A stretch of 32,000 bases of DNA, from contig JAJRVL010000004.1 in assembly GCA_024277355.1 (NCBI GenBank), forward strand, positions 390,001 through 422,000, read 5' to 3'. Numbering within the stretch: position 1 is the first letter of the stretch; each line of letters starts with the position of its first letter. Source of the DNA: an archaeon (GTDB lineage Archaea; Iainarchaeota; Iainarchaeia; Iainarchaeales; 1-14-0-10-31-34). Of the stretch, positions 1 to 32,000 are shown piece after piece. Both the position numbers and the translations under genes were made by a program. A model generated the notes under the pieces. The model ran no database searches, had not been told where the DNA came from, and was given only the letters and a program-made list of their open reading frames with translations.

Positions 1-2168
1 ATATAGTTATTAATGCAGATAATGGACAAGCAACAGATACAACCGCAATAACTATAACTGCAACAACAGACACTACGCCTCCAATAGTAAATATTACTTC
101 TCCTTTAGATGGACAAACTGTTTCAGGAACAATTAATTTAACTGCTGATGCATCAGATACAAGCGGAATAACAAAAGTAGAATTTTATATTGACACAACA
201 TTAATTTCAACTGACACAACTTCTCCTTACGAATATTCCTGGAATTCAACAACTGTTTCAAATGCAAGCCACATAATCAAAGCAATAGCAATAGATCCAG
301 CAGGAAACACAGCAGAAAACACAATTACAATTCAAGTTGACAATTTAGCAGTTCCTGATACTCCAACAGGATTAACTTCATTACCAGGACCTAATATAGG
401 AGAATTAACAATAAATTGGAATGCTGTTTTAGAAGCAACATATTATTCTGTATTAATTTCTCCTGATTTAGAAGTAAATTACTATCTAGCAACCGATCCC
501 ACTTATTCTCAAAATAATTATCTTTTATCAGTTTCACAGGAAAATCCAGAAAGTTTTCTAATTTATTTTAAAGTTATGGCCTGTAATTTAACAGGATGCA
601 GTTTAGAAACTACCTCACAATATGACTACCTTAAATTAGGAGCAAAAACAAACGGACCTTATACTGGATTAATAAACGAACCAATTACATTAACTGCTTC
701 TCCTTTATTTGCAGCTGGAACTCCAAGTTATTCTTGGATTATAGCAGGAACATCAAACTGCACTCCAATAACTTCAACTGAACAAAACCCCATAATAACC
801 TGCTTAAATGAAGGAACTTCAATTGCAAATTTAACTATTACAGCAGACAACGGAACTGCAACAAACACAGCAGATATTACTATTACTTCCACAGCAGACA
901 CTACTAATCCAACAATAAATATTACAAACCCATCTAATGGACAGACTGTTTTAGGAACAGTAAATATAACTGCTAATGCTTCAGACACAAGCGGAATAAA
1001 ACACATAGAATTTATTATTGATGATTCATCAAAAGCAATAGATAGTTCTTCTCCTTATGAATATTCATGGGACACAAGAACAGAAGCAAACGGAAGCCAT
1101 ACAATTAAAACAAGAACAGAAGACGCAGCAGGAAATACTGCTGAAACAAGTATTACTATAAATATAAATAACGCTTCTTCTGGAATTGAATGCGGAAACG
1201 GAATAATTGAATCAGGAGAAGAATGTGAATTTGATTCAGAATGCAACTACTCCAAAACAAACTGCAATACTTCAAATCAAACTTATGGAACAAGAAGCAT
1301 TACCTGCAGTTCTTGCAGTTGTTCAACAGGAAACTGGAATTATGATTCACCAAACTCAACTTCATACTGCAATAACTGTAATGCATGCGGAGACGGAATA
1401 CAAAACTGCAATGAAACAGCAGAATCATGTCCGGCAGACTTTGGAGGAGAAACAGATAATACGCCTCCTTCAATTCCAACTGGATTAAATGTAATAAAAA
1501 CAACAGAAAACACAATTACATTAGAATGGAATCCAAACACTGAACAGGATTTAAGAAGATACCAAATACTTTATTCAACAACAGCCAATAATTACTCTAA
1601 AACTGAAATTGCATTAAAAACAGAAACAAGTTTGATTTTAACAGGATTAAAACCAGACACAAAATATTATTTTGCAATAACTGCAGTTGACTTAAGTGGA
1701 AATGAAAGTCTTTATTCAAATGAAGTTTCAGCAACAACAAAAAAAGAAACAATAACAACAGTTAAAACTCCTGCAAATTTAACAGCAGAATTAAAAGACG
1801 GAAACATCACATTAAAATGGACTCACACTAACCCAAAACCTTCTCATTATATTATTCAAAGAAAAGGAGAATTCTTTGAAGAAATAACTACAACATCAGA
1901 TAATTCATTTACAGACAAAGAAATCACAAAAGGAAAAACATATGCATATAGAATAGCTGGATTTAAAGACGGAAAAACAAGTTCTTATTCAGAAGAAGTA
2001 GAAGTTAAAGTTCCTGAATGTTCAGAAGAAAAAGACGATTACTGTGATAAAACATGCGAAAATGATCCAGACTGCAATAATGACAATTTACTGCAATGGG
2101 GAATTGGAGCAACAATAGTAGTAATTTCAGCTGCATTAGCATATGTGTTTTTTACATTTAACATTTAG
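1..2168 (+). CDS. Large cell-surface protein, 5' end outside the window (Ig-like/PKD-like modules, Cys-rich CGNG module, FN3 modules, C-terminal TM anchor)
   Basis: The frame starting at base 3 is open up to TAG 2166-2168; the ORF track reports it only from internal ATG 576. Two ~95-aa modules recur ('SPYEYSW...GNTAE'). A Cys-rich stretch reads 'IECGNGIIESGEECE'. An FN3-like stretch reads 'PPSIPTGLNV...LEWNPN...YYFAITAVDLSGNES'. The hydrophobic tail is 'WGIGATIVVISAALAYVFFTF'. Confidence 0.8.
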   Translation, partial: IVINADNGQATDTTAITITATTDTTPPIVNITSPLDGQTVSGTINLTADASDTSGITKVEFYIDTTLISTDTTSPYEYSWNSTTVSNASHIIKAIAIDPAGNTAENTITIQVDNLAVPDTPTGLTSLPGPNIGELTINWNAVLEATYYSVLISPDLEVNYYLATDPTYSQNNYLLSVSQENPESFLIYFKVMACNLTGCSLETTSQYDYLKLGAKTNGPYTGLINEPITLTASPLFAAGTPSYSWIIAGTSNCTPITSTEQNPIITCLNEGTSIANLTITADNGTATNTADITITSTADTTNPTINITNPSNGQTVLGTVNITANASDTSGIKHIEFIIDDSSKAIDSSSPYEYSWDTRTEANGSHTIKTRTEDAAGNTAETSITININNASSGIECGNGIIESGEECEFDSECNYSKTNCNTSNQTYGTRSITCSSCSCSTGNWNYDSPNSTSYCNNCNACGDGIQNCNETAESCPADFGGETDNTPPSIPTGLNVIKTTENTITLEWNPNTEQDLRRYQILYSTTANNYSKTEIALKTETSLILTGLKPDTKYYFAITAVDLSGNESLYSNEVSATTKKETITTVKTPANLTAELKDGNITLKWTHTNPKPSHYIIQRKGEFFEEITTTSDNSFTDKEITKGKTYAYRIAGFKDGKTSSYSEEVEVKVPECSEEKDDYCDKTCENDPDCNNDNLLQWGIGATIVVISAALAYVFFTFNI
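69..1178 (+). repeat. Internal duplication of an Ig-like module inside the surface-protein gene (period 828 nt = 276 codons)
   Basis: 'gacactacgcctcca...' at 69 matches 'gacactactaatcca...' at 897. Both copies encode DT(T/S)xP-(I/T)-NIT-P-NGQTV-GT-N-TA-ASDTSGI-(K)-EF-ID...SPYEYSW...H-IK...AGNTAE. They are similar but diverged at the nucleotide level. Confidence 0.7.
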
Positions 2169-2179
2169 AAGTGAAAAAA

Positions 2180-2479
2180 ATGGTATGGAATAACTTTAAT
2201 AAAAACAAAATTCCAATAAGATTTACTTTAATGGCATTGACTATTGGGTTTATTGCAGGTTTTTTTTCTTTAATTTATTTAAGCAGTACAGGAAACTTAT
2301 TGCTTGAATTAAATCAAAAACCCTGTTTTAAGTATTCAGGCGAAGAACCTGATGCGTTTTGTGATGAAAAAGGAAGTTTACATGTTTATTTCAAAGGAAA
2401 CAGTGAATTAGATTCAGGATGGTATACAACTAAATCAAATAAATGCATTCCATGCAGTGAAATAAAAGGAGGGAGTTAA
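2180..2479 (+). CDS. Small membrane-anchored hypothetical protein with 4 Cys
   Basis: Contains an N-terminal TM helix (FTLMALTIGFIAGFFSLIYL). 'AAGTGA' lies 5 nt upstream of ATG 2180, the same SD-like context as top6B. The ORF track uses GTG 2171 instead. Confidence 0.5.
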   Translation: MVWNNFNKNKIPIRFTLMALTIGFIAGFFSLIYLSSTGNLLLELNQKPCFKYSGEEPDAFCDEKGSLHVYFKGNSELDSGWYTTKSNKCIPCSEIKGGS

Positions 2480-2480
2480 A

Positions 2481-2711
2481 ATGATGGATATAAAACAAAA
2501 AAATCTTGCATTAATTTTTGGAATGGTTTTAATTGCTTCACTAAGTGTTATGTTTTTGTTTAATGATGGTGTTGAAGGAAAAGCAATTCAGGAATTTAAT
2601 TCAGCAAAAGAAAAAAATACTTATTGCGAAGAATTATGCGATGAAGAAATGCAGAAAGATAATCCTGAATATTCTGACTGGATTTCATGTCATGAAAAAT
2701 GTTTCAAGTAA
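2481..2711 (+). CDS. Small membrane-anchored hypothetical protein with twin CX3C motifs
   Basis: GGAGGG lies upstream of ATG 2481. It has an N-terminal TM helix (LALIFGMVLIASLSVMFLF) and the motifs 'CEELC' and 'CHEKC'. Confidence 0.5.
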   Translation: MMDIKQKNLALIFGMVLIASLSVMFLFNDGVEGKAIQEFNSAKEKNTYCEELCDEEMQKDNPEYSDWISCHEKCFK

Positions 2712-2740
2712 TAAAAAAAAAAAATAAAAAGAGAAATTAA
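2712..2740 (-). terminator. Oligo-T tract after the last gene of the minus-strand superoperon
   Basis: The minus strand reads TTTCTCTTTTTATTTTTTTTTTTTATTA directly after the prefoldin stop. Archaeal termination typically uses T-runs. Confidence 0.35.
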
Positions 2741-3079
2741 TTATTTTTTCTCTTCTTTTTCTTTTGGTTCTAATTTGCTTTTTAGTTTATTCATTTTGTC
2801 TATTGAAAGGTCTTCTTGTTTCTGAACAGTTTTGAGTCTTAAATCTATTGCTTCAATCTGTGTTTCTAAATCTTTTTTTACGTCTTTAACAGGAGAAAGA
2901 ACAAGAATGTTTCCTACTGCCTTATAGACTTTTTCTTCTTTTGTTTTTGAAACTTCTTCTAAAGCTTCTTTTAACAGTTTATCCTGAAACTGCAACTGTT
3001 GTTTTTGTGAATACAACTGCATTAACTGATTTCTTTGTCTTTCAAAATCAATTCTGTCCTGATTAATTTGTTCTGCCAT
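2741..3079 (-). CDS. pfdB: Prefoldin beta subunit
   Basis: Architecture is coiled coil, beta hairpin ('KAVGNILVLSPV'), coiled coil, in 112 aa. GGAGGT SD lies upstream. It occupies the canonical position at the end of the exosome superoperon. Confidence 0.85.
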   Translation of the reverse strand: MAEQINQDRIDFERQRNQLMQLYSQKQQLQFQDKLLKEALEEVSKTKEEKVYKAVGNILVLSPVKDVKKDLETQIEAIDLRLKTVQKQEDLSIDKMNKLKSKLEPKEKEEKK

Positions 3080-3326
3080 GGGATTTACCTCCTAAATCAT
3101 TAAATAAAATTAAAGGTTTTAAAACTGAATTAAAAGAAGCTCTTAATGCAGTTTTATCTTTTGCTTTAATATTAATTAAAAAAAAATTATTTTTAATTGT
3201 AATGCTTGTAATACTTCTTGCTTTTGAATTCATTACATCTGAAGCAATTGCTTGCAATGCAAGTTCTGCTTTTTCTTTTGATTCAAACTTAATGCTTGCA
3301 TCAAAAAAATAATCATATTCTTCCAT
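3063..3326 (-). CDS. pcc1: KEOPS subunit Pcc1 (CTAG/Pcc1 family)
   Basis: 87 aa containing 'INIKAKDKTALRASFNSVLKPL', which matches the Pcc1 signature (A-D--ALRa--NS-L). It overlaps pfdB by 17 nt. Confidence 0.7.
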   Translation of the reverse strand: MEEYDYFFDASIKFESKEKAELALQAIASDVMNSKARSITSITIKNNFFLINIKAKDKTALRASFNSVLKPLILFNDLGGKSHGRTN

Positions 3327-3338
3327 TTAAAACTCCAA

Positions 3339-3506
3339 TTACACTGCATTAAGTTTCCTTGAAACCGGTTGAGGTAATTTGCTTATTATTTTATATGCAC
3401 AAGAAGGACATCTGAAAACTCCTTTTGGAATTTCATCGAATTTTTCTCCGCATTTCTGGCATTGATATTTTCCTTCTTTTTTTGCTTCAATTCCTTCTTT
3501 TTTCAT
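3339..3506 (-). CDS. rpoP: DNA-directed RNA polymerase subunit P (Rpo12/RPABC4), 55 aa
   Basis: Not in the ORF track because it is under 60 aa. My translation is MKKEGIEAKKEGKYQCQKCGEKFDEIPKGVFRCPSCAYKIISKLPQPVSRKLNAV. It has a CxxC...CxxC zinc ribbon. Its ATG overlaps the L37ae TGA (ATGA). The position matches the canonical superoperon. Confidence 0.8.
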   Translation of the reverse strand: MKKEGIEAKKEGKYQCQKCGEKFDEIPKGVFRCPSCAYKIISKLPQPVSRKLNAV

Positions 3507-3937
3507 TTCTTTTCCTCCTTAGAATTTTGCTCTTCCTTGTTTTTCTTATCAATTCCTAAAACACTTTTGGCTTTTTTAATTAAATTTTTTTTTTCTGTTT
3601 TTTTTTCTTCTTTTTTTGCTGGTTTTGCTTTTATTTTAATTTCAGTTTCTTCCTGTTCTTCTTCTTTTATTTCAGAAGAAAACTTTTTCTGTGAAACCAT
3701 TTTTTTAATTAAAGAACCAGTCATTGTTTCAGGAACATATGCTCCTCCTGCAAATTCTTTTTTGCATTTAGAACAAAAATAAATTCCTGCTGCTCTTCTT
3801 TTTAAGGTTCCTAAATTACATTCAGGGCATTTCTTTTTCTTTTTCTGCTGTGCTTCAACTTTAATTACCCTTTTTCTTATTCCTACTCCGTATCTTGAGC
3901 CAAATCTTCCTGTTGAATAAACTTTTTTTGTAGTCAT
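3503..3937 (-). CDS. rpl37ae: Ribosomal protein L37ae (eL43) with a ~55-aa K/E-rich C-terminal extension
   Basis: 'GRFGSRYGVGIRKR', 'CPECN...RRAAGIYFCSKCKKEFAGGAY'; AGGTG SD upstream. The tail is low-complexity ('EIKEEEQEETEIKIKAKPAKKEEKK...'). Confidence 0.9.
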   Translation of the reverse strand: MTTKKVYSTGRFGSRYGVGIRKRVIKVEAQQKKKKKCPECNLGTLKRRAAGIYFCSKCKKEFAGGAYVPETMTGSLIKKMVSQKKFSSEIKEEEQEETEIKIKAKPAKKEEKKTEKKNLIKKAKSVLGIDKKNKEEQNSKEEKK

Positions 3938-3948
3938 TTTTTACACCT

Positions 3949-4731
3949 TTAAATGTTTTTTCTTATTTCTTTTGATGTTTTAAATGCAGTGTCTATTGCG
4001 TTATCAACATCTTCTTTTTTTATTGCTCCGGATAATCCTTTCTGGAAAGCTGAAACAAAATTATCTTCAGTTGTTGCAACAGAAAATCTTGCCTGCATTG
4101 CTGTTTCTTCCATTAAATCAGGATCTACTACAAGTACATTTCCTATTTTTGCAAAAGTACTTAGTAAAGGTTTTCTTTTTAATTTAAGTTTTCCTGAATA
4201 TTCTTTTTCAACTATTTTATCGTTTTCAATTTTTGGAAGTTTTGCTTCATTTAATGCAGAAATTGCAGCAATAGCTGAAGCATCAAATAAATTTCCATCA
4301 AAATTTATTGCATACATGTCAATAAAACCTATTAAGACTTGTTCTCCTTCAGTAATGCATAATTTTTCAAAATCAACTGCTTTTGATTCTCTTATGCCTC
4401 TGTCAACAACTCTTGCTAATTCAATTGATTCCATTGAAGGAGGTCCAGTTTCAAAAAAAGGCGAAGCTAAAGGAATTAATTCTGCTCCAACTGAAATTGT
4501 TCCTTGTTTTGGAGAATCAGGATAAGGAGTTCCTAAAGAAAATTTTACTCCTGCAATTACTTCTGTGTCGCCTAATTTTACTTTAGCGCACCCTTCAGCA
4601 TTTTTGTAAAGGTCTTTTTCTATTGTTATTTTTCTGTATTCGTCTACTTTTCTTCCATTGTTTCTTTTTCCTTCTTTTAAGTTGTTTAAAACTTTTTCTG
4701 CGTTTAATTCAAGTAATACATCTTTCTGCAT
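3949..4731 (-). CDS. rrp42: Exosome complex subunit Rrp42 (RNase PH-like, inactive)
   Basis: 'GRKVDEYRKITIE...NAEGCAKVKLGDTEVIAGV' and 'ELARVVDRGIRES'. It is adjacent to rrp41 with a 1-nt gap. Confidence 0.9.
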   Translation of the reverse strand: MQKDVLLELNAEKVLNNLKEGKRNNGRKVDEYRKITIEKDLYKNAEGCAKVKLGDTEVIAGVKFSLGTPYPDSPKQGTISVGAELIPLASPFFETGPPSMESIELARVVDRGIRESKAVDFEKLCITEGEQVLIGFIDMYAINFDGNLFDASAIAAISALNEAKLPKIENDKIVEKEYSGKLKLKRKPLLSTFAKIGNVLVVDPDLMEETAMQARFSVATTEDNFVSAFQKGLSGAIKKEDVDNAIDTAFKTSKEIRKNI

Positions 4732-4732
4732 T

Positions 4733-5599
4733 TTATTGCACCTCTGCTTCTGCTTTAGATAATTCTTTATTATCTTTCAATTCTTTTTTATCTTCTTTTT
4801 TTTCTGTTTTAGTTTCTTTTGCTGATTCAACTGATTTTTCTTTTGTTTCTGTTTTTGTTTTCTTTTCTTCTTTTTCTTCAAGCTTAAATTGTTCTTTTAA
4901 GGCATTGATTTGTAATTGTTTTATTTTTTCTATTCCTTTAACTGCAACTTCATATGCTTCTTCCCATTCTTTTTTTGAGAATAAACCATCCATTTGCAGT
5001 AAAACAATTTCTTTTGAATTTGACATCATTGCAATAGGCATATCAACTGCATCTGGTGCATCTTCTTCTTCTTTATTTAAATCTAAAACAATTTTTCCGT
5101 CAATTCTTCCAACTGCAACTGAAGTAACTAAATCTTTCATTGGAATTCCTGCATCAGCTAAAGCAACTGAAGCAGCCGTTAAAGCTGCAGCTCTTGAACC
5201 TGCATTGCTGTCTAAAATCTGCGCCCAAATTTCTATTTGAGTGTTAGGGTATTTTTCCAAGAAAATTGATTTTTCAAGTGCTTCCCCGCAAACTTTTGAT
5301 ATTTCAATATCTCTTCTTCCAGGACGAGGATTTTTTCTGTCTGGAACAGAAAAAGCAGCCATTCTGTAAGTGAACTTAACTATTGCTTTAAATGGATTAG
5401 CAATATGTTTTGGTAAAGCTTCTCTTGGACCCTGAACTGAAACTAAAACTTTATTTTGTCCCCATTCAAGATAACAGGAACCTTTAGCATTTTTTAGTAC
5501 TCCTGCTTTAATTGTTATTGGTCTTGATTCATCAACTGCTCTTCCATCTAAACGCAGTCCTTTTTTATTTACATAAATTTTTTTTTCTTCTTTAGTCAT
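4733..5599 (-). CDS. rrp41: Exosome complex exonuclease Rrp41 (RNase PH) with a K/E-rich C-terminal tail
   Basis: 'LRLDGRAVDESRPI', 'GSCYLEWGQNKVLVSVQGPRE', 'RPGRRDIEISKV'; AGGTGA SD upstream. The last ~50 aa are low-complexity K/E. Confidence 0.93.
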   Translation of the reverse strand: MTKEEKKIYVNKKGLRLDGRAVDESRPITIKAGVLKNAKGSCYLEWGQNKVLVSVQGPREALPKHIANPFKAIVKFTYRMAAFSVPDRKNPRPGRRDIEISKVCGEALEKSIFLEKYPNTQIEIWAQILDSNAGSRAAALTAASVALADAGIPMKDLVTSVAVGRIDGKIVLDLNKEEEDAPDAVDMPIAMMSNSKEIVLLQMDGLFSKKEWEEAYEVAVKGIEKIKQLQINALKEQFKLEEKEEKKTKTETKEKSVESAKETKTEKKEDKKELKDNKELSKAEAEVQ

Positions 5600-5618
5600 T
5601 TTTCATTTCACCTTTTCA

Positions 5619-6236
5619 TTAAATAATATTTCTTTGTTTTGACAAAAATTCTGCCATTTTATTTGTTAAATTTGAAGTATGAGCTTCTGCTTCAATTTTT
5701 TTTATTGCTTTAATTAATAAAGGAACATTTCCGCCTTTAGCCCAAATTCTTCCGTTTCTTCCGACAATAAAATTACAATTAGTTCCTTTTCTTAAAATAT
5801 CAAGCATTGAACCGTTTTTTCCGATTATTCTTGGAACTTTAACTGGAGAAACCGCAAAAACTTCTCCTCCATAAAAAACTCTTGCATCTGAAACATCTGC
5901 TTCATTTAATTCATTTGTTTTTGAAACTCTAACTGAAACAATTGAACCTCTTTTTAATGGTTCTCTGATTCTGTCTTTTGACATATAAGATAAACTAAAT
6001 GAATTAACATCAACTAAAAATCCTGAAAATAATTCATTTACAACTAATCCAATTAAAATATCTCCTTGTTTTGGAATATAAATTCCTTTTAATGGAACAA
6101 CTGAAGCAGTTGTTGATTCATTATTGGTTATTCCAACTGTATCAGAATAAATTTGTCCATTATGAACAAAAACATGGTCTCCTGTTCTTTTTCTTTGTTC
6201 TGTTACTAATTCGCCTGGTACTACAATTTTTTTCAT
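5619..6236 (-). CDS. rrp4: Exosome RNA-binding subunit Rrp4 (S1 + KH)
   Basis: N-terminal 'VVPGELV', an S1-like core 'GDILIGLVV...FLVDVN', and KH 'IIGKNGSMLDILRKGTNCNFIVGRNGRIWAKG'. AGGGGT SD upstream. Confidence 0.85.
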   Translation of the reverse strand: MKKIVVPGELVTEQRKRTGDHVFVHNGQIYSDTVGITNNESTTASVVPLKGIYIPKQGDILIGLVVNELFSGFLVDVNSFSLSYMSKDRIREPLKRGSIVSVRVSKTNELNEADVSDARVFYGGEVFAVSPVKVPRIIGKNGSMLDILRKGTNCNFIVGRNGRIWAKGGNVPLLIKAIKKIEAEAHTSNLTNKMAEFLSKQRNII

Positions 6237-6269
6237 TTTTTATTACCCCTAAAATTTAATAAAAATTAA

Positions 6270-6959
6270 TTATAAAATTTTTGATTCAATATCTCCTTTG
6301 GTTAAATGAGATAAGTCATTTAATAAATCTTCTTTTGCTCCTGAAGGCAGTTCTAATACAGCTACTAAAGAACCATCTGTCTGCCATTCTTCTTGTTTTA
6401 ATCCATATTTATGCAAAATAGAATTTGCTTTTCCTGCGTGTTCTGCTGGAATCTTAAATGCAATTTTTATTTTTTCCATTGAAATTGGAATTAAAGTTTT
6501 AATTTTTTTTATTATTTCAGGCAGTTGTTCCTGAACTGTTTTCATTGGGTCAGCATGAATTTTTGCTTCGTCTAATACATTTTCAATTCTTAAAGGAGGA
6601 TGAGGAGTCTTTGTTTGAGGATTAATTGCATTTCTTGAAATAAAATCAATTAATTCTCTTTTTCTTTGTTCAACCATTTTTTTTCTTTGTTCTGTTGTTA
6701 ACTGAACTTTTCCTTCTTTAATTATTTTTTCTGTAATTTTTTCTGTTTCTGTTGTTCCAAAAACTTTAGTTAAAGTTTCATGTGATGCTTCAGTTCCTTT
6801 ATTTGAATCCTTAAATATTGTGTCAACAGCCAATAAATCATTGAAGTTAACCTGATTTCCTTTTTTTAATTCATCTGAAAGTTCAGGGTCTACTAAAACC
6901 TCAAATTTTTCTCCGTCTTTTTCATATCTTGCAATTACTGCTTCACTTACTTTTACCAT
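6270..6959 (-). CDS. sdo1: Ribosome maturation protein SBDS/Sdo1
   Basis: 'VIARYEKDGEKFEVLVDP', 'AVDTIFKDSNKG', 'NAINPQTKTPHPPLRIE'. It sits in the canonical position between psmA and rrp4. Confidence 0.9.
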   Translation of the reverse strand: MVKVSEAVIARYEKDGEKFEVLVDPELSDELKKGNQVNFNDLLAVDTIFKDSNKGTEASHETLTKVFGTTETEKITEKIIKEGKVQLTTEQRKKMVEQRKRELIDFISRNAINPQTKTPHPPLRIENVLDEAKIHADPMKTVQEQLPEIIKKIKTLIPISMEKIKIAFKIPAEHAGKANSILHKYGLKQEEWQTDGSLVAVLELPSGAKEDLLNDLSHLTKGDIESKIL

Positions 6960-7001
6960 AAGAATCCTTCTTTAAAAAAGTGAATTATTAATTAAAAAAA
7001 A

Positions 7002-7745
7002 TTATTTTTTGTTTGAAATTAAATTTGTTAATTCTTCTTTTGTAAATCTTTTAAGATTATTTCCTTTTTCAACAAACGCAAAATCAAGTTTACTTAAATC
7101 AAATTTTTCTGTTTCACTTGAACTTGCTTTTATTGCTTTAATCATTAAATTCACTGCATCTTTTTTTGTCATATTTTCCTTGTATTCTGTTTCAAGTATT
7201 TTCATTGCTTCTTTTTTGTTTTTTCCTATTGCAATTGCTTTGTATTCAGCTAAAGCACCTGAAGGTTCAGTTTCAAACAATCTTTTTTCGCCTTCAGGGT
7301 CAATTCCGCCAAAAATAAAACTTACTCCAAAAGGCCTCATGCCTCCATACTGAGTAAAAACCTGCATTAATGCAGCAATCTTTTTCACTAAAGTTTCAAC
7401 ATGAATTGGTTCTCCATAATATGCTAAATTTTCCTGGCTTTCCTGTCTTGCAATCTGAACTAATCTTCTTGCATCTCCAACTAAACCAGAAGAAATAGCT
7501 GAAATATGACTGTCAATAATAAATAATTTTTCAACTGATTCAGGAAGAATCAAAGGACTTGAAACTTTTTTATCTGCTCCAAATAAAACTCCTTTATCAT
7601 AAATAAATCCAATACCTAAAGTTCCCTGTTCTACAATTTTTGAAGCATATTCAACTTGATATAATCTCCCGTCAGGAGAAAACATTGTTGCTGCTCTGTC
7701 ATATGCAGCGCTTGAAACTTTAGAACCAGGATACAAATAAACCAC
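7002..7745 (-). CDS. psmA: Proteasome alpha subunit
   Basis: 'AAYDRAATMFSPDGRLYQVEYA'. There is no in-frame ATG. Candidate starts are GTG 7745 or TTG 7736; the latter has GGTGG 5 nt upstream. Confidence 0.93.
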   Translation of the reverse strand: MVYLYPGSKVSSAAYDRAATMFSPDGRLYQVEYASKIVEQGTLGIGFIYDKGVLFGADKKVSSPLILPESVEKLFIIDSHISAISSGLVGDARRLVQIARQESQENLAYYGEPIHVETLVKKIAALMQVFTQYGGMRPFGVSFIFGGIDPEGEKRLFETEPSGALAEYKAIAIGKNKKEAMKILETEYKENMTKKDAVNLMIKAIKASSSETEKFDLSKLDFAFVEKGNNLKRFTKEELTNLISNKK

Positions 7746-7817
7746 CGTTTTCTTTTTTTTTCTTCTTTATTTATTTAAAAAGGAATAGTTTTTTAAAAGG
7801 AACTTTAAATAAAAAAA

Positions 7818-8483
7818 TTACTCTTTTAGCGCCAAAACAAAGTAAACATGATGACTGTGTTTTTTGTTTCTAATATAATTACTCCCATGGCCTTCTTCAA
7901 CATAAGAAGCCGGAACAAACTCTAGAATTTTGAATTTCCTCAAAAAAATTTTTATTTGTTCTTTTGAATAAAAACTTGTAATAATTCCTTTACACAAAAA
8001 CTGGTTATCATTTAATTTTTCTCCGTTTCCATAATGAGAGTCTTTGATTGAATGAAACTTTATTACAATAAACCCTTTTTTATTCAAAATATTATAAAAG
8101 TTATCCAAAACTTTTTGCGGATTCTTAACATGAGTTATTGCATCATCACATAAAACTGCATCAAATTTCTTATCTAAATTCAGTTCTTCAAGCAAACCTT
8201 GTTCAAACTCTAATTTATATTCTTTCAAATAATTCTTGCATTTATTTAACGCTGAATCAGAGACATCAAATCCCGTGCAATCAAAACCTGCTTTAACAAA
8301 TCCAATTAAATTTCTTCCATCCCCGCAAGGGGAATCCAAAACAGTTTTAACTTTGTGTTGCTTAAAAAAAGGAATTTTTTCAATAAAAAAAGAAGTTGGA
8401 GTTTCATGCCAAAGAGAAACTTGTTTTCCGTCATACTGATCATAAATCTGATTCCATTTATTTGCAATTTCTTCTTTCTGCAT
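7818..8483 (-). CDS. Class I SAM-dependent methyltransferase
   Basis: Motif I 'VLDSPCGDGRN', post-I 'GFDVS', and 'AVLCDDAITHV'. The substrate cannot be inferred. Confidence 0.75.
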   Translation of the reverse strand: MQKEEIANKWNQIYDQYDGKQVSLWHETPTSFFIEKIPFFKQHKVKTVLDSPCGDGRNLIGFVKAGFDCTGFDVSDSALNKCKNYLKEYKLEFEQGLLEELNLDKKFDAVLCDDAITHVKNPQKVLDNFYNILNKKGFIVIKFHSIKDSHYGNGEKLNDNQFLCKGIITSFYSKEQIKIFLRKFKILEFVPASYVEEGHGSNYIRNKKHSHHVYFVLALKE

Positions 8484-8492
8484 TTTAATTCA

Positions 8493-8840
8493 CTAAATAA
8501 AAGTTTTAGCCTTTTTTACTGTTCCTGATAACTTTAAGGTTTTTGGAATAACTTTAATTCCATTAACTTCTTTTAATAATAAAATTCCTGCAATTAAGTC
8601 TTCTGTTGCAGTATGCCTGCATTTTAAGATTCCTTTATTTGTTTTTTCATTTAATCCAATAAACTGATAATTCATTTTACTTAAACCAAAACTTCCAAAT
8701 AATTCAGTTAACTTTTTTTTTAATGCAAAACTTACATTTTTTTCAGACAAATTATTTTCTGAAATTAACTCAAAAACCAAATAACGTTTTTTGTCTCTTA
8801 AAGACAAAGGAATTGGTTTAACTGATTTTTTTGTTTTCAT
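8493..8840 (-). CDS. rnp2: RNase P protein component 2 (Pop5/Rpp14 family)
   Basis: 'LRDKKRYLVFEL', 'GILKCRHTATEDL', 'KLSGTVKKAK'. Its ATG overlaps the upstream gene's TGA (ATGA). Confidence 0.8.
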   Translation of the reverse strand: MKTKKSVKPIPLSLRDKKRYLVFELISENNLSEKNVSFALKKKLTELFGSFGLSKMNYQFIGLNEKTNKGILKCRHTATEDLIAGILLLKEVNGIKVIPKTLKLSGTVKKAKTFI

Positions 8841-9418
8841 TCTTTTATCCTCTTATATTTTTTTTCCAAGAAGTTTTTAAATGACTCTAAATCTTTAACT
8901 GAACGCAATTCATTTAATGTTTTTCCAAAAGAAACAACTTTAACATTTAATTTAAATTTTTTCATTATTTTTAAACAAAAAACATAATTTCTAATCAAAG
9001 AAGTCTTTGAATTAAAAAACTGAGAAAAAGGAATAATTATTTCAGTTTTATTTTGTTTTGCAATTCTTGCAATTCCTGTATCAAATGAAAGCCTTCCTTC
9101 CATACAAGGCTTAAACAAAAAATCAATTCTTTTATTTGAAACCGCAAAACTATTCAGCAAAGGGTTTCCTCCTAAAACTCCAATAAAATCTGTTTTGTTT
9201 TTGAATTTATTTAATTCCTTTGAATCAGATTTAAGTAATAAATGACAGGTAAAAAATTTAACTGGAAATTTATTTGAATTAATTTTTTCTTTTAATTCAA
9301 TTAAATCTTTATCTGAAAAATTCCTGCATAAAACTATTTCTTTATTGCCTAAACTTTTTTCTGTTTCTGCTAATTTAATTAAATCAAATTCATTTGAATA
9401 AAAAATAAAGTCCTGCAT
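8837..9418 (-). CDS. rnp3: RNase P protein component 3 (Rpp30 family, PHP-like barrel)
   Basis: The call rests on size, position next to Pop5 and L15e, and 'DFIGVLGGNP...NKRIDFLFKP...SFDTGIARIAKQNKTEIIIPFS'. ATG 9418 is preferred over the ORF track's TTG 9424. Confidence 0.65.
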   Translation of the reverse strand: MQDFIFYSNEFDLIKLAETEKSLGNKEIVLCRNFSDKDLIELKEKINSNKFPVKFFTCHLLLKSDSKELNKFKNKTDFIGVLGGNPLLNSFAVSNKRIDFLFKPCMEGRLSFDTGIARIAKQNKTEIIIPFSQFFNSKTSLIRNYVFCLKIMKKFKLNVKVVSFGKTLNELRSVKDLESFKNFLEKKYKRIKE

Positions 9419-9448
9419 TAGCAAATATTAAGAGAAAAAGATTAAAAA

Positions 9449-10048
9449 TTAAGATTTTCTGTTATTGCTTCTTCTGCTTGGCCTGTTTTTATCAGTTGTT
9501 TTTTTTCTGGATTTTAATCCACGTGATTTTTTGCCTTGAGAAGTTAAACCTCTTTCAGCTCTTCCAGCATGCTGTTTTTCTGTCATCCATTTCAAGTTTT
9601 TATCTGACTTGATTTCAGATGCATTAACATCAACTAAAATTACTTCATAATATTTATTTTTTCCGTCTTCGCCAATCCAATAAGAATTCAATACTTCACA
9701 ATTAGAATACTTTTTTGACGCCCTGTTTTCTGCAATAACCTGAATGCTTTTTCTTCTGGTTAATTTATTTAAACCCATTCTTTTAGGTTTTCTTCCTTTA
9801 ACAGGTCTTTTTTTTGTTCCAGAACCTTTTCTTACTCTGGCTCTTACAACAATAATTCCTTTTTTTGCTTTATAACCTAAAGTTCTGGCTCTAGGAATAT
9901 TTGTAGGTTTATTTAATTTTACTACTGAATCTTTTTCTTTCCTGAAAGAAATTAACCTCTCTTTATTCAGCTTATTGTAATCATAAGCTCCTTTTTCTCC
10001 GGCAAACTCTTTCTGAAATGTTTCTTTTACTAACTTAGTATAAGACAT
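9449..10048 (-). CDS. rpl15e: Ribosomal protein L15e
   Basis: 'RPTNIPRARTLGYKAKKGIIVVRARVRKG', 'YWIGEDGKNKYYEVILVD'. ATG 10048 (MSYTK...) is preferred over the ORF track's GTG 10057. Confidence 0.92.
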   Translation of the reverse strand: MSYTKLVKETFQKEFAGEKGAYDYNKLNKERLISFRKEKDSVVKLNKPTNIPRARTLGYKAKKGIIVVRARVRKGSGTKKRPVKGRKPKRMGLNKLTRRKSIQVIAENRASKKYSNCEVLNSYWIGEDGKNKYYEVILVDVNASEIKSDKNLKWMTEKQHAGRAERGLTSQGKKSRGLKSRKKTTDKNRPSRRSNNRKS

Positions 10049-10178
10049 TAAAATCACTCAAATAAAAAGAATGGTAAAAAAATAGTTTTTATACCTTAAT
10101 TAATTCTTAACACAAGAGATTTTAAAGCTTTTGTTAAGACAACAAAAACATAAAAAAACAACACAACAAAAGATTTTA

Positions 10179-11090
10179 ATGGCTAAATGCGATAAATGCA
10201 GTAATCAATCAAAATTCTTTCTGCCTTACGGCCCGCATAAATACTGCAATAAACATTTTAATTCTTTTTTTGAAAAAAGATTTAAAAAAACAATAAGAAA
10301 ATACAAAATGCTTTCAAAAAACGAAGTAATTGTTGTTGGAGTTTCAGGAGGAAAAGATTCAATGGTGTTGCTTCATTTACTTGAAAAATTTTATTCAAAA
10401 GAACAAACAATTAAAGCTTTATCAATTGATGAAGGAATACCAAATTACAGAAATAAAGCAATCAAAGTTGCATTAAAAGAAATAAAAAAAAGAAACATTG
10501 AATTCAAATTAGTTTCATTCAAAAAAAAATTAGGCAAAACAATGGTTGACGTAATGAAAAAAACAGGAAGAAACAAAACAATTGGTTCAACTTGTTCTTA
10601 CTGCGGACCATTTAGAAGAAAATTATTAAATGAAACAGCAGTAGAAATGAATGCAACAAAAATAGCAACAGGACATAATTTAGATGATGAAGTTCAAAGC
10701 ATTGCAATGAATTTTTTTGACAATGACTTAAAAAGAATGGCCAGATTAGGAGCAATAACTAAAGGAAGCAAAGGATTTATTCCAAGAATTAAACCATTAT
10801 ATTTAGCTCCAGAAAAAGAAATTATAGCTTATGCTTCATTAAATAAAATAAATCATTTCAGTGAAGAATGCTGTCCTTTTTCCTGGCAGGCAAAAAGAAA
10901 TGCTTTCAGAACAATGCTAAATGAAATGGAAACAAAATTTCCCGGAACATTTTATTCAATTCTTTCATTTTTTGAAAACTTAAAGCCATCAATACAAAAA
11001 AAAGAAAAAACTACATTCTGTAAAAAATGCAACACTCTTTCATCAGGAACATTATGTTCTGCCTGCCTTAAACTTGAAAAAATCAATTAA
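10179..11090 (+). CDS. PP-loop ATPase, tRNA 2-thiolation enzyme (TtuA/NcsA/Ctu1 family)
   Basis: PP-loop 'GVSGGKDS', 'ATGHNLDDEVQS', N-terminal 'CDKC...CNKH' and C-terminal 'CKKC...CSAC' zinc fingers. ATG 10179 is preferred over the ORF track's TTG 10131. Confidence 0.8.
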   Translation: MAKCDKCSNQSKFFLPYGPHKYCNKHFNSFFEKRFKKTIRKYKMLSKNEVIVVGVSGGKDSMVLLHLLEKFYSKEQTIKALSIDEGIPNYRNKAIKVALKEIKKRNIEFKLVSFKKKLGKTMVDVMKKTGRNKTIGSTCSYCGPFRRKLLNETAVEMNATKIATGHNLDDEVQSIAMNFFDNDLKRMARLGAITKGSKGFIPRIKPLYLAPEKEIIAYASLNKINHFSEECCPFSWQAKRNAFRTMLNEMETKFPGTFYSILSFFENLKPSIQKKEKTTFCKKCNTLSSGTLCSACLKLEKIN

Positions 11091-11229
11091 TACTCAATAA
11101 TAAAAAATTAACTTAACAGAAGTTTAATAGAAAATTAGTATTATTAGTTTTTGCAAGACAAAAACCGTTTTTGATACAACATTTGCTAAAAAAGGTTTTT
11201 TGATCAAACTTTTTTTGAAAAAAGTTTGT

Positions 11230-11301
11230 GGACCTGTGGTCTAGTGGTATGACATCTGCTTGACGTGCAGAAGACTGGCGGTCCGATTCCGCCCAGGTCC
11301 A
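11230..11301 (+). tRNA. tRNA-Val (anticodon GAC), no intron, no encoded CCA
   Basis: Hand-folded. Acceptor GGACCTG/CAGGTCC. Anticodon stem TCTGC/GCAGA with loop TTGACGT. T-arm GGCGG-TCCGATT-CCGCC. Discriminator A. The T-loop has C where U55 is expected. Confidence 0.85.
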
Positions 11302-11414
11302 TACTCGCTTCCGTGCGAGTGGAACGGTGCAAGACATTCGCTTCGCTCAGTCTAGCTGTAATAAAAAAACAGCAGCACTGAAAGTGGTGCACCGTACTAA
11401 ACTGACGGAACAGT
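11302..11414. ncRNA. Unassigned GC-rich, structure-prone segment (candidate small RNA or extended tRNA trailer)
   Basis: 55 of 112 nt are G or C by hand count, against a far more AT-rich background. Hairpin ACTCGC-TTCCGT-GCGAGT lies at 11303-11320. A long-range 8-bp pair ACGGTGCA (11324-11331) / TGCACCGT (11388-11395) is possible. Hairpin GCTGT-N9-ACAGC lies at 11355-11373. No family was recognised. Confidence 0.3.
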
Positions 11415-12707
11415 TTATCTGATGCCTCTTACTGCGGCATTTTTTGATTTAAATGAAACTTTTCTTCCTTTAATTGGTTTTTCTTTTTTTGAAGTAGCTT
11501 TCATTTGTTTTTTTGCTGTTTTTATTGCAGCTTGTTTTTCTTTTGCCTGCTTTAATTGATTTACTTCCTGCTTTAATGATTTTGCTTTCATTAAAGCTTC
11601 AATTTTTACTCCCATTTCTTTTGCAAAAGCTTTTTCAAAGTCATCTAATTCCTTCATTTTTGAATCAATTTCTTTAACTCTTTTATTTAATTCTTTTTCT
11701 TTTTCTTCAACCATTAAACTTAATTCTACTTTTTCTTCTTTTATTTCTTCAAGATTTTTTCTTATTGTTTTAATAAAATGCTCTTTAAATACATCTAATT
11801 CCTCTACTTTTTGAGTTAATTCTTTTAGATTAGTATTTTTTATTACTTGTTTCTGGAAAACTTCAAGTTCTTTTTTTCTTTGTGCTGCTATTTCTTCTAA
11901 TTGTTCTTCTGAGTTAGCTGCAGATTCAGCTAACTGGCTTGCAATAAATTTTTTTAATTCAACTTTAGTGTTTTCTAATTCCTGTATTGTTTCATCAACT
12001 TCTTTCTGCAAGCTTATTCTAAATGCCTGCATCTGCATATTCATTTTTTCTGCAAGTTTTTGTGCACTTGAATCAGCTTCAGCTTTTCTTTTTATTTCTT
12101 CAATTTCCTTTATTTTTAGTTTAATTACTTCATCAATTTCATTTTCTTTTTCTCGTATAATATTTGAAATTTTTACTTCAAAATCAGCTGAAAGTTTTTT
12201 TATGTTTTCTTCAGTTTTTTTTGGATTAATTGTTTTAGTTAATTCTTCAAAAGAATTAAGTTTTTTTGTTAAAGTGTTTGAAATCTGTTCAGTTTGTTTT
12301 TTTGTTATTTCCTGAACTTTTTTTTCTGCGTTATTTATTAATCCTTCAGTTATTTTTGATTCTAATTCCAAAGCTTTATTTACTCTGCCGTCTAATTCTT
12401 CAATTTGTTTTGCTGAATCAAACATAAATTGTTTTGATTCATTCTTTAATTCTTCCATTTCATTTTTTAATGCTTTAACTAAATTCATTTTAGATGATTC
12501 TACTTCACTTAATTTAGTTTTTATTTCTGCTAAAACTCTTTCGTCTTCTTTTTCTTTTTCTTCGGTTTTTTTGCTTGCTTCAGAAACAGAAATTTTTAAG
12601 TCTTTTAAAGCAGTAATTTTTGCGTTAAGCTGGGAAAATAATTCTTTTGATTTTTCATTTAAAGAAGAATCAATTTTTTCAGTTAATAATTCTCTTTGAG
12701 ATTCCAT
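11415..12707 (-). CDS. Long K/E-rich coiled-coil protein, C-terminal part; the frame stays open upstream to 12938
   Basis: 430 aa of heptad-like K/E/L-rich sequence. The 77 codons upstream of ATG 12707 are open and similar in composition. They run directly up to the TAA of the preceding ORF, in the same frame. Confidence 0.7.
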   Translation of the reverse strand: MESQRELLTEKIDSSLNEKSKELFSQLNAKITALKDLKISVSEASKKTEEKEKEDERVLAEIKTKLSEVESSKMNLVKALKNEMEELKNESKQFMFDSAKQIEELDGRVNKALELESKITEGLINNAEKKVQEITKKQTEQISNTLTKKLNSFEELTKTINPKKTEENIKKLSADFEVKISNIIREKENEIDEVIKLKIKEIEEIKRKAEADSSAQKLAEKMNMQMQAFRISLQKEVDETIQELENTKVELKKFIASQLAESAANSEEQLEEIAAQRKKELEVFQKQVIKNTNLKELTQKVEELDVFKEHFIKTIRKNLEEIKEEKVELSLMVEEKEKELNKRVKEIDSKMKELDDFEKAFAKEMGVKIEALMKAKSLKQEVNQLKQAKEKQAAIKTAKKQMKATSKKEKPIKGRKVSFKSKNAAVRGIR

Positions 12708-12938
12708 TAAAATCTGAATTTTTTTTGATTCTTTTCCTAATTCTTCCTGAACTTTTGAGTTAATTATCTCATTTATATTATCTCTTATTCTTTCAACTTC
12801 ATCTAATCTTTCATTAACAACCGTTAAAACTCCTTTTTCCCAGACTTCTTTTTCTCCTGCATGAAGTTTTACTTTTGTTTTTTGCTCAAGCTTTTGTTTT
12901 GATAAATCTTTTTCTAAAAGATTTAAAGGTTGTTTTGC

Positions 12939-13220
12939 TTATTCTTTAACTTCTTTTTTAATTTCTTTAATTTCTTCTTTAATTTCTTGTTTTGCTTTTT
13001 CTTCTTCAAGTTTTATTTCTTTTTTTGGTTCAGTTTTTGTTTCCGCTGTTTTTTGTTCGGACTTTTTTTCCAAAAAAGGTTGTTTTGCTTCTCTTAACAG
13101 AATTTTTGCTTCTGTTTTGTCTATTCCAACTTCACTTAAATTAGATAATATTTCATCGTCTGAAACACTTAATGAAAGTAATTTTTTAATGCTTGAAATT
13201 AAAGTTTCTTTATCTGCCAT
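12939..13220 (-). CDS. N-terminal part of the same coiled-coil protein (small helical domain + K/E linker), ended by an in-frame TAA
   Basis: 'MADKETLISSIKKLLSLSVSDDEILSNLSEVGIDKTEAKILLREAKQ' followed by a K/E-rich linker. ATG 13220 is preferred over GTG 13229. The stop at 12939-12941 is in frame with the downstream ORF. Confidence 0.6.
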   Translation of the reverse strand: MADKETLISSIKKLLSLSVSDDEILSNLSEVGIDKTEAKILLREAKQPFLEKKSEQKTAETKTEPKKEIKLEEEKAKQEIKEEIKEIKKEVKE

Positions 13221-13343
13221 AATTCTCACTTGAACTAAAAAATATAACGGTTATAAAATAAAAAGATAACTGAAAGAATATATTGAGTTTATTGCAGTAC
13301 TATCGCAAGATAGTACATCGTCATTAAGGGGCGAAACCATTAA

Positions 13344-13416
13344 TGGACTCTGCGGGACTTGAACCCGCGGCCTCCCGATTGCCAACCGAGCGATCTACCA
13401 ACTGATCTAAGAGCCC
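13344..13416 (-). tRNA. tRNA-Ala (anticodon GGC)
   Basis: Hand-folded from the minus strand. Acceptor GGGCTCT/AGAGTCC carries the G3:U70 Ala identity pair. D-arm GATC-AGTTGGTA-GATC. Anticodon loop TTGGCAA. T-arm GCGGG-TTCAAGT-CCCGC. Discriminator A. No CCA is encoded. Confidence 0.95.
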
Positions 13417-13487
13417 GATAAATAATTAAATTAAATAAAAAGATTAAAAATAGATTTTTTATTGAATAAAGTCTTTTAAAAAAAAAT

Positions 13488-13706
13488 TTAAGGCGCAATG
13501 TAAATTACTGTGTCGCCTCTAATGATTATTTTGCTGTATTTTTTTTTGGTTTCGCCTTCTAATAATTCTTCTGCGTTTTCTAATACAACATTCATATGAA
13601 CATCAAATGCTTTTAGTGTTCCTCTAAAACTTAAGCTTCCTTTAGTTACAACTAAAACTTCTTTTCCTACTGACTCGTTTAATAAATCAAATGGTCTGCT
13701 TGTCAT
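13488..13706 (-). CDS. Sm-like archaeal protein (SmAP/LSm)
   Basis: 72 aa. Sm1 'VLVVTKGSLSFRGTLKAFDVHMNVVLENAEE'; Sm2 'IIIRGDTVIYI'. Confidence 0.9.
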   Translation of the reverse strand: MTSRPFDLLNESVGKEVLVVTKGSLSFRGTLKAFDVHMNVVLENAEELLEGETKKKYSKIIIRGDTVIYIAP

Positions 13707-13710
13707 AAAA

Positions 13711-14604
13711 TCACTCTTCTATTTCAATACTGTCCTCACTTATTTCAGGCACTTCATCAAAAGTTTCTTTTGCTTCTGTTTTTTTTGTTTTGGTTTCTTT
13801 TTTCTTTGAAGAAGGCTTCCTTTTAAAGATAGCAAACAATTTATTTAAAAAACTTATTATGGGATTTTGTTTTTTGATTTTAATTGTTGTTGCAACTCCA
13901 GTTAATTTTTCTGCAATCTGATTAATTGATTCAACTGCTTTTGAATTAGGTTTAAATAAAATTGTAGGCATAATTTTTTCTCTCATAAAAGATTTTCTTA
14001 TATCTTCATCATAAGGAACTAAACCATAAATTGGCAGTTCAAGCATTTTCATTATATCATCAGGAAAAACTTCTCCTTTTTCGTTTCTAACAAAATTAAC
14101 TATTAAACCAATTGGCTTTGCGCCTAATCTTTCAGCTACAATTTTTGTTTTTAATACATCAGCAATTGAAGGAGAAACAGGCATTGTAACTAATAATACG
14201 TTATCTGAAGCACTTAAAGCAGACATTACATTGGTTTCAATTCCAGCAGGAGCATCTAATAAAACATAATCAAAATCTTCTTTGACTGAAGCAATTACTC
14301 CTGCTAATCTTGCTGAATCCACTCTACGATAACTTTCAAAACTTAAACCTGAAGGAACAAAAGAAATCCCTCCTGGACCGTCATAAATTGCATCTTGTAA
14401 AGAGCTCTCCCCTAATAAAACATCATGCAGTGTTATTGGAGAAGACTGCATTCCTAATAATAAACTTAAATTAGCCATTGCTATATCTGCATCAACTAAT
14501 AAAACTTTTTTTCCTCTTTGAGCTAAAGCTATGCCTAAATTTGCTGTAATTGTTGTTTTTCCTACTCCACCTTTTCCTGACGCCAAAGCATAAACTGTTC
14601 CCAT
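13711..14604 (-). CDS. minD: MinD/ParA-family P-loop ATPase (archaeal MinD-like) with a K/E-rich C-terminal tail
   Basis: Deviant Walker A 'SGKGGVGKTT', then 'VLLVDADIAMANL' and 'VLLDAPAG'. The tail is 'KRKPSSKKKETKTKKTEAKE...'. Confidence 0.88.
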   Translation of the reverse strand: MGTVYALASGKGGVGKTTITANLGIALAQRGKKVLLVDADIAMANLSLLLGMQSSPITLHDVLLGESSLQDAIYDGPGGISFVPSGLSFESYRRVDSARLAGVIASVKEDFDYVLLDAPAGIETNVMSALSASDNVLLVTMPVSPSIADVLKTKIVAERLGAKPIGLIVNFVRNEKGEVFPDDIMKMLELPIYGLVPYDEDIRKSFMREKIMPTILFKPNSKAVESINQIAEKLTGVATTIKIKKQNPIISFLNKLFAIFKRKPSSKKKETKTKKTEAKETFDEVPEISEDSIEIEE

Positions 14605-14647
14605 AAATTATTCACTTTTTAATATAACTAAAAGAAATTGTTTGTTA

Positions 14648-15100
14648 TTAAAAGCTTTTTCCTTTAGATAACCTGTCTTCTACTTCTTTTGCTAAAGCAT
14701 TAAATTCAATTGTTGAAAGTGAAGCAGGCGCCCTTACAATAAAAACTTTATTTTTATAAGGCATAATCATATACCATTCATTTGATTTAATTAAAATTGT
14801 TTCAGATCTAGGTATTTCAGATTTAATGTAATTAAACATTGCTGTTCCTGTTATAGCTTCTTTTAAGCTGTTGCCGTTTGCAGTTGAAGCAATAACTGAA
14901 CCATTTTTGCTTGCAACACAAATATTGTCAACTAAATGCTTTTTCTTTAATAAACCTAATAATTTTTTTAAGTCAGTAGTATTAATATTAAAATTATGTT
15001 TTGAAAGAATCTCTGAAATTTCAGTTAACTGTGTCTGAGGAATTCTAGTATTATCTAATCCAAGTAATTTTTGAGCAAAATTTTTAATTGTGTTTGTCAT
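14648..15100 (-). CDS. Hypothetical protein, probable Roadblock/LC7 (MglB-like) domain in the C-terminal ~100 aa
   Basis: The pattern 'VDNICVASKNGSVIASTANGNS...AITGTAMFNYI...ILIKSNEWYMIMPYKNKVFIVRAP' fits the Roadblock alpha/beta pattern. This is a by-eye assignment only. Confidence 0.45.
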   Translation of the reverse strand: MTNTIKNFAQKLLGLDNTRIPQTQLTEISEILSKHNFNINTTDLKKLLGLLKKKHLVDNICVASKNGSVIASTANGNSLKEAITGTAMFNYIKSEIPRSETILIKSNEWYMIMPYKNKVFIVRAPASLSTIEFNALAKEVEDRLSKGKSF

Positions 15101-15152
15101 AAAAAAAACCTAATATCAAAGAAGTGACTAACAATGTTTTTATTGCTTTTTG

Positions 15153-15644
15153 TTAACCCATCTCTCCTAAACCTAATTTCTTCATTATTTCATCTCTTTT
15201 GCTTGAAGACTTTAACACCATAGACAAAACTTTTCTTGCATAACTTGGATTAAAAGTTTTGTGAGTTAATTTTTTTATGTCACTTGGAGAAACATCAACA
15301 TTTAATCTTATTTTTGGGTTAACTGCAATAGTTAATTCTGCGTCAGTTGAACGGAAAGAAATTACATCAAAAACTCCTTGTTCTGCTGAACCAGCATTAA
15401 ATACCTGTGCAATAGCAGAATTACCATTAACTACAACTCCATATTTTAAGTAGTCATAAGAACAGGCAATTATTTTTCCTTCTCTGAAAATTAAAGTTCC
15501 TTCCTCTAAACCATCAAATCCTTCAATTGTAAGATTAACATAACCATTAAACTTTTTTTTAATTAAAGAAACAATTTTTTCACTAAAAGCCGACTGTTTT
15601 AAGCTTATTGTTTGTTCAACTACTCTTCCTTCAACTAACTGCAT
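15153..15644 (-). CDS. Hypothetical protein, DUF4388/DUF2226-like
   Basis: 'FNGYVNLTIEG...EGTLIFREGKIIACSYD...GNSAIAQVFN...GVFDVISF' resembles the DUF4388 signature (tG-L-v...G-i-f--G-iv-A...g-eAl--l...G-F-f). This is a by-eye assignment only. Confidence 0.4.
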   Translation of the reverse strand: MQLVEGRVVEQTISLKQSAFSEKIVSLIKKKFNGYVNLTIEGFDGLEEGTLIFREGKIIACSYDYLKYGVVVNGNSAIAQVFNAGSAEQGVFDVISFRSTDAELTIAVNPKIRLNVDVSPSDIKKLTHKTFNPSYARKVLSMVLKSSSKRDEIMKKLGLGEMG

Positions 15645-15647
15645 TTT

Positions 15648-16112
15648 TTATCCCTTTTTTTTTCCTAAAACAATTACATGATCTGCTGTGTTTTTTAATG
15701 CTGCAGCAGAAGCTTCTTCAGCTAAAACAACTATTGTATCTTTGCCGTATCTTTTTGCTTTTACAAGAACAGGCAAAAAATCAGAATCCCTTGTAACAAA
15801 AGCAATTGAATCAATTGAATTATTAAAAATTGTTTCTGTTGCATCAACCGCCATAAAAACATCAACATCCCCGACAGTAATAATTGGTTCAAATCCCTGA
15901 TTAACTACTGCTTCAATTAATTTATCTGATGCATATTGATTCAAAAAAACTTTTCCTATTTTAATAATTCCAAAAGCACTTAAAGATTTTTTTATTTCGT
16001 CTAAATCAACATTTAATTCTTTTCTTAAAATATTAGGGCCGTCAACAAAAACAGCAATACTTTTTTCAGTTTTTGCTGAACTCTTTTTTCCAAACAAATT
16101 ATCCAAAAACAT
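15648..16112 (-). CDS. NYN-domain (LabA/DUF88-like, PIN-related) putative ribonuclease
   Basis: 'IAVFVDGPNI', 'GDVDVFMAVDA', 'IAFVTRDSDFLPVLVKAKRYGKDTIVV'. ATG 16112 is preferred over the ORF track's TTG 16130. Confidence 0.75.
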   Translation of the reverse strand: MFLDNLFGKKSSAKTEKSIAVFVDGPNILRKELNVDLDEIKKSLSAFGIIKIGKVFLNQYASDKLIEAVVNQGFEPIITVGDVDVFMAVDATETIFNNSIDSIAFVTRDSDFLPVLVKAKRYGKDTIVVLAEEASAAALKNTADHVIVLGKKKG

Positions 16113-16218
16113 TGTCAACCCCAAAAACAATATATATCTTTATACACTTAATTAAAATGACAGGATAAAATTAATAAGATATCATTACTATTGATTTTAA
16201 ACAAAAAAAGGTGATTTT

Positions 16219-16614
16219 TTGGAAAAAAAATTTGTTAAAATAAGCCAATTAAAAGAAAACAGTTATGTATTGATTGATGATGTTGTATGCAGAATAAACA
16301 CAATAGATAAGTCAAAACCAGGAAAACATGGTTCTACTAAAGCAAGAATTACTGCAACTGGAGTTTTTCAAAACACAAAAAAAGGATTACTACAGCCTAC
16401 TTCAGCTGACGCACAAGTTCCAATAATAGAAAAAGGAACAGCACAAGTTGTAGCAGTAATGGGAAATTTACTTCAATTAATGGATACAACAACTTATGTT
16501 AGTTTTACTTCAGACATTCCGGAAGGATTAAAAGGATTAAAATCAGGAGATGAAGTAGAATACATGAAATACGGGGAAAGCGCAAAAGTTTTAAGGAAAA
16601 AAGTAACAGAATAA
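16219..16614 (+). CDS. eif5a: Translation initiation/elongation factor 5A (aIF5A)
   Basis: Hypusine loop 'SKPGKHGSTKARI'. TTG start, with AGGTGAT 6 nt upstream and no in-frame ATG available. Confidence 0.92.
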   Translation: MEKKFVKISQLKENSYVLIDDVVCRINTIDKSKPGKHGSTKARITATGVFQNTKKGLLQPTSADAQVPIIEKGTAQVVAVMGNLLQLMDTTTYVSFTSDIPEGLKGLKSGDEVEYMKYGESAKVLRKKVTE

Positions 16615-17349
16615 TTACTTTTCCTTGGCTTGATTCCATAACAGATTAAATTGTTTTCTGTAAGAGTCAGCTACTTTTTTATTTTCAATTAAAATATAAT
16701 AATTAGGGTTGCCCCATAAAAAAATTCCTACTTTATCTGCATAAACTTCAAAAGCAACATTGCCAAAAACTTCTTTTGGCAAAAACCTTACTTTTGTTAC
16801 AGTTTTAGGATAAAATGGCAAAAAAGCTTGTTTATGCATTATCATTCTTTCTTTTATTTTAAGCCGTTTAGCTCTTGCAAAATACTGATCAAGATAAGTC
16901 ATAAAATGAGGATCGGCTTTAGATAAAAAAGCATCATCAAAACCAAAAATTAATACTTCTTCATTTTTTTTTAATGAAGCAGTTACATCTAACAGCAAAG
17001 TTTTGTAAACAAATCTTCCTTTGTATAATTCAACTTTAATTTCTTCTTCTGAAATTTTCTGGAACGCCTCAAGTTTTGGAACAAGCTCCTGAATTCTTTC
17101 AAGCCTTGATTCAGCCATTTCAATAAGCCTTTTAGGAGAAGCAGCAGTAAAATTTTTTTTTCCTTCAATTAAAACAGAGGAAACAATTTCCTTCTCCATT
17201 AATCTTTCTAAAGCATCATAAATATAAGAACGGGAAAAACCAGTTTTTTTAACGATTAAATGAGGCGAAGAAGTTCCAAGTTTAAGTAAAACCAAATAGA
17301 TCTTTATTTCATTTTCAGTTAAGCCAAATTCTTTTAATTCCTGATCCAT
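16615..17349 (-). CDS. TrmB-family transcriptional regulator
   Basis: N-terminal wHTH 'LTENEIKIYLVLLKLGTSSPHLIVKKTGFSRSYIYDALERLMEKEIV' plus a TrmB-type C-terminal domain. Confidence 0.8.
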   Translation of the reverse strand: MDQELKEFGLTENEIKIYLVLLKLGTSSPHLIVKKTGFSRSYIYDALERLMEKEIVSSVLIEGKKNFTAASPKRLIEMAESRLERIQELVPKLEAFQKISEEEIKVELYKGRFVYKTLLLDVTASLKKNEEVLIFGFDDAFLSKADPHFMTYLDQYFARAKRLKIKERMIMHKQAFLPFYPKTVTKVRFLPKEVFGNVAFEVYADKVGIFLWGNPNYYILIENKKVADSYRKQFNLLWNQAKEK

Positions 17350-17377
17350 AAAAACAATACAGCAAACACATATTTAA

Positions 17378-17401
17378 TTGTCGTAGTTTGAACTACAACA
17401 G
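17378..17401. promoter_or_regulatory. Imperfect palindrome in the trmB divergent promoter region (candidate operator)
   Basis: TTGTCGTAGTT-TG-AACTACAACAG has a perfect GTAGTT/AACTAC core. It lies 29 nt from the trmB ATG and 49 nt from the divergent membrane ORF. Confidence 0.3.
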
Positions 17402-17449
17402 TTAAATAATACTCTTAAAAGCACTAATTTATACATAAAAGGTTTTGTT

Positions 17450-17722
17450 ATGTTGTCTTTAGAATGGATTCCGAAATTGTTTAGTTTGGATTTGCAGTGG
17501 TTTATTGAATTAGCAATGAATAATTTAGTGTGGGTTTTTATGTTTCTTGCAATAACTTTTGTTTTTAATGAAATGAAGTTTTCTCCTAAAATTTTTATTG
17601 TATTAATTTTAGGGTTAATTGGCTTTGAAGAATTTTTAGCTGAAATGGAAATATATTATTTAGTTGCAGGGTTTTTGTTTGTGTTTTATGTACTTGAACT
17701 GATTGTATTAGTTTTTGCATAA
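17450..17722 (+). CDS. Hypothetical multi-pass membrane protein (first of three same-frame segments)
   Basis: Hydrophobic helices are present (VWVFMFLAITFVF, IFIVLILGLIGF, LVAGFLFVFYVLELIVLVFA). It ends at a TAA, after which the same frame stays open. Confidence 0.5.
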   Translation: MLSLEWIPKLFSLDLQWFIELAMNNLVWVFMFLAITFVFNEMKFSPKIFIVLILGLIGFEEFLAEMEIYYLVAGFLFVFYVLELIVLVFA

Positions 17723-17815
17723 ACAATTCCTTCATTAAAAAACAAAATTCCTTTAGTTGAAACAATTTATTTTCTGACAATATTAGGAGTTTATTTTACT
17801 TTTTTAAGTGGTTAA

Positions 17816-17992
17816 ATGATAAAAAAATCTTTAATTCAGGGATTAGTTGTTTGTGCATTAATTTACTTTATCCTGATTTTTTTAAATATTCTTGGAATTA
17901 AATTAGCAAATGAATTTATTTTTTCATTTAACGGAATGCTTTCTTTTTACATTGCAGTGGCAGTAGGAATATTTATGTTTATGAGAATTTAA
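17816..17992 (+). CDS. Small hydrophobic ORF, 58 aa (third same-frame segment)
   Basis: Not in the ORF track. My translation is MIKKSLIQGLVVCALIYFILIFLNILGIKLANEFIFSFNGMLSFYIAVAVGIFMFMRI. Its ATG directly follows TAA 17813-17815 in the same frame as 17450-17722. Confidence 0.4.
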   Translation: MIKKSLIQGLVVCALIYFILIFLNILGIKLANEFIFSFNGMLSFYIAVAVGIFMFMRI

Positions 17993-18006
17993 AGAAAAAA
18001 TTTATT

Positions 18007-19530
18007 TTATTCAATTTTTTTAAATAAAATTTCTGGTTGACCTGTTTTTGTTCCTTCTTTTATTTGATTCCATTTTAAGGTTTCTTCAAATTTCATTGAA
18101 TTAATTCCTAATTGTTTCTGAATTTTTATTGCTGTTTCAGGCATAAAAGGATACAATAAAATACTTGAAACTCTTAAGGATTCAGATAAAGTATAAAGTA
18201 CATTAGCTAATTTTTCTTTTTCTTCTTTTTTAGCTAATTCCCATGGCTTTGAATCATTAATATATTTATTTGATGCATTAATTATTTCCCAGATTAAAGC
18301 TAAAGCTTTATTTAATTGCAGTTCATCAATTAATTTTCCTGTTTCTTCTGCGTTTTTTAAAGTTAAATCCCTTAATTCTTTATCCTGCTTAGAAATATTT
18401 ACTGCTTTAGGAATTTTTCCATCAAAATATTTTTCTATCATCACAATAGATCTATTTAATAAATTCCCTAAACTGTCAGCTAACTCAGAATTAATTCTTT
18501 GAACTAAAGCCTTCTCTGAGTAATCTCCATCTGAACCAAAAGGAATTTCTCTCATTAAAAAATAACGTAAAGCATCAACTGAATATTTTTCGCTTACTTC
18601 TACTGGATCAATTACATTTCCTTTTGACTTAGACATTTTTTGTCCTTCAACTGTAAGCCAGCCGTGACCAAAAACTTTTTTCGGCAAAGGCATTCCGGCA
18701 GACAATAACATTGCAGGCCAGATTACTGCATGAAATCTTACAATTTCTTTTCCCATTAAATGAACATCAGCAGGCCAAATAGATTTGAATTGCTTTGAAT
18801 TACTTCCATAACCAATTGCAGTAATATAATTCAGCAAAGCATCAAACCAGACATAAATTACGTGATTTTTGTTTAAAGGAACAGGAATACCCCATTTAAT
18901 TGAAGTCCTTGAAATAGATAAATCAGTTAACCCTTGTTTAATAAAATTTAATATTTCATTTTTTCTTGTTTCAGGCATTACAACATCAGCACTTTCAATA
19001 TAACCAATTAAAGCCTGTTCATATTTACTTAATTTAAAAAAATAAGATTCTTCTCTCATTATTTGAGTTTCTTTTCCGCATTCAAAACAAAATTTTTCTT
19101 CTTTTAATTGTGCTTTAGTATAATAAGTTTCACAAGGAACACAATAATGTCCTTCATATTCTCCTAAATAAATGTCTCCATTTTCATAAATTTTTTTAAA
19201 GAATTTTATAACTGCTTTTTCATGCATTAAATCAGTTGTACGAATAAAATAATCATAAGAAATATTTAGTTTTTTCCATGCTTCAGTAAAAAAAGGAATT
19301 AATTCATCCAAGAATTCTTTTGGGTTTTTTCCTTTTTCTTCTGCGGCTTTAAATATTTTTTCTCCATGTTCATCTGTTCCAGTAAGAAAAAAAACTTTTT
19401 CTCCTTTAATTCGATGAAATCTGGCTAAAATATCTGCAGATATATTAGTGTAAGCAGAACCAATATGAGGTTTATCGTTTACGTAATATAACGGAGTTGT
19501 AACATAAAATGTATTTTTTATTTTATTCAC
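18007..19530 (-). CDS. metG: Methionyl-tRNA synthetase (no C-terminal Trbp111-like domain)
   Basis: HIGH motif 'PHIGSAYT', KMSKS 'KMSKSKGN', zinc knuckle 'CVPCE...CFECG'. GTG start. Confidence 0.95.
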   Translation of the reverse strand: MNKIKNTFYVTTPLYYVNDKPHIGSAYTNISADILARFHRIKGEKVFFLTGTDEHGEKIFKAAEEKGKNPKEFLDELIPFFTEAWKKLNISYDYFIRTTDLMHEKAVIKFFKKIYENGDIYLGEYEGHYCVPCETYYTKAQLKEEKFCFECGKETQIMREESYFFKLSKYEQALIGYIESADVVMPETRKNEILNFIKQGLTDLSISRTSIKWGIPVPLNKNHVIYVWFDALLNYITAIGYGSNSKQFKSIWPADVHLMGKEIVRFHAVIWPAMLLSAGMPLPKKVFGHGWLTVEGQKMSKSKGNVIDPVEVSEKYSVDALRYFLMREIPFGSDGDYSEKALVQRINSELADSLGNLLNRSIVMIEKYFDGKIPKAVNISKQDKELRDLTLKNAEETGKLIDELQLNKALALIWEIINASNKYINDSKPWELAKKEEKEKLANVLYTLSESLRVSSILLYPFMPETAIKIQKQLGINSMKFEETLKWNQIKEGTKTGQPEILFKKIE

Positions 19531-19604
19531 CTTAAAAAAAAATTACAATACAAAGAGAAAAAAGCTATATATTATTTTGAAAGTTAAACAATTAAAAAAG
19601 GATA

Positions 19605-20309
19605 CTAAAGGTTTCTTATCCCTACTTCATCAAAAAAAGGCTCTAAGATTTTCTTTAATTCCATTAATTTTTCTTTTGCATAAGGTTCTTTATTTTTAAA
19701 TTCAGGATCTAATAAAGGAACTTCATTTCTAAACTGCTGTAAAAAAAAAGCTTTGCTTCCTTTTAACCATTCCCCAATTTTTTTTGCATCTTCCCCAGAA
19801 AAAAATTCAGGAATTATTGTAGTACGGAATTCATAATTTAAACCTGAATTTTTAATTAATTCAATACTTTCTTTTATTTTATTTAAATCAACTTTTACTT
19901 CACATATTTCAGAATATTTTTCTAATGAAGTTTTTATATCCATTGCAATAAAATCAACTAATTTTTTTTCAATTAATTCTTTCAGCATTTCAGGATTAGT
20001 TCCATTTGAATCTAATTTAACTAAAAAACCTTTTTCTTTAATTTTTTTACAAAACTCCGGTAAATCTTTATGCAAAGTAGGTTCTCCGCCTGTAATGCAG
20101 ACTCCTTCCAGCCATTTTTTCTTTGAATCCAAAAAATAAAAAAAATCTTTTTCAGGAAGTTCAGGAGCATCAGAAACAGAAACTAAAGCAGGATTCTGAC
20201 AAAAACCGCAGCGGAAATTACAGCCTTCAGTAAAAACCGTACACGCAACTTTTTCTGGAAAATCAATTAAAGTTGTTTTTTGCAGTCCTTTAATAATCAT
20301 AAAAATCAC
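19605..20309 (-). CDS. nrdG: Anaerobic ribonucleotide reductase activating protein (radical SAM)
   Basis: 'GCNFRCGFCQNP' CX3CX2C cluster and 'ITGGEPTL'. It sits immediately downstream of nrdD. ATG 20300 is an alternative start. Confidence 0.88.
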   Translation of the reverse strand: MIFMIIKGLQKTTLIDFPEKVACTVFTEGCNFRCGFCQNPALVSVSDAPELPEKDFFYFLDSKKKWLEGVCITGGEPTLHKDLPEFCKKIKEKGFLVKLDSNGTNPEMLKELIEKKLVDFIAMDIKTSLEKYSEICEVKVDLNKIKESIELIKNSGLNYEFRTTIIPEFFSGEDAKKIGEWLKGSKAFFLQQFRNEVPLLDPEFKNKEPYAKEKLMELKKILEPFFDEVGIRNL

Positions 20310-20353
20310 ATAAAAAAAATTAATTAAAAAAAAATAAAAAAAAGAAAAAAGAA

Positions 20354-20521
20354 TTAACAGATATTTGTTTCTGTTTTAAATGAATTACACATAGTTTTTT
20401 CTTCATTGTAAGCTAATCTGTCTTTAAATTCTTCTTTTTTTCCTATATTCCAATTCTGTACTGGCCTGTAATAACCAACAATTCTGGAATAAGTTTCGCA
20501 TTGCGAATCACATTTAGTCAT
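20354..20521 (-). CDS. nrdD: NrdD C-terminal glycyl-radical segment (55 aa), in frame with the pieces upstream
   Basis: Not in the ORF track. My translation is MTKCDSQCETYSRIVGYYRPVQNWNIGKKEEFKDRLAYNEEKTMCNSFKTETNIC. 'SRIVGYYRPV..WN.GK..EF.DR' is the class III RNR glycyl-radical motif. GGAGG lies 8 nt upstream of the ATG. Confidence 0.8.
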   Translation of the reverse strand: MTKCDSQCETYSRIVGYYRPVQNWNIGKKEEFKDRLAYNEEKTMCNSFKTETNIC

Positions 20522-20524
20522 TTT

Positions 20525-20800
20525 TTATGCCTCCTTTATTTCTATTTTAATTTTTTCTTTATTTGAATTTACTTTAGATTTATCTTCTGCATTATTACTA
20601 ACAGCTGAAACAGTCATAGGACACTGGAAGTGTTCTCCTTTAACATAACCATGAACCGGACAAACACTAAAAGTCGGAGTAATTGAATAATATGGAAGCC
20701 TTGTATTTTCTGCGATTTTTTTTACTAAAGCTTTGCATGTTTTTCCATCACTTATTTTTTCTCCTAAAAAAGTATGGAAAATTGTTCCGCCGGTATACAA
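20525..20800 (-). CDS. nrdD: NrdD middle segment; the open frame continues upstream to 20821
   Basis: 'YTGGTIFHTFLGE', 'LPYYSITPTFSVCPVHGYVKGEHFQCP'. The ORF track's TTG start has no SD. The segment is bounded by in-frame TAA codons on both sides. Confidence 0.8.
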   Translation of the reverse strand: MYTGGTIFHTFLGEKISDGKTCKALVKKIAENTRLPYYSITPTFSVCPVHGYVKGEHFQCPMTVSAVSNNAEDKSKVNSNKEKIKIEIKEA

Positions 20801-20821
20801 GTGTTGTATTTCATTCTGGTG

Positions 20822-22570
20822 TTATAATGCTTCAATTGCATCTTCTGTATGGCTTACAGGTAATTGAGTTGAATTTGTAAGATAAGGGGTTTCTTCTCCT
20901 GCAGTATAAATTTCAGGATGAGCTTTTTTATCCAACATTGCCAGCCTATATGAAGCTGATTCAGCAGGAGTTGCCTCCAAGTTATATAAATTCTGTGTTT
21001 CTTTCTGGAATTCAAAACATTTATTTCTCATAAAAGTTAATGTTTCAATTGCAAATTGTTTTCCTTCTTCTGAAGAAATATCTTTTCCTAAAAAATTAAC
21101 ACAAGCTTCATTCATTCCGCACAAACCAATAGTTGAAAAATGATTGTTAAAAGTTCCAAGATAAGCTTTAGTATAAGGCATTAAACCATTTTCCAAATTT
21201 TTGTTTATGATTTTTCTTTTAATTTCTAATGAAGTTTTAGCAAAATTCATGTAAGTTTCTATTGCATTAAAGAATTCTTCTTTTGTTTTAGATTCAAAAG
21301 CAATACGATTTACATTAATTGTTACTACTCCAATTGAACCAGTTGCATCCCCAGGACCCCACATTCCTCCAGGCCTGTTAATCAACTGACTGGTATCCAT
21401 GTTTAACCTGCAGCACATTGCCCGAATACTTTTAGGATCTAAATCTGAACCAACATAATTCTGGAAATAAGGAATCCCATATTTTGCAGTAACAGTAAAT
21501 AATAAATCTGCATTATCTGAATTCCAATTAAAAGTTTTAGTTAAATTGTATGTAGGAATAGGAAAAGTAAAAACTCTTCCGTTTGCATCTCCTTCCTGCA
21601 TTACTTCAAGAAAAGCTTTGTTAATCATGTCCATTTCTTTTTGCAAATCCCCGTAAGTAAATTCCTGTTCTTTTCCGCCAACAATTCCTTTATCTTTTTC
21701 TAAATCTTCAGGAACAGTCCAGTCAAAAGTTAAATTAGAAAATGGATACTGTGACCCCCAACGACTTGGAATATTTAAAGAATAAACTAATTCCTGCATG
21801 CATTGTTTTACCTGCCTGTAAGTCATATTATCTGCTCTGACAAAAGGAGCTAATAAAGTGTCAACAGAAGAAAATGCTTGTGCGCCTGCAAACTCCATTT
21901 GCAAGCAACCAATAAAATTCACCATTTGATGAACAACAACATCCATGTGTTTTGCTGGTTTTGCATCAACTTTGTTTGCTACTCCTCCAAAACCTTTAAC
22001 CAATAAGTCTTTCAAAGACCATCCTGCACAATAACCAATAAATCCATGGCTTAAGTCATGAATATGCATATAACCTTTTTTGTAGGCTTCACTTACTTCT
22101 TTTGGATAAATTTGTGTTAAAGCATAACTTGCAATAACTTTTCCTGCTGTGTGAAGAAGTAATCCTGAAAAAGAATAAGCTTCATTTGAATTTTCTTTTA
22201 CTCTCCAGTCATCCTGTTTAAGGTATTCATTTATTGTTTCTTCTACATCAATAAAAGTATCTTTCATTTCTCTTATTTTTGCATGCTGTTCTCTGTACAA
22301 AATATATGCTTTAGCTGTTTTTGCATGACCTTCTTCAACTAAAACTTTTTCAATTATATCCTGCATTTGTTCAACTGAAGGAATATCAGTTCCGGAATCA
22401 AATTTAATTCTTAAAACAAATTCAACTTTGTCTGCAAGTTTTTTTGCTGCTTCAAGGTTTGAGCCTCCAACACTTTTTGCAGCATTAAAAATAGCCTGAA
22501 CTATTTTTTCTTTGTCAAAAGACACTATTTTATTGTTTCTTTTTCTTATGTTCTTTAAATATTCAGCCAT
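20822..22570 (-). CDS. nrdD: Anaerobic ribonucleoside-triphosphate reductase (class III), main body, truncated by an in-frame TAA
   Basis: N-terminal ATP-cone 'KRNNKIVSFDKEKIVQAI', 'HIHDLS', 'MCCRLN', 'LEATPAES', 'TNSTQLPV'. GAGGGG SD lies upstream of ATG 22570, which is preferred over the ORF track's GTG 22594. Confidence 0.92.
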   Translation of the reverse strand: MAEYLKNIRKRNNKIVSFDKEKIVQAIFNAAKSVGGSNLEAAKKLADKVEFVLRIKFDSGTDIPSVEQMQDIIEKVLVEEGHAKTAKAYILYREQHAKIREMKDTFIDVEETINEYLKQDDWRVKENSNEAYSFSGLLLHTAGKVIASYALTQIYPKEVSEAYKKGYMHIHDLSHGFIGYCAGWSLKDLLVKGFGGVANKVDAKPAKHMDVVVHQMVNFIGCLQMEFAGAQAFSSVDTLLAPFVRADNMTYRQVKQCMQELVYSLNIPSRWGSQYPFSNLTFDWTVPEDLEKDKGIVGGKEQEFTYGDLQKEMDMINKAFLEVMQEGDANGRVFTFPIPTYNLTKTFNWNSDNADLLFTVTAKYGIPYFQNYVGSDLDPKSIRAMCCRLNMDTSQLINRPGGMWGPGDATGSIGVVTINVNRIAFESKTKEEFFNAIETYMNFAKTSLEIKRKIINKNLENGLMPYTKAYLGTFNNHFSTIGLCGMNEACVNFLGKDISSEEGKQFAIETLTFMRNKCFEFQKETQNLYNLEATPAESASYRLAMLDKKAHPEIYTAGEETPYLTNSTQLPVSHTEDAIEAL

Positions 22571-22994
22571 TTTTCCCCTCTTTATTTTCCACAAGAAAAA
22601 AACGCAAAAGAAATATATAAAGGTTCTCTGATAAAACCAATTGGTTAATTTTTCTTAGTTTTTTTCATAAAAAGTTTGTTTTACTAAGAACATTTTTTTC
22701 ATTTTTTCATTTAACTTAGTTTTTTTAACTGTCTGTTTTGAATTACAATAAAATGTCTGGTATATACTGTTTAAAGCAGTGTCAACACCCACTTTACGCA
22801 GTGCATTTCCTGCTGGAAATCCTGTAGTTTGGTTTTCGAACTATAAAGGATTATATTTTTCTAAGACATAATAAATATGACAAAAAAATTCGTGTTTTAA
22901 CCCAATACCTTGTTAAAAAACTTGTTTTTCAGAGGCAATTACCTCTATAAAACAATTAAAACTAAAAAAAACATATTTATTTGAGGGGTATTGA

Positions 22995-25097
22995 ATGCAA
23001 GAAGAAAAAACTGAATCTGTTTTTGAAACAGAAGAAAATCCTTTTGTTTTAAAGTTTGAGCAATTCTTTTCTCAGCAATGCAAAAAGAAAATTGAAAAGC
23101 TTGCTTCAGAATACCCTGAAAAAAAATCTCTTGAAATTAATTTCAAAGAGTTAGAAGAATTTGATTTTGAATTAGCTGATTCTTTACTTGAAAACCCTGA
23201 TTATTTAATTGAAGCAGCTGAATTAGCAGTAAAAAAAATTGATGTACCAATGCTTGAATCAGAAGACTTTAATCCTTTTATTCGTTTTTTTAATTTACCA
23301 AAAGAAAGCCAGCCTTTGTTAAGAGATATTGGATCAATGCATTTAGGAAAATTAATTTCAGTTGAAGGAGTAATAAGACAAATAACTGATGTTCTGCCAA
23401 GATTAAAATCAGCTAAATGGGAATGTAAAAGCTGCGGCAATACTTACAAATTACATCAGTCAGGAACAACCCCTAAACCTCCAAGCATTTGTGAATGCAA
23501 ACACAGAGATTTCAGATTAATTCCAAATGAAAGTGAATTTATTGACAGCCAAAAAATTGAAATCCAGGAACCATTAGAAAAATTACGGGGATCAGAACAG
23601 GCAGTTAATCTTGAAATTCATGCAACAAATGATTTAGTAAATAAAGTTTCTGCAGGAGACAGAACAAAAATTACAGGCATTTTAAGGTTAAGAGCGCCAA
23701 AAGACAAAAAACTTGTTTTTATGAGGTATTTAGAAACAGTTCATTTAGAAGAAACTGCAAGAGAATTTGAAGAAGTTGAAATAACTAAAGAAGAAGAACA
23801 TGAAATAAAATCTCTTGCTTTAAATCCAAAAGTTTATGACATGTTAATTCAAAGCATTGCCCCTGCAATTTATGGACACGAAAAATTAAAGGAATCAATT
23901 GTATTGCAGTTGTTTGGCGGAGTTAAAAAAAACCTTCCTGGAAAAGCAACAATTAGAGGAAATATTCATGTATTATTAGTTGGAGATCCAGGTGTTGCAA
24001 AATCACAAATTTTAATGGCAGTAAATCAGATTGCTCCTAAATCAATTTATGTTGCAGGAAAAACTTCTTCCGGAGTTGGATTAACAGCTTCAGCAGTAAA
24101 AGATGACTTTGGAGAAGGAGGCTGGACATTAAAAGCAGGAGCATTAGTTTTAGCTTCAGGCGGTTTAGCTAATATTGATGAATTTGACAAAATGGATAAA
24201 GACGACAGAAGTGCAATGCATGAAGCAATGGAACAACAAATGGTTTCAATTGCAAAAGCAGGAATTGTAACCAGATTTAAAACTGACACTTCAATTCTTG
24301 CAGCAGCAAACCCAAAATTTTCAAGATTTGATCCTTATGAACCTTTTATTAAACAAATTGATTTGCCTCCAACTTTAATTTCAAGATTTGATTTATTTTT
24401 CATGATAAGAGATGTATTAGACAGAGTAAGAGATGAAGAAATAACTTCAAATATTTTAAAAGCCCACAAAGTAGGAGAATTAATGCTTCAAAGCAAAAAA
24501 ACAGGAAAAAAAGAAACACAAGAAACAAAAGAACTAAAGGAAAGCATTACTCCTGTAATTGACCATGACTTATTAAGAAAATATATTTCTTATGCAAGAC
24601 AAAAAATTTCTCCTGTTTTAACTAACGAAGCAATCAAAAATTTAAGTGAATTTTATTTAGGTTTAAGAGAAATGGGAAAAAAAGAAGGAAGTTATGCAGC
24701 CACCCACAGACAATTAGAAGGATTAGTCAGATTAAGCGAAGCAAGTGCAAGAGTAAGATTAAGTGAAAAAGTAGAAAAAACTGATGCAGACAGAGCAATA
24801 AAATTACTGAAAAATTCATTGCAAGATGTAGTAACTGATCCTGAAACAGGAAGAATTGACATGGATATAATTAATATTGGAACCACTCATTCAAAATTAA
24901 CTGCAATAAGAAATGTATTAAATATTATAAGACAAAAATCAAAAGAACAGGATTTAGTTCCAATAATCGAAGTAGTAGAAGAAGCAAAAACAATTGGATT
25001 AGAAAAAGACAAAGTAAATGAAATTATTTCTGAACTAAAAAGAAAAGGAGAAATATACGAAAAAAAACACGGATTTATTTCTCCAGTAGACAAATAA
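22995..25097 (+). CDS. mcm: MCM replicative helicase
   Basis: Zn finger 'CKSCGN...CECKH', Walker A 'GDPGVAKSQ', Walker B 'IDEFDKM', Arg finger 'SRFDLFF'. No intein-sized insertion. GAGGGGT SD upstream. Confidence 0.95.
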   Translation: MQEEKTESVFETEENPFVLKFEQFFSQQCKKKIEKLASEYPEKKSLEINFKELEEFDFELADSLLENPDYLIEAAELAVKKIDVPMLESEDFNPFIRFFNLPKESQPLLRDIGSMHLGKLISVEGVIRQITDVLPRLKSAKWECKSCGNTYKLHQSGTTPKPPSICECKHRDFRLIPNESEFIDSQKIEIQEPLEKLRGSEQAVNLEIHATNDLVNKVSAGDRTKITGILRLRAPKDKKLVFMRYLETVHLEETAREFEEVEITKEEEHEIKSLALNPKVYDMLIQSIAPAIYGHEKLKESIVLQLFGGVKKNLPGKATIRGNIHVLLVGDPGVAKSQILMAVNQIAPKSIYVAGKTSSGVGLTASAVKDDFGEGGWTLKAGALVLASGGLANIDEFDKMDKDDRSAMHEAMEQQMVSIAKAGIVTRFKTDTSILAAANPKFSRFDPYEPFIKQIDLPPTLISRFDLFFMIRDVLDRVRDEEITSNILKAHKVGELMLQSKKTGKKETQETKELKESITPVIDHDLLRKYISYARQKISPVLTNEAIKNLSEFYLGLREMGKKEGSYAATHRQLEGLVRLSEASARVRLSEKVEKTDADRAIKLLKNSLQDVVTDPETGRIDMDIINIGTTHSKLTAIRNVLNIIRQKSKEQDLVPIIEVVEEAKTIGLEKDKVNEIISELKRKGEIYEKKHGFISPVDK

Positions 25098-25138
25098 ATT
25101 AAACTGATTTAAATTCTTTTTCTTTTTTATTAAATCAG

Positions 25139-25978
25139 ATGAACAAAAAATTATTCAGCCAATTAGCAGTAATTTTTCTTGTAACGCAAATTCTTGGATT
25201 ATATGTTGGAATGAATTTAATTTCATCTGAAATCAAAAGAGAAGGAATAATAAATGATAATCCAGACGACCCAATTAATTCAATTGGATTATTTGTTTAT
25301 ATTCTAGTTTTTACTGGAATACTTTTAATTATAATTAAATTCTATAAAGGAGACTTGCTTTTCATAATACTTGAATCAATTCTAGTTTTTTTAACTTCAT
25401 TAATTGTTTTTGGTTTTTTAATTCCAGAAGAATTTGCATTAATTGCATTAATTCTTCCAGTATTATTAGTTGCTTCAAGATTAATTTTCAGAAAAAATTT
25501 ATGGTTAAGAAATACTGCTTCAGTTTTAGCAGCAGCAGGAGCAGGACCATTAATTGGATATAATTTTGGAATAATCCCAGTAATGCTTTTTTTAGTTATT
25601 TTAGCAGGCTATGATATTATTGCAGTTTTTTACACTAAACACATGGTAACTTTAGCTAAAGGAATAACAAAAAAAAATTTAGCTTTTACTTTTGCTTTGC
25701 CTACAAAAAAACACCAATATGAATTAGGTTCAGGAGACATGGTTATTCCATTAGTTTTTGCAGTAAGCATTTTAACTGAAACAACAAAACAATTTATTTT
25801 TCCTTTCAACTTAATTGCGCCGGCAGTAATTTTATGGGGTTCATTAGTTGGATTAGGACTAACAATTCATTACAGTTCAAATAACATAGGCAAAGCATTG
25901 CCTGCACTGCCTTTACAGACAGTAATAATGTTTTTAATGTTAGGATTATGTGTTGCTTTAGGAATTTTTATTTTTTAA
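25139..25978 (+). CDS. Presenilin/signal-peptide-peptidase homologue (A22 intramembrane aspartyl protease)
   Basis: A polytopic membrane protein with the 'GYD' (LAGYDIIAVF), 'GSGD' (LGSGDMVIP) and 'PAL' (ALPALPLQ) motifs in the canonical order. Confidence 0.8.
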   Translation: MNKKLFSQLAVIFLVTQILGLYVGMNLISSEIKREGIINDNPDDPINSIGLFVYILVFTGILLIIIKFYKGDLLFIILESILVFLTSLIVFGFLIPEEFALIALILPVLLVASRLIFRKNLWLRNTASVLAAAGAGPLIGYNFGIIPVMLFLVILAGYDIIAVFYTKHMVTLAKGITKKNLAFTFALPTKKHQYELGSGDMVIPLVFAVSILTETTKQFIFPFNLIAPAVILWGSLVGLGLTIHYSSNNIGKALPALPLQTVIMFLMLGLCVALGIFIF

Positions 25979-26466
25979 ATTAAACCTGAAAAAAATTCTA
26001 CTACAGTCATTCCTGCAAAAGCTAAAATTGAATAACGAATAAATCTTCCAATAAAAACTGCAGGATAAAATTTCTTTAAGTCATATTCAACCATTCCTGC
26101 AATAATTGAAATTAAATCAAAACCAAAAGGCAAAAAAGACATAAAAGCAATAAAAAAGAAACCTGAATTAGAAACTTTTTTTGTTATTTCTTCTATTTTA
26201 TCTAACTGGTTATGAAATTTTTTTTCAACTACACTTCTTCCGCCTTTACCAATAAAATAACCAGTTGATTCACCTATTGCAGCTCCAACAGCAGCAAACA
26301 AAGCTAATAAAAAAGGATTAAATATTCCGGTTGAAGAAACCAATAAAATTACTGCATCAATTGGAACAACAAGAAACAAAGTTGCATTAGCAATCAATGA
26401 AGCCAAAAAAACCCCAATTAATCCATAAGAATTAATAAGTGAATGAAGTAAAGCCATTATATCCAT
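25975..26466 (-). CDS. DedA/YqaA-type (VTT domain) membrane protein
   Basis: 163 aa with 4-5 TM segments. 'GVFLASLIANATLFLVVPIDAVIL', 'GESTGYFIGKGG', 'FMSFLPFGFDLISIIAGM'. Confidence 0.7.
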   Translation of the reverse strand: MDIMALLHSLINSYGLIGVFLASLIANATLFLVVPIDAVILLVSSTGIFNPFLLALFAAVGAAIGESTGYFIGKGGRSVVEKKFHNQLDKIEEITKKVSNSGFFFIAFMSFLPFGFDLISIIAGMVEYDLKKFYPAVFIGRFIRYSILAFAGMTVVEFFSGLI

Positions 26467-26539
26467 AAAAAAACCTTTTAATGTATTTTATTTACAAAGT
26501 ATTAATATACTTTTTTTATTTAAATAAGTAAGTGATTAA

Positions 26540-26944
26540 ATGCAATATGAAAAAATGCTTGATAGACTTTATATGAGTTTGCCTGAACAAACTAAAACAA
26601 AAGAAAGATTTGAAATGCCTAAAATACACAGCCTTATTCAGGGCCCAAAAACTTTCATTAAAAATGCTTCAGCAATACTAAAAGCATTAAACAGAGAAGA
26701 AAACCATTTAGTTAAATTTATTACAAAAGAATTAGGAACTCCTACTTCTGCTTCTGAAGGAAGAATTGTAATTACAGGAAAGTTTTCTGAACAACAAATG
26801 CAAAACACCATAGATAAATATGTTAAAACTTTTGTTTTATGCAAAGAATGCGGAAAACCAGACACTAAATTTACAGAAATGAAAGGAATTAAAATGCTTA
26901 AATGCGAGGCATGCGGAGCATTAACTCCAACAAAGCACTTATAG
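26540..26944 (+). CDS. eif2b: Translation initiation factor 2 subunit beta (aIF2-beta)
   Basis: 'YEKMLDRLY', 'RFEMPK', and a C-terminal zinc ribbon 'CKECGKPDT...CEACGA'. Confidence 0.9.
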   Translation: MQYEKMLDRLYMSLPEQTKTKERFEMPKIHSLIQGPKTFIKNASAILKALNREENHLVKFITKELGTPTSASEGRIVITGKFSEQQMQNTIDKYVKTFVLCKECGKPDTKFTEMKGIKMLKCEACGALTPTKHL

Positions 26945-26976
26945 AGGGATAAACTATTTTTTATAAAATTCATTTA

Positions 26977-27252
26977 ATGCAGTACCAAAAAATTCTTGCA
27001 GTCTGCGATAAAGAATTATCTGGAAAAATTCTTGACAAAGAAATAAATTTTGAAGTTAAACCTGAATTTTACGGTACAACAGAAATAAACGAAGAAAAAT
27101 TAAGTGAATTATTTCAGGAAGTTAATTCAGCTAATTTAATTGGAAACAAAAGTGTTTCAGTTGCATTAAAAAAAAAAATAATTGAAGAAAAAAATATAAT
27201 TAAAATAAATAATATACCTCATGCTCAGGTTTATTTTATTAAAGGAGAATAA
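26977..27252 (+). CDS. DUF424-family archaeal protein
   Basis: 'ILAVCDKELSGKIL', 'FYGT', 'NLIGNKSV', 'INNIPHAQVY'. It lies between aIF2-beta and aIF1A. Confidence 0.55.
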   Translation: MQYQKILAVCDKELSGKILDKEINFEVKPEFYGTTEINEEKLSELFQEVNSANLIGNKSVSVALKKKIIEEKNIIKINNIPHAQVYFIKGE

Positions 27253-27255
27253 AAC

Positions 27256-27585
27256 ATGAAACCACAAAACACAAGAATGACAGAAGAAGAAGCAATAAGC
27301 AGAATTAGAATGCCGAGAAGAAAAGAATTAGAAATGTTTGCTGTTGCAACACAATTATTAGGTTCAGATAAAATAAAAGCAATGTGCGAAGACGGCACAG
27401 AAAGAATTTGCAGGATTCCTGGAAAATTAAGAAAAAGAGTATGGATAAGAGAAGGAGATTTAATTATAGTTAAATTATGGGATTTCCAGCCAATTAAAGC
27501 AGACATTATCTGGAGATATATTAAATTCCAAACCAATCACCTGAAAAAAAAAGGTTTACTGGATAAGCTTCCATTAGAATACTGA
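27256..27585 (+). CDS. eif1a: Translation initiation factor 1A (aIF1A)
   Basis: S1-like OB fold: 'VATQLLGSDKIKAMCEDGTERICRIPGKLRKRVWIREGDLIIVKLWDFQ'. Confidence 0.9.
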   Translation: MKPQNTRMTEEEAISRIRMPRRKELEMFAVATQLLGSDKIKAMCEDGTERICRIPGKLRKRVWIREGDLIIVKLWDFQPIKADIIWRYIKFQTNHLKKKGLLDKLPLEY

Positions 27586-27590
27586 TTTAA

Positions 27591-28376
27591 ATGAAGTCAA
27601 TTGAATTAGAAGAAACAGAAAACGAAAAAACCAAAAGGTTTCCTAAAAAAAAAATTTTAAAAACCTTTGACAAAGTATTTGATGCAGAAACATTAAATAC
27701 AATTCATAAAATTGCAATGGCAGGATTAATTGACGAATTAGAATTTGTTATTTCAACAGGAAAAGAAGCATATGTTTTCAGAGCAAAAGATAAAGCAGGA
27801 AATTTTCGTGCAGTAAAAATATACAAAACAATTACATCTGATTTCCATAACATGAACCAATACTTAGAAGGAGACAAAAGATTCAAAAACATTCCAAAAG
27901 AAAAAAAAGAAATAGTAAAAGAATGGACAAAAAAAGAATTCAAAAATTTAGAAAAACTTTCAAAAGCAAACTGTTGTGTTCCTTTTCCAATTGGCTTTAA
28001 AAATAATGTTTTAATAATGGAATTTATTGGAGAAACAGGAAACGCATCAAAAACACTAAAAGAAATTAGAGTAAAAGATTTAGATAATGCATACAGCCAA
28101 ATAACTGAATTTATTGCAAAAAGCTTTTATGTTTCAGGATTAATTCATGCAGACTTAAGTGAATACAATATTCTTGTAAAAGAAGAAAAAAGAAAAGAAA
28201 AATTAATTGTAATTGATGTAGGACAGGCAGTATTAAAGTCTCATCCAAAAGCAGAAGAATTCTTAAAAAGAGACTTAAATAACATTTCTCATTATTTTAC
28301 AAAAAAAGGATTAAAAAAAACAGAAGAAGAAATAAGAAAAGACATCAGGAAATTAAAAGAAAAACTTGTAAATTAA
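27591..28376 (+). CDS. rio1: RIO-type serine/threonine kinase (Rio1-like)
   Basis: 'ISTGKEAYVFRA', 'AVKIYKT', catalytic 'HADLSEYNILV', metal loop 'VIDVGQAV'. Confidence 0.88.
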   Translation: MKSIELEETENEKTKRFPKKKILKTFDKVFDAETLNTIHKIAMAGLIDELEFVISTGKEAYVFRAKDKAGNFRAVKIYKTITSDFHNMNQYLEGDKRFKNIPKEKKEIVKEWTKKEFKNLEKLSKANCCVPFPIGFKNNVLIMEFIGETGNASKTLKEIRVKDLDNAYSQITEFIAKSFYVSGLIHADLSEYNILVKEEKRKEKLIVIDVGQAVLKSHPKAEEFLKRDLNNISHYFTKKGLKKTEEEIRKDIRKLKEKLVN

Positions 28377-28466
28377 AATATAAAGCTTTTCTAACAATAT
28401 AATATTATCAGCGCCAATAAAGTTCTATTTTTAATTGGCTTATATTTTATTATAGCAGTTGAAAAC

Positions 28467-28985
28467 ATGCAGGAATTTTTAAAAGCACCAAAAGACCGGA
28501 TAGCCGTAATAATAGGCAAAAACGGAGAAACAAGAAAAGAAATAGAAAAATTAACTGAAACAAAAATTGAAATTGATTCAAAAACAGGAGAAATAGATAT
28601 TCAAGGAGAAGATGCATTAAATTTTTATATTTCACTGAACATAATTAAAGCAATTGCAAGGGGATTTTCTCCTGAGCATGCTTTTTTACTTAAAAACGAC
28701 AATTACTTTTTTGAAATAATTGACTTAAAAGAAGAACTGGGAAAAAACGAAAAATTAATCCAGCAAAAAAAAGGAAGAGTAATAGGAAAAAAAGGAAAAA
28801 CAAGACAAGAAATAGAAGAAAAAACAAATTCTTTTATTTCAGTTTACGGCAAAACAATAAGCATTATAGGAGAAGCAGAAGCAATAGAAAAAGCAAAAAC
28901 TGCAGTGAAAATGCTGTTAAAAGGAGCATCACATTCAAGTGCAGAATCATTTTTATACCAAAAAGAAAAAGAAATAGAAATTTAA
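28467..28985 (+). CDS. KH-domain RNA-binding protein (archaeal Dim2/Pno1-like)
   Basis: Two KH GXXG loops ('IGKNGETRKEIE', 'IGKKGKTRQEIE'). The aIF1A-Rio-KH gene order is conserved. Confidence 0.8.
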   Translation: MQEFLKAPKDRIAVIIGKNGETRKEIEKLTETKIEIDSKTGEIDIQGEDALNFYISLNIIKAIARGFSPEHAFLLKNDNYFFEIIDLKEELGKNEKLIQQKKGRVIGKKGKTRQEIEEKTNSFISVYGKTISIIGEAEAIEKAKTAVKMLLKGASHSSAESFLYQKEKEIEI

Positions 28986-28994
28986 GTGAAAAAA

Positions 28995-29492
28995 ATGACT
29001 GAAATACAAAAAGTTCAAAAAGAAGTTTCAGCTGAAGCATTAGCAAAAGACTTTAAAGAGCACTCAGTAGCAGAATTCTTTAAAAAAAACAAGCAAATGT
29101 TAGGTTTAAGCGGAAAAATAAGAACTTTAACAACAATAATCCACGAATATGTTACAAACAGTTTAGATGCCTGTGAATCAGCAAACATTCTTCCTGAAAT
29201 AGAAATTAAAATACAGGAATTAGGAACTGAATATTATGAAATTACAATAAAAGATAATGGACCTGGATTAACAAAAGATACAGTAGGAAAAGCTTTAGGA
29301 CAATTACTAGCAGGAACAAAATTCCATAGAATGATTCAAAGCAGAGGACAGCAGGGAATTGGAGCAGCAGGAGCAACAATGTATTCCCAGACAACAACAG
29401 GAAAACCAGTTAAAGTAATTTCAGGAACAGGAAAAGGAAAAGCATTTTCATTAGAATTAACTATTGACCCAAAAAAAATCAGCCAAAAATAG
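28995..29492 (+). CDS. top6B: DNA topoisomerase VI subunit B, N-terminal GHKL ATPase part (frame 0, ends at a TAG created by a frameshift)
   Basis: 'SVAEFFKKN', Bergerat motifs 'EYVTNSLDA', 'DNGPGL', 'GQQGIGAAG'. AAGTGA lies 5 nt upstream of ATG 28995; the ORF track uses GTG 28986. Confidence 0.9.
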
Positions 29493-30703
29493 AAAACTTT
29501 AAAGAAATAGAAAAACCATTTAAAGGATTAGCAATACAGGCAAAAGTAAAAGACGTTTTATTCAGGATTTCAGAACAAGGTGCATTAGAATACATCAGAA
29601 GAACAGCAATAGCTAATCCTCATGTACAAATAAGTTTTATTGACCCAACCGGACAAAAAACATTATTTGAAAGAAGCTCAAAAAAAATTCCAGCTAAAGC
29701 AAAAGAAATAAAACCTCATCCAAAAGGAGTAACAGTAGACGAATTAGTTACTTTAGCAAAATATTCTGATGCAAGAAAAGTAGGGTCATTCCTAAAAAAT
29801 TCTTTTGACAGAATGGGAGACAAAGCAATACAAGAAATAACAAAAATGGTTTCATTTGACATGAATATGGATCCAAAAAGACTTGAATGGAATGACTCAG
29901 AAGAAATCATCAAGGCATTTAAGCATATTAATTTTATTGCACCAACAACAGACGGATTAAGTCCAATTGGAGACGACCAAATTGAAACTTCACTTAAATC
30001 AATTGTTCAGCCAGAATTCTTAAAAGTAATTACAAGAAAACCACAAGTTTACAGCGGAGGATTTCCATTCCAAGTAGAAGTAGCAGTAGCTTTTGGAGGA
30101 AACGCAGGAAGAAGCAACTCAAATGGAAACGGAGAAAATCAAAAAAGAATGGAAGTAATGCGTTTTGCAAACAAAGCTCCTTTATTATTTGACGGGGGAG
30201 GATGTGCAATAACTAAAGCAGTGCAAACAATTGAATGGAAAAGATACGGCATACAAAATATTGATGAAGCACCATTAACTGTTTTTGTAAATATTATTTC
30301 AGTTCATATTCCTTATACTTCAGCAGGAAAACAAGCTATTTCAGATGAAGCAGAAGTATTAGAAGAAATAAGATTAGCTTTAATGGATTCAGGAAGAAAA
30401 ATTTCAAGATTTATTATAGGAAAAAAAAGAGAAAAAGAAAAACAAGCAAAAAGAAAAATGTATATGAAATATGCGATTGAAGTAGCTTATGCAATAGGCG
30501 AATTAACTAAAAAAAACAAAGAAGAAATAGAAAAAAAATTATTAAACATTGTATTAAAAAGACTTAAATTAGAAGAACAAGAAGACAAAAAAGAATTAAG
30601 CGATGAACAAATAGAAAAAGAAATGAAAAAAGAAACAAAAAAACAAGACAAAAAAGAAGAAAAAATTAAAGGAAAAATTAAAGGATTAAAAAAAGTTAAA
30701 TGA
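29477..30703 (+). CDS. top6B: DNA topoisomerase VI subunit B, transducer/C-terminal part (-1 frame relative to the N-terminal part), with a long K/E tail
   Basis: The -1 frame is open from the A8 run through 30703. It encodes '[20 protein letters not shown]', 'IKPHPKGV', '[22 protein letters not shown]', '[12 protein letters not shown]', '[12 protein letters not shown]'. The ORF track begins only at ATG 29813. Confidence 0.88.
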
Positions 30704-30908
30704 AGGAAAAATAAATGTCTAGAGCTGTTTTAAATGACCCCGGAAAATGCAACACAATTATTAATTATCGGAGCTTGGATTCTGGACAAAGTTATAATGT
30801 TTTACATAGTAAAAAAAGCAGCGCATTAAATTAAATAAAAAAATAAAAGAGGAAACAAAAATAAATTAAAATAAAAAAATTAAATGAATTAAAAAAAATG
30901 GTGTGTTT

Positions 30909-32000
30909 ATGTCAAAAAAAGATAAAGAAGTAATTCAAAAATTAAAAGACGCAGGAATAGATATTTATAATCAAATAAATAAAGGACAAGACCCAAGCTA
31001 TCAGTTACCTGTAAGAAGTTTAAATAACGTATTTTTTGACCATAAAACAAAAACCATTAAATTAGGCGACAAAAAAAGTACAAGACAATTTTTAAATGTC
31101 GCCCACACAAGAAAATTCATGCAGACAATGTTAGTTGCATCAGAAATAAAAAAAGTAATTGAAGAAGAAGCAACAGTGTCAATCAGAGATTTATATTATG
31201 CATTAAAACATACAATTGAAGGAACAGAAGAAAACACTTTTGAAGACCAATCAGAATCAGATCCAATAATAGAAGATTTAGAGTCATCTTTAAGTTTATT
31301 AAGAGAAGAATTACATTTAGCTGCTTCAAGCAAAGGAGTAATCACAGGAAACATGAAAATCAAAGACGGAAAAGACACAATTGACTTAAGCAAAATGGGT
31401 TCAGGAGGATGGGGGGTTCCATCAAACGTTGAACCAGAAAAAATTGAAATAAAAGATTTAGATGCAGAATACGTATTATTTATAGAAAAAGACGCAGTAT
31501 GGAAAAGATTTAATGAAGACAAATACTGGAAAAAACATAAATGTGTTATTATAACTGGAAGAGGCCAGCCTTCAAGAGCAGAAAGAAGATTTGTTCAAAG
31601 ATTAAACAAAGAACATAATCTTCCAATTTATGCTTTAATGGATGCAGATCCATGGGGAATGTATATTTATTCAGTAATAAAACAAGGTTCAATTTCTTTA
31701 AGTTATTCAGAAGAAAAATTAGCTACACCAAAAACAAAATATATTGGATTAACAGTAAGCGATGTAGAAACATTCAAAATCCCAAAAGAAGTAACAATTA
31801 AACTAAATAAACTTGACGTAAAAAGATTAAATGAAATGAAAAAATACGAATGGTTTAAGAAAAAAGAATGGCAGGACGAATTTGATTTAATGAAAAGCAA
31901 AGAAATCAAATTAGAATTAGAAGCATTAAGCAAAAAAGGAATCAGATTTATTACAGAAAAATATTTGCCTGAAAAAATTAAAACAAAAGACTTTTTGCCT
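30909..32000 (+). CDS. top6A: DNA topoisomerase VI subunit A (Spo11 homologue), 3' end outside the window
   Basis: Absent from the ORF track because there is no stop inside the window. I translated 364 codons by hand without a stop. Catalytic Tyr context 'IRDLYYALKH'; Toprim 'FIEKDAVW' and 'LMDADPWG'. Confidence 0.92.
   Translation, partial: MSKKDKEVIQKLKDAGIDIYNQINKGQDPSYQLPVRSLNNVFFDHKTKTIKLGDKKSTRQFLNVAHTRKFMQTMLVASEIKKVIEEEATVSIRDLYYALKHTIEGTEENTFEDQSESDPIIEDLESSLSLLREELHLAASSKGVITGNMKIKDGKDTIDLSKMGSGGWGVPSNVEPEKIEIKDLDAEYVLFIEKDAVWKRFNEDKYWKKHKCVIITGRGQPSRAERRFVQRLNKEHNLPIYALMDADPWGMYIYSVIKQGSISLSYSEEKLATPKTKYIGLTVSDVETFKIPKEVTIKLNKLDVKRLNEMKKYEWFKKKEWQDEFDLMKSKEIKLELEALSKKGIRFITEKYLPEKIKTKDFLP

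Follow-up and report, generated by a model that had tools for sequence, protein, structure and literature searches.

Gene boundaries and private single-base lesions as the probable origin of in-frame TAA codons in an archaeal genome segment

Genes of the locus and their in-frame TAA codons

The window, which is the whole stretch of 32,000 nucleotides of archaeal DNA analysed here (GCA_024277355.1 JAJRVL010000004.1:390001-422000), has a composition of 29% GC and harbours, between positions 11415 and 22570, three genes whose coding sequence continues in the same frame behind a TAA codon. Two of them are located on the minus strand, namely the gene of a coiled-coil protein (11415–13220, about 601 codons) and the gene of the NrdD large subunit with its ATP-cone and NRDD barrel (20525–22570, 681 codons). 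Beside the latter, a separate gene encodes the NrdD glycyl-radical domain as a protein of 55 amino acids (20354–20521, minus strand). The third interrupted gene, on the plus strand, encodes a conserved membrane protein of ~120 amino acids (17450–17815) and is directly followed by a separate conserved gene for a 58-aa membrane protein (17816–17992).

In an earlier note, five TAA codons had been described as interruptions of these frames: two in nrdD (20822 and 20525), one in the coiled-coil gene (12939) and two in what was taken for a single membrane ORF (17720 and 17813). It was confirmed that they occur at these coordinates and in frame with the coding sequence around them, and the quoted contexts (TTA TAA CAC, GCA TAA AAA, GAA TAA GCA, GCA TAA ACA and GGT TAA ATG) were exact. 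The count of five did not hold, and the pattern had been inflated from three because two gene boundaries were counted as interruptions. For nrdD and the membrane ORF one half of the claim was retained: 20822 and 17720 are true interruptions, but the large subunit naturally ends at 20525 and the ~120-aa protein at 17813. The single interruption of the coiled-coil gene at 12939 was upheld.

Separately encoded proteins behind TAA 20525 and TAA 17813

Comparison with homologues indicates that the TAA at 20525–20527 (minus strand) is the ordinary and genuine terminator of the large subunit of a naturally split NrdD. The large subunit is 82–86% identical to the proteins P0002–P0004 (671–689 amino acids), and these closest homologues all stop at this very point. 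In the Pfam analysis, the ATP-cone and positions 1–457 and 460–526 of the NRDD profile were found on its two pieces, and positions 526–562 of the same profile were matched by the 55-aa product (MTKCDSQCETYSRIVGYYRP...). The small gene possesses its own ATG with the Shine-Dalgarno-like sequence AAGGAGG (20530–20536, minus strand) 8 nt upstream, in the sequence ...AAAGGAGGCA TAA AAA ATG, and it is annotated as an independent gene (P0180) in the source genome. Stand-alone glycyl-radical-domain proteins yielded 272 database matches, with lengths of 41–96 amino acids among the 120 matches listed, and some of them are encoded on contigs of 50–364 kb. The motif of the 55-aa gene is conserved.

Orthologues of the small gene are present in the relatives L001, L002 and L004. 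In L001 and L004 the small and the large gene are in different frames and overlap by 4 nt, on the contig of P0027 a spacer of 10 nt separates the two genes, again in different frames, and in L002 the small ORF starts with its own ATG. The split of NrdD is therefore kept in relatives with junction geometries that are incompatible with readthrough. In the alignment, the third and the fourth ligand of the Zn site lie on either side of the break. Since the glycyl-radical domain is missing from the large subunit, the small protein would act as an obligate subunit and would form one enzyme with the large polypeptide, for which the conservation of both parts speaks. This split NrdD represents the most interesting real biology in the window.

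A stand-alone glycyl-radical 'spare part' is known from pyruvate formate-lyase, where GrcA/YfiD rescues the oxygen-cleaved full-length enzyme. In both systems a small stand-alone protein with a glycyl-radical motif complements a large barrel subunit; however, the NrdD large subunit, unlike its counterpart there, lacks a built-in glycyl-radical domain. A further similarity exists to the split class II enzyme NrdJa/NrdJb, as it is cited in PMC9669993, in which the catalytic chain of a ribonucleotide reductase is likewise distributed over two adjacent ORFs and a C-terminal metal-binding or turnover module is encoded by the second one. In contrast, NrdD is a class III enzyme, and the detached piece of 55 amino acids is the glycyl-radical domain itself.

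The same kind of comparison shows the TAA at 17813–17815 (plus strand), which lies in a TAAATG junction, to be a normal stop between two separate membrane-protein families and the genuine terminator of the first gene. About 50 homologues (97–130 amino acids, most of them 118–126) match residues 1–~120 of the hypothetical read-through product, whereas P0122 (58 amino acids, 84% identical), P0145, P0146 and P0155 match only residues 123–180. The 58-aa gene is annotated as gene P0178 in the source genome, and in L006 two tandem gene pairs occur, each with a 120-aa and a 56- or 58-aa protein that are separately encoded. No family match was obtained in Pfam for the ~120-aa protein. At both 20525 and 17813, the next gene would simply happen to share the frame of the preceding one after a normal stop.

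Three interrupted genes and a frameshift in Topo VI-B

The TAA at 20822–20824 (minus strand) replaces a near-invariant glutamate of the NrdD large subunit. The alignment column contains Glu in 14 of 16 homologues within the motif EALEHQN, and at the orthologous position L001 has the codon GAG, L004 and L005 the codon GAA. With Glu at this position, the protein would read ...EAL-E-HQNEIQHLYTGGTIFHTFLGEK across the stop. In the ~120-aa membrane protein, the TAA at 17720–17722 (plus strand) also falls on a consensus glutamate, which 11 of 19 homologues possess, among them the closest one (P0121). The earlier suggestion of a change from GAA to TAA was thus borne out at 20822, and it is consistent with the data at 17720; at least one lesion, the one in nrdD, would have arisen by this change, and the second one probably did so as well. 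The third TAA (12939–12941, minus strand) is situated in a K/E-rich variable linker of the coiled-coil protein. Since this linker is a lineage-specific insertion, the ancestral codon is unreadable. The orthologues of the coiled-coil protein are intact in L001 (587 amino acids) and L002, and both sides of the stop are conserved, even though no Pfam family was matched. In none of the orthologues examined is any of the three stops conserved; they have a sense codon or an intact gene instead.

One conceivable explanation is that further natural splits exist, with translation restarting after each TAA, so that NrdD would be composed of three polypeptides and each of the other two interrupted proteins of two. 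The lineage already tolerates a split of NrdD before the glycyl-radical domain, but neither a start codon nor a Shine-Dalgarno sequence was found downstream of 20822, and neither ATG or GTG nor a Shine-Dalgarno sequence after 17720. Behind 12939, in-frame ATG, GTG and TTG were confirmed to be missing from the 77 codons described in the earlier note, and the first potential start is reached with the ATG at 12707, inside the conserved block GEKEVWEKG. In addition, none of the relatives examined shows a split, or a separate ORF with a start, at any of the three positions. We give this explanation next to no credence.

A fourth lesion is located on the plus strand just outside the region 11415–22570 and was missed in the earlier note. 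The Topo VI-B gene (28986–30703) contains a −1 frameshift, and Pfam places its HATPase_c domain (28986–29492) and its transducer domain (29813–30703) on two different ORFs. With the L001 orthologue, tblastn revealed a switch from frame 3 to frame 2 within the window. The site of the one-base deletion is a run of eight A residues (29471–29478) where nine are needed, and one extra A restores a stretch of 20 residues, to be compared with LTIDPKKNEPKIENLKDIDK in L001.

Only one of the 61 homopolymers of at least 8 nt in the window is suspect, so the assembly is generally accurate. The 21 orthologues from L001 are all collinear with the window and free of lesions in that genome; the three TAA codons and the Topo VI-B frameshift are the sole defects on the side of the window, and these four are absent from L001, L002, L004 and L005. 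Because they are private to this assembly and occur once per gene without further decay, they are regarded here as base-level defects of this sequence. The stops at 20822, 17720 and 12939 would accordingly represent isolated single-base lesions in otherwise perfectly conserved genes. Taken with the two gene boundaries, it is very probable that the pattern is a composite of ordinary gene ends and private single-base lesions, and that no programmed recoding is involved.

Decoding of TAA and origin of the lesions

Three origins had been proposed for the pattern, namely readthrough of TAA or a suppressor tRNA, nonsense mutations of very recent date, and errors (for example G>T) or population heterogeneity in the consensus. 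For the first of these, no support was found in sequence context, RNA structure, orthologues or the tRNAs of the window; the other two both fit the data. The earlier note pointed out that the interruptions are never TAG or TGA. Calculated with the codon usage of the window, 56–61% of random nonsense substitutions lead to TAA, or 71% if only G>T and C>A changes are admitted. Three TAA out of three are therefore expected by chance with a probability of ~0.2–0.36, which is not significant.

TAA is by no means rare as a terminator, as it ends 26 of the 35 supported genes in the window (74%), and for at least nine of these 26 stops the L001 orthologue has its C-terminus at exactly the same point. 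Directly behind the TAA, two of the 26 genes carry a second stop (~2.1 expected from base composition), which is no excess. These findings suggest that the ribosome treats TAA as a stop throughout. True internal TAA codons number three in ~9,200 codons of the window, and they have no sequence context in common. Downstream RNA structure was also not detected; folds of 123 nt (the stop and the following 120 nt) gave z values of −0.80, −1.15 and +0.10. The window contains only tRNA-Val(GAC) and tRNA-Ala(GGC) and no suppressor tRNA. A programmed decoding of TAA is unsupported, and nothing in the anatomy of the sites points to one.

A dual meaning of TAA, which would usually terminate and would specify Glu at some internal sites by means of a tRNA, dedicated or mutated, with the anticodon UUA or a weakened aRF1, was considered in this context. 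Both alignable stops fall on the glutamate columns described above, and the third lies in the unalignable linker; the chance of such a coincidence is ~6% under uniform nonsense mutation and ~15% under an illustrative AT-biased weighting. Moreover, apart from the stop the interrupted genes are intact and conserved, the function of NrdD requires its C-terminal parts, and the base after the stop is C or G at two of the three internal sites but A or T at 24 of the 26 terminators. If such a decoding existed, Glu inserted at low frequency would keep the NrdD, membrane and coiled-coil proteins functional in a Micrarchaeota-like DPANN archaeon, and it would be the first sense decoding of TAA in a prokaryote.

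In Blastocrithidia, in-frame stops occur in large numbers in many genes, and cognate tRNAs decode them. The nuclear code of this eukaryote (UAR = Glu, UAA also terminator; PMC12153298) counts in favour of a dual meaning, as in-frame UAA at Glu occurs beside UAA as terminator; in contrast, the organism studied here is an archaeon with merely three such sites, none of which is conserved in relatives. The dominance of TAA at orthologous C-termini without surplus back-up stops, the lack of a common context or structure and of a tRNA with the anticodon UUA in the window likewise speak against it. The frameshift in the neighbouring and likely essential Topo VI-B gene suggests a generic lesion process. 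Furthermore, GAA to TAA is a common one-step route to a nonsense codon, GAA being the second most abundant codon of the window one step away from TAA, and in-frame stops of pseudogenes arise preferentially from particular codons (Codetta paper, PMC8629427). A dual meaning of TAA is hence very unlikely.

With regard to the origin of the lesions, we rank errors of the consensus, or minority variants that entered the assembly, first and very recent real mutations next. The former are somewhat favoured, although some observations do not fit this origin well. Three substitutions beside one indel are an odd mix for sequencing errors on any platform, as long reads err mostly by indels and Illumina reads contain almost no errors. 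In addition, the glutamate columns would equally be predicted by decoding of TAA as Glu, and the conservation downstream of each stop, which equals that upstream, by readthrough.

Real mutations, very recent and either fixed or segregating in a repair-poor, AT-rich DPANN archaeon, are a possible but doubtful origin of the three TAA codons and the Topo VI-B frameshift. The affected genes would be freshly inactivated, or they may remain partly functional through unprogrammed leakiness, that is, near-cognate readthrough of TAA at a basal level and slippage of the RNA polymerase on the A-run. The single suspect homopolymer is contrary to a generally error-prone consensus and so counts for real mutations, as do the abundance of GAA and the fact that G:C>T:A and other GC>AT changes are expected at this GC content. 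In-frame stops under continuing purifying selection have also been reported as widespread in bacteria (PMC7918605). As no decay is visible downstream of any lesion, such mutations must be young or tolerated. However, four independent knock-outs in ~38 genes would all need to be very young, NrdD and Topo VI-B as likely essential proteins are among those affected, no affected gene carries a second lesion, and the closest relative is free of lesions across the same 21 orthologues.

Overall, the pattern looks like gene boundaries combined with errors, variants or very recent mutations, and not like a new archaeal genetic code. The 'interrupted genes' of prokaryotes (Belinky et al. 2021, PMC7918605) differ from the present case in that the density in the window is unusually high (~4 in 38 genes, with probably essential genes included) and in that substitutions outnumber indels here. 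They resemble it in the single one-base defect per otherwise conserved gene and in the absence of the defects from orthologues, with mixed types in the window (three nonsense codons and one homopolymer indel) and a stop type as predicted by codon usage.

In-frame TAA codons and the function of TAA in the window

The window has a GC content of ~29% and carries housekeeping genes for the exosome, proteasome alpha, L15e, L37ae, aIF1A/2β/5A, MCM, MetRS, NrdD/NrdG and Topo VI A/B; among relatives with a name, a MAG of Micrarchaeota (DPANN) is the closest. The L37ae protein (3503-3937, − strand, 144 aa) is spanned by the Pfam domain L37ae at residues 2–82 only; the ~60 residues beyond are a C-terminal extension rich in K/E.

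All five in-frame TAA codons for which readthrough or a suppressor tRNA had been considered (20822, 20525, 12939, 17720 and 17813) were recovered at these positions and in the frames described, and the contexts quoted for them are exact. As interruptions of genes, those at 20822, 17720 and 12939 stand, whereas those at 20525 and 17813 are ordinary terminators with a separate gene downstream. The observation of the earlier note is partly confirmed, its recoding reading is not supported, and the feature is ordinary: the apparent archaeal TAA recoding consists of two same-frame gene junctions and three private single-base lesions, and a false lead is avoided. Gene-split layouts and AT-rich codon usage can mimic such a 'TAA-only' pattern.

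TAA terminates 26 of the 35 supported genes in the window (TGA 5, TAG 4) and coincides with the C-terminus of the orthologues in at least nine genes, which agrees with the earlier statement that TAA ends genes here at their natural C-termini. A tandem stop directly follows two of these 26 terminators (~2.1 expected from base composition by our own calculation), and no excess of back-up stops after the TAA terminators of the window was found. The lack of TAG and TGA among the interruptions loses its value as a recoding signal, since TAA alone is expected from codon usage: with that of the window, 56–61% of random nonsense substitutions yield TAA (71% if only G>T/C>A are considered), and the probability that three of three true interruptions are TAA is ~0.2–0.36. 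GAA makes up 25% of the window codons one step from TAA, and two of two interruptions on Glu have a probability of ~0.06, or ~0.15 under an illustrative AT-biased weighting; as evidence for TAA decoding, the Glu pattern is suggestive but weak.

The contexts of the three interrupting stops differ, in line with the lack of a common motif noted before, and neither a common sequence nor a methylation-like motif beyond ATAA was found around them. Readthrough-stimulating RNA structures exceeding shuffled sequence were absent 3' of the three stops, and the window contains tRNA-Val(GAC) and tRNA-Ala(GGC) as its only tRNAs, with no suppressor tRNA. Together with the many genes ending in TAA, these results make a specific decoding of TAA highly improbable; TAA is a fully functional stop, and none of the lesions is common to the relatives. 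Annotation artefacts, errors and pseudogenes account for in-frame stops in prokaryotic genes, as do occasional stops that are tolerated (PMC7918605), and those of pseudogenes come preferentially from particular codons according to the Codetta paper (PMC8629427). A code in which UAA serves both as Glu and as stop is known only from a eukaryote, Blastocrithidia (PMC12153298). Of the features that define a stop-codon reassignment, rarity or absence of the codon as a terminator is not seen for TAA in the window.

Private lesions in four genes

The first true interruption (20822–20824) lies in the gene of the large NrdD subunit, where 14 of 16 homologues possess E (EALEHQN), encoded by GAG, GAA and GAA in the relatives' loci L001 (a syntenic JGI contig), L004 and L005, respectively. 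With E in place of TAA, the predicted peptide reads ...DAIEAL[E]HQNEIQHLYTGGTIFHTFLGEK. The window NrdD shows two singleton deviations at otherwise invariant columns versus one to eight in the homologues, a comparison without power either way as to a generally error-prone or relaxed NrdD sequence. The second interruption (17720–17722) affects a 120-aa membrane gene, and E occupies this position in 11 of 19 homologues, the closest included.

The third interruption (12939–12941) is located in a lineage-specific K/E-rich linker insertion of a conserved coiled-coil gene (~590–600 aa; window 11415-13220, − strand), and the orthologues in L001 (18976-20739) and in the relative's locus L002 (9680-11452) are intact, with both flanks conserved. 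The 77 codons free of ATG, GTG and TTG described behind this stop were reproduced, the next such codon in frame being the ATG at 12707. In this protein, a small N-terminal domain of high conservation (MADKETLxSSIKKLLSLxVS...EAKILLREAK) precedes a K/E linker that varies, and conservation returns at the C-terminal ...AVRGIR. A Pfam search assigned the protein to no family. Scans of genome and metagenome contigs with this protein yielded matches from Micrarchaeota and Iainarchaeota only (relatives at 64–65% identity, one at 27%), and no second assembly of the source species was among the contigs scanned. Further gene splits with a restart after each of the three TAAs were discarded as a candidate, since neither a start codon nor a Shine-Dalgarno sequence directly follows 20822, 17720 or 12939.

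A fourth defect, absent from the earlier note, was detected in the Topo VI-B gene (28986-30703, + strand), whose HATPase_c part (28986–29492) and transducer part (29813–30703) lie on two ORFs that differ in frame. The cause is a one-base deletion, A8 at 29471–29478 where A9 is needed; addition of one A restores the protein (aligned L001 stretch LTIDPKKNEPKIENLKDIDK), and the gene of L001 is intact (563 aa). This homopolymer frameshift fits the same lesion process as the three TAAs. In a tblastn comparison of 21 L001 proteins with the window, full collinearity was found and no defects beyond the four lesions. A truncation suspected in the DUF424 gene of L001 and considered as a control lesion is explained by the annotation of its start codon and is no lesion.

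Each lesion is a single one-base defect, private to this sequence, and the genes hit are otherwise intact, conserved and probably essential. Since they fall into two classes (nonsense and homopolymer indel), are not common to the relatives and occur where TAA works as a stop, the pattern is the signature of base-level defects of this sequence and not of a decoding system. Consensus errors or population heterogeneity are the most probable source of such defects, slightly more likely than not, but the Topo VI-B run is the only gene-disrupting one among the 61 homopolymers of at least 8 nt in the window, and this speaks against a carelessly built consensus of long reads. Recent mutations that are real, with a possible buffering through leakiness that is not programmed or through slippage at A-runs, appear possible though less likely. 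Four simultaneous fresh knock-outs, NrdD and Topo VI-B among them, and the lack of secondary decay speak against old real lesions. If the lesions are real, the simultaneous defects of NrdD and Topo VI-B would raise the question of survival, be it by leaky decoding, transcriptional slippage or host dependence. The remaining probability falls to other explanations.

Same-frame gene junctions in the membrane module and in nrdD

With the translation of the membrane ORF across its TAAs as query, 1.8 billion representative proteins were scanned in full by HMMER. About 50 homologues with 97–130 aa (most 118–126 aa) were obtained, nearly all of which extend to residue ~112–121 of this read-through product, and a separate 58-aa family (P0122 with 84% identity, P0145, P0146 and P0155) matches residues 123–180. 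Two tandem pairs of 120-aa and 56/58-aa genes are present in the relative's locus L006 (3463-4548). Given these separate families and gene pairs, the TAAATG at 17813 is a normal stop–start junction within a conserved two-gene module of hydrophobic proteins (~120 aa and ~58 aa; 17450-17992, + strand), neither of which matches a Pfam family. Together with a TrmB-family regulator (244 aa, − strand), the pair occupies 16615-17992 between MetRS and aIF5A. Both the membrane ORF and the TrmB gene are absent from the loci L001–L004, and MetRS and aIF5A are only 98 nt apart in L001, so that the block is a lineage-specific insertion relative to L001. One of the three TAA lesions lies in this block.

The nrdD region (20354-22570, − strand) has a comparable layout. 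Each of the ten closest NrdD homologues in the alignment (70–86% identical, 670–689 aa) stops just past GEHFxCP and is without the glycyl-radical C-terminus YSRIVGY. In L001 (10001-12180; NrdD 86% identical), a 671-aa gene is followed, with a 4-nt overlap and in a different frame, by a 55-aa NRDD-domain gene; L004 (287-2520) has the same layout of a large and an overlapping small gene, a 10-nt spacer places the small gene in a different frame in a third relative (contig of P0027), and L002 starts with a small gene bearing its own ATG (9-182). In the window, AAGGAGG is located 8 nt 5' of the small-gene ATG at 20521, and the three nrdD pieces cover positions 1–457, 460–526 and 526–562 of the Pfam NRDD profile. 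Small stand-alone glycyl-radical proteins gave 272 matches (41–96 aa among the 120 matches listed), several of them encoded by contigs that measure 50–364 kb, and a part of them labelled Micrarchaeota or Diapherotrites; they have the motif MxKCx3CE[VT]YSRIVGY in common, frequently with a C-terminal Cys. TAA 20525 is thus the natural terminus of the large subunit (~670–690 aa) of a split NrdD. That the small gene of the window lies in the same frame is a coincidence; three further same-frame TAA junctions occur in the window between unrelated genes (NYN/DUF2226, DUF424/aIF1A and KH/TopoVI-B).

When aligned with unsplit homologues, the small subunit has its first Cys (C-x6-Y-S-R) at the distance from YSR at which they have the final Cys of their CPxC knuckle, and C-x2-H...C-P is retained in the large subunit, so the break appears to lie within the Zn site, between the third and the fourth ligand. 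A shared Zn site may clamp the two chains together. From its sequence, the ~55-aa glycyl-radical domain is predicted to be an obligate separate subunit of the class III RNR in this DPANN clade. In the literature searched for NrdD with the glycyl-radical domain as a separate gene, no description of a class III case was found; a split class II NrdJa/b (PMC9669993) and, in phages, the splitting of nrdD through introns or inteins (PMC3653736) are already described, whereas the split in the window concerns the glycyl-radical domain of a class III enzyme. It would offer a tidy system for the study of domain docking, activation by NrdG and a possible replacement after oxygen damage. Several close homologues, namely P0005-P0007, P0046, P0071 and P0089, are 976–1104 aa long, and two of these, P0007 and P0089, carry intein/LAGLIDADG domains (PF14890, PF14528), which suggests that NrdD of this group is also a frequent intein host.

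Follow-up and report, generated by a model that had tools for sequence, protein, structure and literature searches.

To our knowledge, all characterised NrdD proteins of the class III ribonucleotide reductases (RNRs) are single chains that combine the catalytic barrel with the glycyl-radical domain. Oxygen inactivates glycyl-radical enzymes irreversibly, as the chain breaks at the radical glycine, and the manner in which the activase gains access to a glycine buried in the barrel is still debated. The single-chain enzymes of phage T4, E. coli and Thermotoga maritima (PDB 1H7A, 4COI, 4U3E), each paired with the activase NrdG, are built in the order ATP-cone, barrel with one or more finger-loop cysteines, zinc-ribbon and RxxGY loop, and the finger-loops of NrdD fall into MGCR and MCCR classes (PMC9669993). 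Pyruvate formate-lyase is the only enzyme for which spare-part radical domains have been validated, their occurrence among other glycyl-radical enzymes being explicit speculation (PMC8683613; PMC13450708), and a 2026 review lists such proteins as known only for the formate lyases (PMC13450708).

The same domains in the same order, with the gene of the radical-SAM activase likewise adjoining and NF006126 as the best NCBIfam model, are encoded in the window considered here, a 32,000-nucleotide stretch of an archaeal contig (Iainarchaeota). Unlike the single-chain enzymes, barrel and glycyl-radical domain do not share a polypeptide at this locus. They are encoded by two genes that break between zinc ligands 3 and 4, and the radical glycine thus resides on a protein of 55 aa (Table 1). 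Retranslation of the minus strand from 22570 to 20354 returned the 739 codons in one frame that the first-pass annotation had described, interrupted by only two TAA codons (hereafter the first TAA, at 20822-20824, and the second TAA, which ends the large gene). Against Pfam and NCBIfam profiles, the leading piece of 582 aa contains the ATP-cone and covers PF13597 1-457 and NF006126 3-576, scoring by itself 872 bits relative to a cut-off of 548. The middle piece of 98 aa covers PF13597 460-526 and NF006126 578-663, and the last piece of 55 aa covers PF13597 526-562 and NF006126 646-683. The three pieces are collinear on one NrdD profile and match the family over its whole length, in keeping with the conserved class III RNR blocks that the annotation had placed on both sides of each stop. 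The finger-loop motif is invariant across 17 aligned homologues, and the RxxGY motif and the four-ligand zinc site preceding it are present, but divided over two polypeptides. The small gene starts 3 nt past the second TAA. The annotation's Shine-Dalgarno sequence was found where it had been placed, and comparable GGAGG/AGGTG motifs precede many other genes of the window, while nrdG, 45 nt downstream of the small gene, is as intact as had been stated. The T-rich spacer between the two may, from its sequence, represent an oligo-T archaeal terminator and/or a promoter region.

Table 1. Features of the nrdD-nrdG locus, with positions in the window
Feature	Position	Strand	Evidence or remark
nrdD large (catalytic) subunit gene, 681 codons plus own stop TAA 20525-20527; first TAA inside	20525-22570	-	NF006126 3-663
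ATP-cone, allosteric nucleotide-binding domain, residues 7-97	22280-22552	-	PF03477, E=1e-21
Finger-loop A-M-C-C-R, residues 384-388, double-cysteine type, with thiyl-radical cysteine	21407-21421	-	Sequence
First TAA, private in-frame stop	20822-20824	-	GAG/GAA (Glu) codon in 42/52 relatives
Zinc-ribbon ligands 1-3, C-x2-H-x9-C-P (C637 20660-20662, H640 20651-20653, C650 20621-20623)	20621-20662	-	Invariant in both alignments; aligned with Zn motif CxxxHx6CxxC of T. maritima NrdD
C-terminal tail of large subunit, 30 aa, MTVSAV...IKEA, low-complexity, variable	20528-20617	-	Unalignable between relatives
Shine-Dalgarno GGAGG, 8 nt 5' of small-gene ATG 20521, within last large-gene codons	20530-20534	-	
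Small glycyl-radical subunit gene, 55 aa plus TAA	20354-20521	-	PF13597 526-562
Small-gene C4 (fourth zinc ligand); C8	20510-20512; 20498-20500	-	
Small-gene S-R-I-V-G-Y, residues 12-17; radical glycine G16	20471-20488; 20474-20476	-	
T-rich spacer, small gene to nrdG	20310-20353	-	Sequence only
nrdG, radical-SAM activase, intact	19605-20309	-	TIGR02495 (NrdG2), 220 bits vs cut-off 131

Comparison with related genomes, as the annotation had proposed, separates the two stop codons, since the boundary at the second TAA is shared and the first TAA occurs in no relative. Among 80 GTDB species-representative loci, about 74 of which were classifiable, nrdD is split at the identical site in 18 and fused in 56. 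Every one of the 18 split loci belongs to a DPANN-type archaeon, and in each the large nrdD ends inside the zinc-ribbon, past the third and ahead of the fourth ligand of the motif as defined for T. maritima NrdD. Three more metagenome loci are split at the same point, which gives 21 split relatives and, with this window, 22 loci for the comparison of junctions. The orthologous large subunits (670-689 aa) have a common end point, with 12 of the closest homologues (69-86% identity) stopping right after 'GEHFxCP' and lacking the glycyl-radical tail. The contigs of these closest homologues carry an independently called gene of 50-55 aa with a PF13597 match, followed by nrdG; stand-alone orthologues of the small gene were called on the contigs of two relatives (L001 and L002). 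Across the split loci the small gene encodes 50-66 aa (M..C-x3-C-E-V-Y-SRIVGY), has its own ATG and precedes nrdG, which was found downstream in 18 of the 18 loci whose contigs reach far enough. Its ATG is preceded by a Shine-Dalgarno sequence of the GGAGG/GAGGTG(A) type in about 19 of the 21 split relatives, and its dN/dS of 0.11-0.19 indicates purifying selection. The two products are complementary, as NF006126 is matched at 4-647 by the large subunit of one split relative (P0002) and at 646-683 by the small proteins, whereas the C-terminal tail of the large subunit varies in the relatives from about 5 to 45 aa. Within the flanks retrieved, no locus combined a fused NrdD with an extra small gene.

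The distance between large and small gene ranges from -28 to +281 nt across the split loci, with frames 0, +1 and +2 all represented, and the small gene lies in another frame than the large one in 19 of 22. As the two are in frame only here and in two relatives (3 of 22 loci), their shared frame in this window is, by this comparison, a coincidence, and on the same grounds the second TAA is a normal stop marking a conserved boundary between genes. The prevalence of other frames among the relatives also rules out read-through as a general mechanism. Thus, the suggestion that the 55-aa domain could be made as a separate polypeptide has gained support beyond its original form, in a two-gene layout conserved in many DPANN archaea. 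It can further be argued, from a neighbour-joining tree that carries no support values, that the split arose several times.

Small proteins of this kind are numerous. Searched with phmmer against 1.84 billion cluster representatives, the 55-aa protein gave 3,142 matches, and about 126 of the best 150 of these are stand-alone proteins of 48-150 aa that start with Met. They have a median of 11 residues ahead of SRxxGY, and a Cys occupies position -8 in 97 and position -4 in 104 of them. The top match, a protein of 4,660 aa with 7 matched stretches (P0125), is a false positive from a giant protein with immunoglobulin repeats. No family model specific to the small genes was found in a search of NCBIfam. 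A phage origin of the small protein was considered and rejected, as tblastn against 50,697 phage records gave three weak matches only; the two in annotated records both lie inside the annotated NrdD/class III RNR large-subunit gene, and the third record is unannotated.

Together, these comparisons make it probable that the locus is a naturally split class III RNR operon composed of a large gene, a small gene and nrdG. The first TAA has nothing to do with the split; an error in the consensus or a nonsense mutation of very recent date is the most likely reading of it, rather than a functional feature. In the proposed arrangement, the large gene would supply the ATP-cone, the catalytic barrel and the first three ligands of the zinc-ribbon (C-x2-H-x9-C), and the small gene would contribute Cys4 as the fourth ligand, the SRIVGY loop with Gly16 and a C-terminal helix. 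The two cistrons are most likely co-transcribed and translationally coupled. On docking, the small protein would complete the zinc-ribbon and place the glycine loop into the barrel, NrdG would abstract the hydrogen of Gly16, and the radical would then move to the finger-loop cysteine of the MCCR motif as it does in single-chain NrdD. The assembly of both proteins, the zinc bridge between them and activation in trans are what we infer from these sequences, and the split pair is predicted to carry out glycyl-radical-dependent ribonucleotide reduction, with thioredoxin or glutaredoxin as the reductant expected of the MCCR type. AlphaFold2 modelling of the conceptual fused chain from a 17-row alignment was of low confidence (mean pLDDT 56, pTM 0.47). 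The likely benefit of such a division would be that the oxygen-labile part accessed by the activase becomes a cheap, exchangeable piece of 55 aa. More speculatively, the small protein might act as a "radical cartridge", activated by NrdG while free, docked through the shared zinc site and replaced after cleavage by oxygen so that the 680-aa subunit is reused. Although we hold this extension to be rather doubtful, it would, if true, extend a repair logic like that of GrcA for the first time beyond the formate lyases, hard-wired into the architecture of the enzyme.

The first TAA is a separate matter. The annotation had supposed a sense codon at this position in homologues, and most relatives indeed carry one for Glu (Table 1), while a degenerate search of 241 million metagenome records, run with positive controls, returned 0 matches with a stop there. 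Also upheld was the statement that no Shine-Dalgarno sequence or plausible start follows it, the first in-frame candidate being a TTG at 20800 that lacks a Shine-Dalgarno sequence. Since the two TAA codons have nothing to do with each other, the idea of a single gene divided into three equivalent pieces in one frame has to be given up. Five proteins of the window, including those of 582 and 55 aa, were found in a collection of 15 billion proteins, each as a singleton cluster; a second assembly of the species was sought through these proteins and none was found, the 582-aa and 55-aa proteins having no entry in the gene-position index.

Other genes of the window also carry private defects. A second private in-frame TAA (12939-12941) interrupts a coiled-coil gene (13229-11415) whose four orthologues are single ORFs, and both private TAA codons align with Glu in the nearest orthologues and have conserved coding sequence lacking a start codon downstream of them. 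The topoisomerase VI B gene (top6B) is broken by the loss of one base in an A8 run (29471-29478). With two private TAA codons and one homopolymer frameshift, the consensus quality of the window calls for caution. The first TAA is private to this assembly and most likely reflects an assembly error at base level or a lesion of very recent date; a nonsense codon, read-through and a base-call error are each compatible with the sequence at this site. Should the first TAA be real, this genome would have a dead enzyme, irrespective of how the locus is organised in its relatives.

That last case is the strongest of the alternatives, namely that nrdD is a genuine pseudogene, the first TAA a real nonsense mutation, and that the symbiont takes its deoxynucleotides from a host or makes them with another reductase encoded elsewhere in the genome. 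DPANN archaea are host-dependent and have reduced genomes, two further genes of the window are broken, and the first TAA removes the invariant HQN and YTGGT motifs along with the zinc ligands, with no start bearing a Shine-Dalgarno sequence thereafter. Against a pseudogene, amino-acid change is not accelerated in the window lineage (40 unique substitutions vs 34, and 6 vs 4 past the first TAA, hence no excess), dN/dS past the first TAA is 0.04, a value of purifying selection, and both the small-subunit gene and nrdG are intact. Topoisomerase VI B is normally indispensable and is among the broken genes, so that three real lesions at once among about 36 core genes are hard to square with a viable majority genotype. 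Loss of the gene seems unlikely to us, if deserving of serious attention.

Considerably less probable is a low level of UAA read-through or suppression, possibly with insertion of Glu, by which the large subunit and the product of the coiled-coil gene would still be made. Such a mechanism would fit the fact that, within 32 kb, two conserved genes each contain a private in-frame TAA, in either case at a position of Glu and ahead of conserved sequence with no start. Additionally, the first TAA is followed by C, and TAA followed by C may be a leaky context for release factors of the eRF1 type. Against this, TAA regularly terminates at least 24 of the 34 genes of the window, for which reason its reassignment was also rejected, and no relative has a stop at the codon of the first TAA. 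The window contains no suppressor tRNA (its only tRNAs are Val-GAC and Ala-GGC), and RNA structure 3' of the two private TAA codons is not significant (z = -1.6 and -1.4), which leaves neither with a programmed read-through signal. The co-occurring homopolymer frameshift in top6B points instead to plain sequence errors.

It is very improbable that the two halves are rejoined by a split intein, programmed frameshifting or bypassing to give a mature enzyme of a single chain. The small protein does have a Cys a few residues past its Met, and inteins (PF14890) occur in some NrdD homologues of the group (P0007 and P0089), but only 1-10 residues precede that Cys, far too few for an intein half, and the tail of the large subunit is short, unconserved and of low complexity. 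An N-intein of about 100 aa and a C-intein of about 35 aa would be expected, and neither the pieces nor the small proteins of relatives gave any match to intein Pfam models. The variable frames and gaps of the junctions, each with its own Shine-Dalgarno sequence and ATG, indicate independent initiation rather than recoding. For the second junction, a group I intron or an intein was rejected as well, as the insert consists of coding sequence of low complexity, about 100 nt long and with no intein domains, and each junction has a Shine-Dalgarno sequence and ATG of its own.

The view that both TAA codons are assembly artefacts in a normal single-chain nrdD is extremely improbable, for although the window shows signs of base-level errors (the top6B frameshift and the second private TAA), the junction at the second TAA recurs in 21 independent loci whose assemblies and technologies differ and thus cannot be an artefact of this one, more than 120 clusters of stand-alone proteins exist, and the junction is mostly out of frame with conserved start signals; for the first TAA alone, this view merges with the explanation preferred here.

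As a split operon, the locus represents an architecture that is widespread, accounting for about one in four of the sampled DPANN species loci and for more than 120 protein clusters. The large subunits give the impression of truncated proteins and no dedicated family model covers the small genes, so that annotation pipelines may score genomes with a split nrdD as lacking a functional anaerobic RNR. A radical domain that is natively a separate protein of 50-66 aa also makes oxygen inactivation and activase access directly open to experiment, by way of activation in trans, docking through a shared zinc site and exchange after damage. In the full-text literature searched, which leaves most subscription journals outside and in which absence is no proof, no description was found of a two-gene class III RNR with a separate radical domain.

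Small subunits encoded beside a catalytic one are familiar from other glycyl-radical enzymes, among them the beta and gamma subunits of benzylsuccinate synthase and the gamma subunit of 4-hydroxyphenylacetate decarboxylase, some of which bind metal through Cys. In both of those enzymes the radical glycine is on the large subunit, whereas here it is on the small one. Among the RNRs themselves, the class II enzyme NrdJa/NrdJb of Pseudomonas aeruginosa is likewise encoded by two consecutive genes, the second holding the C-terminal Cys-rich functional module (Crona et al. 2015, cited in PMC9669993). That enzyme is cobalamin-dependent and bacterial, is split at another point, and has a second piece that bears no radical cofactor. 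In the split class III enzyme of this window, the zinc motif is C-x2-H-x9-C followed, on the second polypeptide, by C, where T. maritima has CxxxHx6CxxC and phage T4 CxxCx14CxxC. The nearest parallel, raised already in the first-pass annotation, is GrcA/YfiD of E. coli, together with Y06I of phage T4, which are small free proteins corresponding to little more than a glycyl-radical domain and are presumably activated by the cognate activase and inserted into a barrel that has no functional radical domain (PMC8683613). The analogy holds as far as a free glycyl-radical domain is concerned. GrcA, however, is encoded elsewhere and backs up a full-length pyruvate formate-lyase after cleavage by oxygen, whereas the small gene here is obligatory and lies in the operon; its partner has no radical domain of its own, so that the small protein would be an obligate subunit and not a spare copy replacing a cleaved domain in a complete enzyme. 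The families differ too, GrcA being Gly_radical (PF01228/IPR011140) and the small protein NRDD (PF13597), the latter alone being matched by the 55-aa protein and three relatives in Pfam at E <= 0.01, with none matching Gly_radical. Unlike GrcA, the small protein of the split RNR also carries a zinc ligand.

Sequence comparison indicates that a two-gene class III ribonucleotide reductase (RNR) with a free glycyl-radical subunit is conserved, and this variant of a known enzyme is what gives the locus its interest. The finding stands, and it extends further than the first-pass annotation of this DNA could tell. The descriptive part of that annotation was correct: on re-checking the coordinates, the nrdD frame holds exactly two internal stops, both TAA, and its three pieces are collinear on single NrdD profiles, with conserved class III RNR blocks flanking each stop. 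A Shine-Dalgarno GGAGG lies 8 nt 5' of the small-gene ATG, much as GGAGG or AGGTG motifs precede many genes of the window, and nrdG is intact (TIGR02495, 220 bits against a cut-off of 131). The setting is archaeal, with an MCM helicase bearing an archaeal winged helix, exosome subunits, RNase P proteins, aIF1A, aIF5A and topoisomerase VI at a G+C content of about 29%, and the nearest NrdD homologues are labelled DPANN (Woesearchaeota, Nanoarchaeota, Aenigmatarchaeota, Pacearchaeota and Parvarchaeota).

Features of the window and of related loci (window positions unless a locus is named)
Feature	Position	Strand	Description
nrdD frame	22570 to 20354	minus	ATG 22570 to TAA 20354-20356, 739 codons
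nrdD piece 1		minus	582 aa; Pfam ATP-cone and PF13597 1-457; NCBIfam NF006126 3-576
First TAA	20822-20824	minus	in nrdD frame
nrdD piece 2		minus	98 aa; PF13597 460-526; NF006126 578-663
Second TAA	20525-20527	minus	in nrdD frame
nrdD piece 3 (small gene)	20521 to 20354	minus	55 aa; PF13597 526-562; NF006126 646-683
nrdG	19605-20309		activase gene
Coiled-coil gene	13229 to 11415	minus	K/E-rich
Private TAA	12939-12941	minus	in frame in coiled-coil gene
top6B	28986-30703	plus	topoisomerase VI subunit B; 168-aa HATPase ORF and 296-aa transducer ORF
A8 run	29471-29478	plus	apparent one-base deletion in top6B
L042 junction	about 4960-4990 (L042)		large-small boundary
NrdR-like gene	3545-3994 (L002/L003)		149 aa; zinc-ribbon and ATP-cone
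RtcB ligase	980-3895 (L004)		with intein (PF14890)

The gene boundary at the second TAA is conserved. Among the best 120 protein matches, 12 homologues of 670-715 aa (69-86% identity) span just 87-92% of the conceptual protein; they end soon after an invariant GEHFxCP, via a short unalignable tail, and unsplit relatives run on past the junction as CPxCGxxTEVYSRIVGY. On the contigs of the truncated homologues an independently called gene of 50-55 aa with an NRDD Pfam match follows, and then nrdG. Of these relative loci, L001 shares the window's gene order (MCM, SPP, nrdD, small gene, nrdG, metG), L002 and L003 share its large/small/nrdG pattern, and L004 reaches its contig end after the visible start of the small gene. 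The junction is an ATGA overlap in L001, a 10-nt gap in L002 and a 1-nt gap in L004, and in all three the small gene lies in another frame than the large, preceded by GGAGGTG, GAGGTGA or AGGAGG. A survey of GTDB species representatives, in which 80 fetched loci were classified by script, returned 56 fused forms, 18 split at this same point and 6 unclassifiable. When these 18 are pooled with the window and L001-L004, large and small genes occupy different frames in 19 of 22 split loci (in frame only in the window, L042 and L059), and -28 to +281 nt separate them. About 19 of 21 split relatives have a Shine-Dalgarno motif ahead of the small gene, and nrdG lies downstream in the same orientation in every one of the 18 split loci that reach far enough. 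Read-through, frameshifting or an artefact of the present assembly therefore cannot explain a junction that recurs in independent loci with these frames, gaps and start signals. The earlier proposal that the 55-aa tail could be a separate polypeptide is thus upheld; the reading as three same-frame pieces of one gene is abandoned, for the first TAA is private and the shared frame at the second is coincidence. Two different nrdD loci, both split, occur in the MAG 'MEGAHIT-group-0.609' (L017 and L059, contigs JAZDLQ010000028 and JAZDLQ010000070), one with a glutaredoxin-extended small subunit; paralogy or bin contamination could account for them.

The small gene is genuinely coding and under constraint. 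Among the window, L001 and a further relative, L005, dN/dS is 0.11-0.19 for the small gene and 0.06-0.12 for codons 1-582. A phmmer search of 1.84 billion cluster representatives with the 55-aa protein returned 3,142 matches at E <= 1e-3; about 126 of the best 150 are stand-alone proteins of 48-150 aa with a Met start (median 11 residues ahead of SRxxGY), and only 4 are fragments of fused NrdD. One of the 150, P0125, was rejected as an immunoglobulin-repeat false positive. NCBIfam has no model for the small protein, whose only matches there are to the final ~38 positions of full-length NrdD models, with scores well under their cut-offs.

The zinc site of NrdD is CxxxHx6CxxC in T. maritima and CxxCx14CxxC in T4 and E. 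coli (PMC4493059); that of the DPANN family is C-x2-H-x9-C-P-x-C, and the split falls between its third and fourth ligands. C637, H640 and C650 stay on the large subunit. The small subunit begins M-(1-10 residues)-C, where the Cys stands at exactly -8 relative to the Ser of SRIVGY, the place of ligand 4 in fused enzymes; every small subunit of the fetched loci has it, as do 97 of the 126 stand-alone representatives, and a further Cys at -4 is frequent (104 of 126). Several fused relatives are intermediate, with a loop of 5-25 aa after 'CP' followed by CGKxCEVYSRIVGY (L019, L033, L034, L039, L046, L049, L067 and L081), which suggests a route by loop insertion and subsequent acquisition of a stop, Shine-Dalgarno and start within the loop. 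In a neighbour-joining tree built on the catalytic core, the window falls in one clade with most of the split loci; three further split lineages (L042; L021; L043 with L063), in which position -4 is still Thr or Val as in the canonical form, adjoin fused or loop forms. The split thus probably arose more than once, provisionally, as the tree carries no support values. L042 has the appearance of a split that is both recent and independent: it reads C-T-M-E-V-stop-K-M-K-C in place of the canonical C-P-x-C, GGAGGTG is embedded in this stretch, the two genes share a frame, and its sister L072 is fused. It may illustrate how few changes yield the two-gene form.

The first TAA is private to the present assembly. 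The aligned codon in 52 relatives is GAG (27), GAA (15), ATG (4) or another sense codon (6), as had been supposed, and no stop was found there in 241 million metagenome records with a degenerate pattern placing TRR between the conserved flanks; as controls, 52 of 84 fetched loci are matched once NNN takes the place of TRR, and the window itself is picked up by the stop pattern. Nor is there a plausible restart, the only one being TTG 20800, without a Shine-Dalgarno and 3' of the invariant H-Q-N...Q residues. Either a sequence error or a new lesion is the probable cause of this stop. Two other core genes in the window carry private defects as well. The coiled-coil gene is interrupted at a codon aligned with Glu of its closest orthologue, and the 77 codons that follow, without a start, hold the invariant block KLHAGE.EVWEKG..NERLDE; its four orthologues (P0275-P0278, 58-76% identity) are single ORFs of 575-612 aa covering 96-100% of the joined sequence. 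In top6B, reading continues in the +2 frame (…TIDPKK|NQPKIENF…) after what is probably a homopolymer consensus error. The top6A gene that follows is intact, running off the window end, and the remaining ~33 genes are intact. With three core genes damaged, top6B in the manner of a classic homopolymer error, consensus errors are the simplest explanation. For the first TAA, a nonsense mutation that is real but very recent comes next; long-term decay has left no sign, unique substitutions numbering 40 in the window lineage versus 34 in L005 (6 versus 4 after the stop) and dN/dS being 0.04 over codons 584-651 between the two. UAA read-through is a minor possibility, given that no RNA structure follows the stop, no suppressor tRNA occurs in the window and TAA serves there as a normal stop. 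Reassignment of TAA is rejected, since it ends at least 24 of the 34 window genes.

The 3-nt large-small spacing here, and the overlaps of 4 or 8 nt in several relatives, are typical of translational coupling, by which the two cistrons may be translated. The small protein would dock on the large subunit, completing the zinc-ribbon and inserting the Gly loop into the barrel; NrdG would make the radical on Gly16, and its transfer to the MCCR finger loop would follow as it does in single-chain enzymes. In glycyl-radical enzymes the glycine is where oxygen cuts, and activation requires the activase to pull out the Gly loop; a detachable 55-aa module could for these reasons, speculatively, allow cheap activation and replacement. 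The MCCR type has been linked with thiol-based reduction (PMC9669993), with which the fusion of glutaredoxin domains to certain small subunits is consistent (L047, L059 and L077; P0211 and P0268, in which PF00462 is barely over the cut-off). Such forms would carry the radical and its likely reductant on one small protein. The small genes of L047, L059 and L077 encode 161-166 aa with a C-terminal glutaredoxin-like domain and a PNCxKC motif, found also in protein P0141; PF00462 occurs on some single-chain homologues as well (P0022, P0053, P0061 and P0077).

Many DPANN NrdD homologues (P0014, P0017, P0048 and others) carry an NrdR-type zinc-ribbon, PF22811, fused N-terminal of the ATP-cone, and the NrdR-like gene of L002 lies 7 nt 5' of nrdD; the archaeal enzyme seems to have a bacterial-type repressor module, either as a fusion or as a partner. 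Inteins also occur: the intein-bearing RtcB ligase gene of L004 lies directly 5' of its split nrdD, and two NrdD homologues of 1,085-1,104 aa (P0007, P0089) contain intein and homing-endonuclease domains.

No description of a split NrdD was found in the full-text literature searched, the coverage of which is incomplete; a 2021 study of YfiD only speculated on spare-part proteins for other family members (PMC8683613). The locus has every sequence-level hallmark of a class III RNR except a single polypeptide. The analogy drawn earlier with GrcA/YfiD, the spare glycyl-radical protein of pyruvate formate-lyase, holds insofar as the radical domain is supplied in trans, but the small protein lies outside the GrcA family and is obligatory rather than spare. 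In its division of an RNR over two genes, the locus resembles the split class II enzyme NrdJa/NrdJb.
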